Positions 1-64,000 of a stretch of DNA of 64,000 nucleotides are shown here, piece by piece. The stretch's first letter is position 1. Each line of letters starts with the position of its first letter. This DNA comes from Desulfurococcales archaeon (lineage in GTDB: Archaea > Thermoproteota > Thermoprotei_A > Sulfolobales > NBVN01): assembly GCA_023255955.1 (NCBI GenBank), contig JAGDWD010000009.1, forward strand, positions 21-64,020, given 5' to 3'. A program made the position numbers and the translations under genes. Under the pieces are notes generated by a model. The model did not search any database, was not told the origin of the DNA, and worked only from the letters and a program-made list of their open reading frames with translations.

Positions 1-96
1 CCAAGCCCCACACAAACCTCCCCAAAAACACCAACTACAAAACATAAAACAGAACCCTATAAATCCAACAAACACCAACCAAAAATAAAACAGCCC
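1..96 (+). repeat. Tail-only fragment of the interspersed repeat family. It is C/A-rich, ends in AAAATAAAACAGCCC, and is cut by the window edge.
   Basis: It is near-identical to the reverse complement of 35924-35983. It is also homologous to the C/A-rich 3' tails of the copies at 23023, 34236 and 40608. Confidence 0.6.
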
Positions 97-372
97 GCAG
101 TAGCTACAGTAAAACACGTACTTCTCTCCACTAACTACACCAGGAACGTAAATTATGTTAACAGCAATAAAACTTTTTCTAAGCTGTTACCAGTTAATTC
201 AGGTAGCTGACTTTACGAGCCCTAGCCTATGTTATACATCTTCATAGCTACACGGAAATACTGGTTCCACCACGGTATCCAATAAACCTACGTTCAGTCG
301 TTACAGCCTCCTTACTGACATCACTATTTAAACTAGCAATAAACGCCTTACTTGAGGGTTAGCGGTGGTTAG

Positions 373-645
373 ATGCCTAAGGTCGAGGCTGATAGAAGTA
401 TTAGATATGTAGAAGGAGCTGTTCTCTCCATGCTTAGACTGAGGAGGTACTTACTCTCTAGGGGTGTAGACCCGGATGAGGTAGAGGAGAGAATACGGAA
501 GCAGGCGATAGGTATGTTGGAAGCCTCCGGGTTGAGTAAGGAGAAAATAGTTGAAGTTCTTACAGAGCTTAGGTTGGTGGTTGATACATTACTGGACCTA
601 GTCAATAAGACCGAGTTCCCCGATCAGGAAGTGGAGGCTAAGTAA
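373..645 (+). CDS. Hypothetical small protein (90 aa)
   Basis: ATG-initiated ORF preceded by GGTGG and a TATTTAAA box at 325-332. I recognised no motif. Confidence 0.4.
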   Translation: MPKVEADRSIRYVEGAVLSMLRLRRYLLSRGVDPDEVEERIRKQAIGMLEASGLSKEKIVEVLTELRLVVDTLLDLVNKTEFPDQEVEAK

Positions 646-688
646 GACCAATTTAATCGAGGCCCTAGAATTATAGGGGAAACACACC

Positions 689-1867
689 GTGCTAGGAGTA
701 GCAGTACTGGTATTGGTCGTAGTTGCTATAGTGGTAGGCATAAAGATCGGGCTAAGTTTAGGTATCTCAATACTCCTCACGTCCGTAGGTCTCGGCCTCT
801 ACCTAGGAAATCTCCCAACATCCTTTATTGCCGCGATCACGAGTGAGGACGCCTGGGTACTGATACTAGCTACCTACACTATCGCAGTTCTATCAGAGCT
901 CTACAGGGTCACCGGTGCGATAGGTGAGTTAGGGCGGGGACTTTCCTCTGTGGGTGACCCGAGGATAGGTCTCATACTGATACCGGCCGTCGTAGGGTTA
1001 ATGCCTGTTGCTGGTGGGGCCCTCCTATCCGCCCCACTCGTCGAGGCCTTGGGTAGGCCGATAGGTCTCTCAAACGAGGTCTTAGCGTACATAAATCTAT
1101 GGTATAGACATACCCTACTATACTCCTACCCGTTCTCGCAGATACTGATAATACTCTCACAACTAACTAAGATACAGATACTTGGTTTAGCCGCAGCTAC
1201 AGCACCTATCTCACTACTGATGACCTTCATAGGCTTACCCACCCTCCTCAGATTAGGAAAAACAGGGAGGCAGGAACCCCGGGAAAGATCTAGCAAAGAC
1301 TTGGTCGCGTTAGTACCTCTAGCTATAGCTATACTGCTCCTAATGTTCCTATCTCAGCTTATGGGGAGCTGGGCCATACCTGTAGGTACCTCCCTAGCTA
1401 TCATCACCCTAATGAAGCTCAGAGGTAGTAAGAAACACCTGGCGCAGTCCCTTTTCTCGAGGAGGGTGGCGGACGTACTGCTTTCTGTAGTAGCTGTAAT
1501 CCTCTTGCGGGAGGTAATCAATAACAGTCAACTACCTGCTGAGTTAAGTAATGTGATCAGTAGCTCCGGGAATTCGGAAATAATGTTCGCGTTAATGTCG
1601 TCCCTAATTTCCATAGCTACCGGCTCACCCATGACCGGCCTCTTCATAGTGGTCCCACTACTCTCATCTCTAGGCCTTAACAACCTCAAGACCGTGATAC
1701 TAGTCCACAACTACACATTCCTCGGATATATAGTTTCACCAACACATCTATGTCTTCTCTACACAGCTGAGTACTTCAAAGCGAACCTAACGAGCATCTA
1801 CAGATATCTAATCCCGTCAGCACTAGCCGTAATAGCGACCGTAACCATATTTTACAGCTTTATTTGA
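689..1867 (+). CDS. Polytopic membrane protein, DUF401-like / ion-transporter superfamily permease
   Basis: 392 aa and hydrophobic throughout, with many predicted TM helices. The family assignment rests on overall resemblance only. Confidence 0.5.
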   Translation: MLGVAVLVLVVVAIVVGIKIGLSLGISILLTSVGLGLYLGNLPTSFIAAITSEDAWVLILATYTIAVLSELYRVTGAIGELGRGLSSVGDPRIGLILIPAVVGLMPVAGGALLSAPLVEALGRPIGLSNEVLAYINLWYRHTLLYSYPFSQILIILSQLTKIQILGLAAATAPISLLMTFIGLPTLLRLGKTGRQEPRERSSKDLVALVPLAIAILLLMFLSQLMGSWAIPVGTSLAIITLMKLRGSKKHLAQSLFSRRVADVLLSVVAVILLREVINNSQLPAELSNVISSSGNSEIMFALMSSLISIATGSPMTGLFIVVPLLSSLGLNNLKTVILVHNYTFLGYIVSPTHLCLLYTAEYFKANLTSIYRYLIPSALAVIATVTIFYSFI

Positions 1868-1980
1868 CCTCGGACTCGCTCATGACCACATGAGGTCGCT
1901 ATGGTAGAACCTACTAACAGAAAAAGAAAGAGGGTATTGTGGGTAAAGGTAGATAGACTAGTAGAGAAGTCTCCACACTC

Positions 1981-2274
1981 TCAGAGCTTGTCTAGTACGT
2001 CAGATACCTTCACGTTCTCGGTTATCCCCATCTCCCTAGCCTTAGTCGTGGACTGCTGTATCTCCTTGTTTAGTAGATCCTCAACTGTCCTAACTCCTAC
2101 TACCCTAGCACAAGGAATACCGAACTTCTCGGCTGCCTCTATGTTGAGGAGACCGCACATAACGAAAGCTTTCTCTCCAGCTAATAATACTAGGGGTGGG
2201 GAGTTTGGTAGGTCAATCTCTATACCTACAACCTTATCTGACACACTTTTAACCCTCACAGATACCTTAGCCAA
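1981..2274 (-). CDS. DUF1805 (YunC-like) domain protein
   Basis: 97 aa containing PPLVLLAGEKAFVMCGLLNIEAAEKFGIPCARVVGVRTVEDLL, which is typical of DUF1805. The overlapping + strand ORF 1901-2302 is treated as a shadow ORF. Confidence 0.6.
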   Translation of the reverse strand: MAKVSVRVKSVSDKVVGIEIDLPNSPPLVLLAGEKAFVMCGLLNIEAAEKFGIPCARVVGVRTVEDLLNKEIQQSTTKAREMGITENVKVSDVLDKL

Positions 2275-2379
2275 GTATTTTCACCGAGAATTTGAGGCAT
2301 AGAAAATTAAAAACGTCGATGAGGACCGTTACAGTAAAGGGCATGCCTTCATTATTTAGCTGAGGCTTCACACCCTCCT

Positions 2380-3676
2380 CTAGAAGACGAATGGTATGGA
2401 TAGTATGAAGTGAATAGCTGATGAGACAAGCGAGAACGGTAGGGTTATCCTCAGCCAGTCCTTCCAGCTCCTCCTTACATGGTCCTCCTTCTCTGCCATT
2501 ATGAGGGCTAGATAGAGTGTTGGTGCTGCTGCTATGGTTGCGTTACTCCCTAGAGTTGATGACCAGACTATCCCCCAGTAGTATGGCCACGGGTCGATAG
2601 CCACAGCTCTAGCTATGTCTTTAACCATGTAGAGTAGGACCAGTATCAGAGCATCGTGCTCTACCAGCATGCTCAGCCCAGCCGTAACCCAGTAGATGAA
2701 GCCGTAAGCTAGGAAAGTACTTGAAGCAACTATCTGAGCTATGTGCTGCGAGACCTCCTCGAAGAACCCGGAAGCCTCGAGAGCGCCGGTCAGCCCGAAG
2801 AGAGCTACGTAGAATGCTAGAGCTTCCCACTCAACATCCTTGAGTACCTCGTCAAATCCTGGCACAGCCTTACCGAAAACTCGGGTAACCTCCAATACGG
2901 CCGCGGTCAGTATGGCTACGATTATAGCTAGTGCTCCGAGTGGGAGACCTAGTGATGACCTCACCGCAGCTAAGATCATCAGTGTAGCAAGTGCTACCAC
3001 CGACGTCACAGCCGGGGCTTTCAGTACTATAGGCTTCTCATAGCTCAAACCATCCCCGCTGTACCTCCTGTCCTTAGGGCGGAGCCAGACCCTGTAGAAA
3101 ACTGCGAGAGTAGCTAAGAACGAAGCTAGGAGGAGGAAGAAGCTGCTGGGCTTCCCCCTAAACCACAGGAAATCGAAAAACTCTGCCCCAGCTACTGAGT
3201 GGAGGAGAAGTGGTGGTAGGTCCCCAAGCATTAGGGCAGTCCCCATATGGTTAGCTGCCACTGCTACGATCATGGATGTTACGAGGGGGTCTAACCCGAC
3301 CATCCTCCCCAGGGTCATAGCTACCGGAGCGAATAACAGTACTACCTGTACATTAGCTAGGAAGGTAGATATGAGCCCGGCTACGATAACTATTATCAAG
3401 AATAGATAGGTAAGCGTTCCCAACCCTCACCGATATCCTGTAAGCTATGTATCTAGGGAGATTCGACTTTATCATGTAGTTCACAATTATCCACGTACCT
3501 AGGAGAACCGCTAGGACGTTCCAGTCCACAGCACTAGCTATCTGGGTAAGGGAGAAGGTGGGGGAGAGGAACGCTATCACAAGCAGCCCGGTAAACGCTA
3601 TGACGCTCTTGGTTATGGGTGCTACTATCACAGCCACTATCGTCGCGAATACTATCGCGACGGTGAGTAGGTCCAC
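2380..3676 (-). pseudogene. ArsB/NhaD-type anion permease, split by a single-nucleotide frameshift near 3415-3425
   Basis: ORF 3353-3676 carries the N-terminal TM helices and ends ...RISVRVG. ORF 2380-3423 continues as TLTYLFLIIVIVAG... in another frame. Together they give a normal-length permease. Confidence 0.6.
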
Positions 3677-3763
3677 CTTGATGTCAGCCCATAACTCTTC
3701 CCGGGCTTACTTAAAAGTATTTGAATCTGAATTAAGGCTTTTTTAAGTAGGAAGGAAAAAGAG

Positions 3764-4951
3764 CTACTTTCTAGCCTCCTCGGAGCTGTAGACTACCTTA
3801 CCATTTACTACGGTGTAGAGTACCTTAGCCTCTATATCGAAGGGCCTCCTACTCAACACGACTATGTCCCCGTCCTTCCCTACCTCAATACTACCAACCC
3901 TATCCGATATCCCGAGTATCCTAGCAGCATTCACGGTCACCGCCTTGAGTGCGTCCTCGAATGGGAGGCCTTCACGCATAGCGAGAGCTACCTGAACTGG
4001 GAGTAGCTTCAGTGGTATCACCGGGTGGTCAGTAATTATCGCTATTTCAATGCCGTAGCTAGCAAGTACCTTAGGTGTCTCGATAGTCCTGTTTCTGAGC
4101 TCGACTTTCCCTTTAGCAGTCATTAGCGGTCCGACAGCTACCGGTATCTTCTCACTAGCTATTATCTCCGGTATCCTATGTGCCTCAGTACCGTGGTCTA
4201 GGACTATCCTGAGGTTGAATTCCTTAGCGATTGATATCGCTGTGAGCATGTCGTCAGCCATGTGGGCGTGAGCCCTGACAGGTATGACACCCTTCAACGC
4301 TAGCTCGAGTGCTTCGAGCCTGAGGTCCACGTCAGGGAACTTCTCGGGCTGGTCCTTGAAGAGCTCCTTCTTCCGGGAGTAGTTCCTAGCCTTCACAAAC
4401 CACTCCCTTATGATCCCAGCTATCCCCATCCTCGTAGATGGGGACCTCTTGTTCTCGACTCCGTGAGTCCTCTTAGGGTTCTCACCGAAAGCCATCTTAA
4501 GTCCTATAGGCTCCCTAATCAACATCTCCAACTTGTTCTTACCGAAGCACTTTATAGCCACCCCCAGACCTCCTATCGGGTTAGCACTTCCAGGTAGGAC
4601 GCCGACGGAGGTTATCCCAGCTTCTAAAGCCTCTCTAAATGCTATGTCATCAGACTTTATCCCATCGAACGCCCTGAGGTGCGGGGTTACCGGCTCGGTA
4701 GACTCGTTAGTGTCCCTACCTTCCCAGCCGACTGCCTCCTCGTCGACACCTATGTGGGTGTGAGCATCTACGAGGCCGGGTATTATGTGGGCTCCTCTAG
4801 CACCAATTACGTCGGAGCCTGGTGGTATCTCCACCTCGTCGACTCTCCCTACAGCAACTATCTTACCGTCATCTCCTATAACAACAACCCCGTCCTCGAT
4901 TATCCCTCTATAGAAGGTGTATACGTACCCACCCTTAACTACTAGAGGCAT
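3764..4951 (-). CDS. Amidohydrolase-family metallohydrolase
   Basis: GLVDAHTHIG metal-binding motif and a typical N-terminal beta-sandwich beginning MPLVVKGGYVY. The start was moved to the ATG at 4951 because the upstream extension is Cys/Arg-rich and looks non-coding. Confidence 0.7.
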   Translation of the reverse strand: MPLVVKGGYVYTFYRGIIEDGVVVIGDDGKIVAVGRVDEVEIPPGSDVIGARGAHIIPGLVDAHTHIGVDEEAVGWEGRDTNESTEPVTPHLRAFDGIKSDDIAFREALEAGITSVGVLPGSANPIGGLGVAIKCFGKNKLEMLIREPIGLKMAFGENPKRTHGVENKRSPSTRMGIAGIIREWFVKARNYSRKKELFKDQPEKFPDVDLRLEALELALKGVIPVRAHAHMADDMLTAISIAKEFNLRIVLDHGTEAHRIPEIIASEKIPVAVGPLMTAKGKVELRNRTIETPKVLASYGIEIAIITDHPVIPLKLLPVQVALAMREGLPFEDALKAVTVNAARILGISDRVGSIEVGKDGDIVVLSRRPFDIEAKVLYTVVNGKVVYSSEEARK

Positions 4952-5227
4952 GGGCTCGCCCACCACTTTATCGAGATGACACAAAAATCCTTTTCCAGTC
5001 CATGGATGTCCAGGGCTGTTACATAGTTGGCTATTATTAGCTAGGTTTGCGAGTCCTGTTCTATGTATAGATTGAAATCTACCTAGGTGATGAGGCCCGC
5101 ATCGCCGGGCTCGACAGCTACTCATGACGCCGCGGAGTTACAGAGCCTGCAGACGAGGGAGATCCCTAAATGCGGCGAGTGAATATAAGTTAATGAAGAT
5201 GAACATCTAGGAGTGAACGGTGGGAGC

Positions 5228-6052
5228 ATGACATGTAGAGTCGTTGCGGTAGTTTCAGGGGGGTTAGATAGCACGTGCTACCTAGCTAGGTGGCTATCGA
5301 ATGGATGTGATGCTCACGTACTCACATTCATCTACGGTCAGAAGGGGTGGGCTGAGGTAGACGCCCTGAGGGAGGTGTTAAAGGAGCTTGAGAAGGTGGG
5401 TAAGTCCAGGGGTTGGGGATCTATAGTGGAGCATAAGGTGGTAGACTTATCTTTTATGAGGGAGTTGTGGAGAGGTACGCAACTGACAGATGAGAGTGTT
5501 GAGGTATCCTCAGGTTATAGACCGACCGTAGTAGTCCCGATAAGGAACATAGTGATGCTCTCAATAGCTTCTGCCTACGCCTACACCGTACTGGAGGAGC
5601 ATAAACCTGGGGAGGTCTACGTAGTGTTCGGCGCTCAGTACGATGACGTCGCTCCGAGAGAGGATAGCTGGGAGCCTAAATACCCCGACTGCAGCCCTGA
5701 GTGCATAGAGTCCTTCGAGACATCGGTAAGGCTATGCCACTTCAGAGACAGTAGGAGGATCGAGGTGTGGAGTCCGAGTAGGGAGGGGTTGAGGAAACAT
5801 GAGAACCTGAGGTTATGTTACCAGCTAGTAGGTGGATTAGTCTACAGGACGTGGAGCTGCTACCTATCTGAGAAGTACCACTGCGGAAAATGCGAGAGCT
5901 GCCGTAACAGGCATAGAGCATTCCTAGAGTCTGGAATACCGGACTGTACAAAGTACCTGGAACCCCCCGGAGAACCGGGCGACTTCGTTAAGGTCGAAGA
6001 TTACTACATCCATAAGAGATGCTCGGACACCTCCCATAAAGAACCTGTCTAG
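5228..6052 (+). CDS. queC: 7-cyano-7-deazaguanine synthase (PP-loop ATPase)
   Basis: [13 protein letters not shown]-loop and a C-terminal zinc cluster [10 protein letters not shown]. Confidence 0.8.
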
Positions 6053-6085
6053 GTCTACCCTGAATTGTAGGGAGAGTAGCGAACC

Positions 6086-6095
6086 CTATATTATT
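6086..6095 (+). promoter_or_regulatory. TATA-like box (CTATATTATT) upstream of the nurA-like gene
   Basis: AT-rich box about 35-40 nt upstream of the proposed ACG start at 6129, followed by GGGAGGAGG. Confidence 0.3.
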
Positions 6096-6128
6096 AGTCT
6101 ACATAGCACGTAGGTTCTAGGGAGGAGG

Positions 6129-7115
6129 ACGCTAACCCAGATAGTCGAGAAAGTAGTTGACGCCTGCAGGAGGCGTCTAGAGCCACGTAGCGGGGTACCT
6201 AGAGCAGAGCTCGGTAATGTCGAGGTAGTAGAGCTGGATATTGAGGCCCACACCGGGCTGACCACGAACTATGTAGCTGTAGATGCTGCGTCTGCTAGCC
6301 TCTACCTAGGTGGTAACATTGTTGGTGTAGCAGCTCTCTCTGTAGTGTCCCTAGATAGTTTAGTACTCTACCCGCTACTTTCTTCTAGTAGGTTCTCAGG
6401 ACCCCCATTCATCTCCACGTTAGTAGGTCCGGACGAGCTACCTGCAGGTGTAACCGATAGGTACGTAGAGCTCGGAATCCCCTACAGGGACGACCCGTAC
6501 GTAGATCCCGCGGTACTCGAGTCAGATGTGAGGCTGGCTCTGGAGGTCTACGGGCTTAACCTAGCAGTTGATTCACGCTCCACCTACGTCCTTATAGATG
6601 GGCCGCTAGCTCAGTTCTACAAGCTCTACCCTAGGCAGGGCTACTGGCTAGATGAGCTAGCTCTCTACTCCAGTAAGAGGGCCCGCCTTATCAAGGAAGC
6701 TGTAGATAGGGGTAAGATAGTGGCTGGGATAGCTAAGAGAGTGGCATTTACGGACCGCCTCCCAGAGATCCCGGACGGTAGTAAACCCGTCGCGGTAGGG
6801 CCGGTAACGATAGCTGGAGACGTTAAGGTCTGCTCCTACCTCCTCGTAGGTAGGAGATCCGGGTACTCACACGTAGTTGCTAGGGTAGAGATACCGTGCG
6901 GTACTGTTGAGGCCTTAGGTCCCCGCAAGCTCAGGGAGTTCTTATCTGCGGTGTTCTCCTCGTATCAGAACCTAGCACTACCCGTCCCTTACGGGATATA
7001 CGTAGCTGATAGGTTATCTAAGAACATTACTAGGAAGATCGTCGAGCTCGTAGAGCTTACCGCTAAGACTCGGGGGTTGCTAGCGGTCCACCCAGGTGAG
7101 TTACTCTATGGGTGA
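6129..7115 (+). CDS. NurA-domain nuclease paralog. The 5' end is set at an in-frame ACG. The first canonical start is GTG at 6345.
   Basis: The frame is open from 6114 and encodes ...NYVAVDAASASLY, a NurA catalytic Asp motif like IVAGDSSSAV in the canonical nurA. This lies upstream of the first ATG/GTG/TTG. The gene overlaps the downstream herA-like gene. Confidence 0.55.
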   Translation, partial: TLTQIVEKVVDACRRRLEPRSGVPRAELGNVEVVELDIEAHTGLTTNYVAVDAASASLYLGGNIVGVAALSVVSLDSLVLYPLLSSSRFSGPPFISTLVGPDELPAGVTDRYVELGIPYRDDPYVDPAVLESDVRLALEVYGLNLAVDSRSTYVLIDGPLAQFYKLYPRQGYWLDELALYSSKRARLIKEAVDRGKIVAGIAKRVAFTDRLPEIPDGSKPVAVGPVTIAGDVKVCSYLLVGRRSGYSHVVARVEIPCGTVEALGPRKLREFLSAVFSSYQNLALPVPYGIYVADRLSKNITRKIVELVELTAKTRGLLAVHPGELLYG

Positions 7116-8937
7116 GGACATAGGTAGTAAAATATCTAGCCTCATCTCCGAGGCCTTCTCAAAGGCCTCAAAGCTGGGGACGGTGGTTGGTTACGTAAGT
7201 AGGAGAACCTTCTCCTCATCGTCTGATAGTGCTAGTAAAACCTACATAGAGATCGATCCGAAGGTGTACTACGAGTACACGCACGCGTTCGACGTGGGTA
7301 ACTACCTGGTAGCAGTTGACATAAGAACGCTGAAGGCCGTTGGCCTGAGGATAACCTCGATAAGAAGGTCCGACATAGCGTCAGACATACAAGCACCTCT
7401 ATCAATCAGCTTAGGTGTCTCACCGGAGGGCTTACTAGCTCCTGTAGTAGTAGAGGCAATAACACTACTAGATGAGGAAGGCCTGCCCTACATGGCCCCT
7501 ATCGAGCCACAGTCTCCGGTGGTAGTTCCTGGAGATCCTGTCCTCGTAACGAGGATTACTGGACTACCGGAGGAGGGGGTTGTCATGGGCCATCTCCACA
7601 CAGGCTCAGCACCCGTAGCTGGGGGAGGTATAGCTGTGAGATTACCTCTTAAGGAGTTCTTTAAGCATCTAATAGTCATAGGCACCACAGGGTCGGGTAA
7701 GACTACCTTCATTAAGAACACGATATGGTACCTAACAACCCACTACCCGGAGGTACTAGTCCTCGTGGTCGACGCGGCTGGGGACTATACTCAGGTGGTC
7801 CTACCCCCAGTTAAGGAACCGGCAGACTCACTTGTCTACCTAGGGTCTTCCGGGGGTGTGGGTGGGCTTCGCAAGATAACAGTACTCCTACCAGTACTAC
7901 GTACGGTGAACACTTTTAGAGACCTTGTTAGAGTGGTTAGAACCTACGTCGAGGATAGGTTAGTGTCTGTAGCTAGAGAGTACCATAAAGTTGATGCCGG
8001 TATCTCAACCGAGGTTAAGGAGTTGGCAGGTCTTAGGGTGGTTAGGGCTTTCATCGATCTCGGTAGGTATGGTAGTGTAGAGGTTTACGTAGTTCCTACA
8101 GCACTTAGCTATCCTCAGGTAGCAGACCACCTAGATGCTCTACCGATATTTTCCCGTCAAGCTAAGATCTACCTACGCCATGTAGTTGACTACATAGAGC
8201 AGGAGGAGGGGGAGATAACGAACTTCACTATGCTCTCAGCGGCTTTCACACGTAGGAGGAGGGAGGTGGAGAAGATACTGAAGATACATAGGAGTACATT
8301 GGATAATATAGAGAGAGCCCTCAACTTCATAGCTAGCTCAGACTGTGTTGACGTCTACATTGAGGGCGGTAACGTTGGGATACCGGAGCCTAGGGTACTC
8401 AGTGAGGCTTTTCCAAGCCCTATAGTACTGGACCTAGATTACGCCGTCTCCCAGGGGACGCACTTCCTCATTGCTAACCTCGTAGCCTATGAGGTTCTGA
8501 GGAGCCTGCATGAGTGGAAGAGGTCTGGGGGGCCTTCAACGAAGCCTACTGTAGTGGTCCTCGACGAGGCCCACAGGTTCTTCCCATCCGAGGGAACCTC
8601 TGCGGAGGAGGTAGAGCTCCTCGCAGACTTCATAGCGAGGATAGCGAGATTGGGTAGATCTAGAGGGCTTGGAATACTGTTCAGTACGCACTCACCTAAG
8701 GATGTTCACCGGATAGTTATCCAGTTATCGAACACTAAGATAGTCTTCAGGAGTGAGAGGGAGTACCTTGAGATGCTCGACATACCACAGGAGTACACTA
8801 GGATACTTGAGCTAGCTCCAGATAGGGTAGCTCTAATGAAGTCACATGTAATTAGGTCCGGCCATACCTTGTTTAAGACTGCTGAACCACTCCTAGGGCA
8901 TTTCGACATGGCTACACTACTCTCCCTCAGGAAGTAG
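7096..8937 (+). CDS. HerA/DUF87-family hexameric ATPase/translocase paralog
   Basis: Walker A IGTTGSGKTTF and Walker B VVVLDEAHRFFP, with the same architecture as herA at 15552. The start may instead be the ATG at 7108. Confidence 0.75.
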   Translation: MSYSMGEDIGSKISSLISEAFSKASKLGTVVGYVSRRTFSSSSDSASKTYIEIDPKVYYEYTHAFDVGNYLVAVDIRTLKAVGLRITSIRRSDIASDIQAPLSISLGVSPEGLLAPVVVEAITLLDEEGLPYMAPIEPQSPVVVPGDPVLVTRITGLPEEGVVMGHLHTGSAPVAGGGIAVRLPLKEFFKHLIVIGTTGSGKTTFIKNTIWYLTTHYPEVLVLVVDAAGDYTQVVLPPVKEPADSLVYLGSSGGVGGLRKITVLLPVLRTVNTFRDLVRVVRTYVEDRLVSVAREYHKVDAGISTEVKELAGLRVVRAFIDLGRYGSVEVYVVPTALSYPQVADHLDALPIFSRQAKIYLRHVVDYIEQEEGEITNFTMLSAAFTRRRREVEKILKIHRSTLDNIERALNFIASSDCVDVYIEGGNVGIPEPRVLSEAFPSPIVLDLDYAVSQGTHFLIANLVAYEVLRSLHEWKRSGGPSTKPTVVVLDEAHRFFPSEGTSAEEVELLADFIARIARLGRSRGLGILFSTHSPKDVHRIVIQLSNTKIVFRSEREYLEMLDIPQEYTRILELAPDRVALMKSHVIRSGHTLFKTAEPLLGHFDMATLLSLRK

Positions 8938-9057
8938 CTTGATCTACTGCCGAGGATTGTTTTGCGGGGTCTACTGGATTTAGTATACATGTTTCACTGG
9001 CTTAGAAAACAGGCTATCTTCCTTTTAGGAATATTTGTTCTGGTATGCAGTTCTAAG

Positions 9058-9291
9058 ATGGTGCTTAAGGTGTCGGAAGCTAGGAAGACATACATTATTG
9101 AGGACCTGGATAAGGTGCAGGTCGACTACGACCGGAGTACCGACACCCTCCACATAGTTTTTGGGGAGGGTACTGAGGAGGCTGACGAAGCCATCCTCAC
9201 TGAGAACGATGTGGGGTACAGAATCAAGGGAGGTAGGATTATAGGTGTGACCATATATGGACTCCTTAGGAGGTTGGGCATAGAGGTGTAG
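9058..9291 (+). CDS. DUF2283-like small protein
   Basis: 77 aa from the ATG at 9058. VDYDRSTDTLHIVFGEG...GRIIGVTI is the usual DUF2283 pattern. The longer ORF from 8962 has a hydrophobic leader that looks non-coding. Confidence 0.5.
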   Translation: MVLKVSEARKTYIIEDLDKVQVDYDRSTDTLHIVFGEGTEEADEAILTENDVGYRIKGGRIIGVTIYGLLRRLGIEV

Positions 9292-9294
9292 CTC

Positions 9295-11028
9295 TTGGGT
9301 TCTCTTCAGGTACTCTCAGAATACTTCTCGAGGGCTGAGGTTGAGTACCTAGCTGAGGAGCTATCCAGGTACCACAGGATCCAGGGTAGTCCAGGCCTTG
9401 AGGAGGCCGGTAAGTTCTTAAGGGATGTCCTCACAGACTGGGGTCTGGAAGTAAGGGTCTACGATCTTCCATACTCATCTGAAGCCTTCCCCACATCCGC
9501 CCCGGTTATCGGGTGGTTCGTAGCAGATGGTTACGCGGAGGTAGTTAAACCTAGGAGGAGGGTCATATCATCCTTGAGGCATGCCTGGACAGCTGTCATC
9601 GCTCACTCCCCTCCGGGGGAGTTTGAGGGTAGTGTGTGTTACGCACCTACCTACAGGCACGTAGCTCAGTGCAGAGACAAGGTTGTCCTGACACCTGATT
9701 GGGGCTTCGACACATATGTCGGGGCGGTTGAAGCAGGGGCTATAGCTGTGATAGCTTTTAGGAGGGGTGCCCCGCCCACTGCCTACCCGTACTACGGGCT
9801 GTTCCCCACGATACGTGATGCTGGCTACCTGAAGATCCCGGCTCTAACCACTACGCGTGAGGTAGCTGAGGAAATCATCGCACAACTCGAGAGAGGTGAG
9901 GAAGTGGTTGTGAAGGGGTATGTGAGGTCTGGCTATAGGGAGGTAGCTTATGCTAGAGTGGTTGAGGCCTCTATAGGTAGATCAAGCGAAGGTGAGTACC
10001 ACCTAGTTGCTCACTACTGCCACCCTGGGGCTACAGTAAACGATAATGTTAGTGGTTCTGTAGGTGTGTTAAGTGCTGCGAGGGCTGCCTCCCTAGCTAT
10101 GAGGGAGGGTAGGCTGGACATTAAGGATAGGTCAGTCAAGTTCGTGTGGGTTCCCGAGCACCACGGTACGGCAAGGTACCTTGCGGAGGTGTTTAGGGAG
10201 GGGAGGAGGGTTGCTGGTGCTGTTAACCTCGATATGATAGGAGAGAAGCAGTGTGAGACTGGCTCGGTTCTGAACCTAGTTAGAGCACCGATCAGGCTCC
10301 TGAGTAAGCTGGAGGCCTCAGTATACAGTAGCTTAATGTCCGGCCTACCTAGGGGCTCCAGCTTCTCGAGCCCGGCTGAGTTCCCGCTACTGAGGTTCTC
10401 CATCATAAACTACGAGACCGGGAGTGATCACGATAACTACGTATCGCTAGGTATTCCAGCTGTAATGCTTAATCAGTGGCCAGACAGGTACTACCACACT
10501 AGTGAGGACACTCTGGAGATGATGAATCCTAGACTAGTCTACAGCATAGGTGTAGCATCCCTAGCCGCAGTCCTAGAGCTCGAGGGGGTTAGGGTCGAAC
10601 CATACCTGCACATGGTGTATGGACTGGACACCATGAGGGTATCCGGGCTACCTCTAGAAGCTAGGTACTACCTTTACGGGAAGGTAAGTAGGGAGCTAGG
10701 TGTGGACCTTAAGGTCCCCGAGATCCAGCCACCGACAAGTGGTGAGAACGTTAGGCTCGTTAGGGAGGGCTACCTAACATCTCTCTACATTAGGTACAAA
10801 CTCGGTGTAGACTTCATTAGGAAGCTACGTGAGGAGCTACAGGATAAGTTCAGATACTCGATGCTAGCACTAGCTATCGCGGGGGTGTACCTGCTAGAAG
10901 GTGCTAAGGACGTTGAGAAACTGAGGTTCGAGGTCTCAGGAGAGCTCGGTGTGGAGGTTCCGAAGGACGTGTTCGACACCCTCCTCGACGTCGCAGAGAG
11001 TGCTGGGTACGTGGTCCGAGGCGGGTAG
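9295..11028 (+). CDS. M28-like zinc peptidase / aminopeptidase-like protein
   Basis: HYCHPGATVNDNVSGSVG and NLDMIGE motifs typical of M28-fold aminopeptidase-like proteins. Confidence 0.55.
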   Translation: MGSLQVLSEYFSRAEVEYLAEELSRYHRIQGSPGLEEAGKFLRDVLTDWGLEVRVYDLPYSSEAFPTSAPVIGWFVADGYAEVVKPRRRVISSLRHAWTAVIAHSPPGEFEGSVCYAPTYRHVAQCRDKVVLTPDWGFDTYVGAVEAGAIAVIAFRRGAPPTAYPYYGLFPTIRDAGYLKIPALTTTREVAEEIIAQLERGEEVVVKGYVRSGYREVAYARVVEASIGRSSEGEYHLVAHYCHPGATVNDNVSGSVGVLSAARAASLAMREGRLDIKDRSVKFVWVPEHHGTARYLAEVFREGRRVAGAVNLDMIGEKQCETGSVLNLVRAPIRLLSKLEASVYSSLMSGLPRGSSFSSPAEFPLLRFSIINYETGSDHDNYVSLGIPAVMLNQWPDRYYHTSEDTLEMMNPRLVYSIGVASLAAVLELEGVRVEPYLHMVYGLDTMRVSGLPLEARYYLYGKVSRELGVDLKVPEIQPPTSGENVRLVREGYLTSLYIRYKLGVDFIRKLREELQDKFRYSMLALAIAGVYLLEGAKDVEKLRFEVSGELGVEVPKDVFDTLLDVAESAGYVVRGG

Positions 11029-11032
11029 CTAG

Positions 11033-11563
11033 TTGCTCCTCGTATTCTACGGTAAGGGGAAGGGTAAGAGTACTGCTGCGTACGGGACTGCTGTCCGGGC
11101 GTTAGGTCGCGGATGGAAGGTAGTGATAGCTCTGTTCATGAAGAGCTGGGATAGCGGTGAAGTCCTCTTCTTTCGAAGATCTAAACTACCAGTGAGGATA
11201 TTCGTGTTAGGGACGGAGGAGTTCGTCCAGCCGGGAGCTTACGACAGCATTGTTGCGTCGGAGAACATGGCTAGAGCGTACGCGTTCCTCACATACGTAC
11301 TACCTAGAACTCTCAGAAGCTTCAAACCTAAATTGGTGGTTTTTGATGAGCTGGGTCTTGCTACCCATATGGGTATAGTTGACGAGAGGGTGGTAGTTAG
11401 AGCGTTGAGGAGGTTCTCTGGGAGTAGGGAGGTCCACGCCATAGTTACCGGTAGGTATGTTCCTAGCACAATAAAGAGTTTGGCTGACCTAGTGAGTGAA
11501 GTTAGGGAGGTAAAGCATTACTTTAGGAAAGGGTTTGTTAATCTCGAGGGGTTGGATTACTAG
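11033..11563 (+). CDS. Cob(I)yrinic acid a,c-diamide adenosyltransferase (CobA/CobO/BtuR family)
   Basis: N-terminal YGKGKGKSTAAYGTAVRALGRGWKV P-loop, with the typical size. Confidence 0.7.
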   Translation: MLLVFYGKGKGKSTAAYGTAVRALGRGWKVVIALFMKSWDSGEVLFFRRSKLPVRIFVLGTEEFVQPGAYDSIVASENMARAYAFLTYVLPRTLRSFKPKLVVFDELGLATHMGIVDERVVVRALRRFSGSREVHAIVTGRYVPSTIKSLADLVSEVREVKHYFRKGFVNLEGLDY

Positions 11564-12021
11564 GGTCTACCTGTTTTAAGTCTCTCAACTACTTCTCTAG
11601 CATACTGCGGTGTTAGGAAGAACTCTATGAACCACATATTCTCAACCCTCCTCAACCCAACGACACCGGCAGTCGGGAGCCTCGGTCTGTAACCAGTAAG
11701 TTCAACTACGTAATCATCAACGTAGGGAGCGTGACCCACAAACAGAGCTCTATCGGAGAAGTAGGGCTCTATGTCCTTGAGGTACCTACCCGGTAGTAGC
11801 TCATCAATAACCCTGTATTCAACTCTATGAGATCTAGCAACGATCTCGGCTGTCTCAATAGCTCTCTTGAGTGGGCTGGAGTAGACTATCTTCACTCTAG
11901 GTAGTAGCCTAGAGACTACAACAACTTCCTCGATACCTTCACTGGAGAGAGGCCTCTCATCATCTATCATGCCGGGTTTAGCTTCAATAGCCTTACCATG
12001 CCTCATTATGAAGATGAGCAT
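11560..12021 (-). CDS. Histidine phosphatase family protein (SixA-like)
   Basis: N-terminal IMRHGKA (RHG catalytic motif) and a later GHAP. 153 aa. Confidence 0.65.
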   Translation of the reverse strand: MLIFIMRHGKAIEAKPGMIDDERPLSSEGIEEVVVVSRLLPRVKIVYSSPLKRAIETAEIVARSHRVEYRVIDELLPGRYLKDIEPYFSDRALFVGHAPYVDDYVVELTGYRPRLPTAGVVGLRRVENMWFIEFFLTPQYAREVVERLKTGRP

Positions 12022-12249
12022 GTTTAATCACTACCGAATTCCTTACTTAAAGGCTGGGTTAATAGCTTTAAGGACGTGGAGTTAAACCTCCTCCCAAGCT
12101 TTAGAAGAGCAGGGCTTCAGCTCTAGGGTAGCCCTCCAGGGACTGGAGAGCGCTCTCATAGCTCTGGAGGGTGCTAAGGTAGAATGCCGTTCATGGCGGT
12201 GAGAGCTTAATTTAAAGTAAAAGTACATGTAAGGAGAAAATCAGAAAAC

Positions 12250-12257
12250 TTTAAAAA
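12250..12257 (+). promoter_or_regulatory. TATA box (TTTAAAAA) for the symporter gene
   Basis: Located about 35-40 nt upstream of the ATG at 12291 in an AT-rich intergenic region. Confidence 0.4.
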
Positions 12258-12290
12258 GCTTTACTATACTAATATTTCGAGGCGAGTTTT

Positions 12291-13523
12291 ATGTCTCTGA
12301 GGGGCTCGGGAACTAAATTACTTATAGCAATAGCTGTAGGCTTCCTGCTAGGTCTTCTAGTAGGCTTCGCGCTTCTATACGCACCGAGCGCTACGCGGGC
12401 TGATGCTGCTTCGTGGTTTAAGGCTATTGGTGACGTCTTTGTGAGGTTAATACGTATAATAATACCTCCACTGATATTCTTCACCATAGCTGCTGCCGTA
12501 GCTTCTGTAGCTGATCTACGTAGACTTGGGATGATCCTTCTGTGGATGTTCGTACTCTACATAGGTACCTCAGCCCTAGCAGGCTTTTGGGGTATTCTAG
12601 CAGGTAGCATATTCCAGCCCGGTGTCGGCATCGGTCTAACACCACCAGCTGGCTACCAGCCCCCGAAACCACCATCCGCTATTGACATACTACTCAGCTT
12701 CTTCCAAACAGACTTCAACGCCCTCCTAGCAGTAGGTGGGTCCATGACCATGATAATCTTCGCCATAATCCTCGGTATAGCCGTTGTACTACTTGGAGAT
12801 GAGGGTAGGAAGCTGTATTCGTTCTTGAGGCTCGGCTCGGACACCATGATAACCATGGTCAGAATAATAATGTACTACGCACCAGTAGCTATCTTCGGCT
12901 ACGCTGCGTGGCTCATAGCGACCTACGGTCCTCAGATGTTGGGTGCCTACGGTAAGTTCCTACTAGCTCAGTACTCATTCACCTTCATGCACTTCTTCGT
13001 AATCTACAGCATTATAGTAGCTGCTGGAGGACTGAACCCGCTGAAGTACTTTAAGTACCAGTCCACACCGTTTCTAATAGCCTTCACTACTAGGTCATCT
13101 GCTGTAACACTACCGTACAACATGGAAGCCGCTAGGAGGATGGGGGTTCCGGAGGAGGTATTCCAGTTAACTCTGCCTGTAGGAGCTACAGTGAACATGG
13201 ATGGTACAGCTCTTTACCAGGCACTCTCAGCACTCTTCATCGCACAGCTATTTGGCATCCCCCTCACACCAGCACATATAGGTCTTGCTGTGGTAGCATC
13301 CGTAATAGGTTCAGTAGCTACTGCGGCCATACCAGGTGGTGGAACGATAATGCTGGCTTTCGTTCTAGGAGTTCTTGGCCTTCCTCTAGAGGGTGTAGGT
13401 ATAATGATGGTTATTGACCCGATAGCTGATGCTTTAAGGACTGCTGTGAACGCGTCCGGAGATAACGCATGTACTGTCCTGATAACTAAGCTAGTGGGCC
13501 TTAGGTTAAGGAGTGAGAGCTAA
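12291..13523 (+). CDS. Dicarboxylate/amino acid:cation symporter (DAACS, GltP/GltPh-like)
   Basis: 410 aa with the SSAVTLP hairpin motif and NMDGTALYQ and DALRT regions characteristic of glutamate-transporter homologs. Confidence 0.8.
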   Translation: MSLRGSGTKLLIAIAVGFLLGLLVGFALLYAPSATRADAASWFKAIGDVFVRLIRIIIPPLIFFTIAAAVASVADLRRLGMILLWMFVLYIGTSALAGFWGILAGSIFQPGVGIGLTPPAGYQPPKPPSAIDILLSFFQTDFNALLAVGGSMTMIIFAIILGIAVVLLGDEGRKLYSFLRLGSDTMITMVRIIMYYAPVAIFGYAAWLIATYGPQMLGAYGKFLLAQYSFTFMHFFVIYSIIVAAGGLNPLKYFKYQSTPFLIAFTTRSSAVTLPYNMEAARRMGVPEEVFQLTLPVGATVNMDGTALYQALSALFIAQLFGIPLTPAHIGLAVVASVIGSVATAAIPGGGTIMLAFVLGVLGLPLEGVGIMMVIDPIADALRTAVNASGDNACTVLITKLVGLRLRSES

Positions 13524-13587
13524 GTAAGCTTTTTTACTTAGTTCTATACCGGTCCTACCTAGAAACTACAGTTGAGAGCTTCACCCT

Positions 13588-14343
13588 TCAAGGCTGGGAG
13601 GAGGTTAGTGAGGTAAGTATCCTCAACATAGCTCTAGCATTCTCTAACATCCAGTGATTGTTGTTGAAGAATACGTATACCTTCCTGGGGTTGAGGCCTG
13701 TTACCGACCTAGCAATACTCTCCAACTCATCCTCGGAATACTCGTAAGCATACCACTCGAGCCTACCGTGGAGCCTTAGGTAGATGATGTCATTGCTCGA
13801 CACGATCCACGACCCTATCGGTGAGTCTATGGATACAGCCGTTACACCGAGGTCTCTACAAAGCTCTACGGTACTCTGCTTAAACCAGCTTCCGTCCCTG
13901 AACTCAATAGCTAGCTTACTACCTAGCTGAGTCGACTTAGCGAACTCCCTCAGCTTCACCACATTACTCTCACTAGCCTTAAATGTTGGTGGTAGCTGGA
14001 TCAGGTAGAAGTCTACGTACTCCTCTAGAGGCTCAAAGAGCTTCCTGAACTTAGCCCACGTAGGTAGGGACTCAACGCTCAGCTTCCTCAGATGTGTTAT
14101 GCTTCTATGTACCTTAATAGACCAGCGGATACTCCTATACCTCATCATCCTACTCCACTTAGCTACCTGAACCGGGAACGGGAACCTGTAGAAGGAGGCA
14201 TTCAGCTCCACAGCATTGAGCCCGGAGTTCCTTAGGTACCACTCAAACGACCCATCGATGTTCCAGTCGTAGACCCAGCCTGATGTACCCACATAGACCT
14301 CCAGAGCACACCCCACAAAGCAAGTAGATACAGAGTTAATCAT
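13588..14343 (-). CDS. DUF72 family protein
   Basis: VGTSGWVYDWN N-terminal motif, NASFYRFP, and the typical length. Confidence 0.7.
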   Translation of the reverse strand: MINSVSTCFVGCALEVYVGTSGWVYDWNIDGSFEWYLRNSGLNAVELNASFYRFPFPVQVAKWSRMMRYRSIRWSIKVHRSITHLRKLSVESLPTWAKFRKLFEPLEEYVDFYLIQLPPTFKASESNVVKLREFAKSTQLGSKLAIEFRDGSWFKQSTVELCRDLGVTAVSIDSPIGSWIVSSNDIIYLRLHGRLEWYAYEYSEDELESIARSVTGLNPRKVYVFFNNNHWMLENARAMLRILTSLTSSQP

Positions 14344-14490
14344 AGCTGAAGACCTACTACCCTAGTCGAGTTAGGTAGAGACCTGAGTGATGAGGGTTGC
14401 TGGTATTGTTTATATTACTTCCGATGTGAGAGGGTTGCTGGGTGTGGTAGTGACCGGATTAACTAGCTCATTGATTTCGGTGATACCGTA

Positions 14491-15555
14491 GTGCCGATCC
14501 ACAATCAGCTATTGAAGGTTTTGAACGAGGTATCCAGGCTTCTTCTATCCGAGCTAGTGAAGTCGCGGGAGTTTCTCAGTGTCGTAAAGGACGTCCGGGT
14601 CTACGACATTAAGACCCCGGCTGGGGCTCCTCCTGACATAGTTGCCGGAGATTCTAGTAGTGCTGTGAGGGACTACTCCATGGCCTTACTGTACGCAGTA
14701 CAGGCCGTCGCGGTCCGAGTAGCTCGGGGATCCAGTAAGTTGGGGCATGTAGAGGTTGACGCGGGATACTACATCCCCAGCCCGACCTCGAGGGATACGT
14801 TAGCAGACGAGCTTGTGAGGAGGGCTGTCCAGTTCATATCTCGAGAGCTTGAAGCTGAGTCGGTGAGAGTGGCTTCTGAGGGAAGGGGAATAGCCCTCTT
14901 CGATGGCTCTATATTCACGTTCTTATGGTATGGTAAGCTCCCTGAGATACCTAGGTCCCTCGTCTCGTACAGGAAAATGCCCAGGAAATTCAGAGATATG
15001 TGGAGCTCGGTAGTTAGTCGGATACTGGAGATACATAAGTCCGACACGGTACCTATGTTCGTAGCTAAAACGATAAGGAGGAGCTACTACATCGAAAAGC
15101 TGTTAGGTAGTGATTCCACGCCAAGCCTCGAGGGTAGGATTAACGACCTGATACTGGTAAGCCTCCTAAGAGCTAGCGGGCGCATTCCGAGAAGGCCGTG
15201 CATCCTGGAGCCAGTATGGATCTCAAGTGTTGATGAGATGCCGAGACCTCTCAACACTCTGGAGCCGGAGGACCGCAGGCTGGTGGAGCCCATAGTTCCC
15301 ATTACGGTGACCTACGTATTCTTCAACCCAGCTACCCAGCCCTACCAGCTCACAGTACCGGGGAAGTGGAGGGGTGAGGAGCTGGCAGAGCTCGTATCAA
15401 GCATCTACCCATACTCCTACTCCGGATACCCGGAACCACTCAAAGTAGCTCACTGGATGAGCAGGGTAACCACCCGCGAACTCAGGCAGGCCCTCAGCAA
15501 GCTCGGGCTTTCATCCATACCTACAGGGCGGGAACTACTAGGTGAGATATTATGA
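14491..15555 (+). CDS. nurA: NurA 5'-3' nuclease
   Basis: IVAGDSSSAV catalytic Asp motif. It is the first gene of the nurA-herA-mre11-rad50 cluster and has an ATGA overlap with herA. Confidence 0.75.
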   Translation: MPIHNQLLKVLNEVSRLLLSELVKSREFLSVVKDVRVYDIKTPAGAPPDIVAGDSSSAVRDYSMALLYAVQAVAVRVARGSSKLGHVEVDAGYYIPSPTSRDTLADELVRRAVQFISRELEAESVRVASEGRGIALFDGSIFTFLWYGKLPEIPRSLVSYRKMPRKFRDMWSSVVSRILEIHKSDTVPMFVAKTIRRSYYIEKLLGSDSTPSLEGRINDLILVSLLRASGRIPRRPCILEPVWISSVDEMPRPLNTLEPEDRRLVEPIVPITVTYVFFNPATQPYQLTVPGKWRGEELAELVSSIYPYSYSGYPEPLKVAHWMSRVTTRELRQALSKLGLSSIPTGRELLGEIL

Positions 15556-17117
15556 GCTTGAAGGTCGTGGGAGTCGTTGGGGATCAGTCCACCCCGGTCG
15601 AGATAGACATCAAGGCCAACCACCCGCTACCTTCAGGAACATACATCTACGTGAGGTTCAAGACTAAGGATATAGTCAGAGAGTCTGAGAGTATTAGGGA
15701 GGTTGTCGGGATAGTGGGCTCCAGCATGTATAAAGCAGTCATCCCAGTAACCATGACCCCTACGACGGAGGTCTTCGAGAGCTACTTAAGCGATCTCAAG
15801 AAGGAGAGCTACATGAAGGCACTTATAGTAGCTGACATAACTAGTAGGAAACCTGAAGCTCCGAGATACCCTCCCCCACCCGAGACCCCAGTCTACCTAG
15901 CAAGCCCGGAACATCTGAGGGTTGTGTATAGCTACGACACCAGCAAGAGCGTGAGAATAGGGACTCTAGCAGGCTTCGAGGAGTTGGAGGTGGGGGTGAA
16001 CGTCAATGCTCTACCTAAGCACATCCTAATAGCCGGTACTACAGGCTCCGGTAAGAGTAACTTAGTAGCAGTACTTGCCGATAGGGTCGCCCAGATGGGT
16101 GGGTCTGTAGTGATATTCGATGTTCACGGAGAGTACCGTAACATGTCCCCTGAGTCCAGTGATGTAATTGTAACAACATATGAAGCCTCCATCAACGTAG
16201 TGAAAACACCTATAAGTCTCCTAACAAGCTTCATCATTCCCGAAAGATCGGCCACGAGACAGAGGAGGATACTTAGGAACGCTCTTAAGAACCTGAACAA
16301 CGAGTTAGTAAGCTTTGCTAGAGCTAATAGGATATCCATTAAGGAAGCTGTCCGTAGATTCGTCACCTCTAAGAATCTATGGGGGGATTCAGAACCTGTT
16401 GAGATGTATAAAGAACTCCTCAAGACCCGCCTCGGTACAGATAAGGTTGTTGAGGACGTGAAGGATAAGATTGATGACTTCTTTGAGTGGCATAGGGTTG
16501 ACCTCGAGACTCCTGATGTTGGTGAGGTAGTTGGTAACAGGAAGGTGGTTGTTGTGGACGTGTCTACGTTTAGGGATGACGAGAAGGACTACATGCTTAA
16601 GGTAGTTGCGGAGAACCTCCTATGGTTCCTGAAGGAGGGTAGGATACCTCCAACCCTCCTGGTTGTAGAGGAGGCCCACCTCTTCCTCAGAGCTGATAAG
16701 AGTACGTGGTCTAAGGAAGCTCTTCAGAGGTTCATTAGGGAGGGCAGGAAGTTCGGCGGTATGTTAGCTATAGTTAGTCAGAGACCGAGAGCTCTGGACA
16801 CTGAGGTAGTTTCGCAGGTGCAGAACTTCGCCTTCCTGAGGCTAGTCCAGAAAGCTGATAGGACTGCCGTTACGGACATCACGGACGTTCTCGGCGAGGA
16901 GTACGCGAATATCCTGCCGACACTACCACCAGGATACGGAGTGTTGGTTGGTGAGTGGGTAGGGTGGTACCCGGCGTACGTTAAGGTGGACCTACATAGA
17001 GGTAAGAGGGTTGGTGCCACCCCCGACGTAGTCAGTACCTGGAGGAAGGCCTTGGAGGTTGAGGAGGCTAGGTTACGTGATAGGGAGTCCCTAACTAAGG
17101 AGTGGGAGGGTGGGTAA
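15552..17117 (+). CDS. herA: HerA bipolar DNA helicase/translocase
   Basis: Walker A IAGTTGSGKSN and Walker B LLVVEEAHLF, with an operon context alongside mre11 and rad50. Confidence 0.85.
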   Translation: MSLKVVGVVGDQSTPVEIDIKANHPLPSGTYIYVRFKTKDIVRESESIREVVGIVGSSMYKAVIPVTMTPTTEVFESYLSDLKKESYMKALIVADITSRKPEAPRYPPPPETPVYLASPEHLRVVYSYDTSKSVRIGTLAGFEELEVGVNVNALPKHILIAGTTGSGKSNLVAVLADRVAQMGGSVVIFDVHGEYRNMSPESSDVIVTTYEASINVVKTPISLLTSFIIPERSATRQRRILRNALKNLNNELVSFARANRISIKEAVRRFVTSKNLWGDSEPVEMYKELLKTRLGTDKVVEDVKDKIDDFFEWHRVDLETPDVGEVVGNRKVVVVDVSTFRDDEKDYMLKVVAENLLWFLKEGRIPPTLLVVEEAHLFLRADKSTWSKEALQRFIREGRKFGGMLAIVSQRPRALDTEVVSQVQNFAFLRLVQKADRTAVTDITDVLGEEYANILPTLPPGYGVLVGEWVGWYPAYVKVDLHRGKRVGATPDVVSTWRKALEVEEARLRDRESLTKEWEGG

Positions 17118-17120
17118 GCA

Positions 17121-18293
17121 ACGCTACTACTACACGTCTCCGATACACACCTCGGAGCATCGAAACCTTTCAGTCACTCTAAGCCACGCGAGGAGGACTT
17201 CTACGAGGTGTTTGATGAGGTTGTCGAGGTAGCTATTAGAGAGCGTGTTGATGGTGTGATACACTGCGGTGACCTCTTCGACGACCCGGAACCTAGCCCT
17301 AGGGCATTTTACAACGCTGTTAAGTCCCTGAAGAAACTCTCGGGTGCTGGAATACCGTTCCTGGTTATCGCTGGCCAGCATGACCAGCCTAAGAGGGCTG
17401 AGGTGTCACCCCTCAAAGTCCTTGAGGAGGTCGGTGTGGCTAGGTTACTGGCGTTGGGGAAGCCTAGCACGGGTGTGGTCAACCTACGTAGTGGTGAGCT
17501 AGGTTTCACAGCCATCCCATACACTCCCCCGGGGGCTATGCACGGGGTTCTGAGGGAGCTGAGGAAGCCGGATACCAGGAGAAGTGTCTTAATGGCTCAC
17601 CTACTACTCAAGGAGTTAAATCTCCCTACATCGCACGTCTCCCTAGCGGAGCTCGGGGTCAGTGGCTTCAGTTACGTAGCCCTCGGAGACTACCATCTTA
17701 GGTGGTCGACAAACTACTCAGGTGTTCCGGTAGTATATCCAGGCTCTACTGAGGCTCTGGACGTGTTGGAGAGTAGTGATGAGAGGTACGTAGCTATGGT
17801 CGACCTAAGCGGGGAATCAGCATCTGTTAGCTGGGTTAAGCTATCCAGGTTTAGGAAGATACTGGTAGTTGATAACGTCTCGAGCTTCGCAGATCTTCAG
17901 AGAGCGATATTGAGGTACCGCTTGGAGGAGCTCGGAAAGAAGCCGATGCTGTACGTGAAGCTATCCCCTAAGGGGGGCTACACATCGAGCTCCGAGCGGG
18001 TTAGGATCGAGCAACTATTGAGGGATCTCGTACGACAGGGTAAGATCCTCAATTACAGGCTCGTACTTCCTGGGGTTGAGGAGGTTGAGGGTAGTGGGGT
18101 CTCTGAGGAGGCTCCACCACCGACACTAGATTACGTTGTTTATGAGGTTGTTAAGGATCCTGAGCTCTCCGAGCTCTTACTGAAGATTATTAGGGGTAGT
18201 GAGGGTGGGGAGGGTATCAGGAAGGTTATCGATGATGTCCTCGCTAACGAGAGGCTGGTGGAGAAGCTTAGGAAGGTGGTGTCTAAGAGATGA
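17121..18293 (+). CDS. mre11: Mre11 nuclease. The 5' end is placed at an in-frame ACG. The first canonical start is GTG at 17208.
   Basis: Phosphoesterase motif I LLLHVSDTHLG (17124-17156) and motif II HCGDLFDD. Motif I lies between the herA TAA stop (17115-17117, same frame) and the first GTG. Confidence 0.8.
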   Translation, partial: TLLLHVSDTHLGASKPFSHSKPREEDFYEVFDEVVEVAIRERVDGVIHCGDLFDDPEPSPRAFYNAVKSLKKLSGAGIPFLVIAGQHDQPKRAEVSPLKVLEEVGVARLLALGKPSTGVVNLRSGELGFTAIPYTPPGAMHGVLRELRKPDTRRSVLMAHLLLKELNLPTSHVSLAELGVSGFSYVALGDYHLRWSTNYSGVPVVYPGSTEALDVLESSDERYVAMVDLSGESASVSWVKLSRFRKILVVDNVSSFADLQRAILRYRLEELGKKPMLYVKLSPKGGYTSSSERVRIEQLLRDLVRQGKILNYRLVLPGVEEVEGSGVSEEAPPPTLDYVVYEVVKDPELSELLLKIIRGSEGGEGIRKVIDDVLANERLVEKLRKVVSKR

Positions 18294-20596
18294 TTGTGAG
18301 GGGATTGAAGCTCGTAAACATATTGTCACATGAAAACACCGAGGTTAGGTTCCCGGACGGTGTGCTATCTATAGTTGGACCGAACGGTGCGGGTAAGTCA
18401 TCACTGATCGACTCGATATACCTAGCACTCTTCTCTGAGGCCGTACCCAACATTAGAGGTGGGAAGAAGGAGTTCATAGTTATGCGCGGGAAGGAGAGGG
18501 GCGAGATCTCTGTTGAGTTCGAGGTGGGAGGTAGGAGCTACCTAGTAGTGAGGAAAATAAACCTGTCCGGACCGAGTGAAGCCTTCCTCTACGAGCTGGA
18601 GCGAGGCTCGAGGAGGTTGGTAGCTGAGGGAGCGTCTAACGTAGTTAGGGAAGTTGGGAGGGTTCTAGGGCTCTCAACCTACTCTACCGGTGAGGAGATT
18701 AGGAAGCTTGTGAAAGCGACTATACTGGCTCTTCAGGACGAGTTAACTGAGATAATAGATGTTAGAGACTCTGAGAGAAAGGAATGGATACTGTCTCTTC
18801 TAGGGCTTAGCTACCTGGAGAAGGCTTTGGAGGAGTTGAGGAACTACACGAGGGAGCTGAGGAAGGAGCTGGAGAAGGAGAGGAGTGAGAAGCTTGGGAA
18901 GTTGAACGTGTTGAGGAGGAGGGTTGACGAGAGTAGAGCTAGGATTAGAGAGCTTGAGGAGGAGTTGAGGGTGTACGAGGGGAGGTTGGCTGAGGCTGAG
19001 AGGAGGGTGAGGGAGTATGAGGGTAAGTTAAGCACTCTAAACTCCGCGATAGATCTCTGCTACCAGCTGAGGAGCGGGCTAGCCCTGAGGAGGATCTCGG
19101 AGCTGGAGGAGAGGGTTAGGTCCCTTGCCCCTCTCGAGAGCTGGGATCCTGAGGTCTACGCTCACCGTGAGAGGAGTCTCAGGGATAGGAGTAGGGAGCT
19201 GGAGAGAGTGGAGAGGGAGTTGGGGAAGGTCTTGGAGGAGCTGTCCAGGAAGTTGGGGACTCAGTTGAGGGGTTCTGAGGACGTCGATAGGTTTTACGGG
19301 GAGTTAGGTGAGCGTGTTCGGGAGCTTAGAGAAAGGGTGGGTAGATATAGAGGTCTGGCAGACCTCTACAAGCAGATGCTGTCCAAGCTTGAGTTAGGTG
19401 AGTCATGCCCAGTTTGTGGCTCTAGGATCGGTAATCCAGAGGAGGTTAGGAAGAGGCTTAACAACACTCTCAGTGAGATTGAGAAGGCTCTCTTCCTGTA
19501 TGATAGTGAGCGTAGGGAGCTTGAGGAGAGGTATCACTTGCTTGAGAGAATGTATCAGAGGTTGTCCGGGCTTGTTGCTAGTAGGGATAGCTTGATGAGG
19601 GATGTCCAGACGGGTAGGGAGGAGTTGGAGCAGTTGGTTAGTAAGGCTAGAGAGCTCTGCGACCAGATGAGGGTAGGGTTCTCAGTTATTGATGAGTGTC
19701 TCAGAGCTCTCAAATCTATGAGGGATGAGTTAAGGAACATTAAGGCGGAGTTAGAGGTTTATAGAAGGATGTTCACAGGTAGCGTTTCACAGCCTTCAGA
19801 ACCTGTCGAGGTCTTGGGGGACAGGTTGGTTAAGACGCTATCACAGTTGGGGATCTCACCACCAGCTGAGCTCACACTGGAGTCTCTAGATAGGTTAATT
19901 AACGAGGAGCTGAACCCTGCGAGGAGGAGGTTAGAGCAGGAGCTGAGAGCTGCTAGAGACGAGTTTAGTAGGTTGAGTGTTGAGCGTGCTAAGAAGTGGG
20001 AGTTGCTGGATGATAGGAGGAGGGAGGTTGAGGAGTTGGGTAGGGAGATTTCGTCTCTGGAGAGTGAGGTGAGGAACCTGGAGAGGAAGTTAGTAGCTGT
20101 AGACATTATCGAGAGCTTCGGTGAGAAGTATCTGGGTAAGGACGGGCAGGTAGCTAAGGGCTTAACAAGGGTTGTGAGGTCCGAGCTTGAGAGGAGGGCT
20201 AACAACATACTGAGCAGGCTCGGGCTACCCCGAATTAGGGTAGGGGAGGGCTTCGAGATAAGTGTAGTGCTACCCACAGGAGAGCTACCAGTGAGAAATG
20301 CTAGTGGGGGTGAGAGGGTCGGGATATCGATAGCACTCCGACTAGCTTTAGCAGAGATAGTTATGGGTAGGACCCCCACAACACTCATACTAGACGAACC
20401 GACAGTATACCTAGACGAGAACAGGAGGTCGCAGGTATTCGACATAATCAGAGAACTAGGAAGATCCCTCAAGCAGGTAATAGTAGTCACACACGACGAG
20501 ACCGTGATGAACATATCGGAGAAGGTAATCACAGTAGAGAACATAGGTGGAGTAAGCAGAGTAACAGAAAGCAGTGGACTCCCAGCACAGTTCTGA
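18290..20596 (+). CDS. rad50: Rad50 ATPase
   Basis: Walker A GPNGAGKSS, long E/R/L-rich coiled coil, CPVCG zinc hook, SGGE signature and LILDEP Walker B. ATGA overlap with mre11. Confidence 0.9.
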   Translation: MIVRGLKLVNILSHENTEVRFPDGVLSIVGPNGAGKSSLIDSIYLALFSEAVPNIRGGKKEFIVMRGKERGEISVEFEVGGRSYLVVRKINLSGPSEAFLYELERGSRRLVAEGASNVVREVGRVLGLSTYSTGEEIRKLVKATILALQDELTEIIDVRDSERKEWILSLLGLSYLEKALEELRNYTRELRKELEKERSEKLGKLNVLRRRVDESRARIRELEEELRVYEGRLAEAERRVREYEGKLSTLNSAIDLCYQLRSGLALRRISELEERVRSLAPLESWDPEVYAHRERSLRDRSRELERVERELGKVLEELSRKLGTQLRGSEDVDRFYGELGERVRELRERVGRYRGLADLYKQMLSKLELGESCPVCGSRIGNPEEVRKRLNNTLSEIEKALFLYDSERRELEERYHLLERMYQRLSGLVASRDSLMRDVQTGREELEQLVSKARELCDQMRVGFSVIDECLRALKSMRDELRNIKAELEVYRRMFTGSVSQPSEPVEVLGDRLVKTLSQLGISPPAELTLESLDRLINEELNPARRRLEQELRAARDEFSRLSVERAKKWELLDDRRREVEELGREISSLESEVRNLERKLVAVDIIESFGEKYLGKDGQVAKGLTRVVRSELERRANNILSRLGLPRIRVGEGFEISVVLPTGELPVRNASGGERVGISIALRLALAEIVMGRTPTTLILDEPTVYLDENRRSQVFDIIRELGRSLKQVIVVTHDETVMNISEKVITVENIGGVSRVTESSGLPAQF

Positions 20597-20638
20597 AAGA
20601 GAGCGAATACTAATAAGTAAAAAGGCATAACTATCGTA

Positions 20639-20716
20639 GGGCCCGTGGCCCAGCCAGGACAGGGCGCCGGCCTCCGGAGCCGGAGGTCCCGGGTTCAAAT
20701 CCCGGCGGGCCCGCCA
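20639..20716 (+). tRNA. tRNA-Arg (anticodon CCG), CCA encoded, no intron
   Basis: Cloverleaf folded by hand: acceptor GGGCCCG/CGGGCCC, D stem GCCC/GGGC, anticodon stem CCGGC/GCCGG with loop CTCCGGA, T arm CCGGG-TTCAAAT-CCCGG. Confidence 0.9.
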
Positions 20717-20978
20717 CCCCCTAAATACTTGTTTAAGGGATTCGAGAGCCTCCCTGATGATCCATAATTAAACTAGTTGACCATGAACTACTGTGCGGAC
20801 TCCTTGGTGATAACATGGGGTGGAGTCTGGTTTTCCGGGATCGATGTTAGTGTCCCGAGTATTGATGTAGGGAGACTCATGTTTTGGGTCTAGGAGCATT
20901 TGGAGGTGCCAGAGAAAATATTCGGGTGTGAACCCTGTAGCAGAGTAGCTCTCGCAGTATACACGCTTCTTTCTCTAT

Positions 20979-21665
20979 CTATAGCTCAACGACCTTGAAT
21001 GGTATGCGGAATGCTGTTTTGATACCTCTACCGATAACTGCCGGTACTTCCCTTCCTGCGCATGTGGGGCAGTAGGGCTTGCCCTCTATGTACACTGCTT
21101 TCGGGGCCATTACCAGCTCGTTACATTTGGAGCAGCGGACGCTTTCAAAGATTGGTGCTCTCTCAGGTTCCTCAACTATCTCGACTTCCTGGATAGTGAA
21201 GTCCTCCTCGGGAAGCTCAGCCATCCTCAGACCTATCTCCTCCCACATTTTGTGGAGCTTCTCTATCTCTTCTTCAGTACCCCTTCTCTCGGCTACGACC
21301 TTCCTGAATAGTTCTAGAGCTTCCTTTGGGAAGTACTTAGCCCTAAGCTTCTCGGAGTCTACGTATATCCTGACACCTCTCTTACTGCCCCTCCTAAACA
21401 GCGTCACAGCGTTCTTTCCTGTATCTACGTAGAGTAGGGAGTTGTTCCCGAGGGTGCAGCCAGTAGCTACTTGGATACCGTCAGCGAAGCAGTTATTTAC
21501 CTCGATAATAGCTACTATATCCTCCCGCACGGTCTCAACTACCCCAGCTCTCTTAACACCTAACCTACTTAGAGCTATCTCAGCAGCTCTCAAGCCCAGT
21601 ACTAGGAATGGGCATACGTGGCCGTGGAAACTTCTAGCTACCTCTATCAGCTCTCTACTTACCAT
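20979..21665 (-). CDS. FmdE/FwdE-family protein with a C-terminal zinc ribbon
   Basis: FHGHVCPFLVLGLRA motif and C-terminal CSKC...CPTC. Confidence 0.7.
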   Translation of the reverse strand: MVSRELIEVARSFHGHVCPFLVLGLRAAEIALSRLGVKRAGVVETVREDIVAIIEVNNCFADGIQVATGCTLGNNSLLYVDTGKNAVTLFRRGSKRGVRIYVDSEKLRAKYFPKEALELFRKVVAERRGTEEEIEKLHKMWEEIGLRMAELPEEDFTIQEVEIVEEPERAPIFESVRCSKCNELVMAPKAVYIEGKPYCPTCAGREVPAVIGRGIKTAFRIPFKVVEL

Positions 21666-21739
21666 AGTAGCACCTATATTACCTTATAGGTGCACATATA
21701 AACATGAAATGCTAGTTTCTAACTACTTGTATGACCTCA

Positions 21740-22381
21740 CTAATTAAGCTGTCCTCGACCTCCAAGGGTGGAGGTAACTACACCTTCTTCTTCCAAACTC
21801 TCAAGGAACTTAACTACTAGTCTAACCCTCTTCTCAGCTTCTCTCCTAGCTTCTTCAGTGTAGAGTAGTTGCGGTAGCTTCAGTATCTTACTCTTGACAT
21901 GGTCTAGAGAGCTCTCGAATTCCCTACCTAGGGTACCGGAATACATGAAAACCCTGACAAGCCCTATAGCTCCTAATGCGTCGACCTTATCCGCATCGCT
22001 CAGGATCTTAGCTTCGAGACTTTCAGCTCTCTGTCCGTGGGAGTAGGAGTGTGAGAGTATTACCTCAACCACCTTCTCAATCCTATCTTTCGGGTAGCCA
22101 GCAAGCTCTAGTAAAGCCCTAGCAATCTGTGCTGACCTAGCCGCATGGTTCTCAGCCCCGGATACTCTACCCACATCGTGTAATAGTGTAGCTAGTTGAA
22201 GTACCTCGTAGTCAACCCCGCTAAATCCCTCAGCAAACCTGCAGGCCAGCTCCAGGACCCTAGCTACATGCCCGAAGCCGTGTACCGGGTCCTCAGGCAT
22301 TATGAGCCTAACAAGCTCCTCTACAGCTGAGACCAGCCCCGACCTACTAGGACACGGCATCAAACCTCCAAACTCCTGCAT
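21740..22381 (-). CDS. HD-domain phosphohydrolase
   Basis: GFGH...LLHDVGR...DADKVDALG, the pattern of the HD superfamily. Confidence 0.7.
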   Translation of the reverse strand: MQEFGGLMPCPSRSGLVSAVEELVRLIMPEDPVHGFGHVARVLELACRFAEGFSGVDYEVLQLATLLHDVGRVSGAENHAARSAQIARALLELAGYPKDRIEKVVEVILSHSYSHGQRAESLEAKILSDADKVDALGAIGLVRVFMYSGTLGREFESSLDHVKSKILKLPQLLYTEEARREAEKRVRLVVKFLESLEEEGVVTSTLGGRGQLN

Positions 22382-22445
22382 CAGTCAAAAATACTTTAAG
22401 GGGTTAGGGTCTATCAACTGATTACCCTGCAGTCTGTAGGACTAA

Positions 22446-23950
22446 CTACCTGATCTGTACCTGACCTACCTTCGTATTGCGTAGCATGATAAGTAGAGGA
22501 ATCAGTAGGGCAGCCCCCACTGAGCAACCTAGGAAAGCTGCGTTAAAGCCGTAGCGGTCCACTAAGTACCCTCCTAACACACCGAACGTGAAGGAGCCGA
22601 GATACCCTACCGCGTTTATTATGCCTACCGAGATGGGGAGGAAGTCCCTGCTTACTGCTATTGATGGTATTGTCGTCGCCAGGTGCGCGTTAATACCGTA
22701 CGATACTGCACCTACAGCAAGTAGCTCCACTACTATCTGGATATGCCCGTAGGTAGCTGGGGTAGTTAGGGAGTATGTTAGGAGGGCTGTAAGTAGGGTT
22801 GAGAGAAGTAGTGGCCTCACCTTCTCCATCCCGTGATAGCGGTCCAGGACATAGCCGTGAAGAACCATTCCAACCGCTCCTGCTATTAGTGTAGATGGTG
22901 TGGAAGGACTGATTACTGTAGAAAGGTAGGAAGGTACGTAGAGCTCAAAGACCCTCCTTATGCCGGTAGAGAGGAAGTAGGCAGTAGCTATAAGTACGAT
23001 TAGTACCGAATACCTACTTAAACCGTTTGTCCCTAGATGCTCGTTGACGTGGGTTTATGTTTGTTCATCGCATCTAGGGACTTCCACCTCGCCCGTAGGG
23101 ATCTACTTATCCCTGCTGGTCGTGGGTGGCTGTCGAGCCCAACGGCACGGGGCTCCCATCTACGTCTAACCCCGCAGAGCTCGGAGCACTGCTCCCATCA
23201 CTCAGCAGGGTATCAAAGCTACCTACAGAAATGAAGTTAGTAAGCTTAACGCATAACCCCAGAGCACAGCAACCCTAAAAACCATAAACACAACGACCAC
23301 TAATCAAAAACAGAACAGCCCCTCCAGGCTCCCCGATTCTGAGCTCCCCTACTAGGATAACCCCCCACACGCAGCCCAACTAACCTCCTTAACGTAGCTA
23401 CAGATAGACAACATAGAGTAGCTGTCATCACTCCGTTCAAGACGAAACCAAACCTCCAGCCTAGTGCGGAAACTACGAACCCTGTAACAATCCATGTAAT
23501 AGATATGCCGAGTGCCCAGCTAGTGTTAAATAAACCCATATACCTCCCAAGTCCCTCCCCCTCGAGAGCTGTCGCCAAGATCTCAACTAGTGAGACCCAG
23601 GCAACTGACTGAAAGAGCCTGTTCAAACCCCACATAACAGCGAACCACTCTACACTACCTAAACACCCAAATACGACATTCGATAAACCAGACAGTACCG
23701 CCCCAACAAGTAGGAGGGTCCAGGGACCTCCCACTACAACGAAGTAACCACTAACTATCTGACCTAGGGAGTAGGACAGAGAGAAGAGGCCGGATATGAT
23801 GCCCATAGCTGTGTAGCTTAGGGACAGCTCCTCTATAGCGTAGGGGAATGCTACCGAGAAGTTGAGTCTGCTTAGGTAGAATAGTACGTAGATAGTCCAC
23901 GAAGTAAGCACAAAACCGATGTTTTTCAGTGTAGTGCGCACTATCAGCAT
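22446..23950 (-). pseudogene. MFS transporter interrupted by a repeat-element insertion in the central loop
   Basis: The N-terminal six-TM half (23323-23950) ends 20 nt into the element. The C-terminal half continues in another frame from about 23022 (GLSRYSVLIVLIATAYF...) down to 22446. Confidence 0.7.
23023..23322 (+). mobile_element. Interspersed structured repeat, copy A. It is antisense to the MFS gene it interrupts.
   Basis: It aligns by eye over its full length to 34236-34535 and to the reverse complement of 40608-40908. It has a perfect hairpin GTCCCTAGATGC (23029-23040) / GCATCTAGGGAC (23070-23081). Confidence 0.7.
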
Positions 23951-24434
23951 CTACCTAGTATGACTATTCAAACCCTTTAAGAAATGTGGGGGCTTACGGG
24001 AGGTACCAGCTTATCGAGTAGCTGGGGGGTTCATATTGTATTAATAGGTGATTATGTTAGGAAGTTCAGACACCTATTCGAACCGAATAAACTAAAGATC
24101 CTACTAACTCTACAGAAACAGCCCATTACCGGTATGTGTAATCTCACACACATTAAAACTAGACCAGATCCTCATCTCACACCACCTGAGGAGTCTCAGA
24201 GAGGATGACTTAGTAGACTATGAGCAGGTCGGAAAGTTCGAGCTCTACAAACTAACAAGCATTTACAAGAGCTTCTAAGCACAGTACTTAACGAGCTGTG
24301 CGAGAGCTGTAAACAGTCCTGGAACCCAGATCTCCATTTTGGATCTACGTGTTGATGAAGTATTAACAGCAGAAAACGTTGTAGTGGGGGTTAGGGAAAC
24401 TTATGATGGGTGGGTAGTAAACTATTTTTATCTC

Positions 24435-26984
24435 TTAGTAGTACCTGTATAACGCGTTGAAGAAGGTCTTATACGTTCCGTGGGTCTGTGCTCTGAATAC
24501 CGGCCTAATTGCGTACGCTATAGCCTTACCCTTCCCGACCTCAGCCTCCAGTATAGCAGGCTTCCTACTGAGCATTTCCTCTCCTATGAGCCAGCCACTC
24601 TGCAGTATTTCTCTCTCAGGGAACCTAGCTACGACCCTGAACTTCTCGTTTGTGTGGGACGGTACTACCTCAAGTACTGGTTTGTTTAGGAATAGTGCCA
24701 GAGCTTTCCTGGGCATCCCGAAGCCCAGTGGGTGCTCTATGTCCACCATGATCTTCAGTGTGGAACCTGGGCAGAAGAACTGCCTCGGGTCCTTAATGTC
24801 CTCGCTGATGTCCTTCAACGGCAGTGCAAACCCCTTCGTCAGAAGTTCAACGGAGTCTCCCATAGTTATGACAGTACCTCCGCTCTCTACGAACGCCTTC
24901 AGCTTCTCAATACCTTCCTTACCGAACCCGCTCTTATATTCAGGTGGGTATGGAGGTAGCTTGACAGGCCTCCCAAATCTCTTACTTAGCTCATCCTCTA
25001 TGTTCTCACCGGTTAAGAATGGGAGTGGGTCAGAGGGGAACACCACAACATCCACTACCTCCGAGATCCTACCTGCCTTTATCGGCTCGTCCCTGAGCTC
25101 TACATACGGGAACGCGAACGTGTCGAGGACGTACTTAACCCACCCTCCTTCCATGTTTCCTCCATAGTACCTCTCGTAGATACCTACCCTAGCTATCCCA
25201 GTACGGAACATCTTAACTGAGGGAAGCTCCTTCACTCCATACACAGGAACACCCCTCTCCCCAGCAGCCTCAGCTAAGGTCTTAACCACCTCAAGATCCC
25301 TACGTACTAGGAACGCACCTGGAGGTAGTGTCGTGCTGTCCAGTGTTAGGGGCTCGAAAGCCCTGTAAACCTCACCTCCCCTCGCTAACACCTTATTGAC
25401 TACGTAGTACGTATCGTTAAGCCTGGGATCTAGAACATAGTATTCACCCTCACCGATAACGGGCTTCGGCTTGGGAACCTCCCTAACGAACCTCAAGCTT
25501 GCTGAGACCGGTTCATCAGCTCCGACAACTGTGACACCCATAAACTCTGCTAGGGTGTCTGTAGCTATGTCGTAAGGTCTCAAAGGCTTCCCTTCCCTGT
25601 CCCTAGTAGTCTCATCGTCTGGGTATAGGTATCTATCGAGAAGCTTCTTAACTAGGGCCCTCCTCGGCTGTGAAGAAGGTATTACGAAGGTACCAGCTGG
25701 GTAGGTAGCTATACCGACCTTTACAGACTCCACTGACTCATATACCTTAACACCTAGCTTGAGTAGGATGTCAATAAGTTTGAGTGCTGTTAGATAGTCG
25801 TGCTGCTCTCGAGGTATTAGGAAGGCGTAGGGAGGCTCAGACCTACCTCTCTCAACGTTTCTAAGGGCCTTGATATACATGTTCCTCAGGAAGTCCCTCC
25901 TGTATTTAGCTACAGTGGAGAGCACAGCCATAGTAGCTATTAGTTGCTGCCTAACTATGTCTGAAAGCCTCCACCAGCCTCCCCTCCAGGGGTTCGGATA
26001 GTTCATGTACGGTCTATCGGCAAGCCTGCCCCTACCATACCCCCTAAGCTGGTGGGGGTCAACAAAGATGGGTGTCGCAATCTTCACGGAAGCTGACTCA
26101 GTCAGTATCCCGACTATGTTCATAGTGTAGGCAATTGTCTGGAAAGCTGAGATAAAGTCCGGTGTGAACGGGGCCCCGGTCTCCACACCCTTAATACCCT
26201 CCTTCTCAAGCCTCATAGCAGCTGAGTACCCGAGTAACTGGGTCTCCCTCCAAACTAGCGGATCTACCTCAGGGTATATCGGGTCCATCTCCGGGGACAC
26301 GAATATCCTAGCCCCGTACGAGCCCATCTGATGATTATCTACGTAGACCTGTGGACACCACTCTTTGTACGCTATCTTAGCCATGTACTGGCTCTCAACG
26401 AGGTTGAGAGCGTAAGCATCTCTGTTGTTGTCGTGGCCGCAGTACTTGTGGTAGAGCCACGGTAGGGAGGTTCCCTCATACTCTGTGCCGAGAGTCTTGT
26501 AGTACCAGTCCACGACAGCTATCTGACCGTCCGGGTTCTGAGAAGGTATTAGAATCACGACAACCTCCTTAAGTATCTCAGTAACCTCAGGGTCGTCTGA
26601 TGATGCTAGCTTGTATAGAAGCTCTATAGACATCTGAGTACCTCCGACCTCAGTGGAGTGCATGCTGTTCGTAACGATTACTACGGCCCTACCCTCCTCA
26701 ACCAGCCTCTCAACTTCTTTCGGGTTGGGGAGGCTGTCCGGGTTAGCTAAGGTACATGAAATCCTCCTAATCTCATCGAGTCTAGCAAGGTTCTCAGGGG
26801 ACGATATGTAGGCCACTATAAACGGGTTACCCTCAGTAGTCTTACCTAACTCCTCAACGATAACCCTATTTGACTCTGATGCTACGAGCTTGAAGTACTC
26901 GACGATCTTATCCCAACGTGCGAGCTTCCTATCCTCTCCTATCTTAAAGCCGAAGAACTTCTCGGGCGGGGTGACGGTACTCAA
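24435..26984 (-). CDS. M14-family zinc carboxypeptidase-like protein (large)
   Basis: NSMHSTEVGG (HxxE zinc site) and SQNPDG motifs. 849 aa. Confidence 0.7.
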   Translation of the reverse strand: MSTVTPPEKFFGFKIGEDRKLARWDKIVEYFKLVASESNRVIVEELGKTTEGNPFIVAYISSPENLARLDEIRRISCTLANPDSLPNPKEVERLVEEGRAVVIVTNSMHSTEVGGTQMSIELLYKLASSDDPEVTEILKEVVVILIPSQNPDGQIAVVDWYYKTLGTEYEGTSLPWLYHKYCGHDNNRDAYALNLVESQYMAKIAYKEWCPQVYVDNHQMGSYGARIFVSPEMDPIYPEVDPLVWRETQLLGYSAAMRLEKEGIKGVETGAPFTPDFISAFQTIAYTMNIVGILTESASVKIATPIFVDPHQLRGYGRGRLADRPYMNYPNPWRGGWWRLSDIVRQQLIATMAVLSTVAKYRRDFLRNMYIKALRNVERGRSEPPYAFLIPREQHDYLTALKLIDILLKLGVKVYESVESVKVGIATYPAGTFVIPSSQPRRALVKKLLDRYLYPDDETTRDREGKPLRPYDIATDTLAEFMGVTVVGADEPVSASLRFVREVPKPKPVIGEGEYYVLDPRLNDTYYVVNKVLARGGEVYRAFEPLTLDSTTLPPGAFLVRRDLEVVKTLAEAAGERGVPVYGVKELPSVKMFRTGIARVGIYERYYGGNMEGGWVKYVLDTFAFPYVELRDEPIKAGRISEVVDVVVFPSDPLPFLTGENIEDELSKRFGRPVKLPPYPPEYKSGFGKEGIEKLKAFVESGGTVITMGDSVELLTKGFALPLKDISEDIKDPRQFFCPGSTLKIMVDIEHPLGFGMPRKALALFLNKPVLEVVPSHTNEKFRVVARFPEREILQSGWLIGEEMLSRKPAILEAEVGKGKAIAYAIRPVFRAQTHGTYKTFFNALYRYY

Positions 26985-27130
26985 CTAAGACCACCGCCAA
27001 ATAGTGTTAGGGCATGGCAATAAATAGTTGAGGCTACATAAAGAATTGCTAAGATGTTAGGGCTTCACGCACAGTATGAGGTGTAGGATAGGGTTAGTTA
27101 TTCGAAGCCATCCCGGGACCTCAGCCTGAC

Positions 27131-29011
27131 TCAAGAGCTCTCCTTGCTCATATGCTCGAGCAGGAAGGCTATCACGTCAGCCATCTCCCTGGCTAGTACC
27201 TCAGGTGATGATCCGGCATGACCTGACGCAGTTTCCAGTCTCAGGCACGTGTTGTTTCCGTAGCTAACGAGCTTCGCATAGAACTTCAGGGCGTGTGCTG
27301 GGTGGACCCTATCGTCGTAGAGACCTGTATAGATTATTGTGGGCGGGTATCTCACACCTTCTCTGAGGTTGTGGTATGGTGAGTATTTGAGGAGGTACTC
27401 TCTATCAACAGGGTTTTCAGGGTCTCCGTATTCCGGGATCCAAGCAGCTCCTATGTAGAGCTTGTGGTACTTAAGCATGTCTAGAACAGGGTAGCCGATC
27501 GCAGCAGCACAGAGTAGGTCAGGCCTCATAGTGATCACGGCACCCATAAGCAGGCCTCCGTTACTCCTACCTATACCGGCAACTCTATAGCCCATAGACT
27601 TGAAGGCCTCAGCAACAGCTATGTAGTCGTAGAACACGTTCATCTTCCTATCTCGCATACCTGCTCTATGCCATTCCTCACCGTACTCGGAACCACCCCT
27701 CAGATTCGCTACAACCACGTCAACCCCGAAATCTAGTAGTGTGGGGATCCAAGGCATGAAGTTGGGTGTGAGAGCTATGTTGAACCCTCTGTATCCATAG
27801 ATAACAACACGCTTAGACCCACTACGGCTTCCCACCCAGAAGTAGTGGATCTTAGTTCCGTCATGCGATACTGCGAATCCCTCCCTCACCTCAGCATCCA
27901 CGACCTTAGGGTGCTCCAGGACCTTCCTAAACGTGAGGACACCGTTAGAGGAGCCTACCTCTACGACCTCGTAAGGCTTAGTGAAGTACCTTACCTCAAT
28001 AAGTCCACCACCACCATCAGACCACATTCTAATAACACTAGCAGGCTCCGGGAACCTCACCTCCTGGACGAACCTACCGTCGAGATCGAACACCTTAATG
28101 TGTGAGGAGGCATCTACCAGGTACGAAGCTATTATGTAGTTCCCGACGAGCATAGCATCCTGGAGAGCTGTTCCCTGCTCAGGTACTAGCTCCTGGACAT
28201 TGCCTTCATGTGGTAGGAGCAGGATCCTCCCGAAACCTCCGCGATCGTATGTGGTGATGATGTAGCTATCCCCCACAGCATCTATGAACCAAGCCCTGGA
28301 CGTGCCGTCCAGTATCTTAACCCACCTAGTTGGGTCATCTACCGGTCCTGCGTACAGGGTGTTGCTAGCCCATCCATAGCTCACGTTTACCAGAGCTCTC
28401 CGGCCATCAGTTGAAGTAGTTAGGGATATGAAGAAGTTCCTTGGTATACCTTCACCGAACACTAACTCATCTTCTCCGTCTCTTCTCAGAAAAACTCTAT
28501 CACACGGTGCTTCAACCCCATCTGGACACGAACCGCTCCTGAAGAACTTGGAATAGTAGAACGATCCGTCCTCAAGTATCACGACATCCGATATGCTCCC
28601 CTTTATCCTGTCGACTACATCCATGCTCCTAACATCTAGAACGACTAGCTCCCCCACGTCAGCACCCTTCAGAGTGTAGAAGTAGGCTAACAGCTTCCCG
28701 TCTCTATCTAGGTAATAGTTATGTATGACAGCATCCTCACCGAGGTCCCTGCTGTCTACTAGTACAATTGACTCACTATCTTTTCTCAGATTTATGGTGA
28801 AGCTCTTATCTTTCCTAATAAAGAACATGCCGGCCTTACTTCTCTTTACGTTGTAGATTACGGGTAGGGTATAGTACTTAAGTGCTCTCTCATATACTAG
28901 GTCACTCGTAGATCTCAAGCTCTCAATACATTTTCTACTCTCATTAAGCGCCCACTCGATGATATCGGCTCTATCTATTAACTCGTACTTATCGAAAATA
29001 TCTGATAGCAT
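27131..29011 (-). CDS. Prolyl oligopeptidase family (S9) serine peptidase
   Basis: GRSNGGLLMG nucleophile elbow, an N-terminal beta-propeller-like region and a C-terminal catalytic His region. The start is set at the ATG at 29011. Confidence 0.8.
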   Translation of the reverse strand: MLSDIFDKYELIDRADIIEWALNESRKCIESLRSTSDLVYERALKYYTLPVIYNVKRSKAGMFFIRKDKSFTINLRKDSESIVLVDSRDLGEDAVIHNYYLDRDGKLLAYFYTLKGADVGELVVLDVRSMDVVDRIKGSISDVVILEDGSFYYSKFFRSGSCPDGVEAPCDRVFLRRDGEDELVFGEGIPRNFFISLTTSTDGRRALVNVSYGWASNTLYAGPVDDPTRWVKILDGTSRAWFIDAVGDSYIITTYDRGGFGRILLLPHEGNVQELVPEQGTALQDAMLVGNYIIASYLVDASSHIKVFDLDGRFVQEVRFPEPASVIRMWSDGGGGLIEVRYFTKPYEVVEVGSSNGVLTFRKVLEHPKVVDAEVREGFAVSHDGTKIHYFWVGSRSGSKRVVIYGYRGFNIALTPNFMPWIPTLLDFGVDVVVANLRGGSEYGEEWHRAGMRDRKMNVFYDYIAVAEAFKSMGYRVAGIGRSNGGLLMGAVITMRPDLLCAAAIGYPVLDMLKYHKLYIGAAWIPEYGDPENPVDREYLLKYSPYHNLREGVRYPPTIIYTGLYDDRVHPAHALKFYAKLVSYGNNTCLRLETASGHAGSSPEVLAREMADVIAFLLEHMSKESS

Positions 29012-29372
29012 ACACGTACCCAAAAATAATCTAAAAACTCGCAATAAAAAATATTCTTTTATAGATTCCCTTAGTGAGATTCTGAAGACATTTACTGAGC
29101 TACTAAACATGAACTACCTAGAGAGTTGTAGGAAATTATAAACTAGGTAATTTAAAGAGCTAATTAAGAAACATCCACAGCTGAGGCCGCCCAGAGTGGC
29201 TACGTTACTGGGTATATTTCGTAGTGTTCGTGAGAACTTGAATATTATCCCGGAACTGCTGTGGATATTAAACACATGCTGTAAGCATCTTCAGGTAACA
29301 CTCGACAACTACCTGGGAGTTGAACCTAGCTGAATAAGATTTTCTTATGCTAAGCTATTTTCTGGGGTCTGC

Positions 29373-29849
29373 ATGAGGGAGTATCCTCAGCACGCTATAG
29401 CCGCAGTGGCTGCGGTTCTAATGAGGGGCGACTCGATACTTTTAATAAGGAGGGGCTACCCTCCCGCAATTGGTAAGTGGTCGTTACCGGGTGGTGTCAT
29501 AGAACCTGGTGAGAAATTATGTGATGCTGCTCGGAGGGAGCTTAAGGAGGAGACAGGGCTTGATGCTGAGCCTGTCGGGGTGCTCTGGGTGTTGAATAAT
29601 GTTGTGCTAGATCGTGCTGCTAGGGTTAAGTACCACTATCTTATACTGGACATACTCTTCGACGGTAACTCAGTGCGTGGGAACCTCTCTGCGAGTGGGG
29701 ATGCTCTAGATGTGAGGTGGTTCACTCTGGATGAGGTGATGGAGCGTGACGATGTCTCTAAGACCGTGAAGAAGCTTGTTGCTAGGATCAGAAGCTACGG
29801 CTTAACATATATCCCACTAGACTCGGTGGACAACATAACTACGGAGTGA
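29373..29849 (+). CDS. NUDIX hydrolase
   Basis: Nudix box GGVIEPGEKLCDAARRELKEETGL. Confidence 0.8.
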   Translation: MREYPQHAIAAVAAVLMRGDSILLIRRGYPPAIGKWSLPGGVIEPGEKLCDAARRELKEETGLDAEPVGVLWVLNNVVLDRAARVKYHYLILDILFDGNSVRGNLSASGDALDVRWFTLDEVMERDDVSKTVKKLVARIRSYGLTYIPLDSVDNITTE

Positions 29850-29883
29850 CGTTAGCTGAGACTGCCTCAACTAATATTCGGGA

Positions 29884-30339
29884 CTACCTACTCTTTAGAG
29901 CTTCCTCTAGGGCCTTAGTGAACACACTGGGCTTACCTATATGTTTCTCTATGCTTGCTAGTAGCTCTAGGCTGTTCAGGTCTATCTCTATATCGTTGTC
30001 GTTTATTACAGCTATCGACACGTTTTCAAATGGGTTGGGGGGTGAGTCAGGTAGTGAAGGCTCGGGCTTATCCTTCCCCACGTACACCCACACTAACCTA
30101 TTGTCCCGCCTAACTACTCTATACCAGTAGCGACCGAAGTATATGTACTTCACCCTCCCCGCATCGTTGTTCTTGTAGGCTACATGCATAGGCTTCACAT
30201 AGTATCCGGTGTCCTTTATTCTCTCGTTGTAGGAAAGTATCTCGAGCTTGAACTGGGAGTAGAGGTCCAGTATGTGGCTCAGACCTCCCTTAATCAGTAC
30301 TTTCCTCCTCGGCAATACCGGCACCGCAGATCTTCTCAT
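29884..30339 (-). CDS. Hypothetical protein
   Basis: 151-aa ORF that overlaps the upstream ORF by 50 nt, so the start is uncertain. I recognised no motif. Confidence 0.35.
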   Translation of the reverse strand: MRRSAVPVLPRRKVLIKGGLSHILDLYSQFKLEILSYNERIKDTGYYVKPMHVAYKNNDAGRVKYIYFGRYWYRVVRRDNRLVWVYVGKDKPEPSLPDSPPNPFENVSIAVINDNDIEIDLNSLELLASIEKHIGKPSVFTKALEEALKSR

Positions 30340-30790
30340 CTAGGGTTATAATAAGCTCTCCAAGCTCGGTCATGACCCTAGATACGGTAGCGTAGACAAC
30401 TCTAGGGTTAACACCCCTCGAGGACACTACCTTCATGACCTCGTTCTCAACAAGTGCGTACTTCTTTAAGGTCTCGTTAAGCCTCCTCCAAGGAATACTG
30501 GAGAGTGCTTTCTCTACTTCCAGATCTCTCCGCAGGTAGCCCAACAACATCATCACAGATATGATAGGGTACCCGACATACCTCCTGAAAACCGTCCCGT
30601 TATCTGTACTACATGCCCGGAACTCTCTCTGCCCCACCCTCTCTACGTAGACCCTATACGTCCTAGAACCATCGGATGATACCACGCTAAAAAAGTTCTC
30701 GCTCTCCTTCCTAACCCTCCCATCAGCTAGAGCACCTAAAGCCTCCAAGACCTTGATCCTGGGGGGTAGTGAGAGTCTGGTTGAGTACAT
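30290..30790 (-). CDS. Hypothetical protein
   Basis: 166-aa ORF with coding-like composition that starts 3 nt downstream of the gcvH stop codon. I recognised no motif. Confidence 0.4.
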   Translation of the reverse strand: MYSTRLSLPPRIKVLEALGALADGRVRKESENFFSVVSSDGSRTYRVYVERVGQREFRACSTDNGTVFRRYVGYPIISVMMLLGYLRRDLEVEKALSSIPWRRLNETLKKYALVENEVMKVVSSRGVNPRVVYATVSRVMTELGELIITLDEKICGAGIAEEESTD

Positions 30791-30793
30791 GGA

Positions 30794-31222
30794 TTAACTG
30801 ACTCCCTCTCTCTTCTCTATGAACTTAACGTACTCATCCGGGGTCAGTAACTTGGGGAAAGTCCCTGAGAGCTTAATCTTAGCTATCCACCCACTACCGT
30901 ACGGGTCCTTATTTATTAGGTCGGGAGATGATGGTAGTTCTTCGTTTACCTCTACTATAGTGCCGTCGACGGGGGTGTATATGTCCGCTATAGCCTTAAC
31001 GGATTCAAGTGTGGCTATGACCTCACCCTTCCTTACCTCCCTACCAGTTTCGGGGAGCTCTACACTCACAACGTGCTTCAACTTCTTCTGGGCGTAGTCG
31101 GTTATGCCTACGATAACCGAGTCTCCGACTACTTTAACCCACTCGTCCGTGTCGGTGTAGAGAAGGTCTTCCTTAACTAAGTACTCCCCTATCTTAGTCT
31201 TAACCACTACCACGGGCTTCAC
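30794..31222 (-). CDS. gcvH: Glycine cleavage system H protein
   Basis: Lipoyl-lysine motif LESVKAIADIYTPVDG. 4-nt overlap with gcvT. Confidence 0.85.
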   Translation of the reverse strand: MKPVVVVKTKIGEYLVKEDLLYTDTDEWVKVVGDSVIVGITDYAQKKLKHVVSVELPETGREVRKGEVIATLESVKAIADIYTPVDGTIVEVNEELPSSPDLINKDPYGSGWIAKIKLSGTFPKLLTPDEYVKFIEKREGVS

Positions 31223-32337
31223 CCAGCTATAAATGGTGGTTCAACTATTTTAGCTTCGAAGAGCCTGTTCCTGCTCTTCACGTGTACAGTCCCACCGAGG
31301 TAGGCATGACGTGTGTTAACGTAGGCCATAGCTATAGCTCGCCCTAGGTAGTTTGAGAACGTCCCGCTAGTTACGTAACCAACTTCCTTCTCCCCTATTA
31401 ATACAGGATCCCCGTGTCTAGGTACAAATCTTTGGTCCTTCTTAAACCTGAGACCTACCCGTATCCTATCTACCCCCTCAACATATTTCTTCCTGACTGC
31501 TTCCGACCCTACATACCCTGTCTTCTCGGCATCGAAGGCCATCCAGTACCTAGCCTCCACAGGGCTAGTGTTCTCATCGAAGTCTACACCTGAGAGTAAG
31601 TAGCCTGCTTCCAGCCTCAGACTATCCCTAGCTATTAGACCCGCAGGTCTTATACCTAACTCCACCAACTTCTTAAAGAGTTTAGCACCGAGCTCGACTG
31701 AACACCATACCTCATATCCATGCGATCTCACCTCCTCCCCGGTCCAGCCGGACCTACTAATAAGGACGGCTCTATCCCCAAGTAACTCAACGTCCGTTAG
31801 GAACTGGAGTATCTTCAGCTTACCGACAGAACCAACTCCGAGGGACTCCATGACTTCGAGGGCTTTAGGTCCCTGGATAGCTATCAGGACACTCTTCTCA
31901 GTAACGTTCTCTATCTCGATATCTGTATATCCGAGCTCGTTCCTCCACTTATTAAGCCATGAGAGGTCCTTATCTATGTTTGGAGCATTTACGACAGCGT
32001 ACCACAGGTCCTTCTTTACATGGTAGAGCATTACGTCATCTATCATACCCCCACCCTCATTTAGCAGGAGAACAGGCCCGCTCATAGATCCCTCAGGAAC
32101 CTTACTAATATCTCTACTCACAACCCTCTGGAGGAACTCAACTACCCTACTCCCTCTGATTATGAAGCGCCCCATGTGGCTGACATCGAAGAACGCTACC
32201 GATGTCCTAACAGATACGTGTTCCCCGACTGGGTCTCCGAAGTCGAGGGAGGTTAACCACCCACCGAACTCTCCGAGGTTTCCTCTAAAGCTCCTATGTA
32301 GTTCGATTAGCGGGACCGACCGCACGGGTATTCCCAA
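31219..32337 (-). CDS. gcvT: Glycine cleavage system aminomethyltransferase T
   Basis: 372 aa with FDVSHMGRF and RDSLRLEAG motifs. Confidence 0.85.
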   Translation of the reverse strand: MGIPVRSVPLIELHRSFRGNLGEFGGWLTSLDFGDPVGEHVSVRTSVAFFDVSHMGRFIIRGSRVVEFLQRVVSRDISKVPEGSMSGPVLLLNEGGGMIDDVMLYHVKKDLWYAVVNAPNIDKDLSWLNKWRNELGYTDIEIENVTEKSVLIAIQGPKALEVMESLGVGSVGKLKILQFLTDVELLGDRAVLISRSGWTGEEVRSHGYEVWCSVELGAKLFKKLVELGIRPAGLIARDSLRLEAGYLLSGVDFDENTSPVEARYWMAFDAEKTGYVGSEAVRKKYVEGVDRIRVGLRFKKDQRFVPRHGDPVLIGEKEVGYVTSGTFSNYLGRAIAMAYVNTRHAYLGGTVHVKSRNRLFEAKIVEPPFIAG

Positions 32338-32359
32338 GATCTTAGAGATACAAACTATA

Positions 32360-32788
32360 TTAGTTACGATCCACCTTCTTATTCCCTCTCAGAAACCTGG
32401 ATACGTAGCTTAACCTAGGCTCCTCCCGCAGTATCCGATCTATATTAGCATAGCACTCCCTGCATACCCGGATCCCAGGCTGTAACTCCACTGAGCAATC
32501 GCGGCACACTAACCTACCGCAGATAATGCAGCTATCTACCGCGATCTTAGTTCCACATATGTTGCAGAGGTTTTCATAGCATATAGCGCAGACCCCCTTC
32601 TCGGAGTTATAGTGAGCTGGGCACACCCTCCTCTTACAGATACCGCACTCATACCTAGCCTCACTAGACCAGCAGACCTCGCACACACTCAAGGTTATAA
32701 ACCCTGAATAGGATTCTTCATGGGATGACCTGACGACACTCACTGACCCAGTGATGTAGGTGGAGCGACTGGGACCGCGACAGCCCAT
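32360..32788 (-). CDS. Cysteine-rich multi-zinc-finger (B-box-like) protein
   Basis: Repeated CxxC pairs (CEVC, CGIC, CAIC, CNIC, CIIC, CRDC, CREC). The true start is probably internal. Confidence 0.5.
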   Translation of the reverse strand: MGCRGPSRSTYITGSVSVVRSSHEESYSGFITLSVCEVCWSSEARYECGICKRRVCPAHYNSEKGVCAICYENLCNICGTKIAVDSCIICGRLVCRDCSVELQPGIRVCRECYANIDRILREEPRLSYVSRFLRGNKKVDRN

Positions 32789-33035
32789 GAGTACTTATCT
32801 CGGTGATACTCCTCAAATCTTACCCCTGTGAAGAGTGCCGAACCCGTAAATAATTTGAACCACCCCTTCTCCGAGTAAACCACATAGATGCTTAGTTCTC
32901 CCCAGTGTATCAAGACCGGGGACTGAGTAAGATATGGCCGTAGTTTTCGCGGTGTTTACTTATCATGGCACATTGCTTAGACATCGTCCCGGTTAATCGG
33001 GGTCGTCCTTAGGTTTTAAACTAGTGTTATAGCAG

Positions 33036-34679
33036 GTGTTAACCTACTACAATATACAATATCTACTACAGAACATCTCTTCCACTCGGGTTTCAGCAGT
33101 GGTATCGGAGGAACTTGTACTGGCTATCTCCCAGGAGCCCAGAAAGGAGTGTCCCCTCCTAGTCCCGGAGGGCTTCGGGCCTCTAGCAGGTGTTAGAGTT
33201 GTTTCCTCCGGGATCCTAATAGCGCAGCCCTTCGCGGCTTACATGGCTGCTCTCTGGGGTGCTGAGGTAATTCATGTGGAGAGACCTGGGGGTGATACCT
33301 ACAGATACTCACCGCCCTTTATGGAGTCTAGTGAGGGTAGGGTTAACACGTGGTGGGCTCAGGAGAGGAGGAACGTCCTGTCGATTGTAGTGGACCTCAG
33401 GAAGGATAGGGGTAAGGAAGTGTTCTTGAGGTTGCTGAGGCAGGCTGACATATGGATGGAGAGCTCCATGCCTGGAACCCAGAAGCTTGGGATTACGGAT
33501 GAGCTAGCTCATAAGGTAAATCCCCAGCTGGTATAGTTCACGTATCAGGGTTCGGCCACTTCGGAGACCTAACTACTTGGGGTTACCAGCCTACGACGGC
33601 TATTGCTGCTGCCTTCAGTGGTTGGATAAGTATTAACGGATTTCCAGATAGCCCGCCCTATAAGCCGTATCCCTACACAGGCGACTACGTAACAGCTCTT
33701 CACGCACTATCAGCAGCTCTAGCTGGTTACATATATGCAAAGAGAACCGATAGGGGAATCTCAATAGATGTCGCTCAGTTTGAGTGTATAGCGAATATCT
33801 TCGGGGGCTATGGCTCCAGACTACAGAGCTCGGTGACGAGCCCGGCAGGTACGGGAATAAGGACAGGTACTTCCAACCCTACGACATATTTGAGACTAAG
33901 GACGGGGAGTACATATTCATAGGAGCCCTAGGGTACGAGGTCTTCCGAAGGCTCTGTGAGGCTTTAGGGCTCGACTTCAATGAGTGGCGGGACGTGCACT
34001 ACGCCCCGGGAATGCATACAGAGAAAGGTAAGCTCTTCGACTCCATACTGAGAGAGTGGGTGAGGAACAGGACAGCTAGTGAGGCACTGGAGGTACTCAA
34101 GAACTATAAGGTGCCGTGCTTTAAGGTATATAGACTAGGAGATGCCGTGAAAGACCCTCACTACAAAGCACGGGAAAACTTCATTGAGTGGGTTGACGAG
34201 AACCTCAAGAAGAAGATAAGGGGGTGGAGCATAGTCCGTTTGTCCCTAGATGCTCGTTGATGTGGGTTCATGTTCGTTCATCACATCTAGGGACTTCCAC
34301 CTCGCTCACAGGGGTTTTTGGTACCTCTGTGGGGTCATGGGTGGCTGTCGAGCTCAACGGCACGAGGCTCCCATCTACGTCTAACCCCGCAGAGCTCGGA
34401 GCACTGCTCCCATTACTCAGCGGGGTGTCCAAGCTACTTATAGGAATGGAGTTAATGAGCTTAACGCATACCCCAGAACACAGCAACCCTAAAAACCATA
34501 AACACAACACCCACCAATCAAAAACAGAACAGCCCAAATTCGATATGGAGAAAAAACCGAGGATATGGAGAGGCGCTCCCAGACTAGGCCAGGACGCCCT
34601 CGAAATACTAACTAAGCTACTAGGATATAGCCCCAACGAAGTTGAGCAACTTAAGAATAGTGACGTGATTTGTTGCTGA
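33036..34679 (+). pseudogene. Family III CoA-transferase (CaiB/BaiF/Frc-like) with two frameshifts and a repeat insertion
   Basis: GPLAGVRVV...GAEVIHVERPGGD in frame 0. VSGFGHFG...GISIDVAQFE in a second frame from about 33534. GRYGNKDRYFQPYDIFETKDGEYIFIG in a third frame after the GGGGG run at about 33803. The C-terminal APRLGQDALEILTKLLGYS follows only after the 300-nt insert. Confidence 0.75.
34236..34535 (+). mobile_element. Interspersed structured repeat, copy B. It is in sense orientation within the CoA-transferase pseudogene.
   Basis: Full-length alignment to copies A and C with the same hairpins. It is flanked by coding sequence on both sides: ...KKKIRGWSIV and KFDMEKKPRIW... Confidence 0.7.
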
Positions 34680-35730
34680 TGAAGCACCACATATCACGAA
34701 GAGATGGGAAGATAAGTAACCTCAGAGAGACCTTAAGAAGTTCGTACAATCTGAATAAATCCTCATAAATCAAGTCAATCTAACTATTTTCTAGGCTTCC
34801 CCCGGATGCGACAATCAAATTACTCAAGACTTTCCTCGGGCTCGAGAATGGTTGCTGACACCCTTACCACTGAGATCGAAACCTCTACATTAGATGTAGT
34901 GCTTAGCTATGGTATTTCTACTTAAGGACCCCAACTTATTAGGAGACTTTAACTATGTAGGAGCTCTATCATTAATAGCTAAATGTCAGGTTTCTCCACT
35001 AGGTAGTGTGGCAAGCTCTCAATCTCGATGAAGATCAGTCCTTACATTTCCTAGTTATGATTTTAGGATATTTGGGAGCTATTATACGATCTAGCTAGGT
35101 CCTTCTCCACTACCTAGGTACTAGAACCGGCTTTAGTTGCAAACTGATTTTTACAGGCGTAGTTGCTTACAAGTAATTGGTTGCGAACACTCAGAGGTTC
35201 TTCTTAAGGTAGCTCGGATTAGAGCTCTGCAAACATGCTAGCAACATATACGTTCCGGGGTTAGGGTCCATCACATACAAGTACTTTACTTTCTGTGAAT
35301 ACGTATAAGAAACAACACAATACGTATACATAATAGGCAATTCTAATCCATTGATCTCTCATCTGCTGTGTTGTTTTATTGTGCTTTGTTTTAGGGCCTT
35401 AGCTATTTAAAGCCCTACCCTGCCACAGCCTAGCCCCACTTACCTACTAGAGCCCTACACCTAGACGCAAATTGTTAAACACGAACCTACGGTAAAGTAG
35501 ACCCATGATGGATTTTGAAATAGTTATCATGAAACTCCTACGCAGGGCTTGAGGAAAAGCTTAACGGTGAGGGCCTGTACCTAACCCTACTACTCTAGTT
35601 ATACCTCAGTAACCAACAGCCTGCCTTAGTAAAAACTGTCTTCCTAGTCTTAAAAATCTCGGAATTCGTGCGGATCCCGAAAGCTACATGCCCAAGGATT
35701 TAAACCCCTTTGCGTACCCTGACTAAAGGC

Positions 35731-35738
35731 TTTTATAT
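35731..35738 (+). promoter_or_regulatory. TATA box (TTTTATAT) upstream of the micro-ORF
   Basis: Located about 33-40 nt upstream of the ATG at 35771 in an otherwise ORF-free region. Confidence 0.35.
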
Positions 35739-35770
35739 GTTTAGTTGCTGATATATCTGTGGCGAAGCAT

Positions 35771-35839
35771 ATGTCCAGCGCAAAGAAGCCGGAGAAGAAG
35801 GAGGAGAAGAAGGAAGAAAAGAAAGAAAAGAAAAAGTGA
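35771..35839 (+). CDS. Candidate micro-protein of 22 aa: MSSAKKPEKKEEKKEEKKEKKK
   Basis: ATG ORF with an upstream TATA-like box and downstream oligo-T tracts (35876-35881 and 35931-35950). It is too short for the ORF track. Confidence 0.3.
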   Translation: MSSAKKPEKKEEKKEEKKEKKK

Positions 35840-35923
35840 GGAGGTAGTCCTAAGTTAAGCTTAACCTTTAACCAACTTTTTATTCTATTCTAATCTTAAC
35901 TCTACTCGGATTCTAAAAATTAA

Positions 35924-35983
35924 GGGGCTGTTTTATTTTTGGTTGGTGTTTTTGGGGAGGTTTGTGTGGGGCTTGGTGTTAGC
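35924..35983 (-). repeat. Tail-only fragment of the repeat family, inverted relative to 1-96
   Basis: Its reverse complement CACCAAGCCCCACACAAACCTCCCCAAAAACACCAACCAAAAATAAAACAGCCCC matches 1-35 plus 79-96 almost exactly. Confidence 0.6.
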
Positions 35984-36560
35984 TATGTTTTCTCTCGGTG
36001 GGTTGGGGAGGGTAGAATTGGAGCTGTTAACTCTATGGGTTGAGGAGTCAGAGGAGGAAGCTAGTTGAAGGATTCGAAAACTACTAGGAGAGGTTGAGGA
36101 GGAGTGAGTAGTGTTTCGAGAACTGTTATCGTTAAGAGTACTTCACCTCTAGGAGGGTATCTAAAGTTAGGAGGAAATCGTAGGGAGATGTGGAGGAAAT
36201 CAGTAGACCTAAGCTTGAAATGATTAGACAGCTGGGGCCGATATTTCTCGGGATCCACGTCGATGCGCTTTGAGAGTGCCTTGGGGAATGATGAAGATGA
36301 GGATGAAGGACGTTAGGACCGTTGTTAGGTCAGGAGCTAAGGAGGTCAAGGCTGTAGAAAGTAAAATAGTTAGGAAGAGTAAAGAAAATCAGAGGATTCG
36401 GTAAGATGTTAGACTAGATTAAGAAGGAAGGCCAAGAAAATTATTAACATAAGAATTTATCGTGCTAGGCTAATATCGCCCTAACTGCTACCTGAATAAA
36501 CCAAGGATGGTCCTAGACGGGTGAGAGACGAGGTAGCCTACTACTCTTGAAACCTAGGTA

Positions 36561-37823
36561 CTAGCTTCTGATGTGTAGGTTTTCTCTTAGGAGTTCTCTC
36601 AGATAGACGGTTGCGTAGCACCCCTTACTCAGCTTAAAGTGAAGTTCTATGGTGTTTGGTGGTGTTGTGCCTGCTTTAAGGTCTCTAGGTTTGAACACTG
36701 TCTCTCTAACGGTCTTTACGAACAGGGTCTTGTCCACTCTTGGCTGGTTTTCCAGGTCTTCCTGTATTACCTGTGAAGAGAACTTACTGCAACCTTCTGA
36801 TGGTAGGTCAGGTCTGGGGAGTTCCAGTATCTCACACTTAACGCTCACCTCGTCGACATTGCCTACAGTTTCCACCATATTGCTGAGGGCCTTGTTGAAG
36901 AGGTATGACTGGTAAGCCTCTACGAAGAACTTAACCATCCCTCTAGGGAGTCCCTGAAGGATTGCCTTCCTGGGGTCAGAGGTTTCGATGTACCTCCTCA
37001 ATATAGATCTCTCTATGGTAAACCTCCTAGGGAAAGCTCTCAGGGCCCCCCTGAGATCCCCCTCCAAAAACAACTTCCTCGCTACTCTCACAGTAGGTGA
37101 CTCGAGGTCGGACTGGAAACCTATCAGCACGTTCAAAGCCTCCGAGTAGTCACCAATAGCAATTGCCCTCCCTACTAGGTGGCTAATAGGTCTAACAGTC
37201 CCGAACCTCTGGTAGCCGAAGTAGTTGAGGTAGCTCAACCTTGCTGATAGCTCGATAAGCTGGATTATGGGTGTCGGGTCGGTAGTGACGTGACTCAGTA
37301 TGACCTCGAAGACGTTCCCGGATAGCTGGTGCTTTCTAGGTACGAAGTCCGCGCTCACCTCGCTTACAGGGTATAGACAGAGCTCCTCAGCTCCTCTATA
37401 ACTAAGTGTAAGCTCCCTAAGACATTCCGCAACAACGAACTGACATGATGAGGCCTCCGCATCCTTAATACCCCAGTAGGCTATCCTCACCCCAAGATTC
37501 TCGAGGATCCATGAAGCCTCCAGTGTGCTGACACCCTTCTTACATAGAACTGCTAACAGCCTCTGCCTAGGTAAGCAGTGAAAGCTTGGGCAACCACTTT
37601 CCAGGGGTCTAGCTACTCCGAGACCGTAGATCTCCTCGTATACCCTGAACGTCTCAGGACTCAGGGAGACCTGGGCAAGACCTCCTAGATAGATATCGGG
37701 CCTCGAGTAGTACCTCATACCTACAGCTATATCTAGGGGGTTCCCACTCTTCATCATTAACTGATCCTCGCCTGCTGTTTGAGGTTCACGTAAGTTTATA
37801 AGACTTGCGTGATCCCCCTCCAA
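36561..37823 (-). CDS. truD: tRNA pseudouridine synthase D (TruD/Pus7 family)
   Basis: YLNYFGYQRFG motif typical of TruD. The start is uncertain: TTG at 37823 or the internal MMKSG. Confidence 0.75.
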   Translation of the reverse strand: MEGDHASLINLREPQTAGEDQLMMKSGNPLDIAVGMRYYSRPDIYLGGLAQVSLSPETFRVYEEIYGLGVARPLESGCPSFHCLPRQRLLAVLCKKGVSTLEASWILENLGVRIAYWGIKDAEASSCQFVVAECLRELTLSYRGAEELCLYPVSEVSADFVPRKHQLSGNVFEVILSHVTTDPTPIIQLIELSARLSYLNYFGYQRFGTVRPISHLVGRAIAIGDYSEALNVLIGFQSDLESPTVRVARKLFLEGDLRGALRAFPRRFTIERSILRRYIETSDPRKAILQGLPRGMVKFFVEAYQSYLFNKALSNMVETVGNVDEVSVKCEILELPRPDLPSEGCSKFSSQVIQEDLENQPRVDKTLFVKTVRETVFKPRDLKAGTTPPNTIELHFKLSKGCYATVYLRELLRENLHIRS

Positions 37824-38025
37824 GCTGTGTACGGTCAGGACGGTGGAGCTTAAGCTAATTAACTACCTCCTCAATATTAGTTTCGGATGATGAGTGGCGA
37901 TGGCAATGAGCCGTGATTAGACTAATCTCTCTGAACTCGCTCAGGTTTATAGAGGACCTCTATCGAGGTAATCCTCAGCAGAGGCTTTTATCTTCATACC
38001 CACAGAAACTCGTGGAGCTTAAGGT

Positions 38026-39897
38026 ATGTTCAACCCTTTGAAAGCACCTGAAGGAGTTAGGATAGCCCTCATGGGAAACGAAGCCATAGCCAGAGGCTTT
38101 CTGGAGGCCGGTGCCTCAGTAATCACGGGCTATCCAGGCACCCCCTCGAGTGAGGTGATAACATCACTTCACGAGTATGGTGTAAGCTCCGAGATCTTTG
38201 TGGAGTGGGCTATAAACGAGAGAGTTGCCTTCGAGATAGCTTACGGGGCAGCCATATGCGGTGCTAGAGCTGCGGTAACTATGAAGGCTCCCGGCGCGTC
38301 GGTAGCTCTGGACCCGATAGTCTCATCTGCTTACGGTGGTGTTGAGGGAGGACTAGTCGTCCTAGTAGCTGACGATCCCGGGCCACACACAACGCAGACT
38401 GAGCAGGACGATAGGTGGCTCGGGTTCCTAGCTAAGCTACCGGTCGTAACCCCTTCCAGTCCTCAGGAAGCTAAGGACTTAACGGTCTCAGCTTTCGATA
38501 TTAGTGAGGAGCTTAAGCTACCGGTCATACTTAGAACAACGACTAGGGTAAACCACACTGTAGGTGAGGTCCTACTCGGGCCTGTAAGGCCTCCGAAGAG
38601 GACCGCAGGGTTCGTCAAGGACATCCCCAGGTTCGTGAGAGCTGGGATGTCGTGGAACTTGGAGAGACATAGGTGGCTTAATAAGCAGCTAGATATTGCT
38701 GAGGACGTCTTCGATAGGATCTCACCCGTTAGAAACACTGTGGAGGGTTCTGGGAGGTTCTGCGTCGTCACGGAGGGAGCAGCATACAACTATGTTAGGG
38801 AGGTAGTTGATGAGTTAGGTATTGAAGTTAGGGTAGTTAAGCTCAGCCTCCTCTTCCCCCCACCCAGAAAGTTCCTTACTGAAGCACTTGATGGTTGCTC
38901 CGATATTCTAGTAGTCGAGGAGTTAGATCCCTACTTAGAGCTGGTGGTGAAGAGCTTACTGAAGGACCGCGGGTCGACTGCCCGGGTTTACGGGAAGGTC
39001 TCCGGCTCTATCCCCCTAGAAGGAGAGTTGAGTAGGGGGTTAGTGAGGAGAGCCATGACGTCGCTACTGCCGGGGACTCCCAGCTCTGCTCCCCAGGAAG
39101 TCCAGCCCAGGCAGGCGCTGAAGGTACCTCCTAGACCACCCCCTATGTGTCCTGGCTGCCCCCATAGGAGTATGTATGTCGCGATGTTGATCGGCATCTC
39201 CAGGGCCGGGTACAAGCGGGGTGAGGTGCCCGTATTCGGTGATATCGGTTGCTATGCACTAGCTTCTCAACCACCCTTAGAGGCTATATGGACGGAGCAC
39301 TCTATGGGTGCCTCCATATCGATGGCTATGGGGGCTAAAGTAGCAGGTTTCAGAGGGCCTGTAATAGCTGTTATAGGTGACTCCACCTTCTACCATGCTG
39401 GGATACAGCCTCTAATAGAGGCCGTCCATAAGAGGGTTGACATGCTTGTCGTTATAGCTGATAACTCAGTCGTAGCTATGACAGGGCACCAGTCGACCCC
39501 GGCATGGTCTACACTGGAGTCAGGTAGGAAAGCGAGGCCCGTTATAGTAGAGGATATTGTGAGAGCTGTAGGTGTAGATTACCTGGAGGTGGTGGACCCG
39601 TACGACATAGACAAAATGATCAACGCCTTCGAGAGGCTGATTAAACAGCCCGGGGTGAAGGTACTAGTTAGTAAGCATCCCTGCGCTCTCCTAGAAGCTA
39701 GATCCAGAAGCTTGCGGAGGTATAGGGTCATCGATGAGAAGTGCACTGGATGCCTCGCATGTATCAAGGTAACCGGCTGCCCAGCACTGTTCTACGAGAA
39801 TGGGAAGGTCTCCATTTCAGCTGATGACTGTGTCGGGTGCGGTCTCTGTGCTAGGTTCTGTCCCTACAAGGCTATCGAGGTGGCCGGTAATGAGTAG
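38026..39897 (+). CDS. iorA: Indolepyruvate:ferredoxin oxidoreductase alpha subunit
   Basis: A TPP-binding region (GDSTFYHAG) and C-terminal 2x[4Fe-4S] motifs CTGCLACIKVTGCP and CVGCGLCARFCP. 623 aa. Confidence 0.85.
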   Translation: MFNPLKAPEGVRIALMGNEAIARGFLEAGASVITGYPGTPSSEVITSLHEYGVSSEIFVEWAINERVAFEIAYGAAICGARAAVTMKAPGASVALDPIVSSAYGGVEGGLVVLVADDPGPHTTQTEQDDRWLGFLAKLPVVTPSSPQEAKDLTVSAFDISEELKLPVILRTTTRVNHTVGEVLLGPVRPPKRTAGFVKDIPRFVRAGMSWNLERHRWLNKQLDIAEDVFDRISPVRNTVEGSGRFCVVTEGAAYNYVREVVDELGIEVRVVKLSLLFPPPRKFLTEALDGCSDILVVEELDPYLELVVKSLLKDRGSTARVYGKVSGSIPLEGELSRGLVRRAMTSLLPGTPSSAPQEVQPRQALKVPPRPPPMCPGCPHRSMYVAMLIGISRAGYKRGEVPVFGDIGCYALASQPPLEAIWTEHSMGASISMAMGAKVAGFRGPVIAVIGDSTFYHAGIQPLIEAVHKRVDMLVVIADNSVVAMTGHQSTPAWSTLESGRKARPVIVEDIVRAVGVDYLEVVDPYDIDKMINAFERLIKQPGVKVLVSKHPCALLEARSRSLRRYRVIDEKCTGCLACIKVTGCPALFYENGKVSISADDCVGCGLCARFCPYKAIEVAGNE

Positions 39898-40492
39898 GAT
39901 CGTGAACATAGCCATAGCTTCTGTGGGCGGTCAAGGAGGTCTAACCCTATCCAGGGCCCTGGCCATCGCTGCCGTACTCGACGGTTACTCCGTTAGGACT
40001 GGTGAGACTCTAGGCATGTCTCAGAGGTTCGGATCGGTTCTCAGCTACGTAAGGATAGGTAAGAGGGTTTTCTCACCAACGTTCTCGACTGGAGAAGCTG
40101 ACTTCTTGCTCGGCTTAGAGCTCGTAGAGTCCGTGAGGGCCCTACCCCTACTGAGGGATGGTGGGGTCGCGGTAGTAGCAGATACCCTGAAGATCCCTAT
40201 CTCAGCTAGTCTCGAGAAGATGTCTCCCAGGGTTGACGAGCTAATCAGGGAACTTACTAGGAGATCGAGGGCTGTTATAGTACCGGCATCTAAGATAGCG
40301 AGAGACGCTGGTAACCCCAGAGCAGCTAACATGGTCGTACTCGGAGTATTCCAAGGAATCTCAGGACTACTCACTGAGACCTCGTTAAGGAAGGCTATTA
40401 GTGAGGTGGTGCCAGGTAAGTGGCTTGAGACATCGATGAAGGCTTTCGATGAGGGATTAAAGTACGGAGTCTCAGTAAGGACAGTCCCGTGA
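39890..40492 (+). CDS. iorB: Indolepyruvate:ferredoxin oxidoreductase beta subunit
   Basis: IASVGGQGG motif. 8-nt overlap with iorA. The start is set at the ATG at 39890. Confidence 0.8.
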   Translation: MSRIVNIAIASVGGQGGLTLSRALAIAAVLDGYSVRTGETLGMSQRFGSVLSYVRIGKRVFSPTFSTGEADFLLGLELVESVRALPLLRDGGVAVVADTLKIPISASLEKMSPRVDELIRELTRRSRAVIVPASKIARDAGNPRAANMVVLGVFQGISGLLTETSLRKAISEVVPGKWLETSMKAFDEGLKYGVSVRTVP

Positions 40493-40607
40493 CCTCTATC
40501 TTCTTACGGATTTCTCTTCAGTATTTTTCTAAAGCATTCCCAACTCCCTAGTGAGGATCCCCCAAGTGTCCAGGAAATCTAAGACGGGTTTTACTGTTAG
40601 TGAGTTT

Positions 40608-40908
40608 GGGGGCTGTTCTGTTTTTGATTAGTGGTCTCTGTGTTTATGGTTTTTAGGGTTGCTGTGCTCTGGGGTTATGCGTTAAGCTTATTAACTTCAT
40701 TTCTATGAGTAGCTTGGATACCCCGCTGAGTGATGGGAGCAGTGCTCCGAGCTCTGTGGGGTTAGACGTAGATGGGAGCCCCGTGCCGTTGGGCTCGACA
40801 GCCACCCATGACCCGCAGGGATAGGTAGATCCCTGTGGGCGAGGTGGAAGTCCCTAGATGTGATGAACAAACATAAACCCACGTCAACGAGCATCTAGGG
40901 ACAAACGG
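40608..40908 (-). mobile_element. Interspersed structured repeat, copy C (intergenic, reverse orientation)
   Basis: Its reverse complement aligns end to end with copies A and B. Confidence 0.7.
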
Positions 40909-41122
40909 TATGGTCTAGCCGGGGGCGTCATGCCCGCGATGTGCACGGCCCCGGATCCCACAAGGAGTGGGGTCGGGTCTTCGATCCAGAGCTTAAGTCT
41001 CTAGAGGAGATTAGTCGCAAGCCCTGCTCCGGTGAGGATCCATCCCCTAAGGGCTGGTGGGTCGTTGACCACTTTTATAGGGTAGGTACTGAGAGCTTAT
41101 TTTCTAGCTGGTTTATGATTTT

Positions 41123-41449
41123 GTGATGGTTAGGCGCAGGAAGCTGGTGTTCAAGGAGGAGTACTGGGAGAGTATATCTCTAGGTAGGAAAGTATCTACG
41201 ATTAGGTTGAACAGTCCTGTGAGGGTGGGTGACGTGGTGGATATAGTAGCTGGGAGGAGATTTGTCGGTTCTGCTGTAGTAACGGGTGTTGAAGTTAAGA
41301 AGGTGTCTCAGCTAACTGAGGAGGATGCTAGGTTAGATGGTTTTAATAGTAGGGAGGAGCTTATAGCTAAGCTTAGGAAAATATACGGGAGGGCTGTGAC
41401 GGATTCTACGGAGGTGAAGATCATAAGGTTCAAGTTATTAGGGCGCTGA
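41123..41449 (+). CDS. ASCH (PUA-like) domain protein
   Basis: 108 aa. The pattern ISLGRKVSTIRL...GDVVDI...EEDARLDGF matches the ASCH fold. Confidence 0.6.
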   Translation: MMVRRRKLVFKEEYWESISLGRKVSTIRLNSPVRVGDVVDIVAGRRFVGSAVVTGVEVKKVSQLTEEDARLDGFNSREELIAKLRKIYGRAVTDSTEVKIIRFKLLGR

Positions 41450-41582
41450 TCACGGGGTTTGGAGAGGCTTAGCTGTGCTATATGTTTCTGCGGATGAAGG
41501 TGTGAGTATCTGAGAATGGGTAGCTAGAGGTGTTGGACCTTTATAAGCTTTCCTCTAGAAGAACCAGTAAGGAAGTGATTCG

Positions 41583-42140
41583 TTGGTGAAGCTGTTCGTC
41601 TGCGTTACAGGTATGCCCGGATCTGGTAAGACGTTAGTAGCTAAGTGCCTAGCTCAGAAGTTAGGTCTCTACGTGAATATGGGGGACGTTGTCAGGGCTA
41701 AGGCGTCTGAGGCCGGGATCGAGCCTACAGCAGGGAACCTTATGAGGCTGGCCCAGGAGTTGAGGAGTATTCACGGCCCGGATGTGGTGGCTAGGGAAGT
41801 AATTAAAGCTGTCTCCAGCTACGACGAGATCGTCGTTGTGGATGGGGTTAGGAACCTTGATGAAGTTAGAGCGTTCTCCGGTGTGGCACCCACGCTGATC
41901 GTAGCTGTACACTCATCCCCGAGGACGAGGTACTCCAGGCTCAGGGTGAGGGGAAGGAGTGATGACCCGGAAACCTACGTTGAGTTTCAGAGGAGGGACA
42001 TGAAGGAGCTTGAACTCGGTATTGGGTCCGTCATAGCTCTAGCTGACGTGGTTGTCGTGAATGAGGGGAGGGAGCCTTCCTCTATATGTGAGGAGGCCTT
42101 AGAGAAAGTTCGTAGGGTTATGGGGGATGTTGTTAGTTAG
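41583..42140 (+). CDS. P-loop nucleotide kinase-like protein (UPF0200-type)
   Basis: Walker A GMPGSGKT, size and an adenylate-kinase-like layout. It is adjacent to a UPF0201-type gene, as in other archaea. Confidence 0.6.
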   Translation: MVKLFVCVTGMPGSGKTLVAKCLAQKLGLYVNMGDVVRAKASEAGIEPTAGNLMRLAQELRSIHGPDVVAREVIKAVSSYDEIVVVDGVRNLDEVRAFSGVAPTLIVAVHSSPRTRYSRLRVRGRSDDPETYVEFQRRDMKELELGIGSVIALADVVVVNEGREPSSICEEALEKVRRVMGDVVS

Positions 42141-42561
42141 GGTTGAAGCAGAGGTTAGGCCCACAGAGGACCCGGAGAAGGTGGTGAGAGCAGTCAAAAA
42201 CTTACTTGATATTGAACTTAAGGTAGTTGAGCTTCCTGAGGGGTACAAGCTCGTCGTCGGTGAATCAAGTAGTATAGACTCCCTCAGGAAGTTACACACC
42301 TCGTTGAGACAGGAGAGGATATTGGATGCCGCTAGGAGCTATATGCTGAGAAATCGGAGGGGCACTAGCCTCGAACTAAAGCTACACAAGCAAGCAGCTT
42401 ACGCAGGACACATCTCGCTAGTAACATACGACGAGGAGTCGCCTCTAGGTCCGATAAGAGTTATCATAGCATCAGATAAGATTAACGACATAGTGGATTG
42501 GCTGGCCCCTCCAACATCCCAGGGAAGACCCATCTGGGAGAAACCACCCCCGCAGGTTTAG
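42127..42561 (+). CDS. Predicted RNA-binding protein (UPF0201 / DUF54-like)
   Basis: The N-terminus VRVEAEVRPTEDPEKVVRAVKNL resembles the paralog at 52000 (FSTFIHSTEDEGKVLEALTRAL). Confidence 0.5.
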   Translation: MLLVRVEAEVRPTEDPEKVVRAVKNLLDIELKVVELPEGYKLVVGESSSIDSLRKLHTSLRQERILDAARSYMLRNRRGTSLELKLHKQAAYAGHISLVTYDEESPLGPIRVIIASDKINDIVDWLAPPTSQGRPIWEKPPPQV

Positions 42562-42633
42562 GAATCGACCGGATTATACTGGCCAGTCTAGGTGTAGGGC
42601 GAGTAAGGTATTAGATGCCCGGTTTTTAAGCTT

Positions 42634-42877
42634 CCGTTTGTCCCTAGATGCTCGTTGATGTGGGTTTATGTCCGTTCATTGCATCTAGGGACTTCCACCT
42701 CGTCCACAGGGGTTTTCCTACCCCTGTGGGGTCATGGGTGGCTGTCGAGCCCAACGGCACGGGGCTCCCATCTACGCACAGCCCTAGGGAGCTCGGAGCA
42801 TCGCTCCCATTACTCCCTAGAGCATACACCCTCCAATAATAAAATTCCCTACACAACCCTAATAAACTTTTTGGCCC
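42634..42877 (+). mobile_element. Interspersed structured repeat, copy D (diverged, shortened tail)
   Basis: It has the same 5' end CCGTTTGTCCCTAGATGC and the same hairpin order, with stems changed in a compensatory way. The right boundary is approximate. Confidence 0.6.
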
Positions 42878-43100
42878 ACATATTCATCTTGAAGGGTGAG
42901 GCATATCGCGGGCACGGGCGGTGCTTTGATGTGTGAGGATGCGTGTTCGTCTATATGTAGTAACATAGCTAGCATCAAGGAGTACTTAGATTGTGTAGCT
43001 GAGTGCATGAAGTTCTGTCTTACTAATGTGGTAGGTGAAAGCCTTTAGATTCGATCACTAGTACTGCGAGTGGTGGATGATAGCAATCTGTGGGTAGGTA

Positions 43101-43793
43101 GTGTTGCCCCGTAAGCTACGTTTAGCTGTGTTCGACCTTGACGGCGTCCTAGTTAAGGAAAGATCCTCCTGGGCTTATCTACATAGATTCTTCGGTAGTT
43201 ACGAGTTGGTGAGAAGAGCTAACTACGCGAAGTTATTTGAGGAGGGTGTTATTACCTACTCTGACTGGATGAGGCTTGATCTCGAAGCGATACTCCAGGT
43301 TAGGGGGGCGGTGCACTGCAGTGAGATTGAGGAGGCTTTTAGTTATGTAGAGCTTGCTGAGGGGGCTTGGGAGTTGGTAGACTACCTCAAAAGATCTAAC
43401 GTGAAGGTAGCTATCGTTAGCTCAGGTATTGAAGTGCTCGCTGCTAGAGTTGCTAGGGTTCTAGGTATAGAGGAGGTCTACGCCAATAAGTTAGTGTGCG
43501 ACGATAGGGGGATGCTAGTCCCGCACGGTATCGAGGTAGTGAGCCCTTCAAGGAAGGGAGCTGTCGTAGTTGAGATAGCAGCTAAGTACGGGATACCGCT
43601 ATCCGAAACCATGTTTGTGGGGGACAGTGTGATAGACTGTAGTGCCTTCAGTGTTGTCGGGATCCCCGTAGTGTTAGGTGATGAGAGTGTTAGGTGCGGT
43701 GAAGACCTTAAACTAATCTACGTATCTAACCTCCCGGAGCTCACCCTCCTAGTTAGAGAGTTACTTAGCGAGGGCGCCGGTACTCAGGTATAG
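43101..43793 (+). CDS. HAD-superfamily hydrolase (phosphoserine-phosphatase-like)
   Basis: Motif I AVFDLDGVL and a late GDSVID motif. Confidence 0.7.
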   Translation: MLPRKLRLAVFDLDGVLVKERSSWAYLHRFFGSYELVRRANYAKLFEEGVITYSDWMRLDLEAILQVRGAVHCSEIEEAFSYVELAEGAWELVDYLKRSNVKVAIVSSGIEVLAARVARVLGIEEVYANKLVCDDRGMLVPHGIEVVSPSRKGAVVVEIAAKYGIPLSETMFVGDSVIDCSAFSVVGIPVVLGDESVRCGEDLKLIYVSNLPELTLLVRELLSEGAGTQV

Positions 43794-44628
43794 CTAGCAG
43801 AGCCTTAAGGGTCCTCCCATCGATGAACCTCGTCCTAATACCACGAGATCTGAGCCTGCTATCTATTTCCTGCTCACTCATGCTCATTAAGTCTCTTGAC
43901 TTAGATGCTACTATGAAGTTGCAGGCGTAGCCGAATGACGGTATCCAGGTAGAGAATGACGTGGTGTACCTGAAGACCTTCGAGATGTTCCGGTAAAGCT
44001 CAGCGTATTCTTCGGGGTAGAAGAACGATGTACCTGCCTGCGTCGACATAACGCCATCCTCGGTTAATACCTCGTGGATCCTGTGGATGAAGTCCTCTCT
44101 ATATAGGTCACGAGCTATCTCAGGACCGTAAGGATCTGTTAAATCCATTATTACGACATCGAATCTTTCTTTAGACTCCTCAACGAACTTCTTTCCATCC
44201 TCTATCACTACCTGTGCTCTAGGGTCGTCGAAAGCACCCTCATGCCAGCTCCCCAGGTACTCCCTAGCAATGTTCACAACATCCTCGTCTATATCAACCA
44301 TAACCGCTTTCTCCACAGACTTATACTTCAGAACCTCCCTCAAGGTAGCTCCCTCACCTCCCCCTAGGATCAACACCTTTTTCGGGTTCTCATGGAGGAT
44401 CATTGCTGGATGAACTAACGACTCATGATAGTAGAACTCATCTGCCTCAGTACTCTGGATCAGGCCGTCGAGGACTAGGACCCGGCCGAACTCCTCCGTA
44501 TCAACCACATCTATCTGCTGATACCTAGACCTCTTACTCGCAACTAGGCCCTTAACGTTGACAAGCATGAAGCTTGACCTACCTATAGCCTGGATCACGT
44601 AGAGACCTAGCTTCACGGACACCACCAA
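43765..44628 (-). CDS. speE: Spermidine synthase / polyamine aminopropyltransferase
   Basis: LILGGGEGATLREVLK and VIMDLTDP motifs. Confidence 0.8.
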   Translation of the reverse strand: MVVSVKLGLYVIQAIGRSSFMLVNVKGLVASKRSRYQQIDVVDTEEFGRVLVLDGLIQSTEADEFYYHESLVHPAMILHENPKKVLILGGGEGATLREVLKYKSVEKAVMVDIDEDVVNIAREYLGSWHEGAFDDPRAQVVIEDGKKFVEESKERFDVVIMDLTDPYGPEIARDLYREDFIHRIHEVLTEDGVMSTQAGTSFFYPEEYAELYRNISKVFRYTTSFSTWIPSFGYACNFIVASKSRDLMSMSEQEIDSRLRSRGIRTRFIDGRTLKALLAIPEYRRPR

Positions 44629-44667
44629 GACAGTAGCTTTCCCATATCTAGCTTATATCCGCTCTAA

Positions 44668-45360
44668 GTGTATTCTAAATTGGTGGAAAAGTTGTTGATT
44701 AGGTGGCACGGTCATGCTTGCTTCGAGATAGTAGACTCAGCTGGCTACACCATAGCTGTCGACCCACACGACGGGTACAGCATCGGTATGAAACCCCCGT
44801 CATTTAAAGCTGACGCTGTATTGATAACTCACGAGCACTTCGACCACAACGCATATAATGTGGTGGCTAAACCCGGGGCTGAAAGATACTCGATGAAGGA
44901 GGGTAATTTCCTTCTAGGTGGGAAACATAGAGCTAGGGGTGTGAAGCTCTACCACGATAAAGTTAAGGGGAGGAGGAGGGGTGAGGTAGTTGTTTACAGA
45001 ATCGAGGTAGATGGTGTGGGGATACTCCATCTGGGTGATTTAGGACATATCTTCGATGAGAAGGTAGCTGCTGAGCTGAAGCCTGTGGACATCCTTATGG
45101 TACCTGTCGGGGGGACGTTCACGATAGATCCTCGGGAAGCGTTCGAGGTAGTGAAGCTGATTGACCCTAAGATAGCTATACCGATGCACTACTGGGTTAG
45201 AGGTGTTAACCTACCCCTACAGCCGGTAGATGTGTTCATAGAGATAGTGAAAGACGCTTACGAAGTTATTACTGCTAAAACAAACGAGCTTGCTGTGACT
45301 GCTGAAGATCTCCACGAGATATCTAAGACGAAGATCTACGTACTTTCCCCTCCTAGCTAG
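44668..45360 (+). CDS. MBL-fold metallohydrolase (UPF0173-like)
   Basis: THEHFDHN motif and later GDLGH. Confidence 0.7.
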   Translation: MYSKLVEKLLIRWHGHACFEIVDSAGYTIAVDPHDGYSIGMKPPSFKADAVLITHEHFDHNAYNVVAKPGAERYSMKEGNFLLGGKHRARGVKLYHDKVKGRRRGEVVVYRIEVDGVGILHLGDLGHIFDEKVAAELKPVDILMVPVGGTFTIDPREAFEVVKLIDPKIAIPMHYWVRGVNLPLQPVDVFIEIVKDAYEVITAKTNELAVTAEDLHEISKTKIYVLSPPS

Positions 45361-45481
45361 TTACTAGCTAAGCTACTCAGAAACATGACTCTAGGAGGTT
45401 TTTGTTTACTACACCCCTAAACTAAGGTAACGTAGTTCTGACCCCTCTCCCGACTTCAAGGGCTGGGTCCACGGTCGTGAG

Positions 45482-46561
45482 CTACCTAGTAACGGATAGC
45501 AATATTTTCTTCACTACTTCAATCCGGCCTGATCTGATTATATAGTCTCTTATGGGGCCCACTACCTTCTTAGTTAGGTAATCCGAGACGGCGTTCTTAA
45601 GGTCTAGGGGGTGTACTCTACCTTCAGTATAATCCTTCTCGAGGTCCTCATACCTCCAGTAAGTCAGTGGACCCCCATACTTGCTGGGTCTATCCACAAC
45701 GAACTCTACCTCCATGCCCCTGAAGATTATGTATTTTGCTATCCCAAGTACCGGGTTGTTCTCGACCTCCCTCGGGGGGCAGTAGGCTCTAGCTATCTTG
45801 TTTCTTATCTCCTCATCTGAGTCAGTAACGAATATCGCGCTCTCAGGTTTGGACTTACTCATCTTTATCTCAGCTGCTAGCTCGTCCTTAGGTAGGTTCT
45901 GGAACTCCATTCTTGAAACACCATGGAGAGATGGTAGTAGAGGGGTGTGTATAGCTACGACCTTCTTCCTCCCTAGTTTCTCAGCTACGTCTCTAGCAAG
46001 CATATGGGCCTTCCTCTGGTCGATACCTCCCAGTGCTACGTCAACATCCAGCTCGTATATGTCTGTAACCTGCATTAGCGGGTAGATCAGCTTAGAGAAA
46101 TCGGATTCAGCCTCATCGGCCTTCCTACCCATTATCGTCAGGGCCCTCCGAACCCTAGCAATGGAGGTAGCTTTAGCAGTCCTCAGGAGGGTTCCCCAGT
46201 ACTTCTGGCTATCTACAAGCTCATCCGCATATACGACCCGGAATCTCCCCTCAAGCCCAATAGAGTTGAGGACGTCGACAACATGCTGGGAGGCCGCTCT
46301 AATTAGCTCTAGATCTCCCCCTAGCTTATCGTTTATCCAGGCATGCCACGTAGCAGCTAGCAAGATCATGTCGAAGCCCGCGTCCACGAGGTCCTTGAAC
46401 TTGTAGGCCCAGATAAGCCAGCCGATGTGGAAAACCCCGCTCGGCTCAAAGCCTAGATACCCCTTCCCACCCCCAGACTCAAGCAATGTTCTCAACTCCT
46501 CCTCGGTAACCACCTCCTCGGTGTTCCTCACCAACATCCTCAACTTTGTCTCAACATCCAA
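45482..46561 (-). CDS. tyrS: Tyrosyl-tRNA synthetase (archaeal type)
   Basis: GFEPSGVFHIGW (HIGH region), GGIDQRKAHMLARD and KMSKSKP. Confidence 0.75.
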   Translation of the reverse strand: MDVETKLRMLVRNTEEVVTEEELRTLLESGGGKGYLGFEPSGVFHIGWLIWAYKFKDLVDAGFDMILLAATWHAWINDKLGGDLELIRAASQHVVDVLNSIGLEGRFRVVYADELVDSQKYWGTLLRTAKATSIARVRRALTIMGRKADEAESDFSKLIYPLMQVTDIYELDVDVALGGIDQRKAHMLARDVAEKLGRKKVVAIHTPLLPSLHGVSRMEFQNLPKDELAAEIKMSKSKPESAIFVTDSDEEIRNKIARAYCPPREVENNPVLGIAKYIIFRGMEVEFVVDRPSKYGGPLTYWRYEDLEKDYTEGRVHPLDLKNAVSDYLTKKVVGPIRDYIIRSGRIEVVKKILLSVTR

Positions 46562-46991
46562 GACTATCTCCTATTAGCATAATATGAAAGACTATTATAT
46601 ATTATGTCAGCACCCCGACCTCCTACTATTCACTCGGTAAGGCGTCCTTCATCGGCAGGGTAATTAGGAATGTTCCCTACTTAAGCTCTAGGTACGTTAT
46701 AAATATTGTTAAAGTCTTCAGCGCTACCTTACACGACCTCAGTACACTTCCTTACCTGTCAAGCAGTATGTTCCTAGCCTTCCTGTGAAAGTCTGCATCC
46801 CGCCCTGAAAGGTGAAGCTCTCAGTAGCAATCCTCGATCTCCCGGCGTTTAGGGGGCTTCACCTAGAAGGTGAAGATTGAGGAAACTAGTAGATATTGAG
46901 AGCGAGAAGGGCCGGGGGTGGCCCTACCTACCTCATCGATCCCCCGTGACACGGGGTACTTAGTAGGTCCGTGCAGTCTTGGCTTACTAAC

Positions 46992-47336
46992 CTATTTAAG
47001 TTTACCGCTAGTTCTTTTGATTATTGTCTGAGGTATCGGTGATTCAAGTTCTTTCACACGATCCTCCAGTTCCTGCAGCCTCCTAATTGTCTCTCTAAGG
47101 GTCTCATCTAGTAACGTCAGCTTTCCCTCTATGTAAATTAGCTTGTTTACTAACTCCTTAATATCCGAGCTAGAGCTCCTCGCACCTGAGAGGAGAGAGT
47201 CTTGGAGACCTAACTTTATGTACATCTTTATGAGGTCTGTTACCTGTATCCCCATGCTAATCGCAACTCTCCTGAGTTCCTCATAGGTCGACTCAGGTAG
47301 CGATATGTGTACGGTGGGAATGTACGAACCCTCCAA
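46992..47336 (-). CDS. Hypothetical ribbon-helix-helix-like protein with a coiled-coil tail
   Basis: An N-terminal VHISLPESTYEELRRVA (RHH-like strand-helix) is followed by a heptad-like region. It lies in an AT-rich island. Confidence 0.4.
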   Translation of the reverse strand: MEGSYIPTVHISLPESTYEELRRVAISMGIQVTDLIKMYIKLGLQDSLLSGARSSSSDIKELVNKLIYIEGKLTLLDETLRETIRRLQELEDRVKELESPIPQTIIKRTSGKLK

Positions 47337-47451
47337 GAGTAATACTAGTTAGAGTTTATAAAATTATCTGTCTACATGTATTCCTGTTTAAAGAGCTGTA
47401 CATATAGATATAGGAGGTCGTAATTAAAAACCTTGGACACAGGAGGAAATA

Positions 47452-47637
47452 TTGGTGGCTAGGCTGAAGGTGATATCAATAAAAATCGATGAGTCCCTAC
47501 TTAATGCCGTAGATACCGTAGCTAAAAATACTGGGATAAGTCGCTCGGAAATAATAAGACGCGCACTGATCAAATACTTAGAAGAGAACGGATTAAGTAC
47601 TAGTAAAGTAAGAGTTAGACATATCGTATTAGCCTGA
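47452..47637 (+). CDS. CopG/RHH-family DNA-binding protein
   Basis: The ISIKIDESLLNAVDTVAKNTGISRSEIIRRALIKYL pattern. It is divergent from 46992-47336. Confidence 0.6.
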   Translation: MVARLKVISIKIDESLLNAVDTVAKNTGISRSEIIRRALIKYLEENGLSTSKVRVRHIVLA

Positions 47638-47946
47638 CCCTACCACACTGATCGCGACAAGAACGCTTAGAGATATTTTCTCAAGCTACTTTATAGGTTG
47701 AGTTCACTACTTGCTAAAATTAGGCACTAATGTCTTTAGCTCAGGCCCTATCTTTACAGATATTACGGTCTTCATTCTAATCCAGTAAAATAGGTTCTGG
47801 GAGTAAGTAAAACATTGACAGTAGTCGTGCTTTTCAGGTCGTGATAGATATGGACCGAGATAGATAAATAAATATAAATACCTCTAGATGCGTACAGGTA
47901 GCGGTATATAATGACGAATCACAGAGATTAGTGAGGTGTCAGTCGA

Positions 47947-48495
47947 GTGGAAGATATCTTTAAAAACCTTGGAGACATTAAAGACCTTTGGGTGCTGTTA
48001 GGAGTGGTATACTCACATCCTCTGGCTCAGGCTCCTTGGGTTCCCACGAGAGAGGAGCTTCTCCCGTATATTATGATGGTGGCTAAGCCTACTAAGGATG
48101 ACGTGTTCTACGATCTCGGCTGTGGAGATGGGAGAGTGGTTATAGAAGCTGCTCTCAGAGGTGCTAAGGGCGTATGTGTTGAGATAAACCCCGACCTCAT
48201 TAGGAGGGCTAGAGAAGCTGCTGAGAAGCTTAATGTAGCTGACAGGATATTGTTCATTAACGACGACTTCTTTAACGTGAGTCTGCGAGATGCTACAGTG
48301 GTTTACATGTACTTACTAACATCGGTTAATAGGGCTCTGAAACCTAAACTAGAGAAGGAGTTGAGGTTAGGTAGTAGGGTAGTTACCCTAGACTTTGAGA
48401 TACCGGGCTGGAGACCCATACACGTGACTAGAGTCTCCCTAGGTTACAGAGAAGCAACACTCTACCTATATGTGAGGGGAGTATCAGATATCTAG
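47947..48495 (+). CDS. Class I SAM-dependent methyltransferase
   Basis: Motif I VFYDLGCGDGRVV. Confidence 0.7.
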   Translation: MEDIFKNLGDIKDLWVLLGVVYSHPLAQAPWVPTREELLPYIMMVAKPTKDDVFYDLGCGDGRVVIEAALRGAKGVCVEINPDLIRRAREAAEKLNVADRILFINDDFFNVSLRDATVVYMYLLTSVNRALKPKLEKELRLGSRVVTLDFEIPGWRPIHVTRVSLGYREATLYLYVRGVSDI

Positions 48496-48528
48496 TAATT
48501 GCCGACTTCTTCGACCTAGTGAAACTAC

Positions 48529-49914
48529 CTACCTTAGTAAACTACCTTCAAATTCCTTAATGAACTGTATGCTCCTCTTAGTGTCCATAAACAGCTTACT
48601 CGCCTCCGTCACGTCCTCGGCCCTGACCTCGTTTCTTCCCTTCTTAGAGGCTATCACGCTTGAAGGTCTCAGTAGCTGGATAGCGTACCTCAAGCTGTAG
48701 GTGGTTCCTAAATCCGCAAGAAGCTCGAGCGCCTCCTCAGTTAGATTTACTTCCTCCTCTTCCGCTCTTATCTTAACGATCTCCTTGATCTCGTCCCTGG
48801 AGTACGGTCTTACAGGAATTATTAGGAGCCTGTCCAGTATGTCGAGAGGTATTCCGTGCGGAGCCTCGATATCCGTTCCATGTATCTTCGTCATACCTCT
48901 ATTAGTAGCCATAATTATTATAGGAGCAAACTCACTCTCCATTATCTTAGAGAGGAATGCGAAGCACTCTAGGTCCAGTAAGTGCGCGTCGTCTATGAAC
49001 AGCACACCCGGGATCATCTCCGCCCTACCCTCATCTATCAGCTTCTTAACCTGGGAGTTAACGGAGCGCCTGACCTCCTCATCTATCTCCCTCTCCAGCT
49101 CAACACCCAGGAACCCTATGATAGATATCCTCTGAGATGCTACCGCTACGTCGAGGTCGTTGAAGGTGAAGACCCTAGTTATCTCCTTCTCCTTCTTTAC
49201 GGGCCCGGCGGGGAGCTCCCCCGACACTTCCCAGACATCGACGTCGTAGTACCTAGCTTTCTCCACACCCTTCACTCTCCCCATCTTGTGAACTGAGCCT
49301 GTCTCAGCGTCGATCCATATGAGATCCCCCCGCTTAATACCTAGCCTTAGGAACTGCGATGTTATTTCCTCACCAACAGTTAGTGTGAGGCTATCATCCT
49401 TAGTTACTAAGGTTATTCTAGCCTCCTTAGGTATCCTCATGTACGGATTAAACGGGTGTTTCCCATAGGCTATCTTCAACTCCTTAACAGCACCTTCATA
49501 GACCTTCCGAACCTCCCGTATCCTAATACCCATGGCCTTCCTAACAGCCCTCATGAGCACCTCAGTCTTCTTTGCCTCGAGGGAGTATACCTCAGATCCG
49601 TGGAGAGTGACGAACGGGGTGTCCTCACCTAGCTCGCGAGCAATAGCATATGCTAACGCGGTCTTACCCGTCCCTGGAGGACCTACTAGCAGGACCCCCT
49701 TCCCCTGCATCTTCCCCTGACGTACGAGCTCCACAACAACAGCAGCACTCCTCCTTGCCTCTATCTGACCTACTAAACCATCAGCTACCGGGAGCGGCTC
49801 CCCCTTCTCGTTCAGCCCAAGACCTCTGATATGGCTATGGAGGCTGACCTCGACAGCCCTCTTAGAGCTGACTTCACGAACCTCACGTATTTGTGCACCC
49901 ACCTTGATCCCCAC
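48529..49914 (-). CDS. RuvB-like AAA+ helicase (TIP49/Pontin-Reptin homolog)
   Basis: HSHIRGLGL, Walker A GPPGTGKTA, Walker B VLFIDDAH and an inserted OB-like domain II. Confidence 0.8.
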   Translation of the reverse strand: MGIKVGAQIREVREVSSKRAVEVSLHSHIRGLGLNEKGEPLPVADGLVGQIEARRSAAVVVELVRQGKMQGKGVLLVGPPGTGKTALAYAIARELGEDTPFVTLHGSEVYSLEAKKTEVLMRAVRKAMGIRIREVRKVYEGAVKELKIAYGKHPFNPYMRIPKEARITLVTKDDSLTLTVGEEITSQFLRLGIKRGDLIWIDAETGSVHKMGRVKGVEKARYYDVDVWEVSGELPAGPVKKEKEITRVFTFNDLDVAVASQRISIIGFLGVELEREIDEEVRRSVNSQVKKLIDEGRAEMIPGVLFIDDAHLLDLECFAFLSKIMESEFAPIIIMATNRGMTKIHGTDIEAPHGIPLDILDRLLIIPVRPYSRDEIKEIVKIRAEEEEVNLTEEALELLADLGTTYSLRYAIQLLRPSSVIASKKGRNEVRAEDVTEASKLFMDTKRSIQFIKEFEGSLLR

Positions 49915-50061
49915 CGATTATTGGGGAATAGTTGCCTGATTTATAAGCATTTTAAGGGATTATCACGAGACCTGCCCTACCCACGGTTTACATCTATCTA
50001 TGGATAACCGGAGATTGTGTCCTACCCACAACATCTCCGCAATCCATTACTTCAGGTGATG

Positions 50062-50898
50062 CTAGAGCTGTGTCCCCATCTCTCTATATAGTCTTCTAAT
50101 AGCTTCAAGTGCCTGCCTCGATATGGGAGATGTTTCCATTTTCGAGAATGTTTCAGGGTTCTGTAAGGCCCAGAGCAGTGAGTCTAGATGTAGAGGCGGG
50201 ATCTGTATATAACCTCCTACAATGCTCCAAGCCCTCACGATACTGTCCCTACATCGAGCTACCGCGTCATTGACCGAACTAGACTGAACCATGCCCAGAC
50301 TTAAAGTAGCTCTAGCAACCCTCAAGTCGACTGGGATAGGTATTTCCTGCGGTAGAGGGTCGGAACACAGACCTAGAGCTCTACCACAGTAGTAACCCAT
50401 CTTAACAGCAAAGACAATAGTCTTACTAGTAGGGTCTGAATCGAGAACCCTTGAGGCTAGGCTCCACAGCTGCTTGAAGTTACACTGGGCTATTAATGTG
50501 GCTACCTCCCCAGTATAACCAGTAAACTTCCTTACCCTAGAGATCTTAACCTCCCTCAAAAGTGAGCTACAGGGATCTGTCACCAAAAACGAAACAACTA
50601 TGTCTACCGGATCTCTACTCCGGGACTTAGCCACGAAAAAATCTGCGAACCTTCTCCAGTAGGTCTCCCCAGTACATCTCAACCTGTAGGCAGCAAGGGC
50701 AGTGAGGAAAGTAGATACCGCCCCAACATCACCTCCAGACCCGCACACAGTTTTCGCACACTCGAACTGAGGATCCACCTCCTCAATCACCATAACGTCT
50801 CGCACGGTAAGTTCCTTAAGTATAGTAGCTACCTTCAAGATCCTGACCATATCGAGCCCGCACTTCCCCAACAGACCCCTGAGAAAGACTTGATCCAA
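50062..50898 (-). CDS. Probable archaeal N-glycosylase/DNA lyase (AGOG-like HhH glycosylase)
   Basis: Size and the FAVKMGYY...IPIPVDLRVARATL region resemble AGOG. The assignment is from memory only. Confidence 0.45.
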   Translation of the reverse strand: MDQVFLRGLLGKCGLDMVRILKVATILKELTVRDVMVIEEVDPQFECAKTVCGSGGDVGAVSTFLTALAAYRLRCTGETYWRRFADFFVAKSRSRDPVDIVVSFLVTDPCSSLLREVKISRVRKFTGYTGEVATLIAQCNFKQLWSLASRVLDSDPTSKTIVFAVKMGYYCGRALGLCSDPLPQEIPIPVDLRVARATLSLGMVQSSSVNDAVARCRDSIVRAWSIVGGYIQIPPLHLDSLLWALQNPETFSKMETSPISRQALEAIRRLYREMGTQL

Positions 50899-51278
50899 CC
50901 AATTTCAGTTCCAGCTAGTTCTACCTCAGTAGCATACTACACATCTCCCGTCCTTTAATTTCACTATCAGTCCAAGTATCTGGGCCTGTATTATAGCCTC
51001 TAGTGTCGTGGCGAATTCATCAGTTATTAGAAGTTTCAGGTGCGATAACGTCGTCACGACAATCATGGATCTTCACTTCATGCCTCTACTAAATGTCTAC
51101 TAAATGTATGTGTATATCTTTTAGTCCTTACTTCAGGTTCCGGAATTCTAACCCTACATAGCTGCTGTCAACACCTCACTAATCCTATATTCCTACTGTG
51201 AAAGCTGGATTCTAGAATATCATCAATACCTCCCGTTCTGGTCTTAATACTCAAACCACTGCTCGGTGAGTGGAATGC

Positions 51279-51285
51279 TTTTAAA
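51279..51285 (+). promoter_or_regulatory. TATA box (TTTTAAA) for the rpl15e operon
   Basis: Located about 33-39 nt upstream of the ATG at 51318, after a 400-nt non-coding gap. Confidence 0.45.
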
Positions 51286-51317
51286 CTTCCCTGTAGTTCT
51301 GTATCCAGGTACTAGGG

Positions 51318-51989
51318 ATGGCAAAGTCGATGTACCACTACATAGCCCAGCTGTGGAAGAGGCCTTACGACGGCCCTCTAGCTGAGATCATGAGGGAGAG
51401 GCTAGTAAAGTGGAGGAGAGATCCGGCTGTAGTGAGAGTTGAGGCACCTACAAGACTCGATAGAGCTAGAGCTATAGGCTACGAAGCTAAGCTCGGGTTC
51501 GTAGTGGCTAGAGTGAGAGTGAGGAAGGGCGGTCTTAACAGGCCTAGACCAAACTCAGGGAGGAGACCTAAGAGGATGGGTGTTTACGGCTACGCCCCCG
51601 AGAAGTCGGAGCAATTAGTAGCTGAGGAGAGAGCAAACCGGAAGTTCCCCAACCTCGAGGTTCTGGGGAGTTACTACGTCGGTGAGGACGGTATGTACAA
51701 GTACTTCGAGGTCGTGTTAGTGGATCCGCACCACCCATCTATAGCTTCAGACCCTGACATCAACTGGGTTACTCACCCAAGTCAGAGAGGGAGGGTCTTC
51801 AGAGGTAAGACCGCGGCTGGTAGGAGGATGAGGGGACTACTAAGGAGTAGGGGTCTTAAAGGCACTCACCACTATAAGTGGAAGAAGAAGCAGAAAGAGC
51901 GTGAACTTAGGAAGAGGCATGAGGCCTCCAGAGGAGCTAGACTCATCGCCCCGAAGGAAGTCATGGAGGACCTAGGCTACGAGAAGTAG
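51318..51989 (+). CDS. rpl15e: 50S ribosomal protein L15e
   Basis: [17 protein letters not shown]-terminus and basic composition. Confidence 0.9.
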
Positions 51990-51999
51990 CGGAAAAGTC

Positions 52000-52452
52000 A
52001 TGGTTAAAGTAGTACTCGAGTTTTCCACCTTCATACACTCAACTGAGGATGAGGGAAAGGTTCTAGAAGCATTAACTAGGGCACTCCCGGAAAACCTGAG
52101 GCAGGTCCTATCGCAGAAAGTCGTTATCGAGAAGCTTGAGGGTTACTACGGCAACGTCATTAAGGTAGTTAGACTCTCAGTAGGTCGGGAACACGGGGTC
52201 GACGTCTTGAGGTACATCATATGCTCTATGGACAGGACTAACCGTGAGATCCTCCTAGCCACCCTCGAAAACAGAGTTGAGAAGAGGAGGAGCCGGCTAC
52301 ACATAAGACTGAGTAAGCAGGACCTCTACCTAGGGAGGGTAGTTCTAAGTGATAGCGGTGATGTAGTTAAGGTAGTAGCCTCCTTCGAGGGTGCTCACCA
52401 CCTAGACCTCGAGAAGGTTATTGAGGACCTCGGGGAGGCATGTGTTAGCTGA
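52000..52452 (+). CDS. Predicted RNA-binding protein of the exosome/RNase P superoperon (DUF54-like)
   Basis: It occupies the conserved position between rpl15e and rpp30, and it is a paralog of 42127-42561. Confidence 0.5.
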   Translation: MVKVVLEFSTFIHSTEDEGKVLEALTRALPENLRQVLSQKVVIEKLEGYYGNVIKVVRLSVGREHGVDVLRYIICSMDRTNREILLATLENRVEKRRSRLHIRLSKQDLYLGRVVLSDSGDVVKVVASFEGAHHLDLEKVIEDLGEACVS

Positions 52453-53026
52453 TCTCTGCTACTTAGGAGACGTGAATGAGCTAGCTGCGCGTATTGCTCG
52501 CAGGCTAGGATACGATGTACTGGCCTCACCTAAGGTGGGGGAAGCTAAGAATATAGAAGGCGTTAAGTTCATCCCGAGGATTGAGGTACGTAGAGCCTCC
52601 TTCTGGGGAGCTGGGGACGTGGATGGTGTTAGGGTCCTCATAGTTGAGTCTAAGGAGGATCTAAAGTCTTACACAAGGCTCTCGGGGAAGGTAGACTCAG
52701 TCAGAGTTGTTTTCGATAGTTTAGGTGATGTGAGTAAGGACTTTGTGAGGAGGGTGATCGGGTTAGGAGCACCACTTGAGATAGAGTTTTCTGAGGTAGT
52801 GAAGAGGGTTTGGGCTGGTAAGCCCCTAGACTATTATCTACTGTTCCTTAGACTGTATGCTAGGAGGAAGACCAAGGTATATGTCTGTAGTGGAGCTACC
52901 GACCCCTCCGAGATGGTGCACCCTACAGCCATGTTCTCACTACTCGCCGTACTTGGACTACCTGAAGATCTAGCTATGAAGGCTGTTTTAAAGACCCCTG
53001 CGGAGATGGTGGTAAATGCTACTTGA
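52442..53026 (+). CDS. rnp3: RNase P protein component 3 (Rpp30)
   Basis: Operon position, and a C-terminal CSGATDPSEMVHPTAMFSLLAVLGL region typical of Rpp30. The start is either GTG at 52442 or ATG at 52421. Confidence 0.6.
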   Translation: MLADLCYLGDVNELAARIARRLGYDVLASPKVGEAKNIEGVKFIPRIEVRRASFWGAGDVDGVRVLIVESKEDLKSYTRLSGKVDSVRVVFDSLGDVSKDFVRRVIGLGAPLEIEFSEVVKRVWAGKPLDYYLLFLRLYARRKTKVYVCSGATDPSEMVHPTAMFSLLAVLGLPEDLAMKAVLKTPAEMVVNAT

Positions 53027-53150
53027 AGTACTAGTTGCTGTCTCCCTAGTAGTTTCCCTGATATCTCTCTACCTGAGCTTCAGATCCTGGCTGAGGGTTA
53101 GGAAGGTAATCGCGGTAGTTAGGGGGGTCCTAGCTACCAAAAGAACTAAG

Positions 53151-53483
53151 ATGTTGAGACCCAGAAAACGCTACCTAATCTTCGAGGTCGTAGCTGTCTC
53201 GGGTGACCTATCCCGTGTAAGAAAGCCCGGTGTGGAGGATGCTTTGGAGAGCTCCTGTAGGTTACTCTACGGGGTTCTCGGATACTCAACCATCAAGCCT
53301 TCACTCATATACTACGATGAATCTCGAGGTGTGGGAATACTCTCCTTCAGACATAGCTGGAGGAGTAATGTCTTCCTTCTACTCTCACTAATACGGGAGA
53401 TAGGTGGGGTCAAGGTAATCGTAATACCTAGAGCTACGACTGGTACTAGGAGGAAAGCTATGGACTACGTAAGGAAAGTGTAG
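53151..53483 (+). CDS. rnp2: RNase P protein component 2 (Pop5)
   Basis: The LRPRKRYLIFEV N-terminal motif. The ORF is also open from an ATG at 53016 (see findings). Confidence 0.65.
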   Translation: MLRPRKRYLIFEVVAVSGDLSRVRKPGVEDALESSCRLLYGVLGYSTIKPSLIYYDESRGVGILSFRHSWRSNVFLLLSLIREIGGVKVIVIPRATTGTRRKAMDYVRKV

Positions 53484-53513
53484 GCGTGAGCTACATTACG
53501 GAGGTAGGCCGAG

Positions 53514-54299
53514 ATGGTTGAGGTATCAATCTCAACTATGGTGTATTTAAACACCGCTCCTTCAGTTGCTGTCGAGAGAATACTGAGTAAAGGATATAGA
53601 TCTGTAGAGCTTAGCTACGATAACCTCCTCTACGGCAGGTATGATGAGCTAGCAGAGCTCCTGGAGGTGGTAGAAACCATATCAAGATATTCCGTGAGAT
53701 ACTTCTCAGTTCACCTGCCCTACGATACTGTAGGTGGAACTGAGACAAGCATCGCGACAGCTCTAAGTAGGGTCTCTAGGTGGGTTAAGGCACTGGATAG
53801 AGTTGATGTCGAGCATTACGTGGTCCACCTACCTAGATTACCACGCAGTGAGGAGTCTCTGGCTCTAGCAACCAGGTTCTTGGAAGGTCTCCTGGAGGTT
53901 ACTGGAGGTTCGTACATAGCTATCGAGAATACTCCGAGTACATCGCTGTTGGGGGCCTACCCAGAGGACATACTTAAGGTGATCGAGGAAGTGGGATCCG
54001 AAGCCCTCGTCGCTTGTGTTGATGTAGGTCATGCGAACATATCTAGAGTGACGTTGAGGAGGTTCCACGACGTCCTCGGAACCCGGATAATATCCCTACA
54101 CTTGCACGATAATGACGGACTTAGTGACGAGCATGCGATGCCTGGTACGAGAAGTTTAGATCTAGATGAGCTGACCGAGTTCATATTTCTTACGAAACCC
54201 AGAGTAGCTGTCTTCGAAGTTGCCTGTAGGGATCACCAGAGATGTGATCACGTCGTTACCGATATTCGCCGTATAGCTCTGCGTATACTACCACTTTAA
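53514..54299 (+). CDS. Sugar phosphate isomerase/epimerase (xylose-isomerase-like TIM barrel)
   Basis: IENTP...DVGHAN...HLHDNDG metal-ligand pattern. Confidence 0.6.
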   Translation: MVEVSISTMVYLNTAPSVAVERILSKGYRSVELSYDNLLYGRYDELAELLEVVETISRYSVRYFSVHLPYDTVGGTETSIATALSRVSRWVKALDRVDVEHYVVHLPRLPRSEESLALATRFLEGLLEVTGGSYIAIENTPSTSLLGAYPEDILKVIEEVGSEALVACVDVGHANISRVTLRRFHDVLGTRIISLHLHDNDGLSDEHAMPGTRSLDLDELTEFIFLTKPRVAVFEVACRDHQRCDHVVTDIRRIALRILPL

Positions 54300-54352
54300 A
54301 GAGCTCAAGTATCTATCTAAAATCTATCTAAAAACAACTAATAACCATCCTT

Positions 54353-55951
54353 CTACTCTTCGTCACACACCTCCACGAACTCTACTCTAGAGCAGTCAAC
54401 CACGCCACACACTACCCTCCTCAACGTCTCAAGCCTAGACCAAAGATACTTCTCGCATGTGAATATAGTTATAGCCCCTCTATAGGAGCTTACTAAGCTT
54501 CTGATTACGTTGAACATCTTCCCAGCAACCTCCCTCGAAGCAGTACTAGATATTTCACACTGGGAGTAGGGGTAGGTGTAGGATATCTCGATAGGTAACA
54601 CATCGAAGAAAGGTGTGTAAACAAGTCTCACGCACCGCTCTAGATCCATCCTATTTCTCTCAGCAAACTCCACTACACGGCCGTATATAGCGGACCGTAT
54701 GAAGGGTCTGTCCCTCAGGTCTCCGGGGATGAGTACTAGCCTACCAGTACTTTCCTGCAGGACCTGATTAAGGTACTTCTTCAAGAATTCCCTATGCCTA
54801 ACTAGTTCAGGTCTGTAGTAGGATGTTCTACTTACCAGGAATATCCCACGTCCGGAACCCCTGAACCTACTGTCTAACTTCTCTATCCACTGTACGTATT
54901 TGATCATCCTCTTGAACGCGTCCACGGTGAGTGGGTGTGACACTGCGTATCTTTCTAGTAGCTCCCACAGCCTCCCCTCCTTAATGGCCTCCTTAACCTC
55001 CTTTATGGTCCTAGCAATCACGTTGAGGTTGTGCTCAGCAAGTAGCCTCACTCTATCACTCCTGCCCATCTCTAGGAGGTCTCTCGGCTCGTACTTTCGG
55101 CACACTGGGCAGTTGCAGGGGAAGTAGCTGAGGCTCGATAGCTTCCGTGTACCGTGCTCGTAGATGTACCGCTCATCCTTCGCGTACAGTATGTAGGATG
55201 CGGAGTCGAAGGTATCTATACCTAGGGCTACAGCTATCGGTATTAGTAAGGGGTGTCCACCTCCGAATAGATGTACCGGCTTGTCTAAGGGTATTGAGGA
55301 CTTAACAGTGTAAACCATGTCGACTACTTTCTTGAAATCGTACTTCTCTAGGGCCTTGACGGGGCTTCCGACAGCGTACATACCGTAAAACTCGGAGAGC
55401 TTTCTCGATTCCTCAGCACTCCATTTGAGTACGTCCGTGTGTACTCCTCCCTGAACTGGGAGTACCCACATAATCTTTGAGGAACTACGTCTCACAACGT
55501 CTAGGGAGAGGTAAGCTCTCCTGAGGGTCTCCCTAGCACTTGCCTCAGCCTCCTCCCTAGTAGCTGTGTCCGGAGTCGGAATATCAACTATCACAGCAAT
55601 ATCCGGCTCTAAAACCTCCTCATACTCCACAAGCTCTAGAGGGTCTATCGACAGTCTCTCATCACCGTAGACTAGGATCTGGTAAGCACCTGAGTCAGTC
55701 ATCACAACCCCATCGAAGCCGAGTACCTCATGTACCTTAGCAACACTACCTCCAAGTTTCCTCTTTATGATGTAGGCGTTGGTTATGACCTGCTTAAACC
55801 CTGCCTCAACTATCTTCTCTATGGGCAGGTCCTCCGGCTGCTTAAACGGGTGGACGACTGGGAAAAACGCTGGTGTTTCTACTATACCGGATCTTAGGCT
55901 GAGCTTTCCTATCCTACCTGCCAGGTCCTTATCTTTAACTTCAAAGCTCAA
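54353..55951 (-). CDS. tgtA: Archaeosine tRNA-guanine(15) transglycosylase, catalytic subunit (no PUA domain)
   Basis: FEVKDKDLAGRIGKL...TPAFFPV, MTDSGAYQ, GGGHP and the zinc site CNCPVC. The start is set at the TTG at 55951, forming a TTGA overlap with the LSm stop codon. Confidence 0.8.
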   Translation of the reverse strand: MSFEVKDKDLAGRIGKLSLRSGIVETPAFFPVVHPFKQPEDLPIEKIVEAGFKQVITNAYIIKRKLGGSVAKVHEVLGFDGVVMTDSGAYQILVYGDERLSIDPLELVEYEEVLEPDIAVIVDIPTPDTATREEAEASARETLRRAYLSLDVVRRSSSKIMWVLPVQGGVHTDVLKWSAEESRKLSEFYGMYAVGSPVKALEKYDFKKVVDMVYTVKSSIPLDKPVHLFGGGHPLLIPIAVALGIDTFDSASYILYAKDERYIYEHGTRKLSSLSYFPCNCPVCRKYEPRDLLEMGRSDRVRLLAEHNLNVIARTIKEVKEAIKEGRLWELLERYAVSHPLTVDAFKRMIKYVQWIEKLDSRFRGSGRGIFLVSRTSYYRPELVRHREFLKKYLNQVLQESTGRLVLIPGDLRDRPFIRSAIYGRVVEFAERNRMDLERCVRLVYTPFFDVLPIEISYTYPYSQCEISSTASREVAGKMFNVIRSLVSSYRGAITIFTCEKYLWSRLETLRRVVCGVVDCSRVEFVEVCDEE

Positions 55952-56415
55952 CTTCCGGACGTCCTCGGCTTGGACTTCCCTTCCATGTACTCCTGCCAAA
56001 CACTGTAAAGCTTCTCAGCGAAGGGACCGGACCCCTCAATACCTTTCTCACTAGCTACGTACCTATCTAGAAATCTGACAACGTTGAGGACCTCATCCAC
56101 CTTCACGTTATCAGGTCTAACCTTAAGTCTCTCGATAGCGTAGGATGCGAACTCCTTAGCATTAAATGCTGCCCTCTCCTTGAGGACTATTTCAGAGACG
56201 TGGCTACCACTTATGAAAACCTTAGGTATCTCGTTCCCGCTACTATCTCTAGCGTCCTCAAGTACTAGATGGAGGGTAAGCCCATCAGCATCTATCCCCT
56301 TCAACCTCCCCTCATATCTCGACCCATCCGATAGTTTAATCATTACCTGACGGTCCAGTAAGGAGGAGAGCTCTTGCCTCAGTCTCCTAGTAGCTTCACT
56401 CATTTTAGCACCCAA
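55948..56415 (-). CDS. Sm-like (LSm) protein with a C-terminal extension (SmAP3-type)
   Basis: The Sm fold pattern VMIKLSDGSRYEGRLKGIDADGLTLHLVLEDA...ISGSHVSEI. Confidence 0.7.
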   Translation of the reverse strand: MGAKMSEATRRLRQELSSLLDRQVMIKLSDGSRYEGRLKGIDADGLTLHLVLEDARDSSGNEIPKVFISGSHVSEIVLKERAAFNAKEFASYAIERLKVRPDNVKVDEVLNVVRFLDRYVASEKGIEGSGPFAEKLYSVWQEYMEGKSKPRTSGS

Positions 56416-56518
56416 AACTAGCTGTAAGTCACTCTAATATGTTCTATCGGTAGTAGCACTGCTGAGTTGAGTAATAGATGAGTTGCGGGTTTCTTGAGGG
56501 GACGTACTCTTAGGGCTA

Positions 56519-57490
56519 CTAACGATCCGGGAGGATTTGAGTACCTTTTAACCCCTTAACTACCTCCAATCCATCTCTTAGGTGGCCTATAGCTGCCCTC
56601 ATACCGCCATTCCTTATGAATCTAATACATGCTAGTACTTTAGGCCCCATAGACCCGGGTGGGAAGTATCCCTCCCTATAGTAGTGCTCTAACTCACTCA
56701 CAGTTACTTCCCCAAGCTTCCTGGCTTCATGCTTGCCGAAGTCGAGGTATACAGCATCTACATCTGTTAGGATCACGAAGTTACCCGCACCTAAGCTAGT
56801 TGCGAGGATCTCACCTGCTAGGTCCTTATCTATCACAGCCTCACACCCAGCTAACTTCCCATCTTTCTTCTCGATGACCGGGATCCCACCGCCCCCGGAA
56901 GCAACGACGATCCACCCGCTGTTTAGGAGGGTTCTGACAGCATCGATCTCTACGTTCTTGTAGGGATCTGGTGAGGGTACGACCCTCCTCCACCCACCAC
57001 GCGGATCTTTCTTGAAGGTCCACCCCTTCTCCTTAGCTAACCTCTCTACCTCGGACTCATCAGTATACCAGCTACCGATGAACTTAGTTGGGTTCACCCA
57101 AGCAGGGTCATCCTCCCTGACGGCAACTCGGTTCACTATAGCTACAGCCCCCTTAACCCTCCCCAGAAGACCCTCCTCCACCAGGACGTTGTGGATAGCT
57201 TGAGATAGCATGTAGCCAAGCCAGCCCTGGCTCATAGCACCAGCAACATCAAGTGTTTGAGGAGGTATCCTATGCTTTAGACTGTCCATCCACTCATTGA
57301 TTATGCCGACTTGGGGGCCGTTACCGTGGGTAACAACAACTTTGAAGCCATCCTTAACGATGTTGACTATGACCCTAGCAGCAGTGTAAGCATTCCTCCA
57401 GTAGTCTTCAGGGGTTCCGGCATCACCCTTAGTCTGGAAAGCGTTGCCACCGAGGGCTATGACTGTCATGTTCGGGTCTCTTTTAACCAT
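56519..57490 (-). CDS. arcC: Carbamate kinase
   Basis: VIALGGNAF, THGNGPQVG and GGGGIPV motifs. The start is set at the ATG at 57490. Confidence 0.8.
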   Translation of the reverse strand: MVKRDPNMTVIALGGNAFQTKGDAGTPEDYWRNAYTAARVIVNIVKDGFKVVVTHGNGPQVGIINEWMDSLKHRIPPQTLDVAGAMSQGWLGYMLSQAIHNVLVEEGLLGRVKGAVAIVNRVAVREDDPAWVNPTKFIGSWYTDESEVERLAKEKGWTFKKDPRGGWRRVVPSPDPYKNVEIDAVRTLLNSGWIVVASGGGGIPVIEKKDGKLAGCEAVIDKDLAGEILATSLGAGNFVILTDVDAVYLDFGKHEARKLGEVTVSELEHYYREGYFPPGSMGPKVLACIRFIRNGGMRAAIGHLRDGLEVVKGLKGTQILPDR

Positions 57491-57713
57491 ATAACCCCCG
57501 TAAAATCTTATCAGCACGTTTAAAAAAAATTCATAGAACCCGGAAACTTAATTAGACTTAGCCAAACCAGAACTGAGGACTGTAGCTAGAACCACACACC
57601 ATCCCCATATCTGAGAGCTTGCTGAAGCCGTAGAACACGCTTAATGTAGGACTTACTGAGGCGTGTTACTGTGGGGATATAAGGTGGTGTATGTGGTTGT
57701 TCTGGGTCGGTAA

Positions 57714-58262
57714 GTGTATCTAGTTCGGAGAGCTACTAGCGAGGAGGTTAGGGTGTTTAGGGCTATTGCTGACTACCAGTTTGGCCCGGGTGTAGGTGTT
57801 AAGGTAATACCGGACTCTACATATCTTAGAGTATCGAAAAACACTGGAGCTGTTAGGGCGATACTAAGTGAAGGTAAGGACCTCCTCTTTACTGTGCGGG
57901 CATACACCCACACGCTGATACCGTCCCTACACGGGGCACTACTACTTCATGGAGCTGTAGCGTTCCCTAAGCTTAGATGTGTAGTACTATCCGACGTTGC
58001 TGACGAGGTGGTTAGACATGGCTCCACTGTTTTCTCTAGGCATGTACTCTACGTTGATGAGGAGTTAAGGGCGGGTGACGAGGTTCTTGTCGTAGATGAG
58101 TCAGATAGATTCCTCTGTGTGGGCACTATGAGGCTTTCCCCAGCTGAGGTACTGGACTTTATTAGAGGTTCCGCTATTAGAATAAGGGCGTGTCTAGTTG
58201 GTGAAGCAGATCAAGATAGTCCTAACAGAGCAGGGGAAGAAACTAGTCCGCGAGAGGTCTGA
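57714..58262 (+). CDS. PUA-domain protein resembling the C-terminal (C2/C3-PUA) module of archaeosine TGT
   Basis: The IADYQFGPGVG start and GSTVFSRHVLYVDEELRAGDEVLVVDESDRFLCVGTMRLS, a PUA pattern. Confidence 0.7.
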   Translation: MYLVRRATSEEVRVFRAIADYQFGPGVGVKVIPDSTYLRVSKNTGAVRAILSEGKDLLFTVRAYTHTLIPSLHGALLLHGAVAFPKLRCVVLSDVADEVVRHGSTVFSRHVLYVDEELRAGDEVLVVDESDRFLCVGTMRLSPAEVLDFIRGSAIRIRACLVGEADQDSPNRAGEETSPREV

Positions 58263-58926
58263 CTGGATACTGGTTACCGGCTTCCCCGGGTTCGGCTATG
58301 TAGGTACGATAGCCGTGCGATATATGGTTAAGAAGCTTAAGGCGATCAAGATAGGTAACATATTCACTAAGTACATGCCTGACTTCACAGCAGTTGACGA
58401 CTACGGAGTAGTGACACCTTTCGAGCTGTTCGTTCATAGAGATGCCGGACTTGTTTTATTGCTGAATAACGTCGTACCACACACACCGGAGAGACAGATC
58501 TTCGTCGAGTCCGTCGTGGATTGGTTTCTGTCCGTAGGTGGTAAGAAAGCCATACTCATCGGGGGACTCAACAGTAAGTTCCGCATCGGCGAGGAGGAGA
58601 TGTCGTGGCTGTGCTTAAATAACTGCGGCTGGGACTTCCAGGAGTCAACCCTCCCCCGAGGCCTGTACATAGTAGGTCCTCTAGCACTACTAACCATGAC
58701 TCTGGAGAGCCGTGGCGTACCTACACTCGTTGTTCTACCCTATACAGACCCAAGTAAGTACGACCCTAAAGCAGCTTCAGTAGCTGTTGATAGAATAGGG
58801 AAGATATTAGGTATTGAAATAGATATCAACGAGCTTCTCGAGCACTCTAAGGTAGTGGAGGAAGCTGAGGAAATGCTTAAGGAGGCCATTAAGGAAGCTG
58901 AGAGTAAGGTTAAAATGCATATGTAG
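58198..58926 (+). CDS. PAC2-family (proteasome assembly chaperone-like) protein
   Basis: LVTGFPGFGYVGTIAV motif and an acidic C-terminal helix. The start is uncertain: TTG at 58198 or GTG at 58201. Confidence 0.6.
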   Translation: MVKQIKIVLTEQGKKLVRERSDWILVTGFPGFGYVGTIAVRYMVKKLKAIKIGNIFTKYMPDFTAVDDYGVVTPFELFVHRDAGLVLLLNNVVPHTPERQIFVESVVDWFLSVGGKKAILIGGLNSKFRIGEEEMSWLCLNNCGWDFQESTLPRGLYIVGPLALLTMTLESRGVPTLVVLPYTDPSKYDPKAASVAVDRIGKILGIEIDINELLEHSKVVEEAEEMLKEAIKEAESKVKMHM

Positions 58927-58952
58927 GCCCGGAGCCCGTCACATTGAGTAAC

Positions 58953-60272
58953 CTAGTTAACTAGCCTAATCAGTAACCTCGACCTGAGTTTTCTGTAGGT
59001 TAGATACGCTATTGAGAACCTACCATACATATCGGTTATCTGAGTAAACCAAACACCGTAGATCCCGTACACCGGTTGCAGTACCTGAGCTAGCATAGCT
59101 CTCAGAACAAGAACAGTGAAGGAGTTAACTACTAGCGGTACCCACGTACTCCCCATACCTCTCATAACTCCGTATATCGCTAGGGACCCTCCGAGACCTA
59201 TCTCAGATATCCCAGCTAGGATTAGGTAGGCCATAACCAGCTTAGTTATTTCTTCGCTCTGTGTGAAGAAAGACCCAGCGAAGGGTGAGATAGCCAGTAA
59301 GCAGATAGTGGCTATAGACATCCATGAAAGACCTATCTTCAGGGACTCCTTAGCTAACTCATCGAGTTTACTTACCTCACTCGACCCGACTCTATGACCT
59401 ACCCTCGCTGATGCTGCGATACTCACAGCAAATACGGGGTTTATTACTATGTTCTCAACGCTTAGCCCGATATTGTGAGCTGCTAGAGCTGCTACACCTG
59501 ATCTAGCTACTGCGTTGATGTATATGTTCTGTCCAATACTGCTTACTAGCCTCTCTATAGAGGCTGGAACCCCTATTGCTAGAACCTTAAGAGTTATTTT
59601 AGAGGGGAGGCTGAGTCTGAACCTAAAGGGAGGCTTGAAGAACAGATACATGAGAAGACCTACGTACTGAGAGAGAGCTGATGCTAGACCCATCCCCACA
59701 GTCTCCATTCTCGGCAGGCCTAGGTAGCCTAAGCTAAGAGACGGAATTAGAACTACCCCGGCCGTCCCAGCTGTAAGTGAAGCATATGTCGGTATCCAGG
59801 GGGAGTTCGCAGCTCGGTAGGATGAGGATAGTACAGCCCCGACCATCATTGCTGGGACGGAAGCTATCCTGTAGCTTAGATATGTGGTGGCTACCTGGCT
59901 AACTGAGGCCTGACCCCCTGAGAGTAGGCTGACATACCCACCTATCCATAACTGCGATGACGCTAAAACTGCTGCGGATAGGGCTAAGGCTAACGTAGCC
60001 AGCTCCCCAGTAGCCCTCTCAACGAGGTCTATTCTGCCGGCCCCGTATGCTTGAGAGCAGAATACGAGGAGCCCTACCATGAATATCGAGGAGACAGCGT
60101 TTAACACGAAGAATAGGTAGGAGGCAAGCCCTGTACCTGCTACAGTCTCAGTAGCTATTCTTGAGGCAACGACCATGCTTACCAGGCTTATTATTGAGTC
60201 AGGTAGAAAACCTAGGAGTACTGGTAAGGCCATACTCGATACTTCATTTCTCTGTCCTAACTCTGACACCAT
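58953..60272 (-). CDS. MATE-family efflux transporter
   Basis: 439 aa with about 12 TM helices and an internal-repeat architecture. Confidence 0.7.
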   Translation of the reverse strand: MVSELGQRNEVSSMALPVLLGFLPDSIISLVSMVVASRIATETVAGTGLASYLFFVLNAVSSIFMVGLLVFCSQAYGAGRIDLVERATGELATLALALSAAVLASSQLWIGGYVSLLSGGQASVSQVATTYLSYRIASVPAMMVGAVLSSSYRAANSPWIPTYASLTAGTAGVVLIPSLSLGYLGLPRMETVGMGLASALSQYVGLLMYLFFKPPFRFRLSLPSKITLKVLAIGVPASIERLVSSIGQNIYINAVARSGVAALAAHNIGLSVENIVINPVFAVSIAASARVGHRVGSSEVSKLDELAKESLKIGLSWMSIATICLLAISPFAGSFFTQSEEITKLVMAYLILAGISEIGLGGSLAIYGVMRGMGSTWVPLVVNSFTVLVLRAMLAQVLQPVYGIYGVWFTQITDMYGRFSIAYLTYRKLRSRLLIRLVN

Positions 60273-60326
60273 AAAACTATAGGGAGCTAGCCCGAATAAA
60301 ATTTAATGTGTGTAGCTACAGGCTTC

Positions 60327-60920
60327 TCAGACCCTATACTTAGGTTCTCTAGGGATAGTACCACCCCGCAGGTACCACCCGAGATCGAAGATCGTTTGAG
60401 CAATTACCTGGGTCTTACCTAGCTTACCTAACTCCGAGCATTTCGATATCTCGGAGAGGCCTATAGCATATACGCGCCCGTCGGTACCTAGAATAGATAC
60501 TACCTCACCCGCCTCAAGAGGCTCGTAACATGAGATCACAGATTCCTTAAGTAGGTCCTTACCGTACATCAACACCTTAATTCCTTGCTCCGATGCGGTG
60601 AAGGCTCTGACAGACCTCCCTATGTGTTCATATATTTTCTCTGCTAGGAGGTGGGACGGGATGAACAGGGGCTTCCTATCTCTGATCCTACCAGCGTAGA
60701 GACCCGAGTAGTACGGGACCTTCCCCGACATCATTAGTAAGCTAACAGCTTCGAGTAGTGGTTGTCTAAGTAGGTAGACCTCGGTAAACCCGTCTGAGCA
60801 GTAAAGTGGGGTATAACCTACTAGAGCTTCTAGAGCCTCCTTACCGTATAGTCTCTCTACATGCCTATGAAGCTCCTCCCCAGATAGCTCACACCTCACA
60901 ACTCCTTCTCTAGGACGCAT
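60327..60920 (-). CDS. NIP7-like PUA-domain RNA-binding protein
   Basis: The C-terminal GEVVSILGTDGRVYAIGLS PUA-like segment. It is coupled to the NSUN methyltransferase gene. Confidence 0.5.
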   Translation of the reverse strand: MRPREGVVRCELSGEELHRHVERLYGKEALEALVGYTPLYCSDGFTEVYLLRQPLLEAVSLLMMSGKVPYYSGLYAGRIRDRKPLFIPSHLLAEKIYEHIGRSVRAFTASEQGIKVLMYGKDLLKESVISCYEPLEAGEVVSILGTDGRVYAIGLSEISKCSELGKLGKTQVIAQTIFDLGWYLRGGTIPREPKYRV

Positions 60921-61972
60921 ACGAAGAACCCCTCCATACCGTGCCTGTGTGGGTAAGTACGGCCACAGTACTTGAGCTCCTCGGGGAGTCTGATGCCGAA
61001 GTACTCTGTGATACCTGGATCTAGTTTTAGGGGTATGTCAGGCTTTACTATCCTCACGTTCCCAGCCTCCTCTATAGCCTCAGCTACAGTGAACTCATCC
61101 TCCTCCGGTGCTATGGAACACGTAGAGTAGACGATCCTACCCCCAGGGACTGTAGCACGTATTGTAGCTAGTAGTAGCTGTACCTGCCTTAAATGAGCTC
61201 TTACTAAGTCATCGAAAACCGTTTTAGTCTTTCTTGAAGGGTCTAGCTGAATAATGCCCTCACCAGTACACGGAGCGTCCAGCAGAGCTTTCGTAAAGTA
61301 CGTACCGAAGAGTTCTGGAACCCTCCTCCCGTCAGTCCTCAGTGCCAGGACGTTCTCTACCCCCATCCTCTCAAGATTAGTGCGTAGGGCTCTAAACCTC
61401 TCCCTGCTAACATCTACCGCGACGACTACCCCGGAATTACCCATTAGTTGTGCTATGTGTGTTGTCTTACCGCCGGGTGCGGCAGCATTGTCTATTACCC
61501 TATCACTCGGGCTGGGATTTAGTGCTATAGGGGGGATAAGTGACGCTATTCCTCTATAGAGATAGTAACCCCCAAGTAGAAACTCGTGTGTAGCTCCTGG
61601 AGGTACCCTACCCTGCTCTACAATTACATAGGAAAACCTCTCCCAAGGTATCTTAGATAGCTTATAGCCTAACATCTCGAGACGATCCACAACTTCATTG
61701 ATATCCCTAAACCGTAGAGTATTTATTCTCACCGACTTCACCAGGGGTTTCTCAAAAGCTTCAAGCATCTCCACTACCTCACTAAGATCTCCCAGAATCT
61801 CACGATACCTAGGTATCATGTAATCTAGGTAGCCGTAGCGTGACGCTATTCTACGGGTCTCATGGTCTGCGGATCTTAGGATACGCCCTCCTAAATCCTT
61901 CAGCAACCCACTGAATCCAGCCTTGCCACTGCTAGCCACTACACACCTCACTATCACTATAACCAAGGACAC
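60896..61972 (-). CDS. NOL1/NOP2/Sun-family RNA cytosine-C5 methyltransferase
   Basis: AAAPGGKTTH, DAPCTGEG and YSTCS motifs. Confidence 0.8.
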   Translation of the reverse strand: MSLVIVIVRCVVASSGKAGFSGLLKDLGGRILRSADHETRRIASRYGYLDYMIPRYREILGDLSEVVEMLEAFEKPLVKSVRINTLRFRDINEVVDRLEMLGYKLSKIPWERFSYVIVEQGRVPPGATHEFLLGGYYLYRGIASLIPPIALNPSPSDRVIDNAAAPGGKTTHIAQLMGNSGVVVAVDVSRERFRALRTNLERMGVENVLALRTDGRRVPELFGTYFTKALLDAPCTGEGIIQLDPSRKTKTVFDDLVRAHLRQVQLLLATIRATVPGGRIVYSTCSIAPEEDEFTVAEAIEEAGNVRIVKPDIPLKLDPGITEYFGIRLPEELKYCGRTYPHRHGMEGFFVCVLEKEL

Positions 61973-62128
61973 AGAATATTAAGAGTAGTAGATCGATTGA
62001 GAACTCTTCTAACCTAAAATAGATTTCGGGCTCACAATACTTTGAAACACCGAGACTAGGGCCCAAACCGGGAAGCACAGAGCGGTAACCAGCAATAACA
62101 GCAGCGGTAGCGCTAAAGGTATTGATTT

Positions 62129-63280
62129 CTAGGTTAGATGCTCCTCTACTACCTCGACGTCGAACTTCACACCTACCTTACTCGCGATTTTCTTGAGTCC
62201 CTCAGCTATGTTCAGGTGTAGTGGTATACCTATCTTGAGTCTCGTCTGCATAGTTAACCAGGCTTTCTCTCCCGGTATCCATATGTTTTCCGCCCACGGT
62301 GACTTCCTCAAGGACTTTATGTCGCTGACCATGTGCTCCAGCCTATCGTAGAACTCCCCCAGCTCCATAAACTTGGATATATCTAGCGCTATGAGGGTAT
62401 GCCCCACGTTAGCGTTTTTCACTGTCGTGTACCCTACGTGACTACCCCAAGCAGCACCGGAAAGTACACCACATAGTACGTCCACCATCAACGCTAGCCC
62501 GGAGCCCTTATGCCCACCGAATTCCTCTAGATAACCCCCTAGTGGTAGTATAGCTGCTTCCCTCTTCTTGATAGCCTCGTGGATCCTCCTAGCATCTCCT
62601 TGTAGAATCTCCCCATTGCTACCTATGACCCAACCAGCAGGAACCTCCTTACCTACCTTACCGTATACCTCTATCTTCCCGACAGGTACCACCGAGAGCG
62701 CCCCATCATATAGTAGTGGTGGTGGATGCCTCCTCGGTGCGGCAAACGCTATAGGGTTGGTACCTAGGTACCTCTCAACAGTACCTATATAGGCTACCAA
62801 CGACTCCGAGTTAGTCATCGAGATACCTATCATACCTCTCTCAACAGCTTTAAGCGCGTAGTACCCTGCTATACCGTAGTGGTGGCTACGCCTCACTAGA
62901 ATAACGCCCGCACCGAACTGCCCAGCCTTCTCAATAGCTATCATCATGGCTTTAAGTGCTGCGACATGTCCGAGCCCGTTATCAGCATCGAGAACACCTA
63001 CAGCACCACTATCTACAGCAAGCCTCATCTCAGGATCGATGTTGACGGCACCGCACTCAATACCCGCAACATATCTTTCAACCCTCTGTACACCGTGGCT
63101 GGACACACCCATGAGATCAGCGGTAACCAGGACATCAGCAACAACCTCAGCATCACCCTCCCTAACACCGAGAGCAACGAAGACTTCCTTAACGAATCGC
63201 TTCAAGCTATTAGCAGTAACTCTAATATATGGTGGGGTAGGTCTCTCCTTCTCAAACAGTAGGTACGTATCGGTCACCAA
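62129..63280 (-). CDS. Ldh2-family malate/L-lactate/sulfolactate dehydrogenase
   Basis: SSHGVQR, RSHHYG and GGHKGSGLA motifs. Confidence 0.75.
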   Translation of the reverse strand: MVTDTYLLFEKERPTPPYIRVTANSLKRFVKEVFVALGVREGDAEVVADVLVTADLMGVSSHGVQRVERYVAGIECGAVNIDPEMRLAVDSGAVGVLDADNGLGHVAALKAMMIAIEKAGQFGAGVILVRRSHHYGIAGYYALKAVERGMIGISMTNSESLVAYIGTVERYLGTNPIAFAAPRRHPPPLLYDGALSVVPVGKIEVYGKVGKEVPAGWVIGSNGEILQGDARRIHEAIKKREAAILPLGGYLEEFGGHKGSGLALMVDVLCGVLSGAAWGSHVGYTTVKNANVGHTLIALDISKFMELGEFYDRLEHMVSDIKSLRKSPWAENIWIPGEKAWLTMQTRLKIGIPLHLNIAEGLKKIASKVGVKFDVEVVEEHLT

Positions 63281-63415
63281 GTACCTATCACAGTGAAGAA
63301 CTTTAATGTGATAACACTATAGAGTCCCTGAATACACTTACCTCTCTAGGAAGCTGAGACATTTAAAATAATACTGTAACCCACATAATGCTGGGGTATA
63401 CCAACGAGTACTGAC

Positions 63416-63979
63416 ATGAGCTCATCGAGGAGGGCTGCTGAGTTTGAGGTTAAGGTCTATCTAGACCGGGCAGAGGAAGAGGGAATACTGAACCGTTTAG
63501 TGAGTTTAGGGTTTGTAGTGGAGGGTGGGGTCTGCGAGGAGGACCACTACTTCGATATGAGGGGTTGTCCAGGCTATAGGGACGGCTCTGTCCTGAGGTT
63601 TAGGAAGGTCGTATCGGGGTCTAGTATCGAGTATAGACTGACCTATAAGGGTCTGATCCCGTCGGAGGGTGTGAAAGCTAGGGACGAGATTGAGGTTCCT
63701 CTCCAGTCGGAGGACGTACTGACAGCTCTCAAGATGGTGGGGCTGAGGACCGTAGTGATCAGGAAGAGGAGGACTTACCTCAGCGGTATGGGTCTGAAAC
63801 TATCCCTAGACTTCGTTGAGTGCCTCGGTACTTACCTAGAGTTTGAGGAGCTTAACCCGTCATCAGCAGAGGAGTTCCTATCTAAGGTTAGGTCGGTGTT
63901 GAAGCTTTTAGGTCTGGAGGGGAGGGAGTTAATAACTAAGTCCTACCTGGAGATGTACCTGGAGCGTGGCTGTCCCTGA
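63416..63979 (+). CDS. CYTH-domain protein (CyaB-like class IV adenylyl cyclase / triphosphatase)
   Basis: The N-terminal EFEVKV (ExExK) motif, size, and alternating beta-strand pattern. Confidence 0.65.
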   Translation: MSSSRRAAEFEVKVYLDRAEEEGILNRLVSLGFVVEGGVCEEDHYFDMRGCPGYRDGSVLRFRKVVSGSSIEYRLTYKGLIPSEGVKARDEIEVPLQSEDVLTALKMVGLRTVVIRKRRTYLSGMGLKLSLDFVECLGTYLEFEELNPSSAEEFLSKVRSVLKLLGLEGRELITKSYLEMYLERGCP

Positions 63980-64000
63980 TGTAAGTACCTCAGCTTAAAA

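Follow-up and report, generated by a model that had tools for sequence, protein, structure and literature searches.

The interspersed ~300-nt repeats present in a 64,000-nucleotide stretch of DNA from a Desulfurococcales archaeon (the whole stretch analyzed, called the window below) very probably derive from an IS607-family insertion sequence of Desulfurococcales-type hyperthermophilic archaea, as miniature forms (mini-IS, PATE-like) without any genes. A sequence-only reading of the window had described them as a structured repeat family of no known affiliation. The observation on which this reading was based has been confirmed, and its interpretation is partly supported: the repeat is indeed interspersed and mobile and its elements occur in the order listed, but it can be assigned to a family, being an IS607/TnpB derivative which is colinear with the known ends of these elements.

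Repeat searches and blastn comparisons within the window yielded three full copies (A, B, and C), which are 298-299 nt long when the GG at each end is counted in, two right-end fragments (D and E), and two left-end fragments (Table 1). In the orientation used in the sequence-only reading, the repeat search gave the spans 23023-23322 (+), 34236-34535 (+), 40609-40908 (-), and 42634-~42815 (+). These four had all been taken to be full or near-full copies, which is correct in the case of A, B, and C, but D is a fragment devoid of left end. Identity with copy A amounts to 95% in C, 88% in B, and, over 182 nt, 85% in D, and the pattern CCTAGATG-N70-100-GCTGTCGAGC gave five matches in the window versus the 0.00 expected. 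On the minus strand, the left end of copy A begins with GG-CTGTTCTG at 23320, and its right end closes with ...CATCTAGGGACAAAC-GG at 23023. The last ~60-70 tnpB codons occur in copy D in a single open frame followed by the right end, and one of the solo left ends (35926..36158) shows 92% identity to the tnpB-carrying element located beside the window. D, E, and the solo left ends are plainly fragments, and presumably dead ones. Copy E is also present in ~97%-identical strains.

Table 1. Coordinates of the mini-IS copies and related features in the window.
Feature	Position	Strand	Basis or context
Copy A, complete miniature IS607-family element, 298 nt	23023..23320	-	Alignment, ends, insertion site
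Copy A, putative omega-RNA scaffold region (tnpB 3'-end remnant and right end)	23023..23210	-	Six covarying helices
Copy A, putative guide segment (flank 3' of the right end, TTTAAGTAGGTATTCGGTAC)	23003..23022	-	IS607 TnpB biology (bioRxiv 10.1101/2023.11.20.567912)
MFS transporter gene interrupted by copy A	22446..23950	-	Intact 402-aa ortholog P0001
Copy B, complete miniature element, 299 nt, within a CoA-transferase family III gene	34236..34534	-	
Copy C, complete miniature element, 298 nt, intergenic	40611..40908	+	POR-family gene and ASCH gene on either side
Copy D, right-end fragment, different lineage	42634..42856	-	No left end
Copy E, old degenerate right-end remnant, ~65% identity	5081..5220	+	Ends just upstream of queC
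Solo left end, decayed tnpA helix-turn-helix remnant, and tnpB start	35926..36158	+	
Left end of a ~1.5-kb tnpB-only element	1..95	-	Body left of the window (L112 4701-6229)

The affiliation of the repeats is based on their similarity to full-length elements in other archaea. Positions 1-~196 of the repeat, numbered in the original orientation, were matched by nhmmer at 16 archaeal genome loci; an earlier genome-wide pattern (18 specified bases, variable gap) had returned mostly chance bacterial matches, among which the ~16 real archaeal loci were sorted out by nhmmer. In the genomes of Thermogladius KZ2Tp1 (L015) and L024, the matched stretch covers, in antisense orientation, the 3' end of ORFs encoding 404-445 aa, which show matches with Cas12f1-like_TNB (PF07282, E=1.7e-13) and TIGR01766 (68 bits, cut-off 32). 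Upstream of these ORFs lies an IS607 family transposase gene (L015 5832-6644, NF033518, 247.5 bits, cut-off 110), which also matches the Pfam families Resolvase and HTH_17, and hence encodes a serine-recombinase TnpA with an N-terminal MerR-like HTH. The full element, which is ~2.0 kb long, consists of a left end beginning with GG-CTGTT, the serine-recombinase gene tnpA, tnpB, and the same right end as that of copy A. Thermogladius and Desulfurococcaceae are among the relatives in which this ~2-kb IS607-family parent, which encodes TnpA and the RNA-guided nuclease TnpB, was found.

Of the full element, the 298-nt copies retain ~47 nt or more at the left end and, at the other extremity, ~190-240 nt made up of the tnpB 3' terminus and the right end. 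Only residues ~345-404 of TnpB map onto the window copies in tblastn searches, and the structured part overlaps the last 60-85 tnpB codons, on the strand opposite to that originally read. Only in D is the remnant of the tnpB C-terminus intact; A, B, and C carry frameshifts in it. No nucleotide match with the sampled long elements was obtained in the case of the middle ~65 nt of the miniature element. Read on the other strand, the structured 5' part of the original description corresponds to the terminal ~190 nt of a ~2-kb IS607-family element, the 5' end CCGTTTG corresponding to the transposon right end ...CAAACGG, and what had been taken to be a C/A-rich, unstructured 3' tail is the reverse complement of the transposon left end (GGGCTGTT...). 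The 63-65-codon ORFs detected inside the copies had been dismissed as targets of selection, and rightly so, but the region does have a coding ancestry, since the tnpB C-terminus lies antisense to those ORFs. The tnpB 3' end together with the right end is the usual position of omega-RNA scaffolds.

Copy A provides a clear view of an insertion. It lies within an MFS transporter gene, at the central loop, and splits this gene into an N-terminal part (23950-23321) and a C-terminal part (23022-22446), and the intact ortholog lies in conserved synteny. The junctions read TGGAGG-GG-[294 nt]-GG-TTTAAG, and the corresponding sequence in the intact ortholog is TGGAGGGATTTAAG. Taking out 296 nt restores the reading frame, giving W-R-G-L-S-R-Y versus W-R-D-L-S-R-Y in the ortholog. 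Excision of 297 or 298 nt would leave an in-frame stop, and that of 299 nt would give a product one residue shorter than the ortholog. Since only the GG-crossover model, with 296 nt removed, fits the length of the ortholog, the other excision models were rejected. The GG at both junctions, the restoration of the frame, and the agreement with the ortholog together amount to an IS607 insertion signature. At copy B, GG-crossover removal does not simply restore the CoA-transferase frame, and that gene is already broken elsewhere too. The idea that copy A might be an intron (bulge-helix-bulge, group I, or group II) of the MFS mRNA was rejected because of the transposon ends, the tnpB codons, the GG junctions, and the occurrence of identical units in intergenic DNA.

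Other features of the ends point in the same direction. Among the metagenome matches listed, 59 of the 64 unique insertions have a G immediately 5' of GG-CTGTT, and the alignment of the right ends stops abruptly at ...ACAAACGG. The absence of terminal inverted repeats and of any ordinary target-site duplication, which had been noted initially, was borne out by direct reading: the termini GGGCTGTTCTG... and ...GGGACAAACGG are not inverted copies, and nothing is duplicated besides the shared GG crossover dinucleotide. IS607 elements are known to target GG, with a preference for (G)GG, and to have GG termini, no inverted repeats, and no duplication (PMC6188088). Their excision requires just 40 bp of the left end and 60 bp of the right end, and TGGG serves both as target and as TAM, the scaffold ending in UCGG (bioRxiv 10.1101/2023.11.20.567912).

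All the structural elements described in the sequence-only reading were found in the alignment (the CCGTTTG end, the 11-12 bp hairpin, CCACC/GGTGG, GAGCCC/GGGCTC, GGAGC/GCTCC, and the AACAGCCC end), as were the paired differences it quoted (GGGAT/ATCCC versus GGGGT/ACCCC, and CCCCGCAGAG/CTCAGCNGGG versus CCCTAGGGAG/CTCCCTAGAG). The covariation of the stems it reported also holds in a set of 27 copies from several genomes: 86.2% of the cells are paired versus 79.0±0.6% in shuffles, the proportion being 34-46% when the partners were slid as a control, and changes on both sides occur in 105 cells versus 44±5.7 in shuffles, with double changes in 26 pairs. The retained right part contains six helices, which covary across genomes. 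The strand, on the other hand, has to be reversed. Over 69 sequences, the ratio of G·U to C·A is 246:103, and the tnpB-sense strand is favored by all six helices, the bias being unclear in that of the terminal hairpin (33:26). This ratio indicates that it is the tnpB-sense strand which folds, and the functional strand is the reverse complement of that first chosen. Folding of the 188-nt right part gave z = -5.27 in the sense and z = -3.88 in the antisense orientation, and the minimum-energy fold of the sense strand reproduces the six helices. When the whole 300 nt were folded, the strand first read gave the better value (z -3.04 versus -1.46).

In the group formed by A, B, C, and a further copy (L112_2965), the variable columns are equally frequent in paired (15/96) and unpaired (16/94) positions. 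Each mini-IS copy shows 1-4 broken pairs out of 48, the other 44-47 being intact, and among the one-sided changes which preserve pairing, most are sense-strand G·U. A large part of the covariation may be a legacy of the coding parents, not maintained by the miniature copies themselves. A candidate pseudoknot links the internal loop CCGUU with the 3' terminal AACGG, both sides of which are nearly invariant. No Rfam family was matched by the repeat with cmscan: the whole window gave only a tRNA at the gathering threshold, and positions 22950-23400 gave only two noise matches at E values up to 10. The covariance models of the RAGATH-18 and IS605-orfB motifs likewise gave no gathering-score match in the window. 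The scaffold region has the features of an omega-RNA: its structure is conserved, it extends over the 3' end of tnpB, and it stops at the boundary of the right end.

The search for an autonomous partner with the same ends, which had been recommended along with the initial description, led to a 431-aa TnpB gene (L112 4711-6006) located 127 nt left of the window start and to the IS607 transposase of the relatives. The RuvC D-E-D columns are conserved in this 431-aa protein, and residues D188, E276, and D362, as well as C334 and C352, are invariant in the TnpB alignment (A5). A profile built from eight TnpBs matches solved TnpB/Cas12f structures (9nzp, E=5.5e-8; also 8exa and 8h1j); a single-sequence phmmer search with TnpB against the PDB gave no match, and the scores against the NCBIfam model guided_TnpB (NF040570) were 84.6-95.2 bits, under the curated cut-off of 100. 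These proteins show a RuvC-like domain, in which the D-E-D triad is present, and the zinc-ribbon (TNB) insertion. No intact tnpA gene was found in the window or in the 6 kb to its left, only decayed remnants. The initial statement that the window contains no transposase is therefore correct as regards full genes, but a decayed tnpA remnant of 29 aa survives at 35957-36040, which is all that is left of this gene inside the window. TnpA matches are present in at least 10 long metagenome elements.

A metagenome scan, the listed matches of which leave out the window's own contig set, yielded at least 48 uniquely flanked short elements (217-393 nt) and at least 16 long ones (1528-2019 nt). The same internal deletion junction recurs at four separate loci, in A, B, C, and L112_2965, which indicates that the miniature form has transposed. 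No close strain with an empty site was found, as exact-protein look-ups gave only window-identical or short contigs. The short contigs L005 and L234 break inside the repeats.

The family fits the published IS607/TnpB-omega-RNA biology (PMC6188088; bioRxiv 10.1101/2023.11.20.567912; PMC10055086). As in H. pylori IS607 and the C. botulinum IStron (PMC6188088; bioRxiv 10.1101/2023.11.20.567912), there are no terminal inverted repeats, insertion occurs at GG with a preference for (G)GG and leaves GG at both junctions, the order is left end, tnpA, tnpB, and right end, the scaffold ends in ...CGG with a target motif NGGG, short ends would suffice for mobilization in trans, and scarless excision is predicted. 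Unlike these elements, the window copies, which come from a hyperthermophilic archaeal host, have neither genes nor a group I intron and comprise ~47+ nt of the left end and ~190-240 nt of the right end, and the sequence and structure of the RNA scaffold match no Rfam model. The scaffold region resembles the TnpB omega-RNAs or reRNAs (ISDra2, RAGATH-18-derived; PMC10278001; PMC11061315) in its overlap with the 3' end of tnpB, its exact termination at the boundary of the right end, and its several covarying helices, possibly with a pseudoknot, and its guide would derive from the flanking DNA; it differs from them in matching none of the Rfam families, including RAGATH-18, and its RNA ends are predicted ones. 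The PATE-like IS605 elements of Geobacillus, the omega-RNAs of which are used in trans (PMC10055086), are similarly composed of a left end and a right end without genes, have multiplied in the genome, and carry an omega-RNA for use by a TnpB encoded elsewhere. However, they depend on a Y1 tyrosine (HUH) transposase and single-stranded hairpin ends, whereas the partner here is a serine recombinase, with GG crossover, and not a Y1 HUH enzyme; a non-exhaustive look at the left end showed no apparent hairpin there. Classical prokaryotic MITEs are likewise small, non-coding, multi-copy, interspersed products of internal deletion of an autonomous insertion sequence, but the present elements lack terminal inverted repeats and any target-site duplication beyond the shared GG.

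The explanation given above is completed by a mechanism drawn from published IS607 and TnpB work. According to it, the right part would encode the omega-RNA scaffold on the tnpB-sense strand, and the guide would be the ~16-20 nt of flanking DNA located 3' of ...ACGG; that of copy A would match the empty donor site beside a GGGG motif. TnpA supplied in trans would excise the element as a double-stranded circle, which would go back into DNA at (G)GG sites. The TnpB, likewise provided in trans by a gene such as that adjoining the window, would load the mini-IS-derived omega-RNA and cut the emptied donor site, recognized by its NGGG motif and guide match, and recombination would then bring the element back. 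The predicted target of this guide-dependent cleavage is TGGAGGGG+TTTAAGTAGGTATTCG, with an NGGG TAM. A more far-reaching reading, which falls somewhat short of an even chance, is that the mini-IS form a working, self-spreading "guide-only" layer of archaeal IS607/TnpB elements, each copy expressing an omega-RNA with its own flank-derived guide.

It is less probable, but still has to be taken seriously, that all these copies are inert fossils, i.e. IS607-derived relics with hairpins inherited from coding parents, which have no functional guide and are not mobilized today. The 5-12% divergence between copies, the equal variability of paired and unpaired columns within the subfamily and the few broken pairs in every copy, the lack of an intact tnpA nearby, and the plainly fragmentary state of D, E, and the solo left ends are all in keeping with this explanation. 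The fact that a single deletion junction recurs at different loci argues against it, as do the large majority of intact pairs with their sense-strand G·U changes, the apparently intact TnpB gene with the same right end adjoining the window, and the many uniquely flanked short elements in the metagenomes. A partial conversion to host functions, in which some copies would be guide modules regulating host genes via a nuclease-dead or trans-acting TnpB (TldR-like), is very unlikely: domestication of TnpB is documented (PMC10705468), and copy E has been kept upstream of queC in the ~97%-identical strains, but this copy is strongly degenerate (65% identity, many broken pairs), A and B disrupt genes instead of lying at promoters, and the nearby TnpB retains its D-E-D columns.

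The hairpins might also be DNA structures recognized by a single-strand transposase (IS200/IS605 Y1 HUH TnpA) rather than an RNA scaffold, since TnpB is common to IS605 and IS607, a strong hairpin adjoins the right end, and this terminal hairpin taken alone lacks the G·U bias. This we regard as highly improbable, given that the partner transposase is an IS607-type serine recombinase (NF033518), which acts on double-stranded DNA (PMC6188088), that the structure extends over ~190 nt in six helices with an overall G·U enrichment on the tnpB-sense strand, that insertion occurred at GG with GG on both sides and not 3' of a tetranucleotide without duplication, and that a non-exhaustive look at the left end showed apparently no comparable hairpin. 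As for the possibility of a new family of structured RNA or ssDNA repeats that has no protein partner and no relation to mobile elements already described, the lack of Rfam matches, the non-inverted termini, and the lack of a full transposase gene in the 64-kb window might have spoken in its favor, but hardly any probability can now be granted to it: it is refuted by the colinearity with the ends of IS607-type elements encoding TnpA and TnpB and by the adjoining TnpB gene, and the tnpB C-terminal codons and the GG insertion signature also run counter to it.

A false lead has thus been removed, the "unknown structured RNA family" being an IS607/TnpB derivative taken on the wrong strand, and an abundant gene-less IS607 derivative has been documented in Desulfurococcales-type archaea, with its short copies occurring on hot-spring-type metagenome contigs. 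These short copies break assemblies and split genes, and copy A constitutes a clean natural GG-crossover insertion signature within a gene of which an intact ortholog is at hand. The covariation-backed omega-RNA scaffold, the NGGG junction motif, and the set of hyperthermophile TnpBs could be of interest for the mining of compact thermostable RNA-guided nucleases. If the mini-IS do form a guide-only layer, their scaffold would be a class for which Rfam has no model, with six helices and possibly a pseudoknot between a loop and the 3' end; insertions without genes, dozens of them in hyperthermophiles, would then be protected by just a few TnpB genes, and disruptions such as that of the MFS transporter gene would be reversible through scarless excision.

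A profile search with copies A-D, covering loci drawn from one genome per GTDB species, showed about 16 archaeal loci to be real, the majority of the pattern matches being chance bacterial ones. The real loci belong to Desulfurococcaceae MAGs, Ignisphaera, Thermosphaera, Thermogladius sp. KZ2Tp1, and 'Sulfolobales' MAGs. Conservation across them is limited to positions 1 to ~196 of the repeat as oriented in the sequence-only reading, which in Thermogladius (L015) and Desulfurococcaceae KUA_Bin13 (L024) run antisense to the 3' terminus of an ORF of 404-445 aa. Since this ORF carries Cas12f1-like_TNB (PF07282) and TIGR01766, it is a TnpB. The protein preceding it matches NCBIfam NF033518 'IS607 family transposase' with 247.5 bits, the cut-off being 110. 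A profile of eight TnpBs with invariant RuvC D, E, and D columns matches solved TnpB/Cas12f structures (9nzp, E=5.5e-8; also ISDra2 8exa and 8h1j). The Thermogladius element is ~2.0 kb long, starts with GGGCTGTT and ends with CATCTAGGGACAAACGG; the CCGTTTG and AACAGCCC previously described as the 5' end and tail end of the repeat are therefore present, but as the right and left ends, respectively, read as reverse complements. All the testable features of IS607 were found, as were those of TnpB at the level of domains and catalytic columns.

Judging from these sequences, the repeat is an archaeal, hyperthermophile IS607 mini-element (mini-IS, a gene-less left end plus right end) with a putative omega-RNA (TnpB guide RNA) scaffold lacking any Rfam match: the Rfam search gave none at the gathering threshold nor at E up to 10, and neither RAGATH-18 nor any other Rfam model matches the repeat RNA. 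The earlier statement that no known RNA or MITE family fits holds for Rfam models, but the TnpB ORF, the NF033518 protein, and the element ends give the repeat an IS607/TnpB ancestry; the family is not a new one, the conserved stretch being the reverse complement of the tnpB 3' end plus right end of IS607-family elements. A classical MITE was ruled out, the repeat having neither inverted repeats nor a duplication, and so was an IS200/IS605 PATE, as the partner is a serine recombinase instead of a Y1 transposase.

In the window, a repeat search and sensitive blastn recovered all four copies listed previously and a fifth, diverged piece (copy E); a two-motif pattern drawn from the copies gave 5 matches versus 0.00 expected from shuffles. 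Each of the structural elements described earlier, and the paired differences in two stems, were seen in the alignment of the copies. By tblastn, TnpB residues ~345-404 alone map onto the copies, a remnant whose frame stays open in D only, A, B, and C having frameshifts. Copy A aligns with long elements over ~47 nt at its left end and ~188 nt at its right end, and its middle ~65 nt have no nucleotide match among those sampled. Since copies A, B, C, and one on L112 (a locus reaching left of the window start) have one internal junction in common at four different loci, they are one multiplied deletion derivative and not four independent decay products. Copy D lacks the left end and belongs to another lineage.

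Repeat copies and related IS607 parts in and beside the window
Feature	Position	Strand	Remarks
Copy A	23023-23320	-	complete, gene-less
Copy B	34236-34534	-	complete, gene-less
Copy C	40611-40908	+	complete, gene-less
Copy D	42634-42856	-	right-end fragment
Copy E	5081-5220	+	old, degenerate right-end remnant
Additional mini-IS copy	L112 2649-2965		just beyond window; internal junction as in A, B, C
Solo left end, decayed tnpA helix-turn-helix remnant (35957-36040; tblastn E=6e-5), first tnpB codons	35926-36158	+
Left end of 1.5-kb tnpB-only IS607 derivative	1-95 (element L112 4701-6229)	-	window begins inside element

The TnpB gene (431 aa) of the tnpB-only element begins 127 nt beyond the left edge of the window and shows conserved D-E-D columns; tnpA is a remnant, and the right end is the same as that of the miniature copies. 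The solo left end is 92% identical to this element and forms one arm of inverted repeat I7, the partner arm being window 1-41. Copy E has the orientation of queC and stops 7 nt short of its probable ATG (5228); two ~97%-identical strains (L114, L115) have kept it with a few substitutions. The window also carries a NurA-HerA-Mre11-Rad50-type operon (14491-20596, +; order from Pfam matches) followed by tRNA-Arg(CCG) (20639-20716), which fits an archaeal host and is unrelated to the repeat, and a 42-nt direct repeat pair (D4; 15338-15379 and 44945-44986, 74% identity), probably a chance match.

Copy A interrupts the central-loop region of an MFS transporter gene. The intact 402-aa ortholog (80% identical, conserved synteny) reads ...W-R-D-L-S-R-Y... 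(DNA TGGAGGGATTTAAGTAGG), and the window reads TGGAGG-GG-[CTGTTC...CAAAC]-GG-TTTAAGTAGG; without the 294-nt body and one GG, the reading frame is continuous as W-R-G-L-S-R-Y and equal in length to the ortholog. Of the 64 unique insertions among the matches listed, 59 have G just before GG-CTGTT. This pattern is the published behaviour of IS607, which inserts at GG with (G)GG preferred, has GG at the transposon termini, and lacks inverted repeats and target duplication (PMC6188088). In the C. botulinum IS607-type element, TnpA targets TGGG, which is also the TAM of TnpB; the omega-RNA scaffold has UCGG at its end, a circular dsDNA is the intermediate, and excision needs just 40 bp of the left end and 60 bp of the right end (bioRxiv 10.1101/2023.11.20.567912). 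In the present family, the motif at the junction is NGGG and the scaffold has ACGG at its end. Copy B sits between the last two pieces of a CoA-transferase family III gene (33036-34679, +) split into at least three (33036-33536, 33784-34260, and the tail 34536-34679); taking it out under the GG model did not restore the frame.

That the stems covary was borne out in 27 right ends in tnpB-sense orientation (six helices, 48 pairs): 86.2% of the cells were paired versus 79.0±0.6% in shuffles and 34-46% with slid partners, and 105 cells showed both-side changes versus 44±5.7 in shuffles; double changes occurred in 26 of the 48 pairs. In 69 related sequences of a larger alignment (tnpB-sense), there were 246 G·U pairs versus 103 C·A mismatches, all six helices leaning to this strand, the terminal hairpin weakly (33:26). 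This excess points to the tnpB-sense strand, and not the one previously taken as structured, as the folded strand, consistent with RNA. Exactly these six helices form when the 188-nt right part of copy A is folded on the sense strand (z = -5.27; antisense z = -3.88); the whole-element z-scores seeming to favour the opposite strand reflect dilution by the unstructured left end. In the minus-strand RNA, the hairpin 3 loop CCGUU (23079-23092) could pair with the 3' terminal AACGG (23023-23027), which suggests a possible pseudoknot between this loop and the 3' terminus; as the two sides are nearly invariant, with one double change (U-A, in L008), the pseudoknot is tentative.

The miniature form has been amplified: scanning metagenomes for the right-end terminus gave more than 114 loci, including at least 48 uniquely flanked short elements with both ends (217-393 nt, mode ~250-257) and at least 16 long ones (1528-2019 nt), mostly with TnpA and TnpB. 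The right ends in L118-L231 (alignment A4) show two scaffold types, which have only the last ~75 nt in common (terminal hairpin and ACAAACGG) and differ in the helices upstream; the second accompanies ~415-420-aa TnpBs with a CxxC...CxxC zinc ribbon. Two right-end copies lie head-to-head with a ~17 nt overlap in a Desulfurococcaceae MAG (L008 1161-1479). Short public contigs of the same or close strains (L005, L114, L115, L234) stop inside or at copies of the repeat, so the family fragments metagenome assemblies of this organism.

Going by the cited literature, the element would most likely be mobilised by TnpA in trans; the right part would be transcribed as omega-RNA with ~16-20 nt of flanking DNA as the guide, and TnpB in trans would use this RNA to cleave the donor site once it is vacated, recombination then restoring the element. 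Use in trans of this kind has been demonstrated for IS605 PATE-like elements (PMC10055086) and IS607 mini-IS constructs (bioRxiv 10.1101/2023.11.20.567912). That the present copies are relics seems rather unlikely to us; this would fit the mini-IS subfamily, where paired and unpaired columns are equally variable (15/96 vs 16/94) and each copy has 1-4 of 48 pairs broken. Much of the covariation noted previously, especially between D and A-C, probably reflects divergence between parental lineages. An intact tnpA was found neither in the window nor next to it, which also favours relics. As an IS607 mini-element, the repeat is no surprise to a specialist, and the finding is useful for annotation and for miners of thermostable TnpB systems.
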